Source: a virus | Direction: 5' to 3' (one strand) | IMG/VR virus record: IMGVR_UViG_3300045988_049511 | Location: 1-35,763 of that record | DNA: 35,763 bases | Shown: positions 1 to 35,763 of the stretch, piece by piece | Layout: each line of letters opens with the position of its first letter | Position numbering within the stretch: position 1 is the first letter of the stretch | The notes under the pieces: model-generated | Database searches by the model: none | The model's input: the letters and a program-made list of their open reading frames with translations, nothing else | What the model was told of the DNA's origin: nothing | Translations under genes and position numbers: made by a program

Positions 1-141
1 GTGGAGGCGGTAACGGTTGCATCGTTTAACTAATCATTTCGGCAATCAATCGGTATATTTGCCGAAATATAAAAGAGCGATATCCAATTTCGGCAATGCT
101 AAAGGCAACATGCTGAAATTCAATAGTCCCGGCAGCTCAAC
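1..141. repeat. Left copy of a 141-bp terminal direct repeat, identical to 35623-35763
   Basis: Compared base by base: gtggaggcggtaacggttgc...cccggcagctcaac occurs at both ends of the window. Confidence 0.97.
36..97. repeat. Three copies of an 11-mer ATTTCGGCAAT (36-46 direct, 58-68 inverted with 10/11 match, 87-97 direct); candidate recombinase or accessory-protein binding sites in the att-like region
   Basis: Read directly. 36-45 and 59-68 form a perfect 10-bp inverted repeat with a 13-nt spacer. The motif lies between the end of the late operon and the integrase stop. Confidence 0.6.
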
Positions 142-144
142 CTA

Positions 145-176
145 ACCGCACTGATTTTCAGTGCGGTATCTTTTTT
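145..176 (+). terminator. Rho-independent terminator closing the late/lysis operon
   Basis: 9-bp perfect stem ACCGCACTG (145-153) / CAGTGCGGT (159-167), loop ATTTT, then ATC plus T6 (171-176). Confidence 0.75.
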
Positions 177-216
177 GTTATATAATCTGTTGTATTATAC
201 GATCGAAAAACCGTCC

Positions 217-1491
217 CTACTTGAAGAACGGATGGTTGCTCAATATCTCGGCATTCTCCTCTGCAGATACGCGGATGTACTTCAGAAACGTGCTCTCCAG
301 GCGGTGCCCCGTGATCTTCATGATAGCAATGGTGGGAACGCCTGCCTTGTAGGCGTTCGTCGCAAATGACCTGCGGGCCGTGTGGGAGCTGACAAGCTGG
401 TATTTCGGGAGCACGACCTCCGTATTGTGCCCTCCGACATTCTTGTTGACGAGTACCTCTTCGTCGATGCCGGCCATACGGCACAAATCCTTGATGTGGG
501 CGTTCAGCTTCTGGTCGCTTACCGTGTCGGACAGATCGAACCCGCTGTCGATAATCTCCCGGACGACGGGATGGATCGGTATGACCACCGGCGTCCCTGT
601 CTTCTGCGTCTTGATCGTGATGAACTTGCCGATATGCGCATCCCGCAGCCGCGAGAAGTCGGACACCCGTAGCCCGGTGTAGCAGCCGATCAGGAACAGA
701 TTGCGCGCTCGGTTGAGTGCCGAGATACGCTTCGTCAGCCAGTCGCCGGATATGGGGTGTTTCGGGTCCTGCACCGTCGATTCGTCGATCTTCAATGAGC
801 GGATCAGGTCCAGCTCCTCCGGAGACAGATACACCGAATCGGCTGTGTCGTTCGGACACGTGAAGTCCCGGTGGACTGTGCCGGTTCCGTCATGCAGGTG
901 GTCGACATCGCGGGCCTCCTTGTATACCTGCTTTATGACCTTCATGATATTCCCGAAGTAGTTCCGCGAGAATCCCTGCGCGAAGAACCACCGCTTGAAG
1001 CGGTTGTAGAAGTCGATGTTTACGTGGTCGAATTTCACCCGGTAGCGGGCGAATGTCTCGAACTCACGCAGCTTGTTGAGCACGACCCGGTATATCTTCA
1101 CCGTATCAGTCCCCCGGACGTTTTGATAGCGCGGGATGTAGACGTTCGCAAGATACTCGGCGAGGTACTGGGGGCCTTCCGTCGTCTCTTCGCGTCCTGA
1201 TGCTGACAATTCGGCAATCTTCGCCGAGAACTCCTCGGCCGTCGGGACCCGTCGGCTGTCCATGAAATAGCGGTATGCGCGGCGGCCTATCTCCTCCCAG
1301 CGATCAATGGCGGCATTTACGATATTCCCGTCAAAATCGGCCGTCACCTTCGCCTGCTGCTTCGCCGCATTCCAATACTTCGGGGGTAGACCTACTCCGA
1401 TGCTCTTGCGATACTGCTTGCCGAATATCGACATGAGCATCACGACCGTGGCCTTCGGGCGGTGCTTGTTGGTGATGATGAAGGTGACCAT
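217..1491 (-). CDS. int: Tyrosine recombinase / phage integrase (Bacteroidetes type)
   Basis: 424 aa. The C-terminal catalytic signature is visible: LRVSDFSRL (Arg), HTARRSFAT (HxxR), GHRLESTFLKYIR (His...Tyr). It is the last gene of the minus-strand lysogeny operon. Confidence 0.93.
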   Translation of the reverse strand: MVTFIITNKHRPKATVVMLMSIFGKQYRKSIGVGLPPKYWNAAKQQAKVTADFDGNIVNAAIDRWEEIGRRAYRYFMDSRRVPTAEEFSAKIAELSASGREETTEGPQYLAEYLANVYIPRYQNVRGTDTVKIYRVVLNKLREFETFARYRVKFDHVNIDFYNRFKRWFFAQGFSRNYFGNIMKVIKQVYKEARDVDHLHDGTGTVHRDFTCPNDTADSVYLSPEELDLIRSLKIDESTVQDPKHPISGDWLTKRISALNRARNLFLIGCYTGLRVSDFSRLRDAHIGKFITIKTQKTGTPVVIPIHPVVREIIDSGFDLSDTVSDQKLNAHIKDLCRMAGIDEEVLVNKNVGGHNTEVVLPKYQLVSSHTARRSFATNAYKAGVPTIAIMKITGHRLESTFLKYIRVSAEENAEILSNHPFFK

Positions 1492-1495
1492 GGTG

Positions 1496-1729
1496 TTATT
1501 TATCCCGGCTCAAAAGGAATTTGCCAATGGATGCCACGCACCACAGCAGTGCGCCGAACGAGAACGATCCGATTCCGGAACCGATCAGATATCCGGCGTT
1601 GAGCTCACCGACGATGAGGTTGTAGATTCCGAATGCCGCAGCGATGACGCCCACAGCCAGGAAGAGATATCCCATGGCATTTGCAACGGCGGCCGATGAT
1701 TTCAGTTCTTTGAGAATTTTTTCTGACAT
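1496..1729 (-). CDS. Small membrane protein, two predicted TM helices, unknown function
   Basis: 77 aa with two long hydrophobic stretches (GYLFLAVGVIAAAFGIY and GSFSFGALLWCVASI). The stop lies 4 nt upstream of the int start codon (1492-1495), and an 8-nt gap separates it from the lipoprotein gene. Confidence 0.7.
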   Translation of the reverse strand: MSEKILKELKSSAAVANAMGYLFLAVGVIAAAFGIYNLIVGELNAGYLIGSGIGSFSFGALLWCVASIGKFLLSRDK

Positions 1730-1737
1730 AGTATCTG

Positions 1738-2343
1738 TTATTTAATCTTCCAGTCATACGGTACGACAACACGCTCGGTCATGCAATCTTTTATGAAATT
1801 GAAGGTCATGCCGTTTTCGGAGGTGATGGATATGTCCGACCAGCTCTTCCAACCGTTGGGATTGAATGTCGTGTTGCACAAGTATTTTTTCGCCGCTCCG
1901 GTGCCGATGATGATATTGGGCCATCCTGATTGTAAATTTGGAGCGCATGATTCCAAGACCCATCCCTGGTCGGTGAAGTTGACGACCTTAACTTTCGCCT
2001 GGAACCTTGCACCTCCGTCAAGCACAATGTTCAACGTAGGATAATATTCTCCACCTTTCAGACCGTAGATGGTATAGAATTCATAATTTTCATCGGTGTA
2101 CGTTTTCCCCATGTCGACGGTCGACTGTACATCGGGTATTAACTCGGCAAGGTAATCGGGCACAAGCACCTCGAATCCGTCTCCGGTCAGAGTGTCTGCC
2201 ATCATGCACACGCCTCCAAATCCTTCGATATATGCACTTCCGAAGAAGACGGTGCGGTTTGAATATTTGGGTGTTTCTGTTTCATTGTTTCTTGCACATC
2301 CTACCAATACAATGGATAACAATATTACTATATACTTATACAT
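1738..2343 (-). CDS. Lipoprotein, unknown function (lysogenic-conversion or exclusion candidate)
   Basis: 201 aa. The N-terminus MYKYIVILLSIVLVGC has a signal peptide and an L-V-G-C lipobox. It is visibly AT-richer than its neighbours (hand counts of 33-38% GC in two 60-nt samples). Confidence 0.8.
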   Translation of the reverse strand: MYKYIVILLSIVLVGCARNNETETPKYSNRTVFFGSAYIEGFGGVCMMADTLTGDGFEVLVPDYLAELIPDVQSTVDMGKTYTDENYEFYTIYGLKGGEYYPTLNIVLDGGARFQAKVKVVNFTDQGWVLESCAPNLQSGWPNIIIGTGAAKKYLCNTTFNPNGWKSWSDISITSENGMTFNFIKDCMTERVVVPYDWKIK

Positions 2344-2346
2344 CTT

Positions 2347-2904
2347 TCACTTGTTAGCTATTCGATTGATATTTGCGACAATACTTATGATGAATATTGC
2401 GGCGAACACAACAAACACAAATGTCGGATTGATCCAGTCGGCCGCAACCGCTACGACGAGGAATATCATCAACCCCACAACGATAACCCCTCCGACCGTG
2501 AGCTGCATATCTTTTCGGTCCTTCTCGTGCTGCGCTTTCAACTTCTCGGTCTCTGATCGGAGGCGCACGATCTCCGCATCGCGGCGTGCTACCTCGGCCA
2601 TTTGCCGGGATATTTCCTTTTGCGCATTCTCCAGCGCACGCGCATACTGGGTCTTCAGTCGTTCGATCTCCGCCGCCATGCCGTTGATCCCGCTGTCAGC
2701 CGTTCTTCGGCTCCTTCTACGCGTTTTACCCGGGTTAGCGATATCATTGTAGGCTTCGTTCACCCGTTTGATCAGATCGTCGAAAAATGGGTCTCCGTCG
2801 TGTTTGTCCGGATGGAGCTTGCTGACGTACATTTTGTACGCCTTCTTCACCTCTTCCAGGGTCGCATCCGGTGTCAGCCCCAATATTTCGTACGGGTCCG
2901 TCAT
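2347..2904 (-). CDS. J-domain (DnaJ-like) protein with coiled coil and C-terminal membrane anchor
   Basis: 185 aa. DPYEILGL...KKAYK...LHPDK is a canonical J domain with the HPD tripeptide. A basic linker follows, then a heptad-like ERLKTQYARALENAQKEI...KLKAQHEKDRK segment, then two hydrophobic helices (VGGVIVVGLMIFLVVAVAA and FVFVVFAAIFIISIVA). Confidence 0.85.
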   Translation of the reverse strand: MTDPYEILGLTPDATLEEVKKAYKMYVSKLHPDKHDGDPFFDDLIKRVNEAYNDIANPGKTRRRSRRTADSGINGMAAEIERLKTQYARALENAQKEISRQMAEVARRDAEIVRLRSETEKLKAQHEKDRKDMQLTVGGVIVVGLMIFLVVAVAADWINPTFVFVVFAAIFIISIVANINRIANK

Positions 2905-2905
2905 T

Positions 2906-3553
2906 TTACAGTTGTCGGCGGTTCAGCTTTCCTTTGACCAAAAATATCTTCAGTACGTCGTTGCGCGGGACAATCGTGTCGCCGGCATACTTCGGGTTTG
3001 TCGCCCGAAGTATGAAGTTTTGCCGGTCCTCCGACAAATATACGTTTTTTATCGTTCGGAGATTATCGCAGGCGGCATTCGTGATGACGAGATACGGCTC
3101 GCCCCAAAGCATCGAATCGACATTGCGAATCTCTCGGACGAGAATCACCTCTCCGGGGTAGAAGTCCGGGACCATGCTGTCGCCGTATACGGGGAATGCG
3201 GCGTCGCAGTCGTTCAGTGGCGGAAAGTTGATATAGTATTGCACCTCTTCGCGCACGTCGTGAAACGACTCCGTTATGGATGCCGTCACATCCATGTCAT
3301 AATAAGGTATTCCCTTCCCGTCTGACGCATTATTCTCCGATTTAGTCATCTCTCCTCGTCCGGTTAGAATCCAATCCGGACTTGTGTCGAAGTATTTTGC
3401 AAGTAATTCTATTGTGCTGCTGCTTGGCTTTGCCGTTGAATTATTGATAATTCGGCTCATTGTCGCCTGCGACACACCTGTATGCATCGAAACAATATAA
3501 GGAGTAACGCCTTTATATTCAAGCAGTTTTTTTATTCTTTCACCTATACACAT
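2906..3553 (-). CDS. cI: CI-like repressor: XRE-type HTH plus S24 (LexA-like) autopeptidase domain
   Basis: 215 aa. The N-terminal HTH is IVSMHTGVSQATMSRIINN. The C-terminal part has GDSMVPDFYPGEVILV (S24 Ser motif) and a downstream VKGK. It is divergent from the early operon. Confidence 0.88.
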   Translation of the reverse strand: MCIGERIKKLLEYKGVTPYIVSMHTGVSQATMSRIINNSTAKPSSSTIELLAKYFDTSPDWILTGRGEMTKSENNASDGKGIPYYDMDVTASITESFHDVREEVQYYINFPPLNDCDAAFPVYGDSMVPDFYPGEVILVREIRNVDSMLWGEPYLVITNAACDNLRTIKNVYLSEDRQNFILRATNPKYAGDTIVPRNDVLKIFLVKGKLNRRQL

Positions 3554-3687
3554 AAAAATAATTGCATTTTACTTGCATAATGCTTGCATTATACTTATAT
3601 TTGCAATGCGAACGCAACCGATACCGCAAAGATACGGCGACGGTTCACGGCTTGAAATAGCAAATATATATAAATTTTTGAGAACAA
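3554..3687. promoter_or_regulatory. Divergent switch region: operator-like repeats plus Bacteroidetes -7 boxes on both strands
   Basis: TTGCAT at 3562, 3573 and 3584 (11-bp phasing) and TTGCAA at 3601. A perfect palindrome ATAATGC-tt-GCATTAT lies at 3577-3592. TATATTTG (TAnnTTTG) lies at 3596-3603 on the plus strand, and CAAATATA at 3661-3668 gives TATATTTG on the minus strand. Confidence 0.7.
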
Positions 3688-3912
3688 ATGCAATATCCGC
3701 GATCGAAATCATTCAACAAGGGCCTGCGCGAGGTTGCATACGGCAAGCATAAGGAGTTGAAGGCTGCGCTTATGAAAGCAATCGGAATCGCCTCCGAGCC
3801 AATATGGCGCAAGTACCGTGACGGCCAGACGAAATACCTCGACGTAGACGTCGCCCGTCGCATCGAAGAGACGTTTGCCGCATTTGGCGTGAAGAATCCC
3901 TGGGGAGAGTAG
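3688..3912 (+). CDS. Small early protein, Cro-like by position (putative DNA-binding)
   Basis: 74 aa. It is the first gene of the rightward operon, divergent from cI. The function is positional inference only. Confidence 0.6.
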   Translation: MQYPRSKSFNKGLREVAYGKHKELKAALMKAIGIASEPIWRKYRDGQTKYLDVDVARRIEETFAAFGVKNPWGE

Positions 3913-3914
3913 CC

Positions 3915-4295
3915 ATGAAGACGGATTCCATACTCTCAAAGGCCGAGGCACGCGTATCGCGTGGGTACGTGGAGGGATTGAGCGGCAAGGAGATCGCCGA
4001 CCGTCTATGCATATCGTACAACACGGTGATCCGCCACACGCAGAATATCTACGAGAAGATCGGCCGGCACTCCATTCACGGGCTGGTGGCGTGGTGGTTC
4101 TGCGCGAACTTCGACATTGAGCTGGAAGAGATAATCCGTCGCATCGGGGCCGCCTGCCTGCTGGGTTTGTTCTGCGCTTACACCTTCGGAGGCGGGGATT
4201 TTGAGCGAACGGCACGCCGGGCACGACGCAGTCGCCGGGAAGTTGAATATGTAATCGGAGGACAGGATTATGATAGCATTGAATTCGACGAATGA
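3915..4295 (+). CDS. LuxR/GerE-type HTH regulator with a hydrophobic C-terminal segment
   Basis: LSKAEARV...GLSGKEIADRLCISYNTVIRHTQNIYEKIG matches the LuxR C-terminal HTH pattern. It is followed by IGAACLLGLFCAYTF. Confidence 0.8.
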   Translation: MKTDSILSKAEARVSRGYVEGLSGKEIADRLCISYNTVIRHTQNIYEKIGRHSIHGLVAWWFCANFDIELEEIIRRIGAACLLGLFCAYTFGGGDFERTARRARRSRREVEYVIGGQDYDSIEFDE

Positions 4296-4572
4296 CATAC
4301 TTGCCGAGAATATGGCACTGAAAGAGCAGCTTGACCGGGCCCTTCGGATCATGGCGAACCATCCGCTTACGGTAGCCGAGACGTGCGAGGCGTTGAAGAT
4401 CAACCGCGACACCGTGAGAGACTATCTGAAACGCGGGATCCTGCGACGGCATCCTAAGTCCACCAGCGGCCGGGTTTTGATATTCGGCGACGAGGTGGTG
4501 ACGCACACGAAAAAGGATCTGCGCCGGATCAAGAGATGCAAGAAATGGGGAATCAATCCAGACACGATATGA
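4270..4572 (+). CDS. Excisionase-like (MerR/Xis-type) HTH protein
   Basis: 100 aa. LTVAETCEALKINRDTVRDYLKRGIL is a typical HTH_17/Xis-like helix-turn-helix. The start is uncertain (4270 or 4312). Confidence 0.6.
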   Translation: MIALNSTNDILAENMALKEQLDRALRIMANHPLTVAETCEALKINRDTVRDYLKRGILRRHPKSTSGRVLIFGDEVVTHTKKDLRRIKRCKKWGINPDTI

Positions 4573-4724
4573 CAATGACAGAACGCAGGCCCTATCATGG
4601 GGTCGAATTCCAGGTCTACGACCTGACGCCGGAGGAGGCATACCGGCAGAGCCTCCGGGACTACAAGACCAGCCGCAAAGGCATCATCAAATGCGCGATA
4701 AAGCGGTGGTTGGGGATAAAATAG
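4569..4724 (+). CDS. Small hypothetical protein (51 aa)
   Basis: ATGA start/stop overlap with the preceding gene at 4569-4572. No recognisable motif. Confidence 0.45.
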   Translation: MTMTERRPYHGVEFQVYDLTPEEAYRQSLRDYKTSRKGIIKCAIKRWLGIK

Positions 4725-5195
4725 CAATCCGGGTGCGTGGTGGAACAATGAGATACACGGGAATCTGAAGCGGTCGAACGCAAAAGGACTGGTCGAAATC
4801 GTAGAGAGGTTGAAAACCCTCGTACCGGTCGCCCAAAACCGCATGGCAGGGATGCCGATCGGGTAATAAGTTCAAGAGACGTAACGTCGTTCCCCGATCA
4901 ATCGACAATGAAAGCGTTGCAGGTGCAAGTCCTGCCGCACCCTCAAATAGCCACCCTTCGAGGTGAGGGGTCTTTCGCTGGCAATAACCCCACAGCAAAG
5001 CGATGCGGCAGTTCTTTGACATTGTGGCGATCGTCTGAAACGACGTTAAACCCGGAGACCGACTTGGCGGCGACCGGGCGGGCAACCGACAAATACCAAT
5101 CATCGAGCGATGATGCGGAGCGATCCGCGGAGCCGAAACGACTTACCCGGTGTGGCTTGACCGCCTATCCGGGTGCAAACCAAAACTACAAGGAT
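4725..5195 (+). ncRNA. ORF-less, GC-rich 470-nt block with many local hairpins; candidate structured RNA or long leader (unclassified)
   Basis: Only very short ATG ORFs lie in the plus frames before 5196 (6, 7, 11 and 16 codons found by hand; the 4908 frame is treated separately). Hairpins seen: GATCGGG/CCCGATC (4857-4863 / 4894-4900) enclosing GACG-taa-CGTC; GCAGG/CCTGC (4919-4935); TCGCT/AGCGA (4974-5003); CCCGG/CCGGG (5051-5077); GCGGA/TCCGC (5115-5128); ACCCGG/CCGGGT (5145-5174). Confidence 0.3.
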
Positions 5196-5426
5196 ATGGT
5201 ACGAAACCCACAACGCGAGATCCTCGCCTACCTGCTGGCGGGCGGTAGGCTGACGGTACAGAAGGCATCGCGGCTGTTCGAAACTACCGAGTTGCGGAAG
5301 ATCGTCAGTCGGCTGCGACGCCTCGGGCAGCCGATCGAGGACGTCAAGCACTACGACACTACCCGTACGGGACGACGTGTTCAGTTCAAGGAATACTTCA
5401 TGAGGGCTTCAGGCTCCCGTAAATAG
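5196..5426 (+). CDS. Small winged-helix/HTH-like DNA-binding protein
   Basis: The 76-aa version starts at MVRNPQREILAYLLAGGRLTVQKASRLFETTELRKIVSRLRRLG. The upstream 96 codons of the 4908 ORF are Ser/Thr/Arg/Gly-rich and not protein-like. Confidence 0.6.
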   Translation: MVRNPQREILAYLLAGGRLTVQKASRLFETTELRKIVSRLRRLGQPIEDVKHYDTTRTGRRVQFKEYFMRASGSRK

Positions 5427-5496
5427 CCGGACACACATCACACACTTCCTTTCAGGTTAGACCATCACGCCGCCATCCGTGAGGCCCGCGGCGGTT

Positions 5497-5536
5497 CCGC
5501 CCCAATCTTGCCCGGCAGGGCGCCGGGGCGGTTTTT
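5497..5536 (+). terminator. Terminator-like hairpin plus T5, ending at the base before the tRNA-like element
   Basis: CCGCCCC (5497-5503) pairs with GGGGCGG (5525-5531), followed by TTTTT (5532-5536). Confidence 0.5.
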
Positions 5537-5621
5537 GGAGGATTGGCAGAGTGGCTGAATGCACATCACCGCTAACGAGGCAGGCGGCAACGCCTCGGGG
5601 GTTCGAATCCCTCACCCTCCG
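5537..5621 (+). tRNA. Class-II (long variable arm) tRNA-like element, Ser(GCU)-like but with a defective anticodon arm; possible pseudo-tRNA
   Basis: Acceptor GGAGGAT/ACCCTCC pairs 6 of 7 (one A-C). D arm is GCA-GAGTGGCTGAA-TGC. The variable hairpin is GGCG-GCAA-CGCC. The T arm is GGGGG-TTCGAAT-CCCTC. The anticodon arm CATCA-CCGCTAA-CGAGG pairs only 3 of 5, and position 33 is C rather than U. No CCA is encoded. Confidence 0.5.
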
Positions 5622-5751
5622 CAAACCCTTTTGGATTGGTGTTGGCAAGTAGGACGACGATGACGTATGGGATTTACGCATTAGGATATGCGGTGGCAAA
5701 GCGGAAAAGACGCTTGACTTCATCGGACAGATAACGCGAAAGCCAATGGCG

Positions 5752-5771
5752 GCCCGGAAAGACGGGCTTTT
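5752..5771 (+). terminator. Terminator-like hairpin plus T-run abutting tRNA-Gln
   Basis: GCCCG-GAAAGA-CGGGC (5752-5767) followed by a T run (5768-5772). The last T is base 1 of the tRNA. Confidence 0.5.
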
Positions 5772-5842
5772 TGATCCTTGGTGTAACGGTAGCACCGCAG
5801 ACTTTGGTTCTGCTGGCCCCGGTTCGAATCCGGGAGGGTCAA
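5772..5842 (+). tRNA. tRNA-Gln (anticodon UUG)
   Basis: Folded by hand. Acceptor TGATCCT/AGGGTCA (U1-A72, one G-U). D arm GTGT-AACGGTA-GCAC. Anticodon arm GCAGA-CTTTGGT-TCTGC. T arm CCCGG-TTCGAAT-CCGGG. Discriminator A. Confidence 0.9.
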
Positions 5843-5862
5843 CAACTCAACACCAACAGACT

Positions 5863-6024
5863 ATGGACGCATACAAGAACAAGCGCGGCGAGCAGTTGAA
5901 GCCGCTGAATGTGGGGCCGCACACGTGGCTCCTGGTATCACCCGACAAGGCGACGAAGGAACGCGCCAACAAGTTCAAGCGCGACTGCGAACGGTCGCAA
6001 AGGATGGCGAAGAATATCCGGTAG
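5863..6024 (+). CDS. Small basic hypothetical protein (53 aa)
   Basis: This is the first ATG downstream of tRNA-Gln in the 5746 frame. The longer ORF would overlap the tRNA. Confidence 0.5.
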   Translation: MDAYKNKRGEQLKPLNVGPHTWLLVSPDKATKERANKFKRDCERSQRMAKNIR

Positions 6025-6025
6025 T

Positions 6026-6340
6026 ATGAAAGGGTACAGGTTCAAAGACGAGATCGTGGAGCTACGGGACGGGGCGCACCGGGTGTGCGACCTGTCGGTA
6101 TTCTCCCCAAACGAATGTGTTAGGGTTGGCAAATACCGAATATATCCATACCCGTATATGTCTGATGTCAAAGCCATTGCAAAAGAACTGGCAAAAGAGA
6201 TAGGCATCAAGCTGCTTTCCGATGGCATTCTTAAAGTCGAAAGGCGTCCCGATTGCGTAATCGTGACGATGGAGAACATCCTCCTGCCCGACATTGACAC
6301 CGAGCGATTTGTGAAAAATAATTTTGCCAATTCAAAATGA
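6026..6340 (+). CDS. Hypothetical protein (104 aa)
   Basis: ATG at 6026, 1 nt after the preceding stop. The composition from MKGYRFKDEIVELRDG is protein-like. Confidence 0.6.
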   Translation: MKGYRFKDEIVELRDGAHRVCDLSVFSPNECVRVGKYRIYPYPYMSDVKAIAKELAKEIGIKLLSDGILKVERRPDCVIVTMENILLPDIDTERFVKNNFANSK

Positions 6341-6357
6341 ATCGCTATATTTGTCGC

Positions 6358-6481
6358 TGCCAAACAACTGCATTGCGCAGCTTATAAGTACATACGAAGC
6401 TCTTTTGGGCGTGTTCCCGTAGCACTTCTACTCTGCGTAGTTGTGGTTGTTTGGCGACAATAGGGGGCACGCCCTCTTTTT
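6358..6481 (+). ncRNA. Candidate small RNA between a TAnnTTTG box and an intrinsic terminator
   Basis: TATATTTG lies at 6346-6353. A closing stem pairs CCAAACAAC (6360-6368) with GTTGTTTGG (6446-6454). An inner stem pairs CGCAG (6376-6380) with CTGCG (6432-6436). The terminator is AGGGGG-CACG-CCCTCT (6462-6477) plus T-run. Confidence 0.35.
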
Positions 6482-6514
6482 ATACATACGTCAAACCAAA
6501 CTTGTGTTCTACAA

Positions 6515-6832
6515 ATGCCAAACAACGACACAAGTGGGACCCGGGTACAAGGTACCCAGCAGCTCACCGTACAGCCTACGAAACAGGCAGAGATCCGCTA
6601 CAGAAACATATCCAGGAGCATGATGCTCCGAGCAACAGAGACGGATCGTCCCTGCTCATTCCTTGTGACAATATTCGGTTCGCATTCTGACCGCAATCGG
6701 GCAGAAATGTCGCGAACATACGAAGAACGACATCCGCTGATGGCGATAGGCCGTGCCGTATGTCAGTTCAAGGAGGAGTACTTCGGATACCGAATTGACG
6801 GTATTATCGCAAAGATCAAAATCGTAAAGTGA
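6515..6832 (+). CDS. Hypothetical protein; the N-terminal part is doubtful (start may be internal, e.g. 6620 or 6707)
   Basis: The stop TGA overlaps the next ATG (TGATG at 6830-6834), which suggests the 3' part is translated. The 5' third is low-complexity and contains perfect palindromes. Confidence 0.35.
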   Translation: MPNNDTSGTRVQGTQQLTVQPTKQAEIRYRNISRSMMLRATETDRPCSFLVTIFGSHSDRNRAEMSRTYEERHPLMAIGRAVCQFKEEYFGYRIDGIIAKIKIVK

Positions 6833-6963
6833 TGGCACACCTTGTAACCTTGCTGCTGTGGCTGGGAGCCATTGCAGTAGTATTCGGTATCGTATACTTC
6901 GACAAGCGCATCTACAACGCCGTGGATGACATTCTCAATAGATTATTTGAACAATTTGACTAA
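6832..6963 (+). CDS. Small single-TM protein (43 aa), below the ORF-track cutoff
   Basis: Hand translation: MAHLVTLLLWLGAIAVVFGIVYFDKRIYNAVDDILNRLFEQFD. It fills the gap exactly up to the next gene. Confidence 0.5.
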   Translation: MAHLVTLLLWLGAIAVVFGIVYFDKRIYNAVDDILNRLFEQFD

Positions 6964-6965
6964 TC

Positions 6966-7418
6966 ATGAACACACAGAAAGTCATGCCCATAATCACTAT
7001 CAACGGTGTCGAATACGGCATCTACCGCAGTGAGTTCATCAAGGGACAGCGTAGCGTGTTGCGGCAGACGGCGGAATTTTGCCTGAAAGACAAATCGCTA
7101 CTTGAGTTCTGGCGCAGCGCCGTGAAGGCCATATCCGGCAAGCCGGACTGCGACCAGGATGGGGTGATATACACCAGCGAGGAAATGGACGTGTTCCTCG
7201 GTCCCTGGTCGATCGACATCCGCCACGACTACAAGTGGACCGAAAAGCCTGGCGGAGATACCTATATGGGAATATCTGAGCCTTATGCCGAGTTGCAGAA
7301 TAGCTTCGAGGTTGTCGGGGCATATGACGTGGACAACGACGAGAGCCTGCCCGGCATCGTCTATGTGCTGAACGCCTACTACAAGAATCACCAACAAGAA
7401 ATATTCAAAATTCAATAA
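6966..7418 (+). CDS. Hypothetical early protein (150 aa)
   Basis: Clean ORF with protein-like composition. No motif recognised. Confidence 0.7.
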   Translation: MNTQKVMPIITINGVEYGIYRSEFIKGQRSVLRQTAEFCLKDKSLLEFWRSAVKAISGKPDCDQDGVIYTSEEMDVFLGPWSIDIRHDYKWTEKPGGDTYMGISEPYAELQNSFEVVGAYDVDNDESLPGIVYVLNAYYKNHQQEIFKIQ

Positions 7419-7436
7419 CCATAAAATCACACGACT

Positions 7437-7847
7437 ATGGAAAACACTAACATGAACGCCGTAGCAACGGTAGACTTCCGCAACCTTCCCGACCTCTCGA
7501 AAGCCGAGGCCGAACCTATCGAAATGTCGGGCGAATACTGGACGCCCGAGAAGGAGGGCGAGACCCGCCGCCTGTTCTTCGTGGGTTTGAACATGGAGAA
7601 CGTAGTCGAAATGGAGACAGGAGAAACCCGCGAACTGCTGGTAGCTCAGTTTGCCGAGCATGTCAACGGGGATCTTCGCGCCGTTCGCAACGGATCGCGC
7701 CGCCTGGTGGGTATCTTCGAGTCGTTCCAGGCATCGATCAAACCGGGCGATGCATTCGAGATCACCTACCTGGGCAAGAAGAAGAACTCGACGAACAGCT
7801 ACAAGTCTGACAACTGGAGCGTCAAGCGGCTTGTCATCAAGAAATAG
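7437..7847 (+). CDS. Hypothetical protein upstream of the exonuclease (possible recombination partner, unproven)
   Basis: 136 aa, tightly linked to the next gene (2-nt gap). No motif recognised. Confidence 0.7.
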   Translation: MENTNMNAVATVDFRNLPDLSKAEAEPIEMSGEYWTPEKEGETRRLFFVGLNMENVVEMETGETRELLVAQFAEHVNGDLRAVRNGSRRLVGIFESFQASIKPGDAFEITYLGKKKNSTNSYKSDNWSVKRLVIKK

Positions 7848-7849
7848 CC

Positions 7850-9619
7850 ATGGAGGTAGGGTTTCAGACATACGATCTTTCCGAGGCGACTGTAACGGGC
7901 GGTGAACTTTGCCCGTTGCAGTTCGACCGGACGGAGTACACGCCCTTTGAGGAGTTCATCCACCGCCTCGACAACCTCCCCGAGAAACCGAGCCGCGTAT
8001 ACAACTATGCGCTGGCGGTGAACGGCCGGGTGGCGAACGACTGGATGGATACATATCTCAAAGCGCCCGGTGAAAGCTCCTCGCTGCTGAAAGAGGCGTT
8101 GAAATCCCCGCGTCACTATCTGATCGCCCGCAATGAGGAGATCGCTCGGCCAGACGGCAAGCACTTCGAACTGGGGACATTCGCACATGAGGCGATCCTC
8201 GAACCCAGGCGTTTCGAGCAGGTCGTGGTGAAACCCAAGGCCGACCGGGGAACCATCCGAGGTTGTGTCGATCTGATCCGATTCTATACGGATCTACTGA
8301 ATGAGCCCCAGGTGGATATAGACCCGTCGTGGAAACTTCCGACGTTGAAGGCTATGGCCTCGGACAAGGAGGAGCAATGTCAAAAGGCCGGGTACACGTT
8401 GATCGACCGCACGTATCACGACATCATTCGGGCCATGAAGGTTTCTTTCAACACCTACGGAGGCGGCATCCTTCCGCGCATCATGCCCTATGTGAAGACC
8501 GAGACCTCGATGTACGGACGCGATGCGTCGACGGGACTCAAAGTGAAGATCCGCCCCGACGGGATGCTCCTGGAAGAGAACTTCGGCGTGAATGCTATTC
8601 TGTCGGTGAAGACCACCAACGCGACATCCGTCGAGGCGTTCATGCGCGACTGCGCAAAGTACCGCTACGAACTGGCCGAGGGCATGTATTTGAAGGTCGC
8701 CAGCGAGATCACGGGCCGCGAGTTCACGGCGACGTTGATGGTCATGGCGCAGACGGTGCTTCCGTTCCAGGTGGCGGTGTTCTACTGGGACGCCGAGGAT
8801 CTGCAGGTCGGAAAGTACAAGTACGCGCAGGCCCTCGATATCGTGAAGCAATGCCAGGATGCCGACACATGGCCGGGGTTCGACGCCAAGGCCGAGGAGG
8901 GAGCGCACGGGATCATCCAGTGCAAGCTACCCGACTACATCAAGAAGGAGCTGCTTCCGCAATATCTTTCCGAAAACCACAACAAACCACAACAAACCAC
9001 AACAAACCACAACATCATGATCGATCTAAAGAATTATGTTCCGGAACATCCGGAATTCAAGCTGCCGAAAAACGTATCGTTCCCGAAGGTGATCTTTGAG
9101 GGTGCCACGAATATGGACGAGATCCGCAAGCATCTGTCCGGGAAATTCATCGCCGAAAGCATGCCGAGTGCCAAGGCTGTCCGCCTGCTGGATGCTTACG
9201 AACGGGCTTCGATCCGGGCCAACTACGCCGAGCTGATGGAGGACGAGCAGCCGAAACTGGAAGATGCTCTGGCGGAAGTGGAAGCACAGTGCAAGACCAT
9301 CATCAAGGAGGCGAAGGACAAGTTGCAGGCCGTCATGACGCAGATCCGGGATCTGGTATATCAGGTGAAGAGGGGCGAGAAGGAGGTGGATCTTCCAGGG
9401 GAGTCAACGGTTCGCATGGCCCTGTGCGGCCACTACCTGTATTACGCCTGGATAGACGGGAAATTCCAGTTGTGCCGGGTTGACAAGATTCCGTCGTGGG
9501 ACGAGCAGAGTCTCTTCGCCAATCTCGAGACCAACAAGCAGGCATTCCTCGAAGTGCTGGGTATCGACATGAACGAGACGTATGAGCAGGCTTCAGCACC
9601 GTCCGGGACGGAAGAGTAA
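7850..9619 (+). CDS. PD-(D/E)XK RecE/exonuclease VIII-like nuclease domain fused to a C-terminal coiled-coil domain
   Basis: GTFAHEAILEP, KIRPDGM, LSVKTT and KYRYELAEGMY resemble the DUF3799/RecE-like PDDEXK motif series. The C-terminal ~190 aa is a separate coiled-coil-rich domain, joined to the nuclease domain through the 10-bp repeat linker. Confidence 0.75.
   Translation: MEVGFQTYDLSEATVTGGELCPLQFDRTEYTPFEEFIHRLDNLPEKPSRVYNYALAVNGRVANDWMDTYLKAPGESSSLLKEALKSPRHYLIARNEEIARPDGKHFELGTFAHEAILEPRRFEQVVVKPKADRGTIRGCVDLIRFYTDLLNEPQVDIDPSWKLPTLKAMASDKEEQCQKAGYTLIDRTYHDIIRAMKVSFNTYGGGILPRIMPYVKTETSMYGRDASTGLKVKIRPDGMLLEENFGVNAILSVKTTNATSVEAFMRDCAKYRYELAEGMYLKVASEITGREFTATLMVMAQTVLPFQVAVFYWDAEDLQVGKYKYAQALDIVKQCQDADTWPGFDAKAEEGAHGIIQCKLPDYIKKELLPQYLSENHNKPQQTTTNHNIMIDLKNYVPEHPEFKLPKNVSFPKVIFEGATNMDEIRKHLSGKFIAESMPSAKAVRLLDAYERASIRANYAELMEDEQPKLEDALAEVEAQCKTIIKEAKDKLQAVMTQIRDLVYQVKRGEKEVDLPGESTVRMALCGHYLYYAWIDGKFQLCRVDKIPSWDEQSLFANLETNKQAFLEVLGIDMNETYEQASAPSGTEE
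8975..9014. repeat. Perfect tandem repeat AACCACAACA x4 inside the exonuclease ORF
   Basis: Counted directly: four identical 10-bp units, followed by TC and ATG at 9017. Confidence 0.95.
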
Positions 9620-9845
9620 CTATGTGAAGAAGCTGCAGAGCAAGGAATGGCAGGAGGTGTGCCGTCGGGTGAGACTACGCGACGGCCACCGCTGTCAGAT
9701 CTGCGGCAGGAACTATTCGTTGGAGGTCCATCACACGACATACTACGACGACAAGGGTGTGTCGATAGTAGGTCGCGAGGCGGACTTCTTGGATAAACTG
9801 ATCACTCTTTGCGAAGAGTGTCACCGAAAAGTACATCGAAAATGA
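9582..9845 (+). CDS. HNH endonuclease
   Basis: CQICG...LEVHHTTYY...LCEECHRKVH is a CxxC...HH...CxxCH HNH zinc-finger pattern. The start may instead be GTG 9624, just after the upstream stop. Confidence 0.85.
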   Translation: MSRLQHRPGRKSNYVKKLQSKEWQEVCRRVRLRDGHRCQICGRNYSLEVHHTTYYDDKGVSIVGREADFLDKLITLCEECHRKVHRK

Positions 9846-9846
9846 C

Positions 9847-10749
9847 ATGGCAAGACCCAACAAGACAGGATTAGACTATTTCCCGTTGGATGTTGACTTC
9901 TTTGCCGATGAAAAGATCGCAGCCATATCCGGAGAATTTGGGATCAAGGGCGAAATCACGGTCATCAAGCTGCTTTGTGCGGTATACCGGAACGGATACT
10001 TCATACTGTGGAATGAGCCGCTGAAATACAAACTGCTCCGTGATCTCCCGGGTGTGAGTCCTGAATTGATCGACCAAATAGTAAACCGCTTGGTCAGGTG
10101 GGGATTCTTCGACGAATCCCTGTTTGACTCGGTGAAGGTTCTGACGAGTCGAGGCATTCAGAAGCGATTCTTCTCCATAACCCGCAGACGCGGATTACCG
10201 CATGACGCAAAGTATCTGTTAGCAGAAAATGGGTGCACCGGAGTTATTGACGACAATAACCCATCCGCAGCGGAATTATTGTCGACAAAAACCCCACAAA
10301 GTAAAGTAAAGAAAAGAATATTATCTACTACTACAACAACGCGCGATGATCAGGTCGATCCCGAGGATTCCGCATATGACCTTTCGGCAACCCCCGAAAA
10401 AGGTTGCGCGGAAAAAGTACCCCCGCAGGTGCCGCCCGGGACGTTCGAATACATTCCTATCGACCAGGTGGCCGCGTGGATGAAGTCGCAGCAGCAATGG
10501 CTGGAGGCGTTTTGCATGAACAATCACATGGATCCGGAGGCCGTGAAGCGTCGCATCGACGAGTTCGTGGCACATTGCATCGACAATGGCGAGACGGACA
10601 AGGACAAGCGCGATTGCATGAGGCACTTCAACAACTGGATGCGCAAACGGCGGGATCAACCCGGGGCATCGACCCGAACGCGTTCGAGATCCACGGCTCA
10701 GCATCCGGCGACACACTTTGACAACAACCAACACTTCGAAGATTTTTAA
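9847..10749 (+). CDS. Replication initiation / replisome organizer (DUF4373, Lin1244-like N-terminal domain)
   Basis: The N-terminus GLDYFPLDVDFFADEKIAAISGEFGIKGEITVIKLLCAVYRNGYF is the pattern I recognise from DUF4373 phage replication proteins. It is followed by the helicase loader gene. Confidence 0.75.
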   Translation: MARPNKTGLDYFPLDVDFFADEKIAAISGEFGIKGEITVIKLLCAVYRNGYFILWNEPLKYKLLRDLPGVSPELIDQIVNRLVRWGFFDESLFDSVKVLTSRGIQKRFFSITRRRGLPHDAKYLLAENGCTGVIDDNNPSAAELLSTKTPQSKVKKRILSTTTTTRDDQVDPEDSAYDLSATPEKGCAEKVPPQVPPGTFEYIPIDQVAAWMKSQQQWLEAFCMNNHMDPEAVKRRIDEFVAHCIDNGETDKDKRDCMRHFNNWMRKRRDQPGASTRTRSRSTAQHPATHFDNNQHFEDF

Positions 10750-10752
10750 CCT

Positions 10753-11340
10753 ATGGACTACGCAGAAGTATTACGGCAGCTCCGGGTGGAAGGGAATCCG
10801 ACACCGTCGAAGCGGATGCGGATCGCGATCCCGAATGCCCGCGAGGAGCTGCAGAAGGCAATGACGGCCGTGATGTCGTCGATGGGCGAGAGGCTTGTGT
10901 GGCTCCCGGAGTACGACCGGGTCGCCGAGTGGCTTTCGGACAACCACGGCAAAGGGCTGCTGCTCTTCGGAAACTGCGGGCGCGGGAAGTCGCTGTTGGT
11001 GAGATACGCGATTCCGATGCTGATTCGGGCTTTCTGCCAGCGTATCGTCTCGGTGGTGGACTGCGGTAGCCAACAGGGTAATATAGACGAAATTTTGCGG
11101 CGCAAAATGATTTCTCTGGACGATATCGGCGTGGAGGTGGACCGCATGGACTACGGAACGCGCCGAAATATCGTCGTCGAGGCGATCAACAAGGCGCAGG
11201 ACAACCCCGACACGATGCTGATCATGTCGTCGAATCTCTCGGGCGATGCGATCCGCGACCGATACGGCGACCGGATATATGACCGGGTGATGTACCTCTG
11301 CCACCGCATAGCGTTCAACGGAGAAAGTTTGAGAAAATGA
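10753..11340 (+). CDS. DnaC/IstB-like AAA+ helicase loader
   Basis: Walker A is LLLFGNCGRGKSLL. A Walker B-like MISLDDIG follows. The gene sits after the replisome organizer. Confidence 0.8.
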   Translation: MDYAEVLRQLRVEGNPTPSKRMRIAIPNAREELQKAMTAVMSSMGERLVWLPEYDRVAEWLSDNHGKGLLLFGNCGRGKSLLVRYAIPMLIRAFCQRIVSVVDCGSQQGNIDEILRRKMISLDDIGVEVDRMDYGTRRNIVVEAINKAQDNPDTMLIMSSNLSGDAIRDRYGDRIYDRVMYLCHRIAFNGESLRK

Positions 11341-11693
11341 GACACATCGAATCGAATATTCAGAAGTCGTTCGTCACGTGGTTCCGGCTGCAGTTCCCGG
11401 AATATGCGCTGAACCTGACGAGCGTCCCCAACGGCGGCCTTCGCGGTAAACGTGAAGCCGGAATACTCAAAGCCGAAGGAATGACGGCCGGAGCTGCCGA
11501 TCTCCTGCTCCTGGTTCCGAGGGGCGGATATGGTGCCCTGGGCATCGAGTTCAAGACTACGGAGAAGAGCAGCCGCCAAAGCCCGGCGCAGAAGCGTTGG
11601 CAGGAGGCGTTCGAGAAGGCCGGGAACAAATACGCCATTGCGCGGACCTTTGACGAGGCCGTGGAGGTGGTGAAAAACTATCTGCAGGTATGA
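11337..11693 (+). CDS. VRR-NUC domain nuclease
   Basis: GAADLLLLVP...GIEFKT...SPAQKRWQE matches the VRR-NUC D...ExK...Q..W pattern. ATGA overlap with the upstream gene. Confidence 0.8.
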   Translation: MRHIESNIQKSFVTWFRLQFPEYALNLTSVPNGGLRGKREAGILKAEGMTAGAADLLLLVPRGGYGALGIEFKTTEKSSRQSPAQKRWQEAFEKAGNKYAIARTFDEAVEVVKNYLQV

Positions 11694-12517
11694 GCGATCT
11701 CGATAGGAAAATCAAACAGAGCATCCGACTACTCCAACACTTAGGAGATACGGAGGTCGAGTTGAGCTATTCGGGAGGGAAGGACAGCGATGTTATCCTT
11801 GCGCTGGCTAAGATGGCCGGGATCAACTATCGGGCCATTTACAAGAACACGACTATCGACCCTCCCGGAACCGTAGCCCACTGCAAGGATAACGGCGTGG
11901 AAATAGTGAAGCCAGTTCATACTTTTTTCGAATTGATTCAGCGCAAAGGATTCCCTACCCGTCGTGCTCGGTTCTGCTGCGATAAGTTAAAGGAATACAA
12001 GATACTCGACAACTCTATTCAAGGCATAAGAAGGTCAGAAAGTACCAAGCGGGCGGAGTTATATAAAGAGCCGATAATGTGTCGCATCTATGGGTCGAAG
12101 AAAAACCACGTCAATGTGTTTCTTCCTATCCTGGAATGGACTGACGAAGATGTTAAAAACTTCATAACTCACTACGGCATCAAGTGTCACCCGCTATACT
12201 ACGATGAGAACGGCAAGTTTTGCGTAAACAGACGGCTCGGGTGTATGGGGTGCCCTCTTGCATCCGATAACGGGCTCTCTGACTTCAGAAAATATCCTAA
12301 ACTCGTTCGTCAATGGATTAGAAATGGGATAATATGGTGGAATAGAGAAAGAGAAGGAGAGCTTAAAAGTAAAAAAAAATTTTCCAACATATACGAACTG
12401 TTTATGCAGAATGTGTTCTTCGACAGCTACCAGGAGTTCGCATTGGCCCGAGACGGGATGTTCGGGCGCATGAACTGCAAAGAAAGGCTGGAGGATTATT
12501 TTGGAATTGAGCTATGA
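11690..12517 (+). CDS. PAPS reductase / PP-loop ATPase family protein
   Basis: The SYSGGKDS PP-loop motif lies near the N-terminus. Downstream cysteines are CCDKLKE and CMGCP. The gene looks AT-richer than its neighbours by eye. Confidence 0.8.
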   Translation: MSDLDRKIKQSIRLLQHLGDTEVELSYSGGKDSDVILALAKMAGINYRAIYKNTTIDPPGTVAHCKDNGVEIVKPVHTFFELIQRKGFPTRRARFCCDKLKEYKILDNSIQGIRRSESTKRAELYKEPIMCRIYGSKKNHVNVFLPILEWTDEDVKNFITHYGIKCHPLYYDENGKFCVNRRLGCMGCPLASDNGLSDFRKYPKLVRQWIRNGIIWWNREREGELKSKKKFSNIYELFMQNVFFDSYQEFALARDGMFGRMNCKERLEDYFGIEL

Positions 12518-12696
12518 CCCCCAAAGAGTTTTTCGACAAGGTTTCCCGGATGCGCAAGGCGCAGAAGGAGTATTTCCGAACGCGTTCCGGCCGGGCACTC
12601 TCCGACAGCAAACGGCTGGAGCAGGAGATCGACGCCGAGATCGAGCGCGTCAACAAAGTGATGGAAGAGAAGCAGAACCCCAAAATGGAATTTTGA
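12514..12696 (+). CDS. Small hypothetical coiled-coil protein
   Basis: 60 aa with an ATGA overlap with the previous gene. Charged helical composition. Confidence 0.65.
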   Translation: MTPKEFFDKVSRMRKAQKEYFRTRSGRALSDSKRLEQEIDAEIERVNKVMEEKQNPKMEF

Positions 12697-12698
12697 CA

Positions 12699-13259
12699 AT
12701 GAAAAAAATCATGTTCAACGACCGATACGGTCTGACGCAGGCGGTGCTGGATAGCCGCAAGACTATGACAAGACGACAAGTTCCAGCGAATTGGCGGTTA
12801 GGCAAATCAAGGTACTATATCGGCGAGGTTGTGGCTGTTGCGCAGAGCTACAAGGATGCGGGCGTAAACCCCGATTCTATTGTGTCGTACAAGGATGACG
12901 GAACGCCCGTTACGGCTATTCATTCGCCCGGCTGGACAAACAAGATGTTCACCCGGGCCGACCTTATGCCTCACCGGATCCGAATCACCGGCATCCGGAT
13001 TGAGCGGTTGCAGGAGATAACCGACGAAAGTTGCTTGCGGGAGGGAATAAGATACGAAAAGGAGTTGGCCACATCTCGGCCATACGGTTGTTCCAACGAA
13101 TACGGAGCGTTTGTAGAACTTGGCAGCACTCCCCGCGAAGCCTTCGCTGCGCTGATCGACAAGGTTTCGGGCCGTGGAACATGGGAATCGAACCACTACG
13201 TCGTGGTCTATCAATTCGAATTGGTAAAATATCGAGATTCTCGCAAAACCTCGAAATAA
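12699..13259 (+). CDS. Hypothetical protein, ASCH-like N-terminus (weak)
   Basis: Starts MKKIMFNDRYGLTQAVLDSRKTMTRR, 2 nt after the preceding stop. The longer 12501 ORF overlaps two better genes. Confidence 0.65.
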   Translation: MKKIMFNDRYGLTQAVLDSRKTMTRRQVPANWRLGKSRYYIGEVVAVAQSYKDAGVNPDSIVSYKDDGTPVTAIHSPGWTNKMFTRADLMPHRIRITGIRIERLQEITDESCLREGIRYEKELATSRPYGCSNEYGAFVELGSTPREAFAALIDKVSGRGTWESNHYVVVYQFELVKYRDSRKTSK

Positions 13260-13270
13260 TTAGAAATACT

Positions 13271-13456
13271 ATGGCATTCTACATCGCCGAAAATATGCCT
13301 CACGCACATAGCGTATGCGTGCACGTTTACCAAAATGACCGGGAGTATATGGGCAACGTTGTTGTGTCAGAAAGCGAGTGGCAATCAATGAGTGAGGCAG
13401 AACGAGAAGATTTTCTTACAAAGTATTTAGGTAATAGAATATCAAAAGACCTATGA
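13271..13456 (+). CDS. Small hypothetical protein (61 aa)
   Basis: This is an internal ATG of the 13031 ORF, located just after the upstream stop. Its stop overlaps the next start. Confidence 0.55.
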   Translation: MAFYIAENMPHAHSVCVHVYQNDREYMGNVVVSESEWQSMSEAEREDFLTKYLGNRISKDL

Positions 13457-13785
13457 AAACGATCGAAGAAAGAGCCGAAGAGTACGCAAGCCAGTATTGC
13501 GATAGTGACTGCGCATTGTGCGATGATATTTGTGGAAGATTAAGAAGCGGAAGGTCGTTTATCGCCGCAGCCGAGTCGGAGCGCGAAGAACTTACCCGCT
13601 GGCTCGATCCGAATGTGGAGTTGCCGGAAACGGACGTCGAGGTGCTGGTCATGGTTCACGCGGACGGGCACACCTACGACGTGATGCGATACGACAAGTG
13701 CGGATGGTGGCAGAAGGCCCCGGGCGGCGGATGGTGTGCTCCAAACAACGCGCCGATCGGATGGCGGTATATTCACGAACTATAA
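13453..13785 (+). CDS. DUF551-like phage protein
   Basis: The C-terminal WLDPNVELPETDVEVLVMV...GWWQ pattern resembles DUF551. Confidence 0.6.
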   Translation: MKTIEERAEEYASQYCDSDCALCDDICGRLRSGRSFIAAAESEREELTRWLDPNVELPETDVEVLVMVHADGHTYDVMRYDKCGWWQKAPGGGWCAPNNAPIGWRYIHEL

Positions 13786-13795
13786 CCGTAGACGT

Positions 13796-14305
13796 ATGAA
13801 AACATGCGACGAATGCGCAAATTATGAATGCGACAACTTCGATGGGGTAGGACGTTGTAGTATCGACAACGCTATGGTGCTGCACGATGATCCTGCCTGC
13901 AAAGAATTTCACGAACAGCCGGATGACGGCGAAAAAACAACTATGACACTGACAGAATATCAACGGCAGGCCATGACGACGTGCATGCCCACCTGCAACA
14001 ATTTTTCCTACATGATGCTGAACCTCGTGGGAGAGGTCGGCGAACTGGCCTCGAAGGTCGCAAAGGCGATCCGGAAAGGAGAGGCGACGATCTCCGACGA
14101 CCACATGCGGCATCCGTCCACCCGTCGAATCGACGACGAGCTGGAGGAGGCAATGATGCTGGAAGCTGGCGACGTATTGTGGCAACTTGCGGGCCTCTGC
14201 TCGACTATGGGCTGGGACTTGGAAGAGATCGCCCGCATGAACCTCGACAAGCTGGCCAGCAGGCAGCAGAGGGGCGTGATCGACGGGAACGGGGATAATC
14301 GGTAA
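13796..14305 (+). CDS. mazG: MazG-like nucleotide pyrophosphohydrolase with an N-terminal Cys-rich extension
   Basis: LNLVGEVGELASKVAKAIR...EAGDVLWQLAGLCSTMGWDLEEIARMNLDKLASR is the classical MazG helix pair. The N-terminus carries CDEC...C...C...C. Confidence 0.85.
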   Translation: MKTCDECANYECDNFDGVGRCSIDNAMVLHDDPACKEFHEQPDDGEKTTMTLTEYQRQAMTTCMPTCNNFSYMMLNLVGEVGELASKVAKAIRKGEATISDDHMRHPSTRRIDDELEEAMMLEAGDVLWQLAGLCSTMGWDLEEIARMNLDKLASRQQRGVIDGNGDNR

Positions 14306-14316
14306 AACGGGATGAT

Positions 14317-14526
14317 ATGTCGAAAGAATCAACCGAAAAATCAGATTTTATCACCGATGACGAACGCGAGATCCTCGACCTGCTGGCCGATGCTCACAAC
14401 AAGTTCGTCGCACTTGCCGACAAACATCCTACCGCAATGCAGGAATGGACGTTCTATATACACGGGCTTGAATCGCTGATCGAGCACCGTATATGCAAAA
14501 GAGTAGCGAAAGATATTTTCAGATAA
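14317..14526 (+). CDS. Small hypothetical protein
   Basis: 69 aa clean ORF with acidic helical composition. Confidence 0.6.
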   Translation: MSKESTEKSDFITDDEREILDLLADAHNKFVALADKHPTAMQEWTFYIHGLESLIEHRICKRVAKDIFR

Positions 14527-14535
14527 CAGACAGAC

Positions 14536-15081
14536 ATGAAACGCGAAATCAAATTCAGAGGAAAGCGACTCGACAACGGAGAGTTGGTGGTAGGTAGCCT
14601 ACTGCAAGACGACTATGGTACCTGCATGATCGTGGAGTTCGTAGATCACCATGAACAATGGCACGAAGTAGACCCGGGAACCATCGGCCAATTCACGGGG
14701 CTGAAAGACAAGGACGGGCGGGATATTTACGAGGGGGACATTATCGAATGCTTTTATATGAACCTTTCGTATCAACAGAAAGGTAATTATCCTCCACCAA
14801 ACATTGAAGTTGAAGAATATGAAGTAGTCAGAAATGTCGATGTAGTCAAGTTTGAGCATGGGTCATTTAATTTTTGTGGTCTTCCGATCGGATTTGATAA
14901 GCTGACGGGAGGAGAATGTGAACCTGATTACAATACGTTGAATGTTCGCCTTAAAAGTATCTGGGATAATAATATTGATAACATTCGCGAAGAATACCCA
15001 TATCTTACAGTAGAAAATTTCTACAATTACAATATCATCGGCAACATCCACGACAATCCGGAATTACTCGAAACAGAATAA
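14536..15081 (+). CDS. YopX family protein
   Basis: IKFRGKRLDNGELVVG...VDPGTIGQFTGLKDKDGRDIYEGDII is the YopX signature. Confidence 0.85.
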   Translation: MKREIKFRGKRLDNGELVVGSLLQDDYGTCMIVEFVDHHEQWHEVDPGTIGQFTGLKDKDGRDIYEGDIIECFYMNLSYQQKGNYPPPNIEVEEYEVVRNVDVVKFEHGSFNFCGLPIGFDKLTGGECEPDYNTLNVRLKSIWDNNIDNIREEYPYLTVENFYNYNIIGNIHDNPELLETE

Positions 15082-15150
15082 AAAAAGAGGCAACCCTGAA
15101 GGATCACCCCTGCCCAAAACAAAGATAGTGATTTATTTCGGGTTTGCAAC

Positions 15151-15438
15151 ATGACGAAGCGAGAACTTATCGACAACATTGCAAGGGACGGACTGGTCGA
15201 GCGGTTGGTGGCAAACGTCTGCCATCGCCGCCATCGCTCCCTCTCGGACCTCGTACAGATGGTCTACGAGGCCCTGCTCAACTACGACGAAGAGAAGCTG
15301 ATGCGCATCCATAGACGGGGTGCGCTCAACTTTTTTATTGTACGGATTATCGAGAATTTATATTTCTCACGGACGAGTCCCTATTATCGGCAGATTCGGA
15401 GATTCGCCCAGCATAGCGACATCTTGAAAGATGAATGA
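15151..15438 (+). CDS. Sigma-70/ECF-like region 2 domain protein (N-terminal half of a split sigma factor)
   Basis: LSDLVQMVYEALLNYDEEKL...GALNFFIVRIIENLYFSRTSPYYRQ resembles regions 2.1-2.4. The ORF ends in TGA within ATGAATGA. Confidence 0.65.
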   Translation: MTKRELIDNIARDGLVERLVANVCHRRHRSLSDLVQMVYEALLNYDEEKLMRIHRRGALNFFIVRIIENLYFSRTSPYYRQIRRFAQHSDILKDE

Positions 15439-15694
15439 CGATCGCCACATTCGGCTGCGGCTCCTCGATGAGGAGTACACGGCCAGCAAGGGAGTGTTCG
15501 ACGAAGACGACTCCCGCGTACGCCGTTGCAAGGCGGCGCTCCGAAGGTTGTCAGACTCAGACCGCCGTCTCTTCATCCTGTATGCCGACACGGGAAGTGT
15601 CCGCAAGCTGTCGCAGACTCTCGGTGTCAGCAAGTCGACGGTGCAGAACCGAGTATCCGAAATTCGTCGCAAACTTAAAAAGAGCATGAAATGA
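15431..15694 (+). CDS. Sigma-70 region 4 HTH domain protein (C-terminal half of a split sigma factor)
   Basis: ALRRLSDSDRRLFILYADTGSVRKLSQTLGVSKSTVQNRVSEIRRKLKK is a region 4.2 pattern. The ATG overlaps the upstream stop by 8 nt. Its own frame has a TGA at 15425-15427. Confidence 0.7.
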   Translation: MNDDRHIRLRLLDEEYTASKGVFDEDDSRVRRCKAALRRLSDSDRRLFILYADTGSVRKLSQTLGVSKSTVQNRVSEIRRKLKKSMK

Positions 15695-16029
15695 GACCAT
15701 ATTTTGACCTTCTCCTCCTCGCCGTTGTCATCGTCTATATCATCGACGTCAGCGGCGTAATGGAAAGTATCAAGGGCGCATTATCCCGATGGCTCGGAGC
15801 CAAGGTGTCCAGGATTCGCCCTTTCGACTGCTCGCTCTGCATGATCTGGTGGGCGGGCATCATCTACATCATCGCCGTCGGAGAATTCTCGCTGCCCACT
15901 CTCTCGTGGGTGGCGGTTCTGTCGGCCATGTCGACCCGCATCCATCGGGCCATCCAGTTCCTGCAGGATGCGGCCGACGCATTCTTTGATTTCCTCACCT
16001 CCAAAATAAACGGCCATGGCAACGAATAA
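15691..16029 (+). CDS. Membrane protein, unknown function
   Basis: 112 aa with three hydrophobic helices and an ATGA overlap with the sigma region-4 gene. Confidence 0.7.
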   Translation: MRPYFDLLLLAVVIVYIIDVSGVMESIKGALSRWLGAKVSRIRPFDCSLCMIWWAGIIYIIAVGEFSLPTLSWVAVLSAMSTRIHRAIQFLQDAADAFFDFLTSKINGHGNE

Positions 16030-16396
16030 GAATCTGCGTGACATATCGAAGCTGCCGCCGGAGGAGCATCGCAGGCTTTCCAGCAAGGGCGGGAAGGCCT
16101 CACAGAAGGCACTGCGCGAGTTGAAGACCATGCGCGAGTATGCCCGGGAGCTCGCGGCCATGAAGACGACGATCGTCAACCAGGACGGCACCGAGCAGGA
16201 GGTTCCCTACCTGGCGGCGGTCGTGGCCTCGCAGTACAAGCAGGCTATCGACAAGTCAGATACCCGGGCGGCGGAGTTCATCGCAACACTCCTCGACGAG
16301 TTGAAGCAGGCGCAAGTCATTGCCCCGAGCTTTGTGATTCAGGTCGGGGATGCCAAGCTGGCCGAGGAGCTGGCGAAGGCCGTAAAGGACAAATGA
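16016..16396 (+). CDS. Putative terminase small subunit (by position)
   Basis: 126 aa with a basic N-terminus. It lies immediately upstream of the large terminase. Confidence 0.45.
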   Translation: MATNKNLRDISKLPPEEHRRLSSKGGKASQKALRELKTMREYARELAAMKTTIVNQDGTEQEVPYLAAVVASQYKQAIDKSDTRAAEFIATLLDELKQAQVIAPSFVIQVGDAKLAEELAKAVKDK

Positions 16397-16397
16397 C

Positions 16398-17600
16398 ATG
16401 ATCACGGAAGCTACATTCTCCCGCAACTTCCGTGAGAAGCTGCTGCCGGCGTGGAACCTGCATCCCCGCTACCTGGATTCGTGCGGAGGTGCCAGATCGG
16501 GGAAGACATACTCGATTCTGCAGATGCTTGTATTGAAGGCCCTGGCCGAGGCTGCCGACGGGAGCCCGGCGAAGATCACATCTGTGGTATCTGAGACTCT
16601 TCCCCACTTGAAGCGAGGAGCCATCCGTGACTTCAAGAGCATCATGCAGAGCTGGGAGATATGGAATGACCGCCAATGGAACCGAACCGACAACATCTTC
16701 ACCTTCCCCAACGGAGGCATGATCGAGTTCTTTTCGGCAGACAGCCCCGGCAAGGTGCACGGCCCGGCCCGAGACCGGCTCTTCATCAACGAGGCGCAGA
16801 ACGTCGACTACGAAACGGCCCGCCAGCTCTTCATCCGAACCCGGGACCGCATCATCATCGACTACAACCCCGTGCAGGAGTTCTGGGTGCATGAAAACAT
16901 CCAGGGACGGCCCGAGTGCGTGTCGATACATTCGACGTACAAGGACAACGATTTTTTGACTCCCGAACAGGTAGCCGAGATCGAGAGCAACAAGGGATCG
17001 GGCAACTGGTGGCGGGTGTACGGTGAGGGCAAGATCGGGCAGGCCGAAGGCGTGATCTTCGACTTCACGCAGATCGAAGCCATGCCCGAGTCGTCGGATA
17101 TGGTCGAGACATATGGCATCGACTTCGGATTCACCAACGACCCGACGGTGATTGTCCACGTCAAGGTGCACACCGGGCGAAAGGAGATCTACGTCGACCA
17201 GCTCGAATACCGAACCGGAATGCTCAACCGGGACATCATCCGAACGCTCGATGCGTACAAGGTGCCGAAGCGGACGATCCCTATCTTCGCGGATGCTGCA
17301 GAGCCCAAGAGCATCGCCGAGATTGCGCAGGCCGGATTCAACTGCAAGCCGAGCTACAAGGCGACACGCAAGGCCGAGCAGATCGCCTTCATGCAGCAGT
17401 ATAAAATGTTCATCACGAAGCGGAGCGTCGAGGGCATCAAGGAGGCCCGCAACTACTGCTGGGCGAAAGACAAGGACGGGCGCCCGCTGAACGAGCCGCA
17501 GGCATTCGCCGACCATTTCATGGATGCGATGCGATACGCTGCCTATTCACCCTTTGCCGACTTCCGAAAGTCGGGACACTACAAGATCATCAACAGATAG
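16398..17600 (+). CDS. terL: Terminase large subunit (PBSX/Terminase_3-like)
   Basis: Walker A is CGGARSGKTYS. It has the ATPase plus nuclease two-domain length and DHFMDAMRYA near the C-terminus. Confidence 0.9.
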   Translation: MITEATFSRNFREKLLPAWNLHPRYLDSCGGARSGKTYSILQMLVLKALAEAADGSPAKITSVVSETLPHLKRGAIRDFKSIMQSWEIWNDRQWNRTDNIFTFPNGGMIEFFSADSPGKVHGPARDRLFINEAQNVDYETARQLFIRTRDRIIIDYNPVQEFWVHENIQGRPECVSIHSTYKDNDFLTPEQVAEIESNKGSGNWWRVYGEGKIGQAEGVIFDFTQIEAMPESSDMVETYGIDFGFTNDPTVIVHVKVHTGRKEIYVDQLEYRTGMLNRDIIRTLDAYKVPKRTIPIFADAAEPKSIAEIAQAGFNCKPSYKATRKAEQIAFMQQYKMFITKRSVEGIKEARNYCWAKDKDGRPLNEPQAFADHFMDAMRYAAYSPFADFRKSGHYKIINR

Positions 17601-17606
17601 CAGACT

Positions 17607-18236
17607 ATGATAACCAACTACAACAGCCTCACGGTAGGCAAGTATGAGGCCCTGCTTCGAGCACGGGCCGACCACGAAGGCGATACGAACGAACTGAACC
17701 TTCACGTGCTGTCGATTCTCTCTGGCATGACCGTCGACCAGCTCCTCGATCTGAAGGTACCGGAGTTCCGGGCCATGATGGACCGGGCGGGATTCCTTTG
17801 CACGGCACCTCGGCCGTCGGAGGTAGCCAGGCAGTACCGGTTCGGGGATCTGACCCTTGTACCCGTGACCGATGTCCGGAAGATGACGGCGGCGCAGTAC
17901 ATCGACTTTCAGAATTTCTCAAACGCCGGCGAAGGTCGACAGGCGGAACTACTCTCCTGCTTCCTGGTGCCGAAGGGCATGAAGTACAACGACGGCTACG
18001 ACATCCTCGAAGTACAGCAGGCAATCCGGGATTTCATGCCGGTGACGGCTGCTTTGGGGTTGCTCGCTTTTTTTTTGAGAAGATTGCATCGGTCAACAAT
18101 CAATACCCTACGCTCTTCGGTAAAGAAGATGCCGAAGAACCCGCAGACGGCGGAGGCTATCCAGGCGACGAACCGGTTGATCCGTTCTCTGCAAAGTGGG
18201 GGTGGATTGCCAATGTCGATGCCGTTTCTGAATTGA
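17607..18236 (+). CDS. Hypothetical protein with a T9 slippery run; the -1 frame extends to 18361 (tail-assembly-chaperone-like two-product gene?)
   Basis: The zero frame gives ...LGLLAFFLRRLH... and the -1 frame gives ...FFFEKIASVNNQYPTLFGKEDAEEP...EWIRTH. The T run lies at 18068-18076. Confidence 0.65.
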   Translation: MITNYNSLTVGKYEALLRARADHEGDTNELNLHVLSILSGMTVDQLLDLKVPEFRAMMDRAGFLCTAPRPSEVARQYRFGDLTLVPVTDVRKMTAAQYIDFQNFSNAGEGRQAELLSCFLVPKGMKYNDGYDILEVQQAIRDFMPVTAALGLLAFFLRRLHRSTINTLRSSVKKMPKNPQTAEAIQATNRLIRSLQSGGGLPMSMPFLN

Positions 18237-18342
18237 CGCGCACGCCGTGGGCTGAGGTGTGGGAGATGCCGGTCATTGAATTTCTCAACATGCTGGCATA
18301 TCGCCGGGACAAGATCGAACAAAAGAAAAAAGAGCATCAGGA

Positions 18343-18846
18343 ATGGATTCGAACACATTGATCAGTTTCTCGAACCTAGCTGCCGTGTTGGCAAAATACG
18401 GCGAGGCCGTATGCGAGGCATACCGAAAGGAGTTGCGAGACCGAGGAAAGGATGCTTCGGGACTCCTGTCGCAGAGCGTCCGGTATATGGTCAACCGGGA
18501 CGGCACCACATACGCCGTGGATCTGTCGCTGCAGGACTATTGGAAGTATGTCGAGTACGGCCGCCGGCCGTTGAGCCGGTTCCCACCGTTGGACAAGATC
18601 CTGGAATGGATCAGAGTGAAGCCCGTAGTTCCCCGGCCGATGGACAACGGCAAGCTGCCCACGGAGAAGCAGCTCGCCTTCCTGATCGGGCGGAAGATCG
18701 CCGAGGATGGCATCAAGCCTACGCCCGCACTCGACACGGCGGTGGGGCTGACCTATGCCCAGTTCATCGACGAGATAGGACGGGCAATCACGGCCGATCT
18801 GTCGGATGCCGTGGATGGGGCTCTCGACAGCCTCGTGACGCGATGA
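18343..18846 (+). CDS. HK97 gp10-like head-tail/tail completion protein
   Basis: DYWKYVEYGRRP resembles the gp10-family fvEyGT motif. 167 aa. Confidence 0.6.
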   Translation: MDSNTLISFSNLAAVLAKYGEAVCEAYRKELRDRGKDASGLLSQSVRYMVNRDGTTYAVDLSLQDYWKYVEYGRRPLSRFPPLDKILEWIRVKPVVPRPMDNGKLPTEKQLAFLIGRKIAEDGIKPTPALDTAVGLTYAQFIDEIGRAITADLSDAVDGALDSLVTR

Positions 18847-18894
18847 CCGCGGACGAAATCCGCGGATTGCATATTTACCAAAAAATAGACGAGT

Positions 18895-19866
18895 ATGGCA
18901 ATAACACCTATTTGGCAGGATCACACCGTGAGTGTGCAGACAGAAGAAGGGTCGATTTCTTATATCATCAAGTGCGACGGGACCACTATCTACGCAGGTA
19001 AAGCCTACAAACGACCAGGTGCTTCCGAGATATTGTTTGGCATTGGAGACGTATGCGCTCCTTTCTTGTCTTCGAATGCCGAAATAGCGAAGGCCACCAC
19101 GGGGTTCATGGCTATCAATGAAATGCAAAGGATATTTGTCGTATATGATTTGTCCGGGACGGTACTTGCGACCGTAGATTTCTCCAACGATTGGAGTTAC
19201 AAAGGCGCCACCCCAAACTTCGCATCGGACCCGGTACAGCGTAAAATTGACCCAAGGCAGCTTATGCTGGCCTCGATGTATGAGGCGTTCAAAGTGATTG
19301 CGCAGATCGAAGGATCTACGCCTCAGACGCAAACACTCTACGATGGAGATCCCGCATCGGGCGTGGCTTGCGGCGACACAGCGTTGTTGTCAAATGCGAC
19401 ATCCGTCACTATATCCGCGAACACGACGGGCGGCACCGAGATCATGACCTACGAGGTCGTGAAGCCATGCGCCCGATACGTGCTGTACTACGTCAACGCC
19501 TTCGGGGGCTGGGATTCGCTTCTGATGACGGGCAACGACAAGCGAGTCGACAACTACACCCGTGCGACGTACAAGAAGGTATACTCACCCGCAGATCTGT
19601 CGGACCGAGGCACGGTGAATTACCGAAACGACATTGAGCGGACGATCTCGCTCGTTACCGACTGGCTGACGGACGAGGAGTCGGCCAGGATGCACCATCT
19701 TTTCGGGTCGACAAATGTATACCTGCACGACCTCGTGGAGAACATCATCCGGCCCGTGACACTCACGGCCAAGTCGTGGACCGAAAAGACCTTCCGCAAC
19801 AACGGGGCCAAGCTCGTGAATTATCAGATAGACGTAACCATTGCGCAGGATTTCGTGAGAATATGA
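18895..19866 (+). CDS. Tail/baseplate structural protein (unassigned)
   Basis: 323 aa with an ATGA overlap with the large tail protein gene downstream. Confidence 0.6.
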   Translation: MAITPIWQDHTVSVQTEEGSISYIIKCDGTTIYAGKAYKRPGASEILFGIGDVCAPFLSSNAEIAKATTGFMAINEMQRIFVVYDLSGTVLATVDFSNDWSYKGATPNFASDPVQRKIDPRQLMLASMYEAFKVIAQIEGSTPQTQTLYDGDPASGVACGDTALLSNATSVTISANTTGGTEIMTYEVVKPCARYVLYYVNAFGGWDSLLMTGNDKRVDNYTRATYKKVYSPADLSDRGTVNYRNDIERTISLVTDWLTDEESARMHHLFGSTNVYLHDLVENIIRPVTLTAKSWTEKTFRNNGAKLVNYQIDVTIAQDFVRI

Positions 19867-22800
19867 GACGAACAATCAGACTATACATCGGCGATGCTGA
19901 GGCCGATCTTTCCACCGATTCGCTGGTGCAGATGAACTATAAGGCCGACGACCTGAACAGCCCGGCCGTCGTCAAGAACAGCTATTCCCAGCAGGTGACG
20001 CTGCCGTCGACGCGCAACAACGATGCGATCTTCGGCATGATGTTCCGGGCCGACCGTAGAACCACATCCGGGAGTGGCGGCACCGGTACGGATTTCAGCC
20101 CGCTGGTCCGCACTCCGTTCTCGATATACAGCGAGGCCGGGGAACTGCTGGAATCCGGATACATGAAGCTCGACAGCGTGACCGACAAGAACGGCACCGT
20201 AACGTATGGCGTTACGCTATACGGCGGTCTCGGGTCGTTCTTCTACACGCTGTCTTATGACGACGAGGGCAATGAGCTCACGTTGGCCGATCTCCCGCTG
20301 TTGAGCGATGACCCGGAGGACAAGATCGAGTTTACGATCAACAAGGAGACCGTGGCCGAGGCGTGGGCGGCACTCCGCAGCGGGACTGACGGACCGTGGC
20401 AGGTCGTGAATTTCGCACCGGCCTACAACGGACTGCCGGAGGGGGATTTCAGCGCGGACACGGCCGTCGGGGATCCTGCCCTGGTGGGAGGCAAGACGTC
20501 CTATCCGTCGGGCGGGAACAGCTATTCGACCATCGACGGGTGCGCGCTGTACGATCTCGGCGAGGACTTCACGGAGTGGCAGACAAAGGACCTGCGGAGC
20601 TACCTGCAGCGGCCCGTGTTCTCGGTGAAGGGCATGATTGCGGCGATCGGCCGTTATGCCGCATCGAAAGGCTTCACGCTGAACCTTGATAGCGTGTTCT
20701 TCAATTCAGCAAACGAGGCCTATGAGAAGGCATGGGTAACGCTTCCGCTGCTGACAACATACGAGCAGGATGGGGAGTCTGGAGAATGGGACGTTAGCGG
20801 GAACGCATCTTCTGGAAATGTGTATGCGGGGGATTATAGAGCCGGATTGACCGCAACGCTCAATCCCGGCAGCACGTCACCGGATGCACTTGTTACCGTA
20901 TCGCTGGTGCCGTCCATTTATTTGACAACATCCCCCCTTGCGAGTGGCGACTATGCTTATCTCAATAATCCAGCAAACCTCCCAAACGTTCCGTATCACG
21001 GAACTATGCTGTTTCTGCAGCTTCAATTGCTGGACGATCTAGGAGGAGTTGTAGCGGCAAGCCCAATCCAGGAATACATATCGTCTCAACTGGACTCGAT
21101 GATGTCGCCGATGGATTGGGCAAATCTCGGGATCTTGGATGGGGCATATTACGGTAGCGGAGCCCGGCTCACAGAATGCGGAAGGCTCGATAAGGTTACG
21201 ACACGTGAGGGATCTTCGCATAGCATTCCGAATGCTTCCATCCAAACCATGACTGTATCAGGAGTGGGATCTACGATCGCAGTCCTTCGGGTATGGGTAC
21301 GGATTATCAATTACGCCAGAGTATCCGGAGTCGTAACGTGGTCGATGACATCGAACGAGAATATGAGGTTATCATCAAACTATGTTGATCTGAGAACATA
21401 CGATGTCAAGTTATACGGTGTGAATGTATCATCCGGGACTCTGGAATATAACATAGGCGCTCAGCTGCACAGCGATTCGAAGATTACGCAGTCTATCATG
21501 CTGTCCGACACGATGACCCCGGCGGAATTCCTGCTGTCGTACTCCAAGACTTTCGGGCTGTCGTACACCTACGACAAGGGTTCGAAGACCGTGTCGCTGC
21601 TGACCCGCAATTCGCTCTACACCGAGGATGTCGTGGACATCGAGGATCGCATCGACCGGTCGAAGGACATTAAGACTACGCCGCTGGTCTCCGAGTCGAA
21701 GTGGCTCTCCTTCGCTTCGGGCGAGCTGGAAGGGGAGTTTGTCGAGTTCTACAAGAAGAAGTACGGCCGCGAGTACGGCGCGCAGCGCGTGAACACGGGC
21801 TACGACTTCAACGCCGACACGACGGATGTCCTCGAAAGCTCAGAGTTCGCGGGAGGCGCCGAAGTCTTGGAGAAGTCGATCTACTTCAACAACGTGACCA
21901 GCCCGACGGGAGACCTTGCCGGGCGTCTTCGCATCTGCTCGACATTTCTCAATGGGCAGGCGTCGTACAAGCTGTTTCTGAACGGCACGGATCCCGATAC
22001 GAGCATCGATATGGAGGGTATCACGCCTGACGGCACCGCCACCGTCACGCCGTTCAATTCCGATCTGCCGTCCTACGACGTCATCCCCAAGCTGCAATGC
22101 CATACGGATGACGAGAGCGCGACGGATGGGTTTGGGGTCCTGCTCTTCTTGCGTGGCAGCATTGCAGATGACGAGGCGGCAGCAACGGCCTACGCCCGAT
22201 TCATCATTACCGACGATTCGAGTGCGATGTACGATCTGAACGGTGGACCATGCTGGGAGTTGTCGAACGGAATTGCCGCAAGCGATATGCCGATATTCGG
22301 ACGTCATTGGCTGAACGGCAACGAGATCGAGCAGACGATGGATTTCGGCATCCCGGCCGAGATCGACATCCCCAATCTGTCGGTAGACTCCGAAGCGGCT
22401 ATCTACACCCGCTATTGGCAGAAGTACATCGAGGATATGTACAACGTAGACACGCGGATCTGCTCGGCATATGTCGACTTTCGTGGCATTCAGGTAGGGG
22501 AAGAGCTGCTCCGCAAATTCTTCTTCTTCGACGGAGCCATCTGGCGGCTGAACGGCATATCGAACTACTCACTGACGACCGTCGGTACAACACAATGCGA
22601 GTTCGTGAAGGTGATGGATACATCGGCCTACACCGATGGACAGAATGTTCCGTATGATATTGGACTTCAACTTACCACCGATGGCACATCTCTGTACGTG
22701 CGAACATCCAGGCCGCTGAGGAATGGAGAACGAATTTCTATTTTGACGCGAGGAAGCGGTAGGTTTAGCTTGCCACCGAACAATGGGTTCCAACGTGTCC

Positions 22801-23144
22801 ATAGACGTTCCTATCGTCGATGGCACATACCATACAATAATTTCCCTGTGTCGGAAAACGGGAAAATAACGATTCCTGCTCCCGGCTTGACAAACACTTA
22901 TCGATGGAGAATAGATACGGACGTTAGAACGGGGCTTCGATATCTGCACATAGTCAAAGCCAACCGGTCGACGGGCTTCGGCTACAATATCACCGGAGAT
23001 ATGGATCGTGTCGTTACTTTTGCGGTCGCCGTGGTAGCGGGGACGAGTTTCCTTTCGAAGGAGATTTCAAACCGTTGCTACTTTGAATCAAGGGCTCACG
23101 TAAGGGACGGCGAACTCACCCAAGAGTTCGTTGTGCCAAAATAA
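19863..23144 (+). CDS. Large tail tip / host-specificity protein (1093 aa)
   Basis: The call rests on size, position in the tail block and AT-richer internal segments. The start is taken at ATG 19863 (MRRTIRLYIGD), overlapping the upstream stop. Confidence 0.7.
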   Translation: MRRTIRLYIGDAEADLSTDSLVQMNYKADDLNSPAVVKNSYSQQVTLPSTRNNDAIFGMMFRADRRTTSGSGGTGTDFSPLVRTPFSIYSEAGELLESGYMKLDSVTDKNGTVTYGVTLYGGLGSFFYTLSYDDEGNELTLADLPLLSDDPEDKIEFTINKETVAEAWAALRSGTDGPWQVVNFAPAYNGLPEGDFSADTAVGDPALVGGKTSYPSGGNSYSTIDGCALYDLGEDFTEWQTKDLRSYLQRPVFSVKGMIAAIGRYAASKGFTLNLDSVFFNSANEAYEKAWVTLPLLTTYEQDGESGEWDVSGNASSGNVYAGDYRAGLTATLNPGSTSPDALVTVSLVPSIYLTTSPLASGDYAYLNNPANLPNVPYHGTMLFLQLQLLDDLGGVVAASPIQEYISSQLDSMMSPMDWANLGILDGAYYGSGARLTECGRLDKVTTREGSSHSIPNASIQTMTVSGVGSTIAVLRVWVRIINYARVSGVVTWSMTSNENMRLSSNYVDLRTYDVKLYGVNVSSGTLEYNIGAQLHSDSKITQSIMLSDTMTPAEFLLSYSKTFGLSYTYDKGSKTVSLLTRNSLYTEDVVDIEDRIDRSKDIKTTPLVSESKWLSFASGELEGEFVEFYKKKYGREYGAQRVNTGYDFNADTTDVLESSEFAGGAEVLEKSIYFNNVTSPTGDLAGRLRICSTFLNGQASYKLFLNGTDPDTSIDMEGITPDGTATVTPFNSDLPSYDVIPKLQCHTDDESATDGFGVLLFLRGSIADDEAAATAYARFIITDDSSAMYDLNGGPCWELSNGIAASDMPIFGRHWLNGNEIEQTMDFGIPAEIDIPNLSVDSEAAIYTRYWQKYIEDMYNVDTRICSAYVDFRGIQVGEELLRKFFFFDGAIWRLNGISNYSLTTVGTTQCEFVKVMDTSAYTDGQNVPYDIGLQLTTDGTSLYVRTSRPLRNGERISILTRGSGRFSLPPNNGFQRVHRRSYRRWHIPYNNFPVSENGKITIPAPGLTNTYRWRIDTDVRTGLRYLHIVKANRSTGFGYNITGDMDRVVTFAVAVVAGTSFLSKEISNRCYFESRAHVRDGELTQEFVVPK

Positions 23145-23240
23145 AGGCCTTATTCCACCGAAGTGAAACAAGGCTATCCGCTTGGACGAGACTCCAAGCA
23201 AAGGCAAAGATAAACATTTTTCGTAAAAAACCAAAAAATA

Positions 23241-25445
23241 ATGGCAGAAGATATCAAACGAGTGATCGAGGTGGATGCAACGTCCAGCTCGAAGACTATC
23301 CGGGAACTCCGGGAGGAGATCGAGAAACTGAAAAAGACCCTCTCCGAGTTGACGGCCGGGACCAAGGAGTTCGCCGAGGCGCAGGCCCGAATGTCGCAGG
23401 CGCAGGAGGAGGTCAACCAGGCGATGGAGATCAGCGCCAAAAACGAGGATGCGCAGGTCAAGAGTATGCAAGAACTGCGGGCGATCATCGACGAGAACAC
23501 GGGGTCGTTCGGCTTCCTCGTGGCCCGTATGCAGGAGTTGAAGGCGGGCATCGACGCTACCAATGCCCGGATCAAGCAGATCACCAAGGACTACGACGAA
23601 GGCCGGATGGCCGTCGACGACTACAACCAGGAGCTGCAGGAGAACCTGGAAGAGTTGCAAAAACTCCGCACGGAGCAGGGCGATGTCCGCTCCTCGCTGA
23701 ACGCCTCGACAAAGGCCCTGCTTGCGGCCAAGGGATCCTACGTCGAGATGTCGCAGACGCTGGGCCAGCTCCGCAATGCCTACCGGCAGTTGAGCAAGGA
23801 GCAGCGGGAGGGAGCTGTCGGAACCGAAATGCTGGGGCAGATCAAGCTGCTCGACGCGGAGCTGAAGGAGGTCGACGCCTCAATGGGCAATTTCCAGCGA
23901 AATGTAGGCGGATACGAAGAGGCCCTGAAGCAGGTGTTGCCTCCGCAGGCCGGGCTGATTGTCGACCTCGGGAAGTTGAGCGTCGAGGGTGGCGGTATTC
24001 CGTCGTTGTTCACCGGCATGAAGGACAGCATCGTTGGCATGACAAAGGCGGCTGTCGCTTTCATTGCCACGCCGCTGGGCGCCACGCTTACGGCATTGGC
24101 CGCTGCCGCCGCTGCGGCGTTCGCTCTGTTCAACGCTCGCAACAAGGAGATCGAGAAGCAGGCCGAAGCCAGCGCCAAAGCATTGGAGAAGCAGAAGGAG
24201 CAGATGGAGCGATTCGACCTTGAAATATCCCGAGAAGTGGAACTGCTTCGGGCAGACGGGAAAGAGCAAGAGGCGAATGCGTTGGCTCGAAGATCGGTTA
24301 CCGATGCGATGAACAAGGCACAGCAGGCTGTGGATGAATATCGCGAGAAGTACAATCAGATGTCCGCCAAGGAGCAAAAGGCAAATGCTGAAACTTTGAA
24401 GGGGTACGAAGACGCCTTGCAGGCCCGCATCGACGCCTGGGAAGAGGTGATCCACGAGGATGAAGTACGCCGCCGGACGGAGTTGAGAGAGGAGCGCGAG
24501 CAGAACGAGAAGCTGAAAGAAGAATGGGCAAAGGCTGCCGCAGAGAAGCAGCGCATCGCCGAAGAGACGAATGCAGCTATCCGGGAGGCCAACGCCGCCT
24601 TCCGGGATGAAACGGCCCTGATGCAAGCCGAACAGGGCGCCGGCACGCAGAGCGGGGATCTCGCCCTGGCGCAGGAGCAGTTCCGGCAGGAGCTGGCCGC
24701 CTTCGAGACGATGGTCGACGAGAAGCAGATCGCCGAGGAACTGGCGATGGAGCGCCGCAAACTGATGCTAGAACAATACGGGCAGGAGATTGCCGATATC
24801 CAGGCCAAGTATCTGAAGCAGGAGAACGACCAGCTTCTCAAAGCACTCGACGAAGAAATGGCCGCCGAATTTGAGGCAGACAAGGATCTCGTTTCGCAGG
24901 AATTGAAGAACTCCAAAGAACGCCAGAAGATAGCCGATGCCGAGTACAAGCACAAGCAGATGATCACCCAGCAGACCGGGGCACTCCTGCAAGCCGGTGC
25001 GCAGCTTGCAGGCGAGAGCACGGCAGTAGGCAAGGCAATGGCTGTGGCTGCGGCAACCATATCGACCTATCAGGCTGCACAAGCGGCCTACCAGGCGGCT
25101 TTCATGCCGGTGCCCACCTATGCAAGTCCGGTATTGGGAGCCATCAACATGGCGGCAGCCATTGCCACGGGTTTGGCAAACATCAAGAGCATTCTTTCGG
25201 TCGACTCTTCGGGTGGCACGGGATACGGGTCGTCCAGCTCCACCGGTGCCACGGTTACCACCCCGGCGGTCGTCACACCTCCGGCCGTGGTGCAGGAGGT
25301 TGAAACGGTTCGCTCGCTCACCGGTGCCAGCGAGGAGGAACGACTCAATCAGATGGCCAGCAGTCAGCGCGTCTACCTGGTCTATTCGGACGTCGAGCAG
25401 GCCGGGAGGCGAGTGCAGGTCCAGCAGTCGGAGACGAGTTTCTAA
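23241..25445 (+). CDS. Tape measure protein
   Basis: 734 aa with long coiled coils, an Ala-rich hydrophobic segment (AVAFIATPLGATLTALAAAAAAAFALF), a GNFQRNVGGY motif and a hydrophobic C-terminal region. Confidence 0.8.
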   Translation: MAEDIKRVIEVDATSSSKTIRELREEIEKLKKTLSELTAGTKEFAEAQARMSQAQEEVNQAMEISAKNEDAQVKSMQELRAIIDENTGSFGFLVARMQELKAGIDATNARIKQITKDYDEGRMAVDDYNQELQENLEELQKLRTEQGDVRSSLNASTKALLAAKGSYVEMSQTLGQLRNAYRQLSKEQREGAVGTEMLGQIKLLDAELKEVDASMGNFQRNVGGYEEALKQVLPPQAGLIVDLGKLSVEGGGIPSLFTGMKDSIVGMTKAAVAFIATPLGATLTALAAAAAAAFALFNARNKEIEKQAEASAKALEKQKEQMERFDLEISREVELLRADGKEQEANALARRSVTDAMNKAQQAVDEYREKYNQMSAKEQKANAETLKGYEDALQARIDAWEEVIHEDEVRRRTELREEREQNEKLKEEWAKAAAEKQRIAEETNAAIREANAAFRDETALMQAEQGAGTQSGDLALAQEQFRQELAAFETMVDEKQIAEELAMERRKLMLEQYGQEIADIQAKYLKQENDQLLKALDEEMAAEFEADKDLVSQELKNSKERQKIADAEYKHKQMITQQTGALLQAGAQLAGESTAVGKAMAVAAATISTYQAAQAAYQAAFMPVPTYASPVLGAINMAAAIATGLANIKSILSVDSSGGTGYGSSSSTGATVTTPAVVTPPAVVQEVETVRSLTGASEEERLNQMASSQRVYLVYSDVEQAGRRVQVQQSETSF

Positions 25446-25465
25446 CAGCCCGGATGACGGGTCAA

Positions 25466-25492
25466 GGTCGCAGGAAACTGCGGCCTTTTTTT
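25466..25492 (+). terminator. Rho-independent terminator after the tape measure gene
   Basis: GGTCGCAG-GAAA-CTGCGGCC forms an 8-bp stem (one G-U) with a GNRA loop, followed by T7 (25486-25492). Confidence 0.8.
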
Positions 25493-25537
25493 GTGCCCTG
25501 TTGGACAGAAAACGGGCAATGAATATTTCCCGGTAGA

Positions 25538-26656
25538 ATGGCAACTTTTAATCGAAATATACCCTTCTACTGGGCAGAATTGAGCGACAACGAGGACGGC
25601 ATGGTGTGCGTATCTCTTGTCGACGATCCGGCCGTTGATCGCAACTTCATGGCATTCTCGGCCGAGAAGAAGATTCCCGTGTGCGCGATCTCCAACGAGG
25701 AGAAGCGACTCGTGCGCGGTGTTCTCATGCGTGCCGACTTCCCGATCTATCGCGTCGCCCCCACCGGTGAGGAGTTCTACATCATCTTCTCGGCTCCTAC
25801 GATTCGCCGCATGACCGAGCGGTTTCTCGAACAGGGGAACCAGGGTAACGTCAACACAATGCACATCCCCGGATCCGACGTCGATGGGGTCAACCTCGTG
25901 CAGCTCTTCATCAAGGACAAATCGGCCGGCATCGACCCGGCGGGCTTCGAGGACGTGGAGGACGGCAGCCTCTTCGGCGAGTATCACGTGGCCAATGATG
26001 ACGTGTGGGAGGACATTAAAGCCGGGAAGTTCAAAGGCTTCTCCATCGAGGGGATCTTCTCTGTGTCCAAGGATTCACATCAGTTCAATAAACAACAAAT
26101 CAACGAAATGGCAAAACTTGAAAAACTCAAGACTCGGCTGGCAAAGCTCCTGGCCGAGTTCGGCGTAGTGTCCACCGACAAGGGCACGCTCTACTGGGAC
26201 GGAGACGAGGACTTGAAGGCCGGCGACATGGTGCACAAAGAGTCCGAAAGCGGTGAGCGCAGCGCGGCTCCCGATGGCCAGTACACCACGGAGGATGGAA
26301 AAACCATCACCGTCGTGGATGGCAAGGTCTCCGAGATCGTCGACCCGAAGGCAGAGGTTGACGGCGCGGGCGAAACGCCTCCCGCAGGCGGGACCGACCC
26401 GATGGGCCCGGAAGGCGACCCGTCGTCCCGTGACGCCGAAATGCAGGAGATCCGCAAGGAGATCTCCGACATCCGCGACATGGTCGAAAAGCTCATGGGC
26501 GCGATTGAATCCACCAAATCCGACGTGAAGGCCATGAAGCAGGCCCCGGCCGCTTCGTCGGCACACGAGGAGTTCAGAAACCTCACTCCCGGCAAGACCG
26601 GAGATTCGCGGCTCGATCACCTGGCCGCAGTCGTAGGCGCGAACGTGAAAAAGTAA
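25538..26656 (+). CDS. XkdF-like prohead protease fused to a scaffold-like C-terminal domain
   Basis: The N-terminal ~185 aa (VDDPAVDRNFMAF...NVNTMHIPGS...GSLFGEYHV...WEDIKAGKFKGFSIEG) resembles XkdF. The C-terminal half is acidic coiled coil. The gene lies directly upstream of the capsid gene. Confidence 0.75.
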   Translation: MATFNRNIPFYWAELSDNEDGMVCVSLVDDPAVDRNFMAFSAEKKIPVCAISNEEKRLVRGVLMRADFPIYRVAPTGEEFYIIFSAPTIRRMTERFLEQGNQGNVNTMHIPGSDVDGVNLVQLFIKDKSAGIDPAGFEDVEDGSLFGEYHVANDDVWEDIKAGKFKGFSIEGIFSVSKDSHQFNKQQINEMAKLEKLKTRLAKLLAEFGVVSTDKGTLYWDGDEDLKAGDMVHKESESGERSAAPDGQYTTEDGKTITVVDGKVSEIVDPKAEVDGAGETPPAGGTDPMGPEGDPSSRDAEMQEIRKEISDIRDMVEKLMGAIESTKSDVKAMKQAPAASSAHEEFRNLTPGKTGDSRLDHLAAVVGANVKK

Positions 26657-26675
26657 CCAAAAAACAGCAGACAAC

Positions 26676-27683
26676 ATGGCAACGAACAACATCATTGCAA
26701 CGTCGCTCCCCGAGTATGTGGAGCAGAACAAACTGCCGCTGATCAACAAGGTTGTGTTCGGCGGCCGCACCATCGGACTGATGGTCAAGCAGACCGGCAT
26801 CAAGACCAAGGCCGCTATCAACTACCTCGACACCGACCCGACCTTCCAGGACGGAAACGGCTGCGGATTCACGGCACAGGGTACCGCGACCCTTACCCAG
26901 CGCGAGATTGAGACGGGCCTCATCAAGGTGAACATGGACTTCTGTCCCGACACCCTGCTGGGCAAGTACGCCGAGTACCTCGTGCGTATCGGAGCCAACA
27001 GCGAGGAGCTGCCCTTCGAGCAGTACCTCATGGAGAACATCATCAGCCACATCAACAACAAGATGGAGATCGCCGTATGGCAGGGAGATACGTCGTCCGG
27101 CGACGATAACCTCAAACGCTTCGACGGTATGCTCAAAATCGCCACGGACGAGGCGGATGTCGTCGACGTGGCCATCGCCAAGGGAACCACGGCCTACGAC
27201 GCCATCAAGCAGGTCTACATGGCCATCCCCGAGGAGATCATCGAGCGCAACGACATCTACATCTTCGTCTCTCCGGAGCTGTTCCGTGAGTTCACGCAGG
27301 AGATGGTGGAGAAGAACTACTACCACTACTCCGGCCCGCAGAACGAGGCTCCCCGCGAGTTCATCTTCCCCGGCACCAACGTCCGCGTAACGAGTGCGCT
27401 CGGCCTCGCCGGAAAGCAGAACATCCTGGCGACGTACCGCGAGAACATGTTCTACGGCTGCGACGTCGAGAGCGACAAGGAGGAGATCAAGTTGTGGTTC
27501 TCGGACGACGACGACGTCTTCAAGATGAAGGTCAAGTGGAACGCAGGAACGCAGTTCGCATTCCCCGACCGTGTGGTACTCGGAACCATCGCCACGGAAA
27601 TGATGGCCAATTTGGCATCTGCACCCACCGATGAGGAAGCGGCAGCAGCTGCAGGATCCGATGAGGAAGCGGCAGCAAAGTGA
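26676..27683 (+). CDS. Major capsid protein
   Basis: 335 aa, located after the protease/scaffold gene and followed by a strong hairpin. The composition is typical of HK97-fold capsid proteins. Confidence 0.8.
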   Translation: MATNNIIATSLPEYVEQNKLPLINKVVFGGRTIGLMVKQTGIKTKAAINYLDTDPTFQDGNGCGFTAQGTATLTQREIETGLIKVNMDFCPDTLLGKYAEYLVRIGANSEELPFEQYLMENIISHINNKMEIAVWQGDTSSGDDNLKRFDGMLKIATDEADVVDVAIAKGTTAYDAIKQVYMAIPEEIIERNDIYIFVSPELFREFTQEMVEKNYYHYSGPQNEAPREFIFPGTNVRVTSALGLAGKQNILATYRENMFYGCDVESDKEEIKLWFSDDDDVFKMKVKWNAGTQFAFPDRVVLGTIATEMMANLASAPTDEEAAAAAGSDEEAAAK

Positions 27684-27689
27684 TAACCA

Positions 27690-27719
27690 GGCCCGGGCGG
27701 GCTTCGGTTCGCTCGGGCC
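27690..27719 (+). other. Strong GC hairpin after the capsid gene, with no T-run
   Basis: GGCCCGGGCG pairs with CGCTCGGGCC (10 bp, one G-U) around a loop containing CTTCGG. Confidence 0.6.
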
Positions 27720-27734
27720 ATAAACTTCAAGAAA

Positions 27735-28250
27735 ATGGCATGTTCGCAAACTTTTAACGGCATTCCCTACGATTGCGCCTCGACTATGGGCGGCATTCGT
27801 GAGGTCTATATCGCCAACTATGACGACGTCGAGAACGTGACCGCAGAGTCGGATCAGATCAACGCCATCACCATGGTGGCGGAAAAGAAGTTCAAGAAGT
27901 ATCTTTTCCGAAAGGGCACCAGCAGAATGACGTCGACGCTGAATGTCGACCAGGCGAACGGCGTGAACTACGTCAGCACCGACCTGGTCATGCTGTTCAG
28001 CAAGATGGAAACGGCGAAGCGCATCGAGATCAACGCAATGGCCACGGGCGAAATGGCCGTCATCGTCAAGGACAACAACGGCAAATTCTGGTATCTCGGC
28101 TACGACGAGCCGGTGATGGCCAGCGCCGGAGACGGTCAGACCGGGACGGCGGCATCGGACGCCAACCGGTACAGCATCACACTGCAGGATCAGTCGCTCG
28201 CCTTCCCTTACGAGGTGGAGGCATCGGTCATCGAGACTATCGTCGATTAA
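27735..28250 (+). CDS. Abundant structural protein, putative major tail (tube) protein
   Basis: 171 aa, flanked by the upstream hairpin and a downstream terminator. The functional call is weak. Confidence 0.45.
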   Translation: MACSQTFNGIPYDCASTMGGIREVYIANYDDVENVTAESDQINAITMVAEKKFKKYLFRKGTSRMTSTLNVDQANGVNYVSTDLVMLFSKMETAKRIEINAMATGEMAVIVKDNNGKFWYLGYDEPVMASAGDGQTGTAASDANRYSITLQDQSLAFPYEVEASVIETIVD

Positions 28251-28264
28251 CCAACAACCATCCG

Positions 28265-28295
28265 GGGCGCATCGACAACCGGTGCGCCCTTTTTT
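28265..28295 (+). terminator. Rho-independent terminator
   Basis: GGGCGCA (28265-28271) pairs with TGCGCCC (28283-28289), followed by T6 (28290-28295). Confidence 0.8.
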
Positions 28296-28302
28296 CTGAA
28301 AC

Positions 28303-28605
28303 ATGAAACTGACGCAAGAAGAAATAGCAATCGTATCGAAGTGGGAGATGAATCTCCGTACGGCGGTGCGGTCGAAGTACCTCCGGCACGTGGGGCGCAT
28401 GGCCATTGAGACGATGGTGCCTATCTACGAGCGGGCGACGGGTTACCGCATTCGCGTGAACAGCAACTGCGGGGCCTGTGTTCTTAACTTCCTGCAGCGG
28501 ATGGGCGCTATCTACTTCGCAGATCTCGAAGAGATGGAAGCAGCCAAAAACGCACAGCCGGAGACCGTGGCGCCCAAGCGCCAAACGAAAAGGAAAAAGC
28601 AATGA
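28303..28605 (+). CDS. Hypothetical structural-module protein
   Basis: 100 aa with a basic C-terminal tail. ATGA overlap with the next gene. Confidence 0.65.
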   Translation: MKLTQEEIAIVSKWEMNLRTAVRSKYLRHVGRMAIETMVPIYERATGYRIRVNSNCGACVLNFLQRMGAIYFADLEEMEAAKNAQPETVAPKRQTKRKKQ

Positions 28606-28928
28606 TCTACGCCAAGCAGACATCCGACGTACAGACGCTCTACATCCCGCGCAGCATGTTCATGACGCAGGCCGGGGTGTTCGTCCTCTCCGTGAAGAAT
28701 ACGGTGGGGCTTGATCGCATGGGCATCAAGCCGGACGGCGTTGTGCTCGGCCCGCTGTATTACGAGGTAACCGTGTCATTCCCGGATGGCATGACGGAGG
28801 GCGAATACGAGTACGAACTCACGCAGGGAGGGTGTCTGATGGCTTCAGGTCTTATGATTGTGGGCGATTACGACGAGCCGATATCGGAATTTGCCCAATC
28901 AATTCAATACAAGCAGTATGGCAGATGA
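28602..28928 (+). CDS. Hypothetical structural-module protein
   Basis: 108 aa clean ORF that overlaps the portal start by 11 nt. Confidence 0.65.
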   Translation: MIYAKQTSDVQTLYIPRSMFMTQAGVFVLSVKNTVGLDRMGIKPDGVVLGPLYYEVTVSFPDGMTEGEYEYELTQGGCLMASGLMIVGDYDEPISEFAQSIQYKQYGR

Positions 28929-30015
28929 CAAGAAGAAAATATCGCTGTCGTTCGCGGCGTTGAACCCGTACATAGAGCAGTCGATCATCTCACCCAAGGA
29001 GGAGAAGTATCCCGGCCGGGAGTTCATCCAGTGGGGTGATCATAATGCATATCCCGACTACCTCGAAGATCTCTGCGAGAATGTCGCATCGCTGCAGAGC
29101 ATCATTGACGGGTCGGCCGACTATGTTTGCGGCGAGCGGGTCAACGTGTCGAGAGCCCTGCAAGGTCAGTACATGAACCGGAAGAAGCAGACAGCCGACG
29201 ACCTTGTCCGCGACTTGGCCGTCTCGTTCTTCACCTACGGCGGATTCGCCGTGCAGGTGATCCGCAGCCAGAGCGGCGACATAGCCGAGCTGTACGCCAT
29301 GGATATGAAAAACCTGCGCTGCGACAAGGACAACGAAGTCTTCTACTACTCGGAGACGTGGAATCGCCGCTTCTCAATGGTCAAGACGCTCGTGTATCCG
29401 AAGTTCATCCCGGAGGCGCGCGGCATCGCCTCATCCGTGCTGTTCGTCAAGAACACGGCATACCACACCTACCCGCGGCCCAAGTATGCCGCCTGTCTCA
29501 AAGCCTGCGAGATCGAGAGAAGCATCGACGAATACCACCTGAACTCCATCAACAACGGATTCATGGGATCTGTTCTTGTGAATTTCAATAACGGAACCCC
29601 CACAGACGAGGAGCAGGAGGAAATCGAGAAGGGTATCAACGAGAAGTTTGCCGGGAAAAGCAATGCAGGGCGAATCGTTATCGCCTACAATGATACGAAG
29701 GAGAACGCCACGACGATCGAGAACATCGACGTGCCCGATTACGGCGACCGCTACGACTCCCTCGCCAAACGAAGCCGTCAGCAGATCTTCACGGCTTTCC
29801 GGGCCAACCCGAATCTGTTCGGCATCCCGACGGAAAACCTGGGATTCTCGCAGGAGGAGTACGACGCCGCTTTCAGACTCTACAACAGGACGCAGATCAT
29901 GCCGGTGCAGAAGCTCATCTGCAGATCCATCGGCAAAATCTTCGGCGACCAGAACTATATGACGATCGAACCTTTTACACTTGCGCAAAATGGCAGAAGT
30001 TCTACTGACATCTGA
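28918..30015 (+). CDS. Portal protein
   Basis: The 365-aa version starts at MADDKKK. The NNGFMGSVLVNF...EEQEEIEKGINEKFAGKSNAGRIVIAYND...IFTAFRANPNLFGIP pattern is typical of portal families. The ORF-track start at 28858 is a TTG. Confidence 0.75.
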   Translation: MADDKKKISLSFAALNPYIEQSIISPKEEKYPGREFIQWGDHNAYPDYLEDLCENVASLQSIIDGSADYVCGERVNVSRALQGQYMNRKKQTADDLVRDLAVSFFTYGGFAVQVIRSQSGDIAELYAMDMKNLRCDKDNEVFYYSETWNRRFSMVKTLVYPKFIPEARGIASSVLFVKNTAYHTYPRPKYAACLKACEIERSIDEYHLNSINNGFMGSVLVNFNNGTPTDEEQEEIEKGINEKFAGKSNAGRIVIAYNDTKENATTIENIDVPDYGDRYDSLAKRSRQQIFTAFRANPNLFGIPTENLGFSQEEYDAAFRLYNRTQIMPVQKLICRSIGKIFGDQNYMTIEPFTLAQNGRSSTDI

Positions 30016-30535
30016 AGAGTTCGTGAAGAGCATCTCGAACATCAGCGATAACCTCGCCGGGAAGTATATGCTTCCGGCTATCCGCGAGGCGCAGGAGATC
30101 AACCTCCGGGAGATACTCGGAGATGCCCTCACGGACAAACTGAAGGAGATCGTGGAATTGGGGCAGGTGAATAACCCCGAGAATGCGATATACAAGGAGT
30201 TGATCGAGGTCTCGCAATACTTCCTCGCCTATCAGACGATCGCGGGGCTGCCCTACAAGGTAGGATACAAGATCGGGAACATCGGCGTGGCGAAGACTAC
30301 CGACACCAACGTGCAGGGTAGTACGCTTGCCGAGATCTCGAACATCCAGAACTACTACCAGAGCAAGGCGGACTTCTATGCGGCCAAGATCCAGCGCTTC
30401 GCCATGGAACACTATGCGCAGCTCCCGGAGCTGACGCAGAACGACTGCTACCACATTCGAAAGAACCTTCACAGCTCCGCAACGTGCAGCATCTGGCTGG
30501 GCGGCGCTCGTGGCAAAATATACGGAAAGAAATGA
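29990..30535 (+). CDS. Head-tail connector / head completion candidate
   Basis: ATG at 29990 ([11 protein letters not shown]), located after the portal. The function is positional only. Confidence 0.5.
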
Positions 30536-31785
30536 CGCTCGAAGAAACAATCCGCACGCTTGAAGCCGTCGCCCTGCAACAGCAGAGCGTGGCGATGGTC
30601 ATCGACAACGACATCTTCAAGCTCAACGCCATCCCCAATGCCAAATATGCGGTGTTCGCCTACACGCAGGGCGAGCATCTGACCAGCGTGAGCGGGGATC
30701 TGGCAACATACCGGCTGACCCTGTTCTATGTCGACCGCCTGCTGGCCGACAAGAGCAATCAGACGCAGATCCAAAGCACGGGGACGCAGGTGCTCCGCAA
30801 TATCCTGACGATGATGTCGGAGTTGGACTTCCAGGTAGACAATATGCCGATCCAGCCCTTCACCCAGCAGTTCGTAGACGAATGCGCCGGCGTGTACTGC
30901 TCGGTGGCTATCGGAGCCGCCAATGGCTGCGAGTGTATGCCGGGATTCACTGAGGTCCTCCGCAAATTGAATGCGGCGACTGATAAGGCCAATGAAGCTG
31001 CAGATCGGGCAAGCGCTCTTGCCGACAACCCTCCCAAAATCGTGCTCAACGATCAAGGCTATTTCTGGGCGTTCTACGACGAGGACACGAAGCAGTATGT
31101 GGTTTCGGAATATCCGGCTCGAGGCGAGAAGGGCGACCCTGGCGCGGACGCTGCAATCACGGGCGCCACGGCTTCGGTAGGGTCGGGCGTAGGCAATCCG
31201 ACGGTCAACGTCACGGCGGGCGGCACACCGCAGGCCCGCACGTTCGACTTCGCGTTCGACGGCCTTACCCCGTCCATCACGGCGGATGCGGAGGGCGTGA
31301 TCTACTCCAACGGCACGCGGGTTACGGATGTCATCAAGACGGCGGTAGGGCTGGCCACGACGGCTACTGGAAACGCCAACAATGCGGCCTCCAAAGCCAA
31401 CGAGGTTGCAACCAACCCTCCCAAGATCGTGGATGTGGACGGCATGGCCTATTGGGCTTTCTATGACATCGAAACGCAGCAGTACGTCACCTCGGAGTTC
31501 CGGGCCGACGACGGCACCATCGTGCAGCAGGTCGAGGGCTCTGCCGTTTCGCTGGACGTCAAGGGCGGGACGATGTACGTCTGCGGAGAACTGACCTCGC
31601 TGAATATTGCGAGCGTCGAGAACTCGACGAAGCCGTCGATCATTCGCTTCACGTCGGGAACTACGGCTACGCAATTCTCATACCCGGAGAATTTCAGCAT
31701 CACGGGCTGGACGAAACCCGAGGAAAACAAGAGTTACACCATCTGCATCCTGTTCGGTGCGGGCAACATGACCTACGATGAATAG
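30532..31785 (+). CDS. Fibre-like structural protein with an internal duplicated module
   Basis: 417 aa from MTLEETIR, with an ATGA overlap. It carries two copies of ANE..(A)..NPPKIV...YW/FWAFYD..T.QYV.SE. Confidence 0.65.
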
Positions 31786-32530
31786 CCTTTTGTACTACTA
31801 CAACAACGTGCAGAAGATGGCCGCCTACCGGCAGGCCAAGAGGATGCAGCTCGGGGCTCTCACGGCGCAGGGCGGATTCTCTACAACTGATCCAGCCTTG
31901 CGACAAGTGCCGTGCACTATTCAGTGTGTGTTTGTGCCTACTATCATATCTTCCGGATTGCAAGTTGTTTTTAATACAAAAGGTTTTAGTCAAACTCCAA
32001 GAATAGATGTTACTGCATCCGGACTGGTTCAAACATACGGCGGAGGCGATATCATGTATTCAAAAGCAGTGTCTATTAATTCGGTGTATGATATTGTATA
32101 TGTTCTCACTGATTCAAACACGACTCTGTATGTAAATGGCGAAAAAGTTAAGGAATCTCCTGCTTGTGATCCTATGACGTTGTATAACGTAGGATATTAT
32201 TTGGATAATAATAAATTATATTTCCAAGGCGACTATATTCTGCACCGCCACTTCAAAGGTGCCATGAGCGCTGACGAGGTGAAGGCCCTTGACAACAACG
32301 GCGACCCGATGGGGTACGTCGTGCCGAAGGCGAAAAGGGACGGACTCCTTGCGGAATACCTGCCGCAGAATCTGATGTATAGTAAGGACGACAAGGCGAT
32401 CGCAACCTCCTGGCTCGACAGCGCGAAGCAAATGCCTTTGTCGGACGAGTACATGGAGCCGCTGTTCCAGTCGATAGGCGGCTACGACATGGCGGCAAAC
32501 GGCGCGCCGGAGATCCTCTACAACGAATAA
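31778..32530 (+). CDS. LamG/concanavalin-like lectin-fold protein (putative receptor-binding or glycan-binding)
   Basis: TLYVNGEKV and [13 protein letters not shown] resemble LamG_3-type domains. The central 300 nt is about 35% GC by hand count. Confidence 0.55.
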
Positions 32531-32545
32531 CAAACAGCAATAGCT

Positions 32546-33229
32546 ATGCAATACGCAAAACTTGAAAACGGATATTTGATCCCGGCTCCTGGCGAGGTAC
32601 GGCAAGGCGGGATGGTCATCATGAACCCCGGGCCCGATATCCTCGGTTCGATGGGGTACAAGCCCGTGGAATACACGGATCGCCCGGAGATCACGACGCC
32701 GGGCAATGAACTACGGGAAGTTTACGCCGACAGCGGCGACCGCATCACGGTGACGTGGGAGGAGTACACTCCGGAGCCGGCGCCGTATGTCCCCGAGCCG
32801 ATCCCCGACACGACGATCAGGCAGGTGGCCATGTTCGCCACTATGGCGGTGAATACGATGTCATTATCCGACGAACAGTCGCTGGAGATCAAGGACCTCT
32901 ATCCCGAATGGGCTTCGTTCATCGGCAAGTCGCTCGACGCCGGATTCAAGGTGCTATACGAAGGGCGGCTCTACAAGGTCCGCCAGCAGATTGCCACGGT
33001 GCTGGAGAATCAGGCCCCGTCGGAACTTACGGCTGCGCTCTACGAGGAGATCAACGAGACGGCAGCCGGAACGCTGGACGACCCGATTCCGTACAACGGA
33101 AATATGAAGTTGTTCGAGGGCAAATATTACTCACAGAACGGCGTGACCTACAAGTGCACCCGCTCCACGGGACAGGCCGTGTACCACGATTTGAGTGCGC
33201 TGGTGGGGCTCTACGTTGAAAAGGCATAA
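32546..33229 (+). CDS. Hypothetical tail-associated protein with an aromatic-rich C-terminus
   Basis: 227 aa. LYEGRLYKVRQ and GKYYSQNGVTYKCTRS resemble small carbohydrate-binding repeats (weak). Confidence 0.5.
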   Translation: MQYAKLENGYLIPAPGEVRQGGMVIMNPGPDILGSMGYKPVEYTDRPEITTPGNELREVYADSGDRITVTWEEYTPEPAPYVPEPIPDTTIRQVAMFATMAVNTMSLSDEQSLEIKDLYPEWASFIGKSLDAGFKVLYEGRLYKVRQQIATVLENQAPSELTAALYEEINETAAGTLDDPIPYNGNMKLFEGKYYSQNGVTYKCTRSTGQAVYHDLSALVGLYVEKA

Positions 33230-33234
33230 CGACC

Positions 33235-33519
33235 ATGAAGCAGATTTTTGACAAGATCGTCGGCTGGCTGAACGGCATCGGGGCCGACAAGTACAAGCAC
33301 CAGGCGCTGGGGTCGGACATCGCGGCCGTCGTCCTGCTGGCGCTGGTGTGGTTCGTTCCCCAGTGGCTGGCGCTGACGGCCTCGGTCGTGGCGGTGATCG
33401 TGGCGGCTGTCGGCAAGGAAAAGGCCGACGCCAAGACGGATCTCCGCGATATCGTGGCCACCCTATGCGGAGGCGCCGTCGTGTGGCTCCCTTTCCTGAT
33501 TGCAATCCTGATTGTGTAG
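33235..33519 (+). CDS. Membrane protein (holin/antiholin candidate)
   Basis: 94 aa with about three hydrophobic helices. It is the first gene of the lysis cassette. Confidence 0.6.
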   Translation: MKQIFDKIVGWLNGIGADKYKHQALGSDIAAVVLLALVWFVPQWLALTASVVAVIVAAVGKEKADAKTDLRDIVATLCGGAVVWLPFLIAILIV

Positions 33520-33523
33520 TGAT

Positions 33524-34006
33524 ATGTTCGACATCCTCCTCGATACATTCGGGCTCGAGGCCATCGTCCTGCGGCGGGCCGCCCTGTTGGAGATCATCAT
33601 CTGGGCGGTGATGCTCGTGGCCGTGATGATCGACATGCGGGCCGGGATCCGCAAGGCCCGGGCGCTGCACCAGCCGATTGATTCGCACGGCCTGCGCCGC
33701 ACCTTCACCAAGTTCGGCGACTACGGCAAGGTCACGGCGCTCTTCATGTGCGTGGATGTGCTGGGCCTGCTGTTCGGCCTCTACTCGATGCCCTACGCCT
33801 CGGGAGCTGCCGCCGTGATCGCGGTCGGCATCGAGGCGTGGAGCGTGCGCGAGAACCTGCGTGCTGCGCGCTCCTCGGCGGCCAAGGTGACGGACATCGT
33901 GGCGGGACTGGCCAAGACGCAGGACATGAAGGAGGTGATCGAGTTCATCCGGCAGCTCGACCGCGTGCGGGCCGAGGCTGCGAGTAAAACCAAAGACCAA
34001 ACCTAA
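33524..34006 (+). CDS. Holin (phage_holin_4_1-like)
   Basis: It has multiple TM helices plus IEAWSVRENL, which resembles the E..SI.EN motif of that holin family. The start is taken at ATG 33524. Confidence 0.65.
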   Translation: MFDILLDTFGLEAIVLRRAALLEIIIWAVMLVAVMIDMRAGIRKARALHQPIDSHGLRRTFTKFGDYGKVTALFMCVDVLGLLFGLYSMPYASGAAAVIAVGIEAWSVRENLRAARSSAAKVTDIVAGLAKTQDMKEVIEFIRQLDRVRAEAASKTKDQT

Positions 34007-34021
34007 TAAAACATTGCGATT

Positions 34022-34201
34022 ATGACAAAGACAACCAAAACCATTCTGATCGTTGCCGCCGTGCTGGTGGCTCTCGTCGTGCTGTTCAACTTCCTGCCCG
34101 GTGGTGTTCGCATCGCCTCGACGATCTCCGCCGGCGTAGGCTTCATTGCCGGCATTATCGCTAAGACGTGGTATGACCGCGAAACCAAAAAGGAGGAGTA
34201 G
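34022..34201 (+). CDS. Small two-TM protein (59 aa), below the ORF-track cutoff
   Basis: Hand translation: MTKTTKTILIVAAVLVALVVLFNFLPGGVRIASTISAGVGFIAGIIAKTWYDRETKKEE. It fills the gap between holin and lysin. Confidence 0.55.
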   Translation: MTKTTKTILIVAAVLVALVVLFNFLPGGVRIASTISAGVGFIAGIIAKTWYDRETKKEE

Positions 34202-34203
34202 CC

Positions 34204-34614
34204 ATGTCGAGAGGTCTTCGGAATAACAACCCGTTGAACATCGAGAAAACGAAGGGCGGGAATCCGTGGCAGGGGGAGATAGTGCCGTCCGCGGACAGCC
34301 GATTCGCGCAGTTTACGTCCGCAGCTTACGGCTATCGGGCGGCGTTCAAACTGCTGAACAACTACCAGCGTAACTATGGGCTTGACACAATTCGCAAGAT
34401 GATATACCGCTGGGCACCGGCCAATGAGAATCATACCGACAATTACGTGAATGTAGTATCCAACCGGTCCGGCGTGCCGGCAGACAGCCGCATAACTACT
34501 ACCAATCGTGACGTCATGGTACCTATCGTGGCTGCCATGTCGTTCGTCGAGAACGGTGTAGAGGCCAAAATGCCGGATGTGGAAGCCGGATGGAAGTTGT
34601 TCATGCAAAACTGA
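34204..34614 (+). CDS. Putative peptidoglycan hydrolase / endolysin (RNNNP-x-NI family, as I recall annotated 'structural protein P5'-like in databases)
   Basis: GLRNNNPLNIEK...NPWQGE...YRWAPANENHTDNYV. Its position after the holins supports the call. Confidence 0.55.
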   Translation: MSRGLRNNNPLNIEKTKGGNPWQGEIVPSADSRFAQFTSAAYGYRAAFKLLNNYQRNYGLDTIRKMIYRWAPANENHTDNYVNVVSNRSGVPADSRITTTNRDVMVPIVAAMSFVENGVEAKMPDVEAGWKLFMQN

Positions 34615-34619
34615 TAGCC

Positions 34620-35063
34620 ATGAGACGTATATTCTACAACAGTTGGCTGGCCAAGTGCCTGCTTTGGCCGGGATATTCCACGGCCATGCTCTTCGGCTAT
34701 ATCTGCACGAAGCGTAAGTCGAGCACCCCGCTATCGTATAAGACGAAGTAGCATGAGAGCATCCACGCCGAGCAGTACAACGAGGTCACGATGCTCGCAT
34801 TCCTGGTTGCCCTGATCCTGCAGATCCTCTTCGGCGGCGGCTGGTGGTTCGTGCCGGTTCCGGTCGTGTATTACGTGCTGTACTTCCTCGAAGCGGCGAT
34901 CACGTGGACCATTCGGTTGTGCACGAGCGGCTGGACCGCGGCGGCAGAGATGGCTTATGACAACTCGATGTTCGAGCAGGAGGCCCGGGCCGGAGAGGAT
35001 GTATCCGGGCATATCGAAACGCGGAAATTCCTCGCTTTCCTGCATTATTTCGGACGGATATGA
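34620..35063 (+). pseudogene. Membrane HExxH-motif protein interrupted by one in-frame TAG (34749-34751): pseudogene, readthrough or recoding
   Basis: 34620-34748 encodes MRRIFYNSWLAKCLLWPGYSTAMLFGYICTKRKSSTPLSYKTK. TAG follows, and the same frame continues HESIHAEQYNEVTMLAFLV... to 35063. Confidence 0.6.
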
Positions 35064-35635
35064 GCCGCTGGGAGACAACCGTGATTGCCTTGGCCGCCAC
35101 CTTCCTCGGAGGGTTGTGGCTGGGGCAATACGTCTCCCGGCCGGAGATCGTCGAGCGGGTGCGGGTCGATACGGTGTTCTACGAGCGGCCAAAGCCGTTC
35201 GCGGTGGCGGAGCGCCCGGTGGCGGTGCATGTGCCGCGGATGCTGTTCGCTCCGGCCGACACGGTGGACCGGGCGGTCGTCGTGGGCGACAGCGTGCAGA
35301 TAACGGTCACGGAGCGCACGCTGGAGTACCGCGACTCAACCTATTACGCCCGGGTGGTCGGGCCGGCCGTGGGGACGCTGGGCCCCCGGCTCGACTACTT
35401 TGAAACCTACAACAAGACGGTCGAGCGGGTGCAGCTCGTCCGTGAACCTTACGCCTGGGAACTGGGGCCCGCGATGGGGACCTGGATGACCAGGGATGGC
35501 AGCGGGATGTGGGCAGGCGCCTACGCCCGGCGAACGTTCGGCCGATTCAGCGTGTCGGCCGCCGCGGGATACGACGCCCGCAACAAAAGCGCCTTCGGCC
35601 AGGTCGAGGCCGGTATGGCGCTGTGGAGGCGGTAA
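35060..35635 (+). CDS. N-terminally anchored envelope protein, spanin-analogue candidate
   Basis: 191 aa. It has an N-terminal TM segment (TVIALAATFLGGLWLGQYV), a Gly/Ala/Tyr/Arg-rich beta-like C-terminus and an ATGA overlap. It is the last gene before the terminator. Confidence 0.6.
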   Translation: MSRWETTVIALAATFLGGLWLGQYVSRPEIVERVRVDTVFYERPKPFAVAERPVAVHVPRMLFAPADTVDRAVVVGDSVQITVTERTLEYRDSTYYARVVGPAVGTLGPRLDYFETYNKTVERVQLVREPYAWELGPAMGTWMTRDGSGMWAGAYARRTFGRFSVSAAAGYDARNKSAFGQVEAGMALWRR

Positions 35636-35763
35636 CGGTTGCATCGTTTAACTAATCATTTCGGCAATCAATCGGTATATTTGCCGAAATATAAAAGAGC
35701 GATATCCAATTTCGGCAATGCTAAAGGCAACATGCTGAAATTCAATAGTCCCGGCAGCTCAAC
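35623..35763. repeat. Right copy of the 141-bp terminal direct repeat (circular closure or terminal redundancy)
   Basis: Identical to 1-141. The last CDS (35060..35635) ends inside it. Confidence 0.97.

Follow-up and report, generated by a model that had tools for sequence, protein, structure and literature searches.

Known J-domain proteins and prophage lipoproteins

The closest described counterparts of the phage J-domain protein in this study are the Escherichia coli proteins DjlB and DjlC, which are tail-anchored class C J-domain proteins and partners of HscC (PMC8215388). Like the phage protein, both are small, carry an N-terminal cytoplasmic J domain with the HPD motif and a C-terminal anchor, and have no known client-binding domain. 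No homology was detected outside the J domain (the NCBIfam matches were at J-domain level), and the phage protein differs in being encoded in a lysogeny operon with no dedicated Hsp70 gene beside it and in having a coiled-coil spacer and a two-helix hairpin instead of a single tail anchor. Another E. coli protein, DjlA, disrupts IgaA-RcsD and turns on capsule synthesis, and both its J domain and its membrane location are required (PMC11709261). As an inner-membrane J domain that steers DnaK to membrane clients and alters envelope signalling, DjlA is the best mechanistic analogue of the phage protein, but its domains lie in the opposite order, the J domain being C-terminal, behind an N-terminal transmembrane (TM) segment and a TerB domain. 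Of the phage protein, residues 2-54 alone were matched by PRK09430, the NCBIfam model for DjlA (E = 1e-5, 25 bits against a cut-off of 162). Bacteroidota are not known to have an Rcs system.

Among phages, Rki of the T4-like phage RB43 was the first J-domain protein to be characterised, and it works through host DnaK (PMC3486835). Rki and the protein in this study are both phage-encoded and of class C, and the latter would likewise use host DnaK. Rki, however, is a soluble protein of a virulent phage and has sigma-32 as its target, whereas the protein described here is membrane-anchored and encoded behind the cI gene of a temperate phage. For lipoproteins, the gene of the exclusion lipoprotein Ltp belongs to a lysogeny module and is transcribed in the prophage (PMC3952083). 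Ltp, Llp and Cor share with the lipoprotein described below their place in the lysogeny module of a prophage, on the repressor strand (here with lipobox LVGC16, between cI and int), but there is no sequence similarity, the predicted fold differs, and the host here is a Gram-negative member of the Bacteroidota. The PHROG Cor profile matched the signal peptide only (E 0.09-0.18). A further likeness is to PD-Lambda-1 and the single-gene prophage defences of integration-proximal hot spots, since PD-Lambda-1 occupied the same position after cI in one relative, although it is not homologous to the J protein.

Genome features and operon layout

The window, that is, the whole stretch of 35,763 nucleotides analysed, carried an exact 141-bp terminal repeat (positions 1-141 identical to 35623-35763), and it is therefore a complete, circular temperate phage genome of about 35.6 kb from an Alistipes species. 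The attP/host junction was placed near position 125, where homology ended in an integrated copy (L002), and the host flank was 99% identical to Ca. Alistipes avistercoris, which indicated the Alistipes host. The first 6 kb had zero Megablast matches among GenBank phages. Rfam showed two tRNAs and nothing else.

Five genes followed one another on the minus strand. The cI-like repressor (2906-3553, 215 aa) was recognised by Pfam HTH_19 (1e-8) and Peptidase_S24 (1e-6) and by PHROG 4, transcriptional repressor (1e-28). The J-domain protein gene (2347-2904, 185 aa) lay directly after cI, followed by a lipoprotein gene (1738-2343, 201 aa) and a gene for a small protein with two TM segments (2-TM protein; 1496-1729, 77 aa), which adjoined the tyrosine integrase (217-1491, 424 aa; Pfam Phage_integrase and Phage_int_SAM_5, PHROG 1), the last gene of the operon. 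The gaps in this order were 1, 3, 8 and 4 nt, and the ORF coordinates thus agreed with an earlier note on this DNA, which had placed three closely spaced genes between cI and int on the same strand. Pairwise dN/dS of the three cargo genes was 0.09-0.40 overall (J protein 0.09-0.15, lipoprotein 0.09-0.28, 2-TM protein 0.10-0.40), and all three are therefore genuine coding genes under purifying selection. Two plus-strand ORFs antisense to the cargo (1307-1699 and 2192-2752) were disregarded because the minus-strand frames were under strong purifying selection.

Promoters were searched for with the TAnnTTTG motif in place of a sigma-70 scan, which is inappropriate for Bacteroidota. Motifs of the Bacteroidetes type, with both the -7 motif and a -33 element, were found in the cI/cro intergenic region only, at 3668 and 3634 on the minus strand and at 3596 on the plus strand. 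This divergent cI/cro-type control region (3554-3687, GC 0.336) also contained operator-like TTGCA repeats, both direct and inverted. The minus strand from 2904 to 1491 had zero motifs of this type (TAnnTTTG with a -33 element), and cI itself contained two promoter-like -7 motifs, at 3042 and 2946, that lacked a -33 element. A terminator-like hairpin with a T-run overlapped the int stop codon (211-231, minus strand, consensus scan), which is weak evidence in a region where such matches were no commoner than chance. Every variant of the cI-to-int slot had 0-32 nt between genes. From this spacing and the motif scans, the cargo genes, which sit in the lysogeny operon, are probably transcribed together with cI in lysogens, as the earlier note had expected.

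Features of the J-domain protein

The first cargo protein matched Pfam DnaJ (PF00226) over residues 3-60 with E = 2.5e-14 and 53.6 bits (cut-off 27.8). By Pfam and the J domains in the PDB, the J domain covered residues 1-62 (nt 2719-2904, minus strand), with the HPD motif H31-P32-D33, between helices II and III, at nt 2806-2814. It aligned with the J-domain structure of E. coli DnaJ (1bqz, E = 5e-8), and the basic residues K20, K21 and K24 of helix II aligned with KAYKR of DnaJ. By hydropathy, a charged, helical coiled coil (about residues 75-130, nt 2515-2682) was followed by a TM hairpin at the C terminus (about residues 134-178, nt 2371-2505). The two hydrophobic segments of the 185-aa protein started near residues 131 and 150, and a signal peptide was lacking. 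The canonical J domain, coiled coil and C-terminal anchor read from the sequence earlier were thus borne out. On this architecture, the protein is classed as a tail-anchored class C J-domain protein, a phage variant not known before. No match to Hsp70 was found among the window ORFs examined, and none was called beside the J gene in the loci of relatives.

Matches to defence proteins were set aside. The PADLOC match to LeoBC (E = 1.6e-6, residues 34-179), together with those to LeoC/LmuB, was judged probably compositional and covered mostly the coiled coil and TM tail, while a match to PD-Lambda-1 (E = 0.027) covered the coiled-coil region alone (residues 64-140) and did not represent homology.

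The domain architecture was conserved down to 39% identity (L151), and the membrane anchor was kept across distant phage homologues. Relatives with a J domain, coiled coil and TM hairpin were found in accessory regions of other Bacteroidales phages, among other neighbours (L146, L147, L149 and L151), and TM-anchored J domains of the same subtype were widespread in Bacteroidota. A truncated allele also circulated. Codon 130 of the J gene (CGA, R130; 2515-2517, minus strand) was TGA in L136-L140 (14 contigs from at least five samples), and DNA alignment showed a single C>T change. The stop separates the J domain and coiled coil from the TM hairpin, and this anchor-less allele was found beside intact lipoprotein and 2-TM genes. 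Its circulation shows that the phage can survive without the membrane anchor, and the J gene could be neutral in some hosts.

Features of the lipoprotein and the 2-TM protein

The lipoprotein had a signal peptide ending in the lipobox L-V-G-C16 (nt 2296-2343, minus strand), and the GC content of its gene was 0.45 against 0.549 for the whole window, as expected from the earlier description of a lipobox lipoprotein in AT-richer DNA. Although some gene callers placed the start at Met47, which gives a protein of 155 aa, the longer ORF with its signal peptide was intact in all relatives. The Bacteroidota surface-lipoprotein export motif has been published (PMC5080379). Its signal, K-(D/E)2 or Q-A-(D/E)2 after Cys+1, was absent here; the residues after the cysteine were acidic, yet differed from the motif (C-ARNNETE in the window, C-SKNDND or C-SKNGDSE in relatives). 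The family was tiny, with 8 matches only among 1.84e9 representative proteins. Its central segment diverged fastest, with pN/pS up to 0.8 against 0.14-0.25 elsewhere.

Neither the lipoprotein nor the 2-TM protein received a family assignment from PADLOC, Pfam, NCBIfam or PHROGs. Nine members of the lipoprotein family gave signal-peptide-level matches only (Cor, spanins and LPAM) in Pfam (E <= 10) and PHROGs (E <= 5), and the DUF11-like repeat protein P0024 gave a weak match that was put down to chance. Structure prediction with AF2 from 7 close sequences reached a pLDDT of 39.9. After two remote members from an exhaustive search were added, the best model reached 78 and the other four 45-58. 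With this single confident model of five as the Foldseek query, retropepsin-like proteases came top in both libraries (PDB and BFVD; TM-scores 0.33-0.50), and aspartic proteases were present in the first four PDB entries and in 9 of the 11 highest-ranking BFVD entries. Among the matches of the retropepsin-like clan AA were 5c9f (E = 6e-4, probability 1.0, TM 0.34/0.47), the Rickettsia protease APRc, and the RVP domain of Ddi1. The invariant D50-T51 (nt 2191-2196, minus strand, from the family alignment), where the second strand ends, and I146-G147-T148, where a strand passes into a helix, appear to sit at the positions of the D-T/S-G and hydrophobic-hydrophobic-Gly signatures.

The protein differs from retropepsins in its lipid anchor, its larger size (about 185 aa mature) and the lack of a canonical D-T/S-G motif: the window has D-T-L-T-G, and across the family D50-T51 is followed by L/T, T/S and G/D/N/M. 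The nine family members had zero matches to the Pfam aspartic-protease families at E <= 10; hhalign of the family against HIV-1 protease gave a probability of 0.2%; and the family alignment, used as a profile against PDB sequences, returned only chance matches to chitinases (E > 0.3). Foldseek, a check named in the earlier note for the cargo proteins, thus yielded retropepsin-like matches for the lipoprotein model, while the motif and profile support were missing, and the predicted beta-barrel is tentatively described as retropepsin-like.

In the 77-aa protein, hydropathy showed two hydrophobic segments, in keeping with the two-TM peptide described before. Relatives carried homologues of it (44-94% identity) at this position, some beside the lipoprotein and some in its absence, and in L021 the 2-TM gene had lost its start codon. 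This loss, the J nonsense allele and the very few homologues in public data would fit a view in which the ORFs between cI and int are in decay or serve no function. Such a reading is barely credible, and it was refuted for the window alleles by dN/dS of 0.09-0.40 with synonymous divergence saturated between lineages; the canonical J domain and the architecture kept in distant homologues also stand against it.

Comparative analysis of the cI-to-int slot

The slot between cI and int was compared among Alistipes/Rikenellaceae phages. The J, lipoprotein and 2-TM genes occurred together in the window, L010-12 and L025/26. The order cI-J-int with an unrelated YbjQ-like lipoprotein after J was found in L008/9; cI-lipoprotein-2TM-int, without J, in L023/24; a DUF5763 protein between cI and lipoprotein-2TM-int in L021/22; the same DUF5763 protein and lipoprotein, without 2TM, in L027; and cI-HSDR_N-2TM-int, without the lipoprotein, in L141-143. 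The 2TM gene without the lipoprotein was also present in L034. In L042, PD-Lambda-1 (PADLOC E = 1e-168) lay directly after cI, which is the position of J. Other occupants were HSDR_N, a YbjQ fusion and several unrelated lipoproteins, and a Bor lipoprotein (Pfam 7e-19) lay upstream of int in L038, where no cI match was found. The slot is, from its gene content, a defence and moron hot spot, which agrees with the proposal that this interval hosts exclusion and defence genes, and PD-Lambda-1 in the J position supports a defence or moron role for the occupants of that position.

Between the window and L025, the J protein had dN 0.02 and int was 95% identical, whereas dN was 0.27 for the lipoprotein and 0.29 for the 2-TM protein, which shows that the latter two were swapped as a cassette independently of J. 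This cassette was about 35% diverged while J and int were 95-96% identical.

The earlier note had read the trio as a single chaperone-hijacking module. Such a co-evolved superinfection-exclusion or abortive-infection system, in which DnaK, recruited by the J protein, would have the lipoprotein and 2-TM protein as its partners or its targets, would account for the contiguous, tightly spaced trio in at least three lineages (window type, L010-12 and L025/26). Zero PADLOC models matched the trio, and the earlier note had likewise named no described system of this composition. Yet every pairwise and single combination was present in close relatives, the lipoprotein position was still filled where DUF5763, HSDR_N or PD-Lambda-1 replaced J, the cassette had diverged apart from J and int, and the anchor-less J allele persisted with an intact lipoprotein and 2-TM protein. 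Conservation of the trio in the slot of relatives had been set beforehand as the refuting test, and the trio was not co-conserved (partial sets in L008, L021, L023, L027, L034 and L141). The single-system reading is thereby weakened by independent assortment and is very unlikely; the J protein alone may still hijack the chaperone. J adjoined some lipoprotein in four independent lineages (the window, L008, L151 and L147), and the last three also speak for one system; a loose functional link of J to lipoproteins in general is conceivable, but it was set aside as unproven, since phages that lack J have lipoproteins in the slot just as often.

Independent assortment in relatives instead argues for three independent accessory genes. 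We consider it probable that the interval 1496-2904 is a variable cargo bay of the lysogeny operon holding three independently exchangeable morons and not one system.

Predicted functions of the cargo genes

With the interval read as a variable cargo bay, each gene alone would most likely protect or modify the lysogen envelope, through superinfection exclusion or defence. The most likely action of the J protein would be to recruit host DnaK, by its cytoplasmic J domain, to the inner face of the cytoplasmic membrane, where DnaK would remodel a membrane client, as DjlA of E. coli does on IgaA/RcsD. The lipoprotein would be an outer-membrane-directed member of a very small orphan family, predicted to be retropepsin-like, and the 77-aa 2-TM protein would reside in the inner membrane; in most cases, though not in all, its gene is exchanged together with the lipoprotein gene as an allelic cassette.

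A more specific proposal is speculative and rather unlikely. It holds that the J protein is a single-gene protective factor of the prophage, parking DnaK at the inner membrane and remodelling a receptor or transport complex, an envelope-signalling protein or the injection machinery of an incoming phage, with exclusion or surface reprogramming as the result. The lipoprotein would in parallel act as an exclusion factor of its own, in the periplasm or on the cell surface, as a divergent (pseudo)protease of the retropepsin-like type.

The J protein may alternatively serve the phage and not the lysogen, by an Rki-like or lambda-P-like use of DnaK, for instance in stabilising a host stress regulator, in replication or assembly, or in tuning the choice between lysis and lysogeny, with the lipoprotein and 2-TM protein as unrelated morons. 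Rki, the sole characterised phage J protein, works via DnaK on sigma-32 for the benefit of the phage (PMC3486835), replication of lambda and P1 needs DnaK/DnaJ (PMC8215388), and the truncated allele encodes a soluble protein that retains both J domain and coiled coil. The gene lies, however, on the lysogeny strand directly behind cI, opposite the early lytic genes, the anchor is conserved in distant phage homologues, and J is missing from the otherwise similar close relatives L023 and L021, which shows that the phage life cycle can proceed without it. This alternative is regarded as distinctly unlikely.

The cargo genes could also be lysogenic-conversion factors for fitness of the gut host (surface or envelope, stress or bile tolerance, immune evasion), with the Bor lipoprotein of lambda as the model. 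The Bor-family lipoprotein upstream of int in L038, the many unrelated lipoprotein families in the slot and the finding that membrane J proteins alter capsule synthesis and efflux-pump activity (PMC11709261, PMC10754441) are consistent with conversion. PD-Lambda-1 and the nuclease-like HSDR_N share the slot, and the fast-diverging central segment of the lipoprotein resembles the outcome of an arms race; both count against conversion but are not decisive, and it is kept as a minor possibility.

Significance of the slot in gut Bacteroidales phages

Slots adjacent to the integrase of prophages are a productive source of new genes that act against phages or modify the host, yet knowledge of such slots in gut Bacteroidales such as Alistipes is close to nil. 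The outcome of this analysis is a candidate list, not a new system. As the three-part chaperone-hijacking module is unsupported, the cargo is to be considered gene by gene, and a slot in which PD-Lambda-1 alternates with unknowns offers separate candidates, namely the membrane J protein, DUF5763, HSDR_N and several orphan lipoproteins. A lipid-anchored retropepsin-like protein would, if true, be a new use of the fold, and a co-chaperone acting as a lysogen-protective effector would, if true, be a new defence principle.

Gene order and mosaic structure of the cI-to-int slot

Five consecutive minus-strand genes occupied the left end of the window, namely a cI-like repressor (2906-3553), a J-domain protein (J, 2347-2904), a lipoprotein (1738-2343), a 77-aa protein with two hydrophobic helices (2-TM, 1496-1729) and a tyrosine integrase (int, 217-1491). 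The successive gaps from cI to int were 1, 3, 8 and 4 nt, and the same-strand gene order and spacing described in an earlier note were exactly confirmed from the ORFs. All three cargo genes are under purifying selection, with dN/dS values (J, 0.09-0.15; lipoprotein, 0.09-0.28; small protein, 0.10-0.40) close to that of int (0.08-0.11).

The homologues of each gene were followed to their contigs, and 100-odd further integrase-anchored loci were screened; the loci compared with the window are numbered with the prefix L. The order cI-J-lipoprotein-2-TM-int was found in the window, L001-L007, L010-L012, L025 and L026. In L008 and L009, J (83% identical) was followed by an unrelated 130-aa YbjQ-like lipoprotein and int, while L023 and L024 carried cI-lipoprotein-2-TM-int with J absent. 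A DUF5763 protein stood between cI and the lipoprotein in L021 and L022 (with the 2-TM gene before int) and in L027 (with int directly after the lipoprotein). An HSDR_N protein and a 2-TM gene (88% identical) separated cI from int in L141-L143, and L034 showed the order cI, HSDR_N-like protein, 2-TM (44% identical), another lipoprotein and int. Other lipoproteins and a secreted protein, YbjQ fusion or PD-Lambda-1 were present in L035, L036, L039 and L040-L042. In the DUF5763 proteins that replace J (L021 5465-5959 and L027 3688-4197; 157-164 aa), the Cys-rich DUF5763 motif was accompanied by a coiled coil and by either a signal or an anchor peptide.

The slot is thus a mosaic, and the trio is not a unit. 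The earlier note had put the trio forward as a candidate chaperone-hijacking module; this part of its interpretation fell on co-conservation, as relatives carry partial combinations, while its readings of the slot and of the J domain stood. The slot reading agrees with the presence in relatives of PD-Lambda-1 (L042 3077-4489; PADLOC E=1e-168) and a stand-alone HSDR_N nuclease-like protein (L141 2349-3440). Because these genes, a YbjQ_1 fusion protein (L040 3467-4495) and a Bor-family lipoprotein upstream of int (L038 3329-3688; Pfam 7e-19) lie there, the region is a defence and moron hot spot of Alistipes/Rikenellaceae phages. A cI match was looked for in L038 and not found. PADLOC defence models gave no convincing match for any cargo gene of the window or for the trio.

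Recombination and broken alleles

J and int hardly differed between the window and L025 (dN 0.02 for J; int 95% identical), whereas the lipoprotein (dN 0.27) and the 2-TM gene (dN 0.29) were very different; the lipoprotein and 2-TM gene therefore behave as an allelic cassette moving independently of J. Break-points were located inside J, where the first ~200 nt of the L025 gene resembled L008 and the remainder was identical to the window, and in the lipoprotein gene past codon ~54, codons 1-54 being identical in the window and L025 with sharp divergence thereafter.

In L136-L140, a single C>T change converted J codon 130 from CGA to TGA (window equivalent 2515-2517), with the rest of the gene unchanged. 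This nonsense allele was present in at least five samples or sequencing runs, on 14 contigs in all. It splits the gene into one reading frame for a soluble J and coiled-coil protein and another, of 53 aa, for the TM hairpin. The 2-TM gene of L021 and L022 had AAG instead of the ATG start (L021 6584-6586), and an internal Met would still yield a 54-aa protein with both helices.

Promoter motifs and phage forms

Bacteroidetes-type TAnnTTTG -7 motifs with a -33 element were concentrated in the 134-bp cI/cro intergenic region (3554-3687), where the motif scan placed two on the minus strand (3668, 3634) and one on the plus strand (3596). They overlapped operator-like repeats, comprising direct repeats at 3557-3574 and 3579-3596 (22-nt spacing) and TTGCA-containing inverted arms at 3596-3607/3657-3668 and 3561-3569/3686-3694. 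The scan found no -7/-33 promoter motif on the coding strand from 2904 to 1491, and two -7 motifs inside cI were without a -33 element. A terminator-like hairpin overlapped the int stop codon, and tight spacing of 0-32 nt was retained in all slot variants of relatives. Motifs and spacing fit, and do not prove, a cI-to-int operon that would be expressed in lysogens. Both ARAGORN and Rfam called two phage tRNA genes, for Ser(GCT) at 5537-5622 and Gln(TTG) at 5772-5843, in the early region on the plus strand, whereas the lysogeny operon is on the minus strand.

Bases 1-141 repeated exactly at 35623-35763, and this 141-bp terminal repeat indicates a complete circular phage genome of ~35.6 kb. The window opened adjoining attP, homology to the integrated copy L002 stopping near position 125. 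Both forms occurred as metagenomic copies: int adjoined lysis and tail genes in the circular form (L003) and bacterial genes in the integrated form (L002), where a flanking gene was 99% identical to Candidatus Alistipes avistercoris. Related integrases occur in Rikenellaceae and Alistipes genomes.

J protein

The canonical J domain with HPD claimed earlier was upheld (Pfam 53.6 bits against a threshold of 27.8); it aligned to the J-domain structure of E. coli DnaJ, with HPD at residues 31-33. A charged helical segment followed, then two C-terminal hydrophobic helices split by DWINPT. Close homologues were few. Other Bacteroidales phages carried proteins built in this way (J domain, then coiled coil, then C-terminal TM; J domains 39-71% identical) in their accessory regions, with varying neighbours, an unrelated lipoprotein lying ahead of J in L147 and after repressor and J in L151. 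The J-domain subtype HPDK[H/N]DGD[P/K]FF fused to TM segments, including ~195-aa forms with a two-helix hairpin, was common in Bacteroidota from many environments, so the phage J is a version, carried by a phage, of a widespread class of class C J proteins with a membrane anchor. In a Prolixibacteraceae MAG (L016 2093-7915), a same-subtype J and TM protein came directly after a helicase-like protein of 1940 aa that bears Walker-type NTPase motifs; this non-phage setting may point to a further role of the class.

Hsp70 is recruited and activated by J domains. Published J-protein work offers a possible mechanism by analogy: membrane-anchored DjlA loosens the IgaA-RcsD interaction and turns on capsule genes, requiring its J domain and membrane location (PMC11709261), and regulates an efflux pump post-translationally (PMC10754441), while Rki of phage RB43 works via DnaK on sigma-32 (PMC3486835).

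Lipoprotein

The lipoprotein had a signal peptide and the lipobox LVGC, and its gene lay in AT-richer DNA, as noted earlier (GC 0.45 against 0.549 for the genome). The canonical Bacteroidetes surface-export signal (PMC5080379) was not found in it, and its location would be the periplasmic face or the cell surface. A profile search run exhaustively over 1.84 billion representative proteins returned eight matches only, two of them remote lipoproteins (P0021 and P0023, the gene of the latter adjoining an integrase). Once these two were included, the best of five AlphaFold2 models had a pLDDT of 78 and a pTM of 0.74; the pLDDT of the other four was 45-58.

Against the PDB, Foldseek ranked retropepsin-like aspartic proteases highest, namely Rickettsia APRc (5c9f; E=6e-4, probability 1.0), Ddi1 and proteinase A; in BFVD, 9 of the 11 top matches carried retro- or pararetroviral proteases or their phage homologues. 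TM-scores were only 0.33-0.50. Among 21 invariant positions, D50-T51 closes the second strand and I146-G147-T148 forms a strand-then-helix. Judged by secondary-structure order, these would sit where retropepsins carry D-T/S-G and hydrophobic-hydrophobic-Gly, although the lipoprotein motif is D-T-L-T-G. HMM and profile comparisons gave no support for retropepsin membership, and the predicted retropepsin-like fold is offered as a lead.

Interpretation

The best-supported reading is that the lysogeny operon contains a cargo bay in which independent morons are swapped at ORF-precise junctions. The first position takes a cytoplasmic or inner-membrane protein (J, DUF5763, HSDR_N, YbjQ fusion or PD-Lambda-1) and the second a lipoprotein, while an optional 2-TM gene adjoins int or precedes the final lipoprotein, as in L034. 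The cargo functions are ones that we infer; a protective role of J may be proposed by guilt-by-association, since known defence genes take the first position. The lipoprotein position resembles that of ltp, which lies in the lysogeny module of Streptococcus phage TP-J34, is transcribed in the prophage and encodes an exclusion lipoprotein (PMC3952083). The known kinds represented here are prophage morons and class C membrane J proteins, and two testable leads arise from them.

What the first reader, a model, noticed from the sequence alone, without database searches (positions are those of the whole stretch)
4725..5195. 470-nt ORF-less, hairpin-dense block upstream of the tRNA cluster; candidate large structured RNA
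In a genome where most genes abut or overlap, 470 nt between the stop at 4724 and the ATG at 5196 contain only very short ATG ORFs (6-16 codons). The exception is the 4908 frame, whose first 96 codons look non-protein-like. The block is GC-rich and full of 5-7-bp stems (listed in the feature entry). An identical 10-mer ATCCGGGTGC sits at each edge (4727-4736 and 5167-5176). Two tRNA-type genes follow within about 350 nt. Large ornate phage RNAs such as GOLLD and ROOL are known to sit near tRNA genes in prophages, but I cannot assign this sequence to any known class by eye. Alternatives are a long regulatory leader for the wHTH gene or an inserted element, since 10-bp flanking repeats are compatible with a target duplication.
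Basis: partly seen in the sequence, partly recalled or inferred. Interest (0 to 1): 0.68.

Follow-up and report, generated by a model that had tools for sequence, protein, structure and literature searches.

The report
Oversized tRNA-like RNA in gut phage
The gene-free block in this temperate Bacteroidales phage holds a 213-base RNA built on a leucine-tRNA frame with a large folded domain where the anticodon and variable arms should be, followed by about 250 bases of conserved non-coding sequence; relatives of this RNA are common in human-gut phages and are in no RNA family database.

Summary
The 471-nt ORF-less gap (4725-5195) is real. It is not GC-rich, not unusually stable, and its 10-mer repeat is within chance. 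It is not one ornate RNA but a mosaic.

1. Positions 4731-4943 (+) are a tRNA-like RNA with a 7-bp acceptor stem, a tRNA-Leu-type D-arm, a T-arm, and a roughly 130-nt multi-helix core. Thirteen distinct homologues pair in 98.7% of cells, and 9 pairs show compensatory changes.
2. Positions 4944-5195 are a sequence-conserved trailer built of shuffled modules, ending in a hairpin (5146-5173) that also occurs, letter for letter, in Bacteroides prophages.

Closely related phages carry different tRNA-like elements in the same slot. Low-GC gut phages reuse the same frame with at least five unrelated cores of 144-254 nt. One relative is annotated "tRNA-His/tRNA-Undet" in Bacteroides phage LoVEphage.

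Rfam 15 has no match (no GOLLD, ROOL, tmRNA or group I intron). Protein coding and a target-site-duplication insertion are both rejected.

The likely mechanism is inferred, not shown. The RNA would be co-transcribed with the early lytic operon and cut out by the tRNA-processing enzymes. The frame would give processing and stability, and the core would be the working part. The function is unknown.

The parts
4731..4943 (+). tRNA-like RNA: 212 nt plus discriminator T4943. It has a tRNA-Leu-type frame with a large core in place of the anticodon and variable arms.
   Evidence: In alignment A2 (13 distinct homologues), 46 pairs are 98.7% paired and 9 have compensatory changes, against 0-2 in slid controls. 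CM R1 gives a single hit in the window, 4730-4944, at 209 bits. ARAGORN calls it only in intron mode at a lowered threshold.
4731..4737 (+). Acceptor stem, 5' strand GGGTGCG. It pairs with 4936-4942 (CGCACCC).
   Evidence: Helix 1: 7 pairs, 100% paired, 2 pairs with changes on both sides (G-C<->A-U).
4740..4758 (+). D-arm: stem 4740-4742/4756-4758, loop GAACAATGAGATA, tRNA-Leu type.
   Evidence: Helix 2 (U-A<->C-G). The same acceptor, D-arm and T-arm signature picks only tRNA-Leu among tRNA-sized sequences, 5 of 5.
4759..4776 (+). Joining region with the conserved UGAAGC (4766-4771). GAAT 4761-4764 can pair with GTTC 4889-4892, as a pseudoknot or a vestigial anticodon stem.
   Evidence: Helix 3: 100% paired, with one-sided changes only, so the pairing is plausible but not proven.
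4777..4918 (+). Core domain. It is closed by AACGC 4777-4781 / GCGTT 4914-4918, which directly abuts the T-arm. Inside are helices 4787-4793/4824-4830, 4845-4848/4853-4856, 4857-4863/4893-4899 and 4878-4881/4885-4888.
   Evidence: Helices 4-8. Compensatory changes are seen in four of the five (one pair each in helices 4, 5 and 8, three pairs in helix 7); helix 6 is invariant.
4919..4935 (+). T-arm GCAGG-TGCAAGT-CCTGC, with G at the position that is normally U55.
   Evidence: Invariant. The same 17-mer is found in at least 120 IMG/VR contigs. By eye it serves as the T-arm of ordinary-looking phage tRNAs and of the tRNA-like family.
4944..5012 (+). Trailer module A (CAAATAGCCACCC...). It is present after five different tRNA-like elements in relatives.
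   Evidence: Sequence is highly conserved. There is only one clear compensatory event (L004, CCAT/ATGG), so the structure is inconclusive.
5013..5143 (+). Trailer module B. It is almost invariant among relatives and is replaced by an unrelated module B' in L001, L008 and L039.
   Evidence: Substitutions fall mostly in predicted hairpin loops (positions). B' in relatives has 4 covarying pairs among 5 sequences.
5146..5173 (+). Conserved hairpin CCCGGTGTGGCTTGACCGCCTATCCGGG. It contains the right-hand copy of the 10-mer.
   Evidence: Its 17-nt core (GGTGTGGCTTGACCGCC) is present in 34 fetched loci. The 20-mer CCCGGTGTGGCTTGACCGCC is also found in Bacteroides and Phocaeicola genomes. There it lies upstream of, not after, a tRNA-like element.
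5177..5195 (+). A-rich leader directly before ATG 5196 of the winged-HTH gene.
   Evidence: Sequence. Pfam HTH_39, E=3.9e-4.
5537..5622 (+). tRNA-Ser(GCT), same strand.
   Evidence: The 3' flank G|CAAACC resembles the flank T|CAAATA of the tRNA-like RNA.
5772..5843 (+). tRNA-Gln(TTG), same strand.
   Evidence: The 3' flank is A|CAACTC.

Best explanation
The block is a non-coding RNA locus inside the early lytic operon of a temperate Bacteroidales phage.

Its 5' half (4731-4943) is a tRNA-like RNA derived from a class II leucine tRNA. The acceptor stem, D-arm and T-arm are kept. The anticodon arm is reduced to a short conserved segment (UGAAGC). A multi-helix core of about 130 nt grows from the position of the long variable arm.

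Proposed mechanism (inferred):
- The RNA is transcribed with the upstream regulator genes; it starts 6 nt after their last stop codon.
- It folds into a tRNA-like L-shape.
- It is cut out by RNase P at the 5' end and by the tRNA 3'-end machinery, like the two true tRNAs downstream.

This would do two things. It would release a stable, trans-acting RNA whose frame gives processing and protection and whose core is the working part (target unknown; a host protein or a defence factor is the best guess). It would also cut the operon transcript, so that the 250-nt trailer (4944-5195) becomes the structured 5' leader of the winged-HTH mRNA.

Shown: the structure, the strand, the absence of coding, the modularity, and the spread of the family.

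Inferred: transcription, processing, stability, and any function.
For: Structure:
- 13 distinct homologues give 46 pairs that are 98.7% paired. Nine pairs have changes on both sides, against 0-2 in slid controls.
- 23 G-U cells would be A-C on the other strand, which fixes the + strand.

tRNA-Leu frame:
- The frame signature selects only tRNA-Leu among tRNA-sized hits, 5 of 5.
- CM R1, built from the element, also scores true tRNA-Leu genes, for example L201 3667-3753 at 32 bits.
- D-loop GG and T-loop U55 change together: 6 of 6 G55 combinations lack GG, and 9 of 10 U55 combinations have it.

Not coding:
- Every frame of the L219 and L252 homologues has stop codons.
- Trailer substitutions fall 15/16/13 over the three codon positions.

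Modularity:
- The same slot, 6-8 nt after the upstream stop codon, holds five different tRNA-like elements in close relatives.
- The same frame carries at least five unrelated cores of 144-254 nt in low-GC gut phages: 86 occurrences and 41 distinct sequences of 98 nt or more.

Context:
- No promoter-like or terminator-like site lies inside the block. The first terminator-like hairpin with a T-run is at 5511-5527.
- The 3' flank N|CA(A/T)AA is shared with the window's own tRNAs.
- Integrase, a CI/S24 repressor and early regulators define the setting.
Against: - There is no expression or processing data.
- Thermodynamic stability is not above shuffled controls.
- Covariation rests on only three or four sequence lineages.
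- The T-loop has G at position 55 and the D-loop lacks GG, so a canonical tRNA elbow is not assured.
- The discriminator base is not conserved and no CCA is encoded.
- The conserved cores argue that a generic 'processing signal' is not the whole story, and I cannot name a target.
- Structure in trailer modules A and B is not demonstrated in this window's lineage.
Confidence: 0.6

Rival explanations
1. It is a true tRNA gene (Leu or Phe) interrupted by an intron that is spliced out to give a decoding tRNA.
For: - ARAGORN in intron mode calls 4731-4944 as tRNA-Phe(GAA) with a 117-nt intron at a 95% threshold.
- The homologous element of LoVEphage is annotated as a two-piece 'tRNA-His/tRNA-Undet' in GenBank.
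- The loop CUGAAGC has U33 and a purine at position 37.
Against: - Nothing is called at default thresholds.
- The anticodon called differs between homologues: GAA in the window, GAG in L039, GTG in LoVEphage.
- No group I or group II intron model matches at E<=10, and 117 nt is too short for a group I intron (own knowledge).
- Covarying helices join the 'intron' to the 'exon' (P-long and helix 7).
- In other core types the segment after the D-arm cannot form a 5-bp anticodon stem at the right distance.
Confidence: 0.08
2. The block, or at least 4944-5195, is a cis-acting leader (attenuator or riboswitch-like) that controls the gene that follows.
For: - The trailer ends 20 nt before ATG 5196.
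- In L008 and L039 the alternative trailer B' ends in a hairpin with a T-run just before the wHTH homologue, the classic aptamer-plus-terminator layout.
- In L003 and L005 the same trailer precedes a different gene.
- B' has 4 covarying pairs.
Against: - No known riboswitch or leader model matches.
- The window's version has no terminator-like site.
- The tRNA-like part occurs without the trailer and without the wHTH gene (L010, L155, L219, L251-L264).
- The hairpin module lies upstream of tRNA-like elements in low-GC phages.
Confidence: 0.2
3. The tRNA-like RNA is an anti-defence decoy. It would soak up host enzymes or toxins that recognise the acceptor and T-arm body of tRNAs, without entering translation.
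For: - It is early-expressed and sits next to the immunity region.
- The slot is hypervariable between close relatives.
- The frame is conserved while cores are swapped.
- Phage tRNAs that counter tRNA-targeting defences are a known theme (own knowledge).
Against: - A simple decoy would not need a conserved, covarying 130-nt core.
- No defence partner is identified.
- This is a special case of the best explanation rather than a true alternative.
Confidence: 0.15
4. It is a mobile insertion bounded by a 10-bp target-site duplication.
For: An identical 10-mer lies at both edges.
Against: - Repeats of this length occur in 12% of shuffles and in 28% of real windows.
- The right copy lies inside a hairpin that is conserved in phages and prophages lacking this element.
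- The left copy is the acceptor-stem edge and is absent where other tRNA-like elements fill the slot.
- No relative has an empty site. The deletions seen (L010, L278-L280) run from 4945 to about 6960 instead.
- No transposase or recombinase is encoded in the block.
Confidence: 0.02
5. It encodes a protein: the N-terminal extension from ATG 4908, or a minus-strand ORF.
For: ORFs 4908-5426 (+), 4687-5103 (-) and 4422-4844 (-) are open in the window.
Against: - Homologues have stop codons in all six frames (L219, L252) and indels of 20 nt.
- There is no third-position bias (15/16/13).
- The 4908 extension is broken by module replacement in L001, L008 and L039 and by a gene insertion in L003 and L005.
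Confidence: 0.02

Closest known systems
Class II tRNA-Leu
   Same: 7-bp acceptor stem. U8. A 3-bp D-stem with a GGCGGAA...AGACGC-type D-arm. A 5-bp T-stem with a 7-nt T-loop stacked on the acceptor. A long extra arm emerging just 5' of the T-arm. The same kind of 3' flank as the phage's own tRNAs.
   Different: 213 nt instead of about 85. There is no 5-bp anticodon stem with a decodable loop. The extra arm is a branched domain of about 130 nt. It has G55 and no G18G19, the discriminator is variable, and tRNA finders and RF00005 do not call it.
T4 RNAC / RNAD (small stable RNAs from the T4 tRNA region)
   Same: Phage-encoded, non-decoding small RNAs transcribed with or next to a tRNA cluster. 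Their roles are still unknown (PMC3014915, PMC9697503).
   Different: No sequence relation was tested or expected. They come from a lytic coliphage, not a temperate Bacteroidales phage. I did not test whether the T4 RNAs share a tRNA-Leu frame.
tmRNA tRNA-like domain
   Same: An acceptor stem plus T-arm close a much larger RNA whose body replaces the anticodon arm.
   Different: G3-C70 instead of the alanine-identity G3-U70. No tag reading frame. It has a D-stem. ARAGORN's tmRNA search is negative. It is shorter, and its core is swapped between relatives.
Viral tRNA-like processing handles (murine gammaherpesvirus 68 tRNA-miRNA units; MALAT1 mascRNA) and the engineered 'tRNA scaffold' for expressing RNAs (own knowledge)
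   Same: A tRNA-like fold recruits RNase P or RNase Z to cut an RNA out of a longer transcript and to stabilise a passenger RNA. Sequence downstream of the tRNA-like unit is released by the same cut.
   Different: Those are eukaryotic or artificial. Here the passenger sits inside the tRNA frame, as in the engineered scaffold. It is natural and bacterial-viral, and it has not been tested experimentally.
Bacterial Y-RNA-like YrlA (PMC4201824)
   Same: A non-coding RNA that mimics the tRNA acceptor, T-arm and D-arm, sometimes phage-encoded.
   Different: In YrlA the 5' and 3' ends lie in the Ro-binding stem at the anticodon side (own knowledge of that paper). Here they form the acceptor stem. There is no Rfam match and no Rsr gene in the window.
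GenBank feature 'tRNA-His / tRNA-Undet' (two-piece) in Bacteroides phage LoVEphage, MW660583.1 29237-29439
   Same: A member of the same frame family: tRNA-Leu-type D-arm, T-arm, acceptor, a core of about 100 nt, and the same upstream hairpin.
   Different: It has a different core and a canonical T-loop. The annotation as an intron-containing tRNA is an automatic call. The describing paper only counts 'nine tRNA genes' (PMC8525569).

Membership tests
tRNA (Rfam RF00005 / canonical cloverleaf) | 7-bp acceptor stem joining the 5' and 3' ends | tested here: met
   helix 1: 100% paired, 2 compensatory pairs.
tRNA (Rfam RF00005 / canonical cloverleaf) | T-arm (5 bp plus 7-nt loop) directly 5' of the acceptor 3' strand, and a D-arm after N8-N9 | tested here: met
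   helices 2 and 9. The T-loop is UGCAAGU (G55), and the D-loop lacks GG.
tRNA (Rfam RF00005 / canonical cloverleaf) | Anticodon arm (5 bp plus 7-nt loop) at a fixed distance, giving a consistent anticodon | tested here: not met
   No call at default settings. Forced calls give GAA, GAG or GTG in homologues.
tRNA (Rfam RF00005 / canonical cloverleaf) | Match to the tRNA covariance model at the gathering score; length about 70-95 nt | tested here: not met
   No RF00005 hit on 4731-4943 even at E<=10. The element is 213 nt.
tmRNA | tRNA-like domain with G3-U70, plus an internal tag reading frame | tested here: not met
   G3-C70 in the sequence. ARAGORN -m is negative at 90% threshold. No Rfam tmRNA hit.
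Group I intron in tRNA-Leu | Group I catalytic core; insertion in the anticodon loop; exons that rejoin to a normal tRNA | tested here: not met
   No Intron_gpI hit at E<=10. The insert is 117-130 nt. Helices bridge the 'intron' and 'exon'.
GOLLD / ROOL and other large ornate RNAs in Rfam | Match to the family covariance model | tested here: not met
   No hit at the gathering score or at E<=10 in the window or in L039 and L148.
UG27 reverse-transcriptase ncRNA arrays of Bacteroidota prophages (bioRxiv 10.64898/2026.09.22.753630) | Adjacent reverse transcriptase plus two accessory proteins; hairpin units of about 150 nt | tested here: not met
   No reverse-transcriptase domain in any of the 39 ORFs scanned in the window. 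The units here are tRNA-like, not a single interrupted hairpin.
Transposable insertion with target-site duplication | Empty site in relatives bounded by one repeat copy; repeat beyond chance | tested here: not met
Phage stable RNAs of tRNA clusters (T4 RNAC/RNAD type) | A discrete stable transcript processed from a tRNA-cluster transcript | not testable with these tools
   Only the location is shown: same strand, 594 nt upstream of tRNA-Ser.
New family proposed here: tRNA-Leu-frame RNAs with an expanded core | 7-bp acceptor, N2, G(C/T)G-RAA...-C(A/G)C D-arm, a core of 20-180 nt closed by a helix abutting the T-arm, a T-arm, then N|CA(A/T)AA | tested here: met
   The window element fits. There are 86 occurrences and 41 distinct sequences among the fetched loci.

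The most novel reading that the evidence does not exclude
Temperate phages of gut Bacteroidales may use a leucine-tRNA-derived chassis as a natural 'tRNA scaffold'. On this reading, one conserved frame (acceptor, D-arm, T-arm) is processed by the host tRNA machinery. It carries interchangeable structured payload domains of 20-180 nt that act in trans on the host, for example against tRNA-directed or other defences. Payloads would be swapped between phages much as protein domains are. The same cut would also punctuate the early operon mRNA.
Probability: 0.3. Interest if true: 0.8.

Novelty: new variant of a known kind. Interest (0 to 1): 0.62.

Why it matters
tRNA mimicry is known in plant viruses, in tmRNA, in Y RNAs and in a few eukaryotic transcripts. 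I found no description of a widespread phage family in which one tRNA frame carries many different large cores, either in Rfam 15 or in the searchable literature.

Members sit in very common human-gut phages. LoVEphage is reported in about 8% of 1,241 viromes (PMC12629997). Automatic annotation either misses these elements or labels them as odd intron-containing tRNAs.

If the RNAs are processed and stable, they would be:
- a new class of phage effectors or operon punctuation marks in the dominant gut phylum;
- a natural precedent for the engineered tRNA scaffold;
- a source of error in counts of phage tRNA genes.

Cultured hosts and inducible prophages exist, so the question can be tested directly.

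Tried and rejected
- **Rfam.** I ran the gathering threshold on the whole window and permissive scans on 4500-5900 and 4725-5200, and also scanned L039, L148 and ten further loci. Only the two tRNAs matched, plus unrelated families elsewhere.
- **GenBank phages.** blastn with 4000-6100 matched only tRNAs. The low-GC element matched two unannotated records.
- **Genome collection.** A scan with a window-type motif found nothing.
- **Antisense targets.** Complementary 12-mers between the block and the rest of the window occur at the chance level: 4 hits against about 2 expected (the expectation is my own estimate).
- **tmRNA, group I intron and cobalamin-riboswitch look-alikes.** GGTGCAAGTCC resembles T-loop hairpins of several RNAs, but none is supported by any model.
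- **UG27 reverse-transcriptase arrays.** There is no reverse transcriptase in the window.
- **Homology between the window-type core and the low-GC cores.** CM R1 scores the low-GC elements at 29-60 bits, but true tRNAs reach 25-34 bits through the frame alone. Core homology is therefore unproven.
- **Trailer module A.** I tested two alternative pairings: with the acceptor 3' strand, or with a downstream CCCC. There is too little variation to decide.
- **Automated search for the core-closing helix.** It was unreliable for types b, e and f.
- **Supplements of the 10,006-csRNA catalogue (PMC10690425).** They are not held, so I could not check whether these elements are listed there.

Full report
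**1. The observation**

The upstream 62-codon ORF ends at 4724 and the winged-HTH ORF (Pfam HTH_39, E=3.9e-4) begins at 5196. This leaves 471 nt without a plausible gene, in an early operon whose other junctions are 2, -26 and -37 nt. ATG ORFs inside are 6-16 codons, plus the 4908 frame. The 10-mer ATCCGGGTGC occurs at 4727 and 5167 only. tRNA-Ser and tRNA-Gln follow on the same strand.

Three descriptive claims do not hold.
- The block is not GC-rich: 55.4% against 54.9% for the window.
- It does not fold better than shuffled sequence: z = -0.61 for the whole block, -1.28 and -0.97 for its two halves.
- A 10-nt direct repeat within 471 nt is ordinary: it occurs in 12% of shuffles and in 43 of 151 real windows of this genome.

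**2. Setting**

The window is a temperate phage. It has an integrase (217-1491, -), a CI-type repressor with an S24 peptidase domain (2906-3553, -) and a divergent + strand early operon. That operon contains a small ORF, a LuxR/GerE protein, an HTH_17 protein, the 62-aa ORF, this block, the wHTH gene and the tRNAs. Replication and recombination genes, terminase, portal and protease follow.

The closest cultured phages by large terminase infect Bacteroides and Phocaeicola, at 44% identity. No promoter-like or terminator-like site lies inside the block. The first terminator-like hairpins with T-runs are at 5511-5527 and 5751-5768. The block is therefore most simply part of the early transcript; this is an inference.

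**3. The block is a mosaic**

Relatives were fetched through the flanking proteins and through DNA motifs. They show that the block breaks into separable pieces.

- 4731-4943 is present at 97-99% identity in L002 and L010, and in diverged form in L039, L169, L219 and L251-L264.
- In other close relatives (L001, L003/5, L004, L006/7/8) the same slot, 6-8 nt after the upstream stop codon, holds quite different sequences.
- 4944-5012 (module A) follows all of these alternatives.
- 5013-5143 (module B) is nearly invariant where present, but L001, L008 and L039 have an unrelated module B'.
- 5146-5173 is a hairpin shared by both versions.
- L010, L155, L219 and L251-L264 have the first element with no trailer and no wHTH gene.
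- L009 has no block at all.

**4. The first element is tRNA-like**

Positions 4731-4737 (GGGTGCG) pair with 4936-4942 (CGCACCC). Immediately before the latter lies GCAGG-TGCAAGT-CCTGC (4919-4935), a T-arm. After TG comes a D-arm (4740-4758).

Every alternative element in the slot also has a complementary 7-nt pair of ends and a T-arm. L001, L004 and L006 fold as cloverleaves with over-long central arms.

I aligned 13 distinct window-type sequences (A2) and tested a hand-derived structure of 46 pairs in 9 helices.
- 98.7% of cells are paired, against 33-47% when partners are slid.
- 9 pairs carry changes on both sides, against 0-2 when slid.
- Compensatory changes occur in the acceptor stem, the D-stem, the core-closing helix and three inner helices.
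- 23 cells are G-U, which would be A-C on the other strand. The RNA is therefore read from the + strand.

The sequences come from only three or four lineages, so this is good but not overwhelming evidence.

**5. It is not a decoding tRNA, a tmRNA or an intron-bearing tRNA**

- RF00005 and ARAGORN at default settings do not call it.
- Forced intron-mode calls give different anticodons in homologues.
- The tmRNA search is negative, and position 3-70 is G-C.
- No intron, riboswitch, GOLLD, ROOL or Y-RNA model matches, even at E<=10.
- Covarying helices tie the supposed intron to the supposed exon.

**6. It is not coding**

The L219 and L252 homologues have stop codons in all six frames, and homologues differ by about 20 nt of indels. 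Trailer substitutions fall 15/16/13 over the codon positions of the 4908 frame.

**7. A wider family on a leucine-tRNA frame**

The T-arm 17-mer occurs in at least 120 IMG/VR contigs. Many of these are low-GC human-gut phages. They carry the same architecture: acceptor GGTGGTA/TACCACC, D-arm TGGCGGAA...AGACGC, the same T-arm, and then N|CATAAAT. The cores are unrelated and the total lengths are 144, 155, 208-212, 220 and 252-254 nt.

A simple structural scan of all held loci found 86 occurrences (41 distinct sequences) of 98-254 nt. It also found five tRNA-sized sequences, all of which ARAGORN calls tRNA-Leu. CM R1, built from the window type, also scores true tRNA-Leu genes through the frame. 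This is why I call the frame tRNA-Leu-derived.

In the window type, and in types a, c and d, the core is closed by a helix that abuts the T-arm. That is where the long variable arm of class II tRNAs emerges. A short conserved segment (UGAAGC) sits where the anticodon arm would be.

D-loop GG and T-loop U55 change together: 6 of 6 against 9 of 10 distinct combinations. This suggests that an elbow contact is either kept or lost as a unit.

One core (type b) occurs on three different frame variants. L176 has several units in tandem beside a tRNA.

**8. Link to cultured phages**

The hairpin of 5146-5173 is letter-identical in Bacteroides and Phocaeicola genomes. There it lies about 110 nt upstream of another frame-family member.

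That region is 99.7% identical to Bacteroides phage LoVEphage, where the element is annotated as a two-piece 'tRNA-His / tRNA-Undet'. The describing paper only counts nine tRNA genes (PMC8525569). LoVEphage-type prophages are inducible from cultured hosts and are common in viromes (PMC12629997).

**9. The trailer**

Module A is strongly conserved in sequence. Its GGTG-AGGG segment can pair either with the acceptor 3' end plus a CACC, or with a downstream CCCC. L004 has a matching CCAT/ATGG change that favours the first pairing, but this is a single event.

Module B varies almost only in predicted loops. Module B' of relatives has four covarying pairs and, in L008 and L039, ends in a terminator-like hairpin before the wHTH gene.

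The trailer therefore probably acts as RNA too. It may be the leader of the next gene, but this is not shown for the window.

**10. Interpretation**

What is shown: a + strand, non-coding, tRNA-like structured RNA with a swappable core, and a modular conserved trailer.

What I infer: co-transcription with the early operon, and excision by RNase P and the tRNA 3'-end enzymes. The shared N|CAA flank with the window's own tRNAs and the constant 6-8-nt distance from the upstream stop codon point that way. The result would be a stable RNA whose frame is a handle and whose core is the effector. The cut would also separate the upstream regulator mRNA from the wHTH mRNA.

The target of the core is unknown. 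A host protein or a defence factor is a guess. The rivals are scored in their own sections: a spliced tRNA, a pure cis-leader, a decoy, an insertion, and a protein.

**11. Novelty**

I found no Rfam family and no description in the searchable literature. A 2023 catalogue of 10,006 candidate viral RNAs mentions tRNA-like candidates, but its lists were not available to me. T4 RNAC and RNAD are the nearest phage precedent, and their roles are also unknown.

I rate this as a new variant of a known kind, namely tRNA mimicry and tRNA-cluster stable RNAs.

Noticed in passing
window 5495-5535 and 5751-5772: Each of the two true tRNAs is directly preceded by a GC-rich hairpin plus a T-run (terminator-like). 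Either the tRNAs are reached by read-through or they have their own starts. A weak sX4 sRNA match spans 5522-5650.
   Followed up: partly
window 5537-5622: tRNA-Ser(GCT) scores only 32.8 bits (gathering score 29), with several non-canonical pairs in the acceptor and anticodon stems. It may be a degenerate or unusual tRNA.
   Followed up: no
L004 ~4030-4600, L006 ~3730-4600, also L007, L008, L046, L221: Relatives carry an extra gene between the 62-aa ORF and the tRNA-like slot. It is made largely of tandem 33-nt repeats (…ACCTCGACGATCAACGCCAAGAGCTGGGGC…), and the copy number differs between phages.
   Followed up: no
L176 8699-9280: A tandem array in a low-GC gut phage: an odd tRNA (ARAGORN 'tRNA-???' with a 2-nt anticodon), then a 145-nt tRNA-like unit, further structured sequence, and a 155-nt unit.
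   Followed up: partly
L270 (Phocaeicola MAG), minus strand, position 2896 of the reverse complement, 103 nt: A tRNA-Leu-frame RNA with what looks like an 8-nt anticodon-type loop and a very long extra arm. ARAGORN does not call it. It shares its frame with the 153-nt type-b element of L274.
   Followed up: no
L253 ~1700-1800 and the slot of L006/L007/L008/L046: A second, unrelated family of tRNA-like RNAs of about 98 nt (…ATAG[CG]G..TAA[AT]CGGATAGG… CACATTA, T-loop TTCGACT) occurs in the same phage group.
   Followed up: no
L132, L138, L184, L215, L227, L234, L244 (about 400 nt upstream of the 17-mer): Another long ORF-poor, apparently structured region ends in the same GCAGGTGCAAGTCCTGC hairpin followed by a strong terminator. 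On L132, the only one of these loci scanned, there is no Rfam match. It may be a different large phage RNA.
   Followed up: no
L039 496-568 (-): A c4-2 antisense RNA (Rfam RF02944, 62.7 bits) occurs in a relative's immunity region. There is no such hit in the window.
   Followed up: no
L275-L277 (same phage as the window): The wHTH gene carries a 2-nt deletion (CAACGCGGATCC against CAACGCGAGATCC) that shifts the frame, so gene callers start it later. The gene may be dispensable, or the assemblies may differ.
   Followed up: no
window 2347-2904 (-) and 11690-12517 (+): A DnaJ-domain membrane protein is encoded next to the CI repressor. A PAPS-reductase-family protein sits in the replication module.
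   Followed up: no
L281 2505-2648 (LoVEphage MW660583.1 29085-29228): An annotated 47-aa 'hypothetical protein' overlaps the conserved hairpin and the leader of the tRNA-like element. It is probably a spurious call.
   Followed up: no

Follow-up and report, generated by a model that had tools for sequence, protein, structure and literature searches.

Two short overlapping genes of a temperate, siphovirus-like phage of an Alistipes-type gut bacterium probably encode an ECF-like (group 4-type) sigma factor that is naturally divided into two subunits, as judged from sequence comparisons and structure models. Within the window, by which we mean the entire 35,763-nt stretch of DNA that was analysed, ORF1 for the sigma region 2-like subunit extends on the plus strand from the ATG at 15151 to the TGA at 15436-15438 (15151..15438, 95 aa), and ORF2 for the region 4 subunit, also on the plus strand, from the ATG at 15431 to the TGA at 15692-15694 (15431..15694, 87 aa). 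ORF2 is read in the +1 frame relative to ORF1, and its start codon overlaps the ORF1 stop codon in the 8-nt junction ATGAATGA (15431..15438, plus strand), where GAT GAA TGA of the first frame meets ATG AAT GAC of the second. A TGA at 15425-15427 closes the ORF2 frame further upstream, so that both frames are open together only over the 11 nt from 15428 to 15438, a stretch in which AAA is the longest homopolymer. The two frames, the 8-nt overlap and the short jointly open stretch thus agree with the original prediction. The pair had also been placed at the boundary between the early/replication and the morphogenesis genes, and this position is confirmed by its neighbours: a replisome organizer, a PAPS reductase, a MazG-like gene and a YopX-domain gene are located on the 5' side, and the large terminase (16398-17600), tape-measure-like, head protease-like and capsid-like genes and the portal on the 3' side.

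The matches of the predicted ORF2 protein establish it as a sigma-70 region 4 helix-turn-helix (HTH). It scores above the cut-off of 25.7 bits against Pfam Sigma70_r4_2 (1.1e-6, 28.6 bits) and aligns to the C-terminal third of the TIGR02937 sigma70-ECF profile (2.2e-8, profile positions 105-164 out of 165). Further matches were obtained to PHROG sigma-factor families and to ECF profiles including NF005385, 'positive control sigma-like factor', and homologues carry the name 'sigma factor-like helix-turn-helix DNA-binding protein [Alistipes sp.]'. The HTH domain follows an acidic, linker-like N-terminal segment (residues 1-28) with a conserved EEY..G.FDEDD.

For ORF1 the claim of a region 2-like sequence found no backing in direct profile searches, with no significant match in Pfam, PHROG, NCBIfam or the PDB sequence profiles, while fused relatives and structure matches speak for it. 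ORF1-family profiles (A1 and A2; one profile held 104 sequences) likewise matched nothing in Pfam, PHROGs, NCBIfam or the PDB sequences, hhalign of A2 against E. coli RpoE gave no match, and a large protein search with A2 yielded just more unannotated proteins of ~100 aa and no bridge to annotated sigma factors. The AF2 model of ORF1 is a six-helix domain (pLDDT 94.3), for which Foldseek returned nothing significant in the PDB (best E = 4.3). In BFVD its 16 top matches (probability 0.89-1.0, TM 0.65-0.78) correspond to the N-terminal half of phage proteins of 160-232 aa, several of them named sigma-70 region 2, sigma24 or ECF. Natural fusions of the two genes are rare, accounting for 6 of 290 clusters, each nested among split relatives. 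These fused relatives (P0022/P0072 with 166 aa, P0103, P0118, P0134 and P0158) range from 166 to 226 aa and show the domain order of single-chain ECF sigmas, with the ORF1 domain followed by a linker and region 4. The ORF1-family HMM also picks up distant fused relatives, at 1e-17 to 1e-19. Regarding the N-terminal part of the fused proteins, Pfam Sigma70_r2 is the best match in four of nine; it reaches the threshold in one of these, the distant relative L063 (2.1e-5, 24.6 bits, cut-off 24), with a lower score for L055, likewise distant (0.0024, 18.1 bits, profile positions 6-67 of 71) and weak matches for P0118 and P0134. The stretch over which L055 aligns to the Sigma70_r2 profile takes in the most conserved ORF1 residues (D33, L34, Q36, Y39 and L43, then F61/F62, R65 and N69). 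When the model of fused P0103 (pLDDT 87.9) was compared with the PDB, the 50 best matches were all sigma factors, most of them aligned over both domains, at E-values of 0.014 or worse (none ≤0.001) and low TM scores. The order of the fused proteins, their Sigma70_r2 matches, the fold and the PDB matches together lend indirect support to the assignment of ORF1 as a divergent sigma region 2.

These data also bear on another reading, which we consider unlikely, namely that ORF2 is an ordinary HTH activator of late genes that works with the host primary sigma in the manner of RinA/ArpU, while ORF1 serves as an accessory co-activator, chaperone or inhibitor. It would fit the lack of a direct sigma profile match and of a PDB fold match for ORF1 itself, the scores of ORF2 on many generic HTH families and the resemblance of the -10 part of the class A candidate promoter, described below, to the host -7 box. 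It does not readily account for the fused relatives, which have exactly the order and size of ECF sigmas, for their Sigma70_r2 matches or for the position of the most conserved ORF1 residues within the L055 alignment. The fold of ORF1, which matches phage proteins annotated as sigma factors over their N-terminal half, and the sigma-only PDB matches of P0103 over both domains argue against it as well.

Conservation of the split had been set beforehand as a check of the two-subunit sigma factor, and every close relative indeed carries the ORF1-type and ORF2-type genes separately. ORF1 homologues have 94-95 aa (69-99% identity), ORF2 homologues 86-96 aa (64-98% identity) with an unchanged N-terminus. 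In the window and 78 related loci the ORF1-type gene is directly followed by, or fused to, the ORF2-type gene, the exceptions being loci that end and two remnants. This strict co-occurrence would fit a mutual dependence of the two halves. Extensive variation was noted at the junction itself, for which relatives show 44 distinct sequences, with overlaps of 4, 8, 11, 14, 17 or 23 nt or alternatively spacers of 2-6 nt, and with the second gene in relative frame +1 or +2. The ATGAATGA junction of the window is also present in the related locus L012; another, L008, has a TAA, a 5-nt spacer and then an ATG in the other relative frame, and a third, L003, reads TGA-gtgc-GTG. ORF1 and ORF2 are two separate genes under purifying selection (dN/dS 0.14-0.23 for ORF1, 0.08-0.22 for ORF2), and by sequence comparison the break sits inside the connector between region 2 and region 4. 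The ORF1 family comprises more than 1000 clusters at 50% identity, made up of proteins of ~100 aa. About 97% of the best matches in the family stand alone, and this half is annotated merely as 'hypothetical protein', without a Pfam family. The GenBank phage collection contained no DNA match to 14500-16400 and no meaningful protein match to ORF1.

The variety of junctions is difficult to reconcile with programmed ribosomal frameshifting or recoding at the overlap, by which a single-chain sigma would be made and which we regard as highly improbable. The ORFs do overlap with ORF2 in the +1 frame, AAA GAT GAA TGA ends in a stop codon like some +1 frameshift sites, and the fused relatives demonstrate that one polypeptide suffices. 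Against this, the two genes of relatives may be separated by a spacer and intervening stop codons, lie in either frame or overlap by many different lengths, and in the window a TGA closes the ORF2 frame two codons before its ATG. The junction has neither a slippery run nor a stimulatory RNA structure (its RNA structure is unremarkable, z = 0.01), and ORF2 homologues share its N-terminus right from the ATG onwards. That the split stems from an indel introduced by sequencing or assembly, or from a recent frameshift that inactivated a sigma gene now in decay, is hardly credible; the original prediction had already called a simple sequencing indel unlikely. A change of one base is enough to split or fuse neighbouring frames and one related element (L010/L011) carries a decayed ORF1, but the same split recurs in assemblies of independent origin (ENA, Logan, JGI and NCBI) and in dozens of clusters, with diverse junction sequences and purifying selection on both halves.

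Two kinds of related mobile element were noted among the loci. L012/L013 represent an integrative element of ~12 kb without virion genes, which has its own region-2/region-4 pair, 77-78% identical to that of the phage. In its sister element, L010/L011, the region-4 half alone is left.

Candidate promoters for a split sigma factor were found in two classes. Class A has the consensus G(G/T)(A/G)AC-N16-ATATTT and is the candidate cognate promoter. In 543 kb of family loci, 26 copies of [AG]AC-N16-ATATTT were counted on the gene strand versus ~5 at other spacings. It is located directly 5' of the sigma operon in at least 17 loci. This position in most other family members suggests autoregulation; the motif is absent from the sigma operon of the window's own clade. 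In many loci its -35 part overlaps the stop codon of a conserved upstream gene. In the window, exact GGAC-N16-ATATTT has only two matches, each just 5' of late genes on the plus strand. The first (18851..18876) lies 19 nt 5' of a late gene for 323 aa at 18895; here GCGGAC and ATATTTCCC are kept in L008/9 and L014-18, whereas the 16-nt spacer varies. The second (25503..25528) comes after a terminator-like hairpin at 25464-25487 and lies 10 nt 5' of the head-protease-like gene at 25538.

Class B is represented by CAAAGATA-GTG-ATTTATTTCG (15120..15140, plus strand), 10 nt before the ORF1 start and preceded by a hairpin at 15086-15111, a candidate promoter or operator of the sigma operon. A second copy, CAAAGATA-AAC-ATTTTTCG (23205..23223, plus strand), is found 5' of the tape-measure-like gene for 734 aa at 23241. 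The class B motif is kept 5' of ORF1 in L008/9, L010, L012, L015 and L017-19. Exact CAAAGATA has three copies on the plus strand of the window, at 3627, 15120 and 23205; with one mismatch it is not enriched there (29 versus 20 expected), and its interest is limited to the exact intergenic copies. A motif common to the late operons, for which a search before genes such as those at 16016, 23241 and 25538 had been suggested, is present before 25538 (and before 18895), whereas 23241 shares a different one with 15151.

The host sigma, rather than the ORF1/ORF2 pair, may be the reader of the class A candidate promoter, whose -10 part resembles the host -7 box. Host promoters in the flanking Alistipes DNA look different (TAnnTTTG), and the idea that ATATTT is simply the host -7 box was set aside on the suggestive, not decisive, observation that a G follows TTT in just 1 of 23 phage sites, whereas host promoters end in TTTG. 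A scan for E. coli-type sigma-70 promoters was uninformative (6 found versus 7.2 expected).

On the reading of ORF1 and ORF2 as subunits of one sigma factor, the following course of events can be proposed. The overlapping start and stop codons at ATGAATGA form an arrangement that permits translational coupling, and the tight or overlapping junction would thereby favour equal amounts of both halves. ORF1 would bind the beta' clamp helices of the host RNA polymerase and read and open the -10 element, while ORF2 would bind the beta flap and read the -35 element, with its acidic N-terminal segment replacing part of the connector. Only polymerase equipped with both halves would start at G(G/T)(A/G)AC-N16-ATATTT promoters, and the class A promoters would drive the tail-region operon at 18895 and the head protease/capsid operon at 25538. 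Since the two genes are the first of the packaging/morphogenesis block, they may switch transcription over to the late genes.

Among known systems SigO-RsoA (YvrI-YvrHa) of Bacillus subtilis, likened here by organisation and not by sequence, comes closest; in it sigma4 and sigma2 are present on separate proteins (PMC8103513, PMC7826278). As proposed for the phage pair, the functions of region 2 and region 4 are carried by two small proteins of one operon that jointly direct transcription (PMC8103513, PMC7826278). SigO-RsoA activates its own operon, and in most members of the phage family a candidate promoter precedes the sigma operon. SigO-RsoA serves in the stress response and is encoded on the chromosome of a Firmicute, whereas the phage pair is proposed as a late switch. 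Judged by the operon name yvrI-yvrHa, the region-4 gene comes first in Bacillus, whereas in the phage region 2 is followed by region 4, as along a single-chain sigma, and the two genes abut closely or overlap. The size of the phage family, with its more than 1000 clusters, and its natural fused members are further differences. In a literature search, nothing on a split sigma of phages or Bacteroidetes came up besides SigO-RsoA and general papers on ECF sigmas; most subscription journals were outside its coverage, so that this absence is weak evidence.

Single-chain ECF (group 4) sigmas, including the phage ECF-like proteins and PBSX Xpf, resemble the pair in consisting of region 2 and region 4 with ~180 aa in total. 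ORF2 is alike in its profile matches, and the fold matches phage ECF-like sigmas and, weakly, ECF sigmas of the PDB. The candidate -35 element with its AAC/GAC core, the 16-nt spacer and the position of the gene ahead of late genes are shared as well. In ECF sigmas the connector threads through RNA polymerase along a set route (PMC6372665); the phage polypeptide is broken within this connector. Its region 2-like half has diverged too far to be caught by the Pfam model, and the pair has a small membrane protein next to it instead of a recognisable adjoining anti-sigma domain.

T4 gp55/gp33 had been put forward as a loose analogue, which holds in so far as two small phage proteins divide the tasks of a sigma in late transcription by the host RNA polymerase, one being region 2-like and one sitting at the beta flap, while SigO-RsoA is the better precedent. 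T4 gp33 is not known to bind DNA, nor T4 late promoters to have a -35 element, and their activation requires the sliding clamp gp45. The phage pair differs from this in the full region 4 HTH of ORF2 and in its bipartite candidate promoter. No sign of homology between the two pairs was seen (T4 transcription is reviewed in PMC2988021).

For natural two-subunit sigma factors, SigO-RsoA of Bacillus has been the main known example. If the proposed function is correct, the phages of gut and rumen Bacteroidales would hold a large family of them, which would explain the late-gene switch of these abundant temperate phages and improve the annotation of the ORF1-type gene, at present without a functional one. 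Natural split and fused pairs would become available for asking what purpose the sigma connector serves, and engineers of Bacteroides would gain ready-made transcriptional parts with two inputs.

The sigma genes are followed by a gene for a predicted membrane protein of 112 aa (15691..16029, plus strand), which overlaps the ORF2 stop by ATGA and is the third gene of a conserved cassette. This protein has no Pfam or PHROG match and no anti-sigma domain; an anti-sigma-like regulator and a holin-like protein are possibilities. A more speculative thought, which we rate as quite unlikely, is that the sigma halves are exchangeable parts traded by mobile elements, so that the region-4 half of a satellite and the region-2 half of a helper, or the reverse, would direct the host polymerase to hybrid promoters, to which the downstream membrane protein might add a third level of control. 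Homologues of the membrane protein (~100-112 aa) were found directly 3' of the region-4 gene in 32 of the 57 distinct downstream ORFs, with the motif IYIVDxSGFTxSWR...PFDCxxCMTWW, which contains a CxxC.

The sigma pair consists of two plus-strand genes, ORF1 from ATG 15151 to TGA 15436–15438 (95 aa) and ORF2 from ATG 15431 to TGA 15692–15694 (87 aa), the latter in the +1 frame relative to ORF1. At the junction, ATGAATGA, the end of ORF1 (...AAA GAT GAA TGA) overlaps the start of ORF2 (ATG AAT GAC). A TGA at 15425–15427 closes the ORF2 frame, which leaves a joint open stretch of 11 nt with AAA as its longest run. Two overlapping ORFs in different frames are thus present as originally predicted, and annotated neighbors on both sides bear out the placement of the pair at the boundary between early/replication and packaging/morphogenesis genes. 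Upstream lie a replisome organizer (9847) and, just before the pair on the plus strand, accessory genes for a PAPS reductase-like protein (11690–12517, PHROG 424), a MazG-like pyrophosphatase (13736–14305, PHROG 229) and a YopX-domain protein (14536–15081, Pfam 1.4e-15). Downstream follow the large terminase (16398–17600), a 734-aa tape-measure-like gene (23241–25445), a head-protease-like gene (25538), a capsid-like gene (26676) and the portal (28858). The integrase at 217–1491 identifies the phage as temperate; ORF2 homologues, for which Alistipes is the named source, reside on contigs of up to 748 kb and hence in prophages. The divergent early region also carries phage-borne genes for tRNA-Ser(GCT) (5537–5622, plus strand) and tRNA-Gln(TTG) (5772–5843, plus strand).

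HMMs were built for each domain and used to search stop-to-stop translations of 78 related loci and the window. Wherever the locus sequence continues, an ORF2-type domain comes directly after the ORF1-type domain, either in another frame or fused to it; the exceptions are L056 and L076, where the sequence ends, and L077, a remnant at the edge of an element. One locus, L070, is visibly fused, though missed by the HMM. ORF1 homologues at 69–99% identity are 94–95 aa long, the few longer calls resulting from the choice of a start codon further upstream, and ORF2 homologues at 64–98% identity measure 86–96 aa and have a common N-terminus, with the difference in the 96-aa proteins confined to the C-terminus. 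The junction of locus L012 is identical to that of the window, while L008 (71% and 64% identity for the two proteins) has TAA, five bases and then ATG in the opposite relative frame, and the more distant L003 (47% and 31%) reads TGA-gtgc-GTG. Altogether the split loci show 44 distinct junction sequences, comprising ATGA overlaps, overlaps of 8, 11, 14, 17 and 23 nt and spacers of 2–6 nt, with the second gene at +1 or +2 relative to the first. Purifying selection acts on both ORFs, as dN/dS between the window and L012, L008 and L019 is 0.14–0.23 for ORF1 and 0.08–0.22 for ORF2.

Programmed frameshifting between the two frames is ruled out, since junctions and relative frames vary and the folding of the junction RNA is on a par with that of shuffled sequence (z = 0.01). 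Nor is the pair a pseudogene, given the selection on both ORFs and a pairing that is kept across the family. Assembly error is dismissed by the preserved lengths in relatives, the diverse junctions and the constraint on both genes. The original view that a simple sequencing indel is unlikely therefore stands, the split is conserved in relatives, and the results agree with two translationally coupled genes.

The second ORF was predicted to contain a region 4 HTH, and profile searches point the same way. Pfam Sigma70_r4_2 matched ORF2 with 28.6 bits (cut-off 25.7), TIGR02937 (sigma70-ECF superfamily) with 2.2e-8 over the last 60 profile positions and the NCBIfam 'positive control sigma-like factor' model with 1.1e-4; ORF2 was also matched to the C-terminal parts of PHROG sigma-factor families. 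By these matches ORF2 is a sigma-70 region 4 domain.

For ORF1, neither the single sequence nor a 12-sequence profile gave a direct match in Pfam, PHROG or NCBIfam, a 104-sequence profile found none among PDB sequences, and hhalign of the family against E. coli RpoE (sequence possibly inexact) yielded nothing. This left the original reading of the first ORF as region 2 open, and indirect tests were therefore sought. Six fused protein clusters carry the ORF1 domain at their N-terminus, P0022 and P0072 (both 166 aa), P0103 (210 aa), P0118 (192 aa), P0134 (190 aa) and P0158 (226 aa), and end in a region 4-type HTH (...DRxxFLLYAExGSLRKLGxxLGVSxxTIRxxIxRIRxKL). The linker of P0103 includes the conserved N-terminal segment of ORF2-type proteins in full, which places the break point inside the connector between the two domains. 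In a more distant, uniformly fused IMG/VR clade (L055–L069), which the ORF1-family HMM matched at 1e-17 to 1e-19, Pfam Sigma70_r2 matches the N-terminal part, with 24.6 bits for L063 (cut-off 24, E = 2.1e-5) and 18.1 bits for L055 (residues 12–72 against positions 6–67 of 71); P0118 and P0134 have weaker matches in the same place. The L055 alignment covers the equivalents of the best conserved ORF1 residues, D33, L34, Q36, Y39, L43, F61/F62, R65 and N69.

The AlphaFold2 model of ORF1 (104-sequence alignment, pLDDT 94.3) is a six-helix domain without a significant match among solved structures in the PDB. Among predicted viral structures its best 16 matches (probability 0.89–1.0, TM 0.65–0.78 normalised to ORF1) were all proteins of 160–232 aa aligned over about half of their length, with names including 'RNA polymerase sigma-70 region 2', 'RpoE ... 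sigma24 homolog' and 'Sigma-70 family RNA polymerase sigma factor'. The best 50 PDB matches of the fused P0103 model (pLDDT 87.9) are exclusively sigma factors, among them M. tuberculosis ECF sigmas, CnrH, RpoE, SigW, sigma-L, sigma-H, sigma-E, AlgU, sigma-28 and primary sigmas. Most of these alignments span 206–257 columns and thus both domains (region 4-only fragments, 4 of 50); E-values are modest (0.014–0.9) and TM scores low, as expected with two domains at different angles, and no single match is strong. Fusions, transitive sequence matches and the folds of ORF1 and P0103 together make it quite probable that ORF1 is a divergent region 2. The best, insignificant PDB match of the ORF1 model (E = 4.3, TM 0.40), 9n9q chain C of an 'RNA-guided transcription complex', recurs at rank 18 among the sigma-factor matches of P0103.

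Scanned in full with HMMER, 1.84 billion representatives yielded 1038 clusters that match the ORF1 profile at E ≤ 1e-3, 314 of them at E ≤ 1e-10; of the family members listed, none bears a Pfam domain or functional name. The best 150 matches contained 146 new proteins, 141 of 84–133 aa and five fused, and fused proteins make up 6 of the 290 family clusters gathered. The nearest relatives of every fused lineage are split proteins (P0103 and P0158 are 60% and 66% identical to split members). The most parsimonious history has a single-chain phage ECF-like sigma split once and rejoined a few times later. Sequencing error may account for some singleton 'fusions', but P0022 and P0072 are two clusters found on several contigs. 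Family members on short contigs binned to non-Bacteroidota MAGs of Coprococcus, Sphaerochaeta, Eubacteriales and Candidatus Enterousia (L073–L076) are probably mis-binned phage contigs.

The two genes are joined tightly or with overlap, always occur together and are both constrained. The original reading of a naturally bipartite sigma is supported, and the pair is probably a natural two-subunit ECF-like sigma in a large unannotated phage family, with a function predicted from its homology and fold, the linkage of the genes and a candidate promoter. Regions 2 and 4 of ECF sigmas occupy the same RNA polymerase sites as in primary sigmas, and the connector takes a defined path through the enzyme (PMC6372665). 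By analogy ORF1 would sit on the beta' clamp helices and deal with the -10 element, and ORF2 on the beta flap and -35 element, where its conserved acidic head (EEY..G.FDEDD) may take the place of some of the connector; the junction would link translation of both genes, favoring equal amounts. The nearest precedent is SigO-RsoA of B. subtilis, with sigma4 and sigma2 on separate proteins that jointly transcribe a small set of operons, among them their own (PMC8103513); an ECF survey, which did not capture phage ECFs, names it as a 'split domains' example (PMC7826278). Unlike in SigO-RsoA, ORF1 and ORF2 follow the domain order of a single-chain sigma, the ORF1 family is very large with natural fused members, and the pair would serve as a phage late switch. 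The likeness to T4 gp55/gp33 first proposed is a more remote one, since gp33 does not read DNA. The likely ancestors in kind are single-chain phage ECF-like sigmas and the PBSX factor Xpf. In line with the original remark, the literature searched, whose coverage was incomplete, offered no account of a split sigma in phages of Bacteroidetes.

When ORF1-type upstream regions from 23 distinct loci were anchored on their common ATATTT box, GGT(A/G)AC was found exactly 16 nt before it. Family loci totalling 543 kb contain 26 gene-strand copies of [AG]AC-N16-ATATTT, versus 2–10 copies for each other spacing from 10 to 23 and two on the opposite strand; for the stricter G[GT][AG]AC form the counts are 13 at N16 and 0–3 at other spacings. 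Most copies lie directly 5' of the sigma operon, the layout usual for autoregulated ECF sigmas. In many loci the -35 part shares bases with the stop codon of a conserved gene that precedes the operon. Host promoters in Alistipes DNA flanking related prophages have the Bacteroidetes-type TAnnTTTG box, whereas G follows TTT in 1 of the 23 phage boxes. The link of this candidate promoter to the split sigma is putative.

The window contains only two exact GGAC-N16-ATATTT sites, both intergenic and on the coding (plus) strand: 18851–18876, before a 323-aa gene at 18895, and 25503–25528, before the head-protease-like gene at 25538 and just past a terminator-like hairpin. The former is kept as GCGGAC-N16-ATATTTCCC in L008/L009 and L014–L018 with varying spacer sequence. 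The sigma operon of the window clade is preceded by a different conserved sequence, CAAAGATAGTGATTT.TTTCGGGTTTGCAAC, a relative of which lies before 23241. The regions 15120–15140 and 23205–23223 (plus strand) have CAAAGATA-N3-ATTT(A/T)TTCG in common, each between a hairpin (15086–15111 and 23147–23174) and a gene start (15151 and 23241). The shared motif sought before late operons is found at 25538 as well as 18895, but 23241 has another motif, like that of 15151. A one-mismatch copy of the candidate promoter, GTAC-N16-ATATTT, at 15340–15365 (plus strand) lies within ORF1, 66 nt before the ORF2 start; its ATATTT forms codons of the conserved NLYFS motif, and it may be a coincidence or an internal promoter.

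The genes behind both CAAAGATA copies are among those common to an integrative element of about 12 kb (L012:4480–16600 = L013), which holds an integrase, HTH_17, Lin1244_N, a DnaB-like helicase, the region 2/region 4 pair and genes of 181, 320 and 404 aa, but lacks terminase, capsid and portal. It matches the window only in the sigma pair (77–78%), the 209-aa gene after the terminase (17607–18236, 69%) and the tape-measure-like gene, which is split in two (92% and 62% identity). It resembles a phage satellite, or a reduced prophage, in which the sigma has been retained. In a sister element (L010:9930–10264 and L011, Alistipes MAG GCA_048346935.1) an internal deletion leaves ORF1 as an in-frame remnant in which MTKRELIDSI is joined to GNSLRMSDELRN, next to an intact ORF2; this form recurs on 11 contigs and represents either decay or a region 4-only element.

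Directly 3' of ORF2, overlapping its stop by ATGA, lies a gene for a 112-aa predicted membrane protein (15691–16029, plus strand) that has no family in Pfam or PHROG. Its homologues (IYIVDxSGFTxSWR...PFDCxxCMTWW) make up 32 of the 57 distinct ORFs directly downstream of the region 4 gene across the family, and its possible roles are as an anti-sigma-like partner or as a holin-like protein. In L055–L066 of the fused clade this place is taken by a cysteine-rich protein of about 124 aa (CNxCPHFRKSxSQCKKCGC, e.g. L055:1814–2190), which is possibly zinc-binding.

Follow-up and report, generated by a model that had tools for sequence, protein, structure and literature searches.

A gene for a predicted membrane protein in the lysis cassette of a phage carries one in-frame TAG codon, and this codon lies immediately before an HExxH motif. 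Such an arrangement might come from a nonsense mutation, from stop-codon recoding or readthrough, or from an error in the sequence. Comparison of the window (the whole stretch of 35,763 nucleotides analysed here) with related sequences points to the first of these. With a probability of about 0.9, as judged from these sequence comparisons, the TAG is a recent C-to-T nonsense mutation (CAG, Gln44, to TAG) in an optional lysis-cassette gene of one strain that uses the standard genetic code.

Reading frame around the TAG codon

The frame starts at ATG 34620 and ends at TGA 35061–35063, and the TAG at 34749–34751 (codon 44) is the sole in-frame stop before this TGA; the coordinates that the first-pass annotation gave for this single break were confirmed. 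All features described here are on the plus strand. When read through, the frame (34620–35063) encodes a 147-residue HExxH membrane protein with two predicted transmembrane (TM) segments, which belongs to PHROG 15610, an uncharacterised phage family. The window has the Q44* allele of this gene, as assigned from the translation, the homologues and the intact allele (P0211/P0206). The HESIH sequence (H45, E46 and H49) occupies 34752–34766, immediately 3' of the TAG. A second motif, FEQEA, is located at 34971–34985. Its residues E119 and A122 are invariant in the family and E121 is nearly so, and the motif is a candidate source of the third metal ligand.

The upstream product of the TAG allele ends at K43. 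The next in-frame start codon is ATG 34791 (M58), and there is no in-frame ATG, GTG or TTG between the TAG and this codon. Therefore, both possible truncated products lack the HExxH motif, as had been noticed in the first-pass annotation. The residual 90-residue ORF from M58 (34791–35063), which comprises the TM hairpin and the C-terminal helices, is the product that gene finders call for the TAG allele (P0204).

A single gene across the stop codon

The HMM of PHROG 15610 (labelled "protease") matches the translation across the stop: residues 11–70 align with profile positions 6–61 of 105, with an E value of 1.4e-11. A search of 5.8 billion proteins gave 55 homologues. As many as 48 of them cover 100% of the read-through sequence, with lengths of 145–157 residues, mostly 145–147. 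The 43- and 103-residue parts on the two sides of the TAG, which had been regarded as pieces of one membrane-embedded HExxH protein, are indeed the halves of such a protein, since the profile spans the stop and the homologues are full-length. The opposite case, in which the homologues would naturally be two separate genes, does not hold: more than 50 homologues are single proteins.

In the alignment, the residue at codon 44 is Gln in the nearest homologues (79–92% identity; KQHESIH), the nearest alleles having CAG, and Arg in the more distant ones (KRHESIH). A conserved stop at this codon is found in none of the homologues. Likewise, no in-frame stop is present in the HExxH gene at 18 IMG/VR loci or at one locus in a Candidatus Alistipes metagenome-assembled genome (MAG); one of these loci, L029, has the fusion-deletion allele described below. 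The ancestral codon at 34749–34751 is CAG.

Comparison of the TAG and CAG alleles

In two prophage loci (L007 and L008), the 444-nucleotide gene differs from that of the window by only one base: C instead of T at 34749, which makes codon 44 CAG (Gln). CAG is found at the position of 34749–34751 in eight loci with identical flanks of 29 and 30 nucleotides (59 nucleotides). The earlier suggestion of a fresh nonsense mutation is borne out by this single C-to-T difference, the two CAG alleles matching the window gene at every other base. A stop could arise in this gene through 16 different transitions, four of which turn CAG into TAG, and the replacement of a Gln codon by TAG is therefore unremarkable.

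The TAG allele (P0204) is recorded only on the window's own JGI/IMG contig and on two Logan contigs. The latter come from two separately assembled runs, ERR1776103 and ERR1776197, whose assemblies match the window with 100% identity along 6.4 and 4.5 kb, respectively. Contigs with intact alleles are more numerous: 8 have the exact Gln allele (P0211/P0206), and 63 have a sister allele (P0208). These counts measure rarity across assemblies and contigs; at the assembly level the TAG is a minority variant, an outcome that had been named in advance as one that would speak against recoding. Since the allele is present in three assemblies, it persists in at least one lineage.

It should be mentioned that the window gene and the allele of two other loci (L006 and L013) differ mainly in the C-terminal half. 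All but one of the 27 differences are 3' of codon 70, and 20 lie within codons 93–116. This distribution suggests a recombination mosaic in the C-terminal half (34898–35012 of the window).

Lysis cassette, genome and host

The HExxH gene is preceded directly by an endolysin gene of the phrog_873 type (34204–34614; E = 3e-47). It is followed by a DUF6808 gene (35060–35635), whose product has an N-terminal TM segment and whose ATG shares bases with the TGA of the HExxH gene, in the sequence ATGA. Genes for holin-like TM proteins are located just 5' of the endolysin and HExxH region. The lysis-cassette setting proposed in the first-pass annotation is supported by these two neighbours. In Alistipes-type phages, the gene order is always endolysin, HExxH gene and DUF6808 gene. 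In the assembly collection, 100 indexed blocks contain the identical endolysin. When the lysis region was compared with INPHARED phages by blastn, short endolysin matches were the only ones.

The endolysin slot of relatives (L024, L027, L028, L030, L031 and L034; around positions 1700–2500) is occupied by three unrelated enzymes, of the phrog_873, Amidase_3 and M15-peptidase-like types, the last being judged from its sequence alone. The gene for a 59–62-residue TM protein, the HExxH gene and the DUF6808 gene stay in place while the endolysin is swapped, which amounts to modular exchange in a conserved cassette.

The window begins and ends with an exact 141-bp direct repeat (1–141 and 35623–35763), so that the assembly is circular, with a length of 35,622 bp. 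The genome encodes an integrase, a replication module, TerL, a tape-measure protein and the lysis cassette. Its right end adjoins bacterial genes (YajC, NusB and DUF1573) in L007–L009, L011 and L014, and the integrase gene in L010, L012, L016 and L017. The phage is therefore temperate, with both integrated and excised or tandem forms. The attachment-site region lies just past base 141, where the prophage copies switch to host DNA. The window assembly is circular, so that the TAG-bearing phage is still seen as an excised or replicating form; the TAG strain, being among the circular forms, still appears to replicate. A scan of genome contigs gave a single locus, in the Candidatus Alistipes MAG, and GC is about 55%. 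Since only one MAG locus was found, the host assignment is indirect and at the genus level: it is probably Alistipes or a related member of the Bacteroidales.

Loss of the gene in relatives

The HExxH gene is often absent from phages with an identical endolysin. In six loci (L009–L012, L014 and L015), a precise 440-bp deletion (34620–35059) removes the entire gene, while the endolysin is identical to that of the window. In these loci the endolysin gene directly precedes the DUF6808 gene, and the deletion lies between two ATGAG start regions. When places with the identical endolysin were read on 24 contigs, roughly 17 were deleted and 8 were intact, that is, about two thirds were without the gene. 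Among the contigs read, the deletion allele thus appears to be commoner than the intact gene.

Other lesions are of different kinds. A 1-nucleotide insertion causes a frameshift in L005 (around 2895), and an additional C does so in L044 (around 1435). The 5' part of the gene is replaced in L045 (1–60), and an internal replacement in L046 (around 230–290) led to loss of the HExxH segment. One of the two +1 frameshifts sits on a probable long-read contig, and some of these four lesions may be assembly artefacts.

A further lesion, P0004, results from a 284-nucleotide deletion at a 12-nucleotide microhomology, which joins the HExxH gene (at about codon 124) to the DUF6808 gene without a change of frame, the C-terminal two-thirds of DUF6808 being kept. 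The resulting 243-residue fusion is encoded in L001–L004 (10001–10732) and in L029, which represent another prophage having an Amidase_3 endolysin. This allele is widespread, occurring on 27 contigs, one of which is 1.47 Mb long.

The TAG is found in none of the other disrupted copies, whether frameshifts, the fusion deletion or replacements. Several N-terminally truncated database calls (P0050, P0053, P0054 and P0222) were considered as further TAG alleles and rejected, because they turned out to be frameshifts or rearrangements. The natural presence/absence variation, together with the heterogeneous lesions, indicates at the sequence level that the HExxH gene is a dispensable accessory gene. 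Because the losses are heterogeneous and independent, they fit a dispensable gene rather than programmed recoding.

Terminators and tRNA genes

A simple ORF model gave 54 ORFs under code 11, which cover 92% of the window; among them are long, intact genes for proteins of 1122, 734 and 589 residues. Besides the HExxH gene, 10 of these ORFs are terminated by TAG, or 11 if the truncated upstream ORF is counted. The TAG-terminated genes include those for the integrase, TerL, a 433-residue protein of the tail region and two proteins of the lysis cassette, the last two within 1.5 kb of the HExxH gene. One of these two encodes a 94-residue holin-like TM protein (33235–33519), whose orthologues end with TAG or TAA at the same aligned position. 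The other encodes a 59-residue TM protein (34022–34201), whose orthologues end with TAG or TGA. Reading TAG as Gln would extend the large terminase gene TerL (phrog_2; 16398–17600) by 211 codons. Homology revealed only one TAG-interrupted gene in the window, that at 34620–35063.

It is worth noting, with regard to gene calling, that TerL (400 residues) and the next ORF (209 residues) share one frame in 16398–18236, with the TAG plus two codons between them. Under code 15, gene calling would join the two in error.

Two tRNA genes are present, and the Ser(GCT)-like copy is aberrant, in agreement with what the first-pass annotation had said of the tRNA-type genes. The tRNA-Gln gene (5772–5843) has the anticodon TTG and a normal cloverleaf (58.7 bits), and is not a suppressor. 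The tRNA-Ser(GCT)-like gene (5537–5622) scores 32.8 bits with Rfam, just above the threshold, and its anticodon is not CTA. Position 33, universally U, is C here, and two pairs of the 5-bp anticodon stem are mismatched. Five relatives found in other samples share this odd form, and alignment with them shows that the window copy is one G short in a run of six G in the T-arm. When IMG/VR was scanned for the exact pattern of the aberrant tRNA, no match was obtained. This gene may be a tRNA-like element that is non-canonical or in decay. A CTA anticodon formed by a shifted loop was also considered for this gene and rejected: a sound stem is not formed in either register, and both ARAGORN and Rfam place GCT. 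No tRNA with a CTA anticodon was found in the window by ARAGORN or Rfam, which gave only the Ser(GCT)-like and Gln(TTG) genes. Relatives from other samples have this tRNA pair too; it is not peculiar to the TAG strain.

The sequence around the TAG was also examined. Over the 100 nucleotides that begin with the TAG, folding is no better than in shuffled sequences (z = +0.49), which gives no sign of a stimulatory RNA structure. The base after the TAG is C, as it is at six of the nine genuine TAG stops checked and in seven of the 10 other TAG-ended ORFs. The +4 context of the codon-44 TAG is therefore not special, because C follows most of the genuine TAG stops. In view of the terminator use, the lack of a CTA tRNA, the ordinary RNA folding and the common C context, recoding and programmed readthrough are unsupported.

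Origin of the TAG codon

In the proposed mechanism, a single C-to-T transition would have turned CAG (Gln44) into TAG, truncating an accessory lysis-cassette gene in one strain of a temperate, integrase-carrying tailed phage of about 35.6 kb. Under the standard code, translation would halt after residue 43 and the HExxH motif would remain unmade. At most, reinitiation at M58 might yield the 90-residue fragment free of the motif. The phage would tolerate this truncation because the gene is optional; near-identical phages are fully without it.

Three other explanations have to be weighed against this mechanism. Under code 15, genome-wide or in late genes, TAG would be read as Gln and the full-length protein would be made late as a lysis-timing device. 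Phages of this kind are known from the gut (PMC9523058, PMC10607447), the ancestral residue at codon 44 is Gln, and the gene is in a lysis cassette. The described code 15 phages, however, have TAG in 37–41 ORFs and tRNA-Sup(CTA) genes (PMC10607447; see also PMC9523058), whereas the window has one in-frame TAG and no CTA tRNA. In addition, about ten of its genes end with TAG, TerL and two lysis genes among them, the stops of relatives alternate with TAA and TGA, and TAG is missing from codon 44 of all other homologues. The idea that recoding or programmed readthrough times lysis thus fails, and code 15 is left with practically no probability; on these sequence data, recoding is refuted for the genome of the window. 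A sequencing or assembly error, the true base being C, is also very improbable. It would involve just a single base, and the tRNA-Ser-like gene of the window is likewise off by one homopolymer base from its relatives. Nevertheless, the change at 34749 is a substitution outside any homopolymer, and the same TAG is present in the two Logan assemblies that match the window exactly.

The third explanation is a leaky allele, in which near-cognate decoding of UAG by host tRNA-Gln, possibly aided by the phage tRNA-Gln(UUG), restores some Gln. Gln tRNA is the natural near-cognate for UAG, and in E. coli a stop followed by C is regarded as a weaker context for termination. The phage tRNA-Gln gene is well formed, and C does follow this TAG. 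On the other hand, the same base follows most of the genuine TAG stops, the anticodon is UUG rather than CUG or CUA, so that wobble would be needed at two positions, and a stimulatory RNA structure was not detected. Furthermore, relatives from other samples have the same tRNA pair, and selection for the TAG is not visible. Leaky decoding is therefore judged to be unlikely. Its more specific form seems less likely still: the TAG allele would be a hypomorph in which tRNA-Gln(UUG) possibly boosts Gln insertion late, giving a trickle of active HExxH protein. If this were the case, lysis behaviour would be altered, and the allele would represent a one-codon precursor state toward TAG recoding.

A simple nonsense mutation thus remains the preferred explanation. 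The locus resembles TAG-to-Gln gut phages (crAss-like phages and phAss-1; PMC9523058, PMC10607447, PMC10879173) in that a gut Bacteroidales phage has TAG at a Gln position in a late or lysis-associated gene. It differs from them in having one TAG instead of dozens, TAG terminators throughout, no tRNA(CTA), a TAG that is unconserved in relatives, and a small (35.6 kb), temperate genome. The features of an ordinary nonsense pseudogene in a prophage are all present: one transition from the intact allele, presence/absence polymorphism, heterogeneous lesions and a rare allele. Nothing material separates the locus from such pseudogenes; the sole coincidence is that the lost residue, Gln, is also the residue assigned to TAG in code 15. 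It is an ordinary strain-level pseudogenisation (Q44*) of a dispensable gene. The main value of the locus is as a calibrated negative, because a lone TAG at a Gln codon in a lysis gene of a gut phage mimics code 15. Three cheap tests can tell such a case from recoding: how neighbouring genes terminate, which codon near-identical alleles have at the position, and whether the gene is present or absent across the population.

The HExxH protein family

The family comprises 582 clusters at 50% identity, and its members are typically 130–160 residues long. Across 73 diverse members, Glu46, His49, Gln52, Tyr88, Tyr113, Glu119 and Ala122 are invariant, whereas His45 (at least 90%), Tyr85, Glu91, Glu121 and Tyr131 are nearly invariant. 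The signature can be written as HExxHxxQ ... FExEA. This family of small two-TM proteins is widespread, and in Alistipes-type phages its repeated natural loss marks it as an optional accessory of the lysis cassette.

The AlphaFold model (AF2) of the read-through protein has a pLDDT of 84.8 and a pTM of 0.78. A small β-hairpin in the N-terminal region is followed by a helix of residues 40–71, which starts with the HExxH motif and continues as TM1. TM2 is formed by residues 80–102, and the short C-terminal helices bear the FExEA motif. The two long hydrophobic helices in the model support the assignment as a membrane protein.

Pfam scans of the read-through protein and the 73 members gave no consistent family, with weak matches to FA_desaturase and miscellaneous TM families; neither Peptidase_M48 nor M56 was matched at E ≤ 1. 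A profile search of PDB sequences gave nothing significant, the best match being Myomaker (E = 0.069), and no peptidase. With Foldseek, the model had no match in the PDB at E ≤ 0.001 (the best E value was 4), and its matches in BFVD were solely uncharacterised phage proteins. An ORF of phage csAssE-Sib shares the HExxH motif and 32% identity over 98% of the length. Its depositors' label, "periplasmic metallopeptidase", is computational, as is the PHROG label "protease".

The protein resembles gluzincins (M48 Ste24/HtpX and M56 BlaR1) and "minigluzincins" in the position of HExxH at the start of a helix beside TM helices, in its small size and in the conserved downstream helix bearing Glu, which is FExEA here. 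It differs from gluzincins in lacking a match to Pfam M48 or M56, to PDB sequences and to PDB folds. The name "zinc peptidase" is thus suggested by motifs only. From these likenesses, the intact protein might be a membrane-anchored, gluzincin-like Zn-dependent hydrolase, with the HExxH residues and the Glu of FExEA as metal ligands. As an optional accessory of the lysis cassette, it may modulate lysis or act on a membrane substrate. The N-terminal 44 residues contain many Lys and Arg, which suggests, by the positive-inside rule, that the active site is probably on the cytoplasmic face of the membrane.
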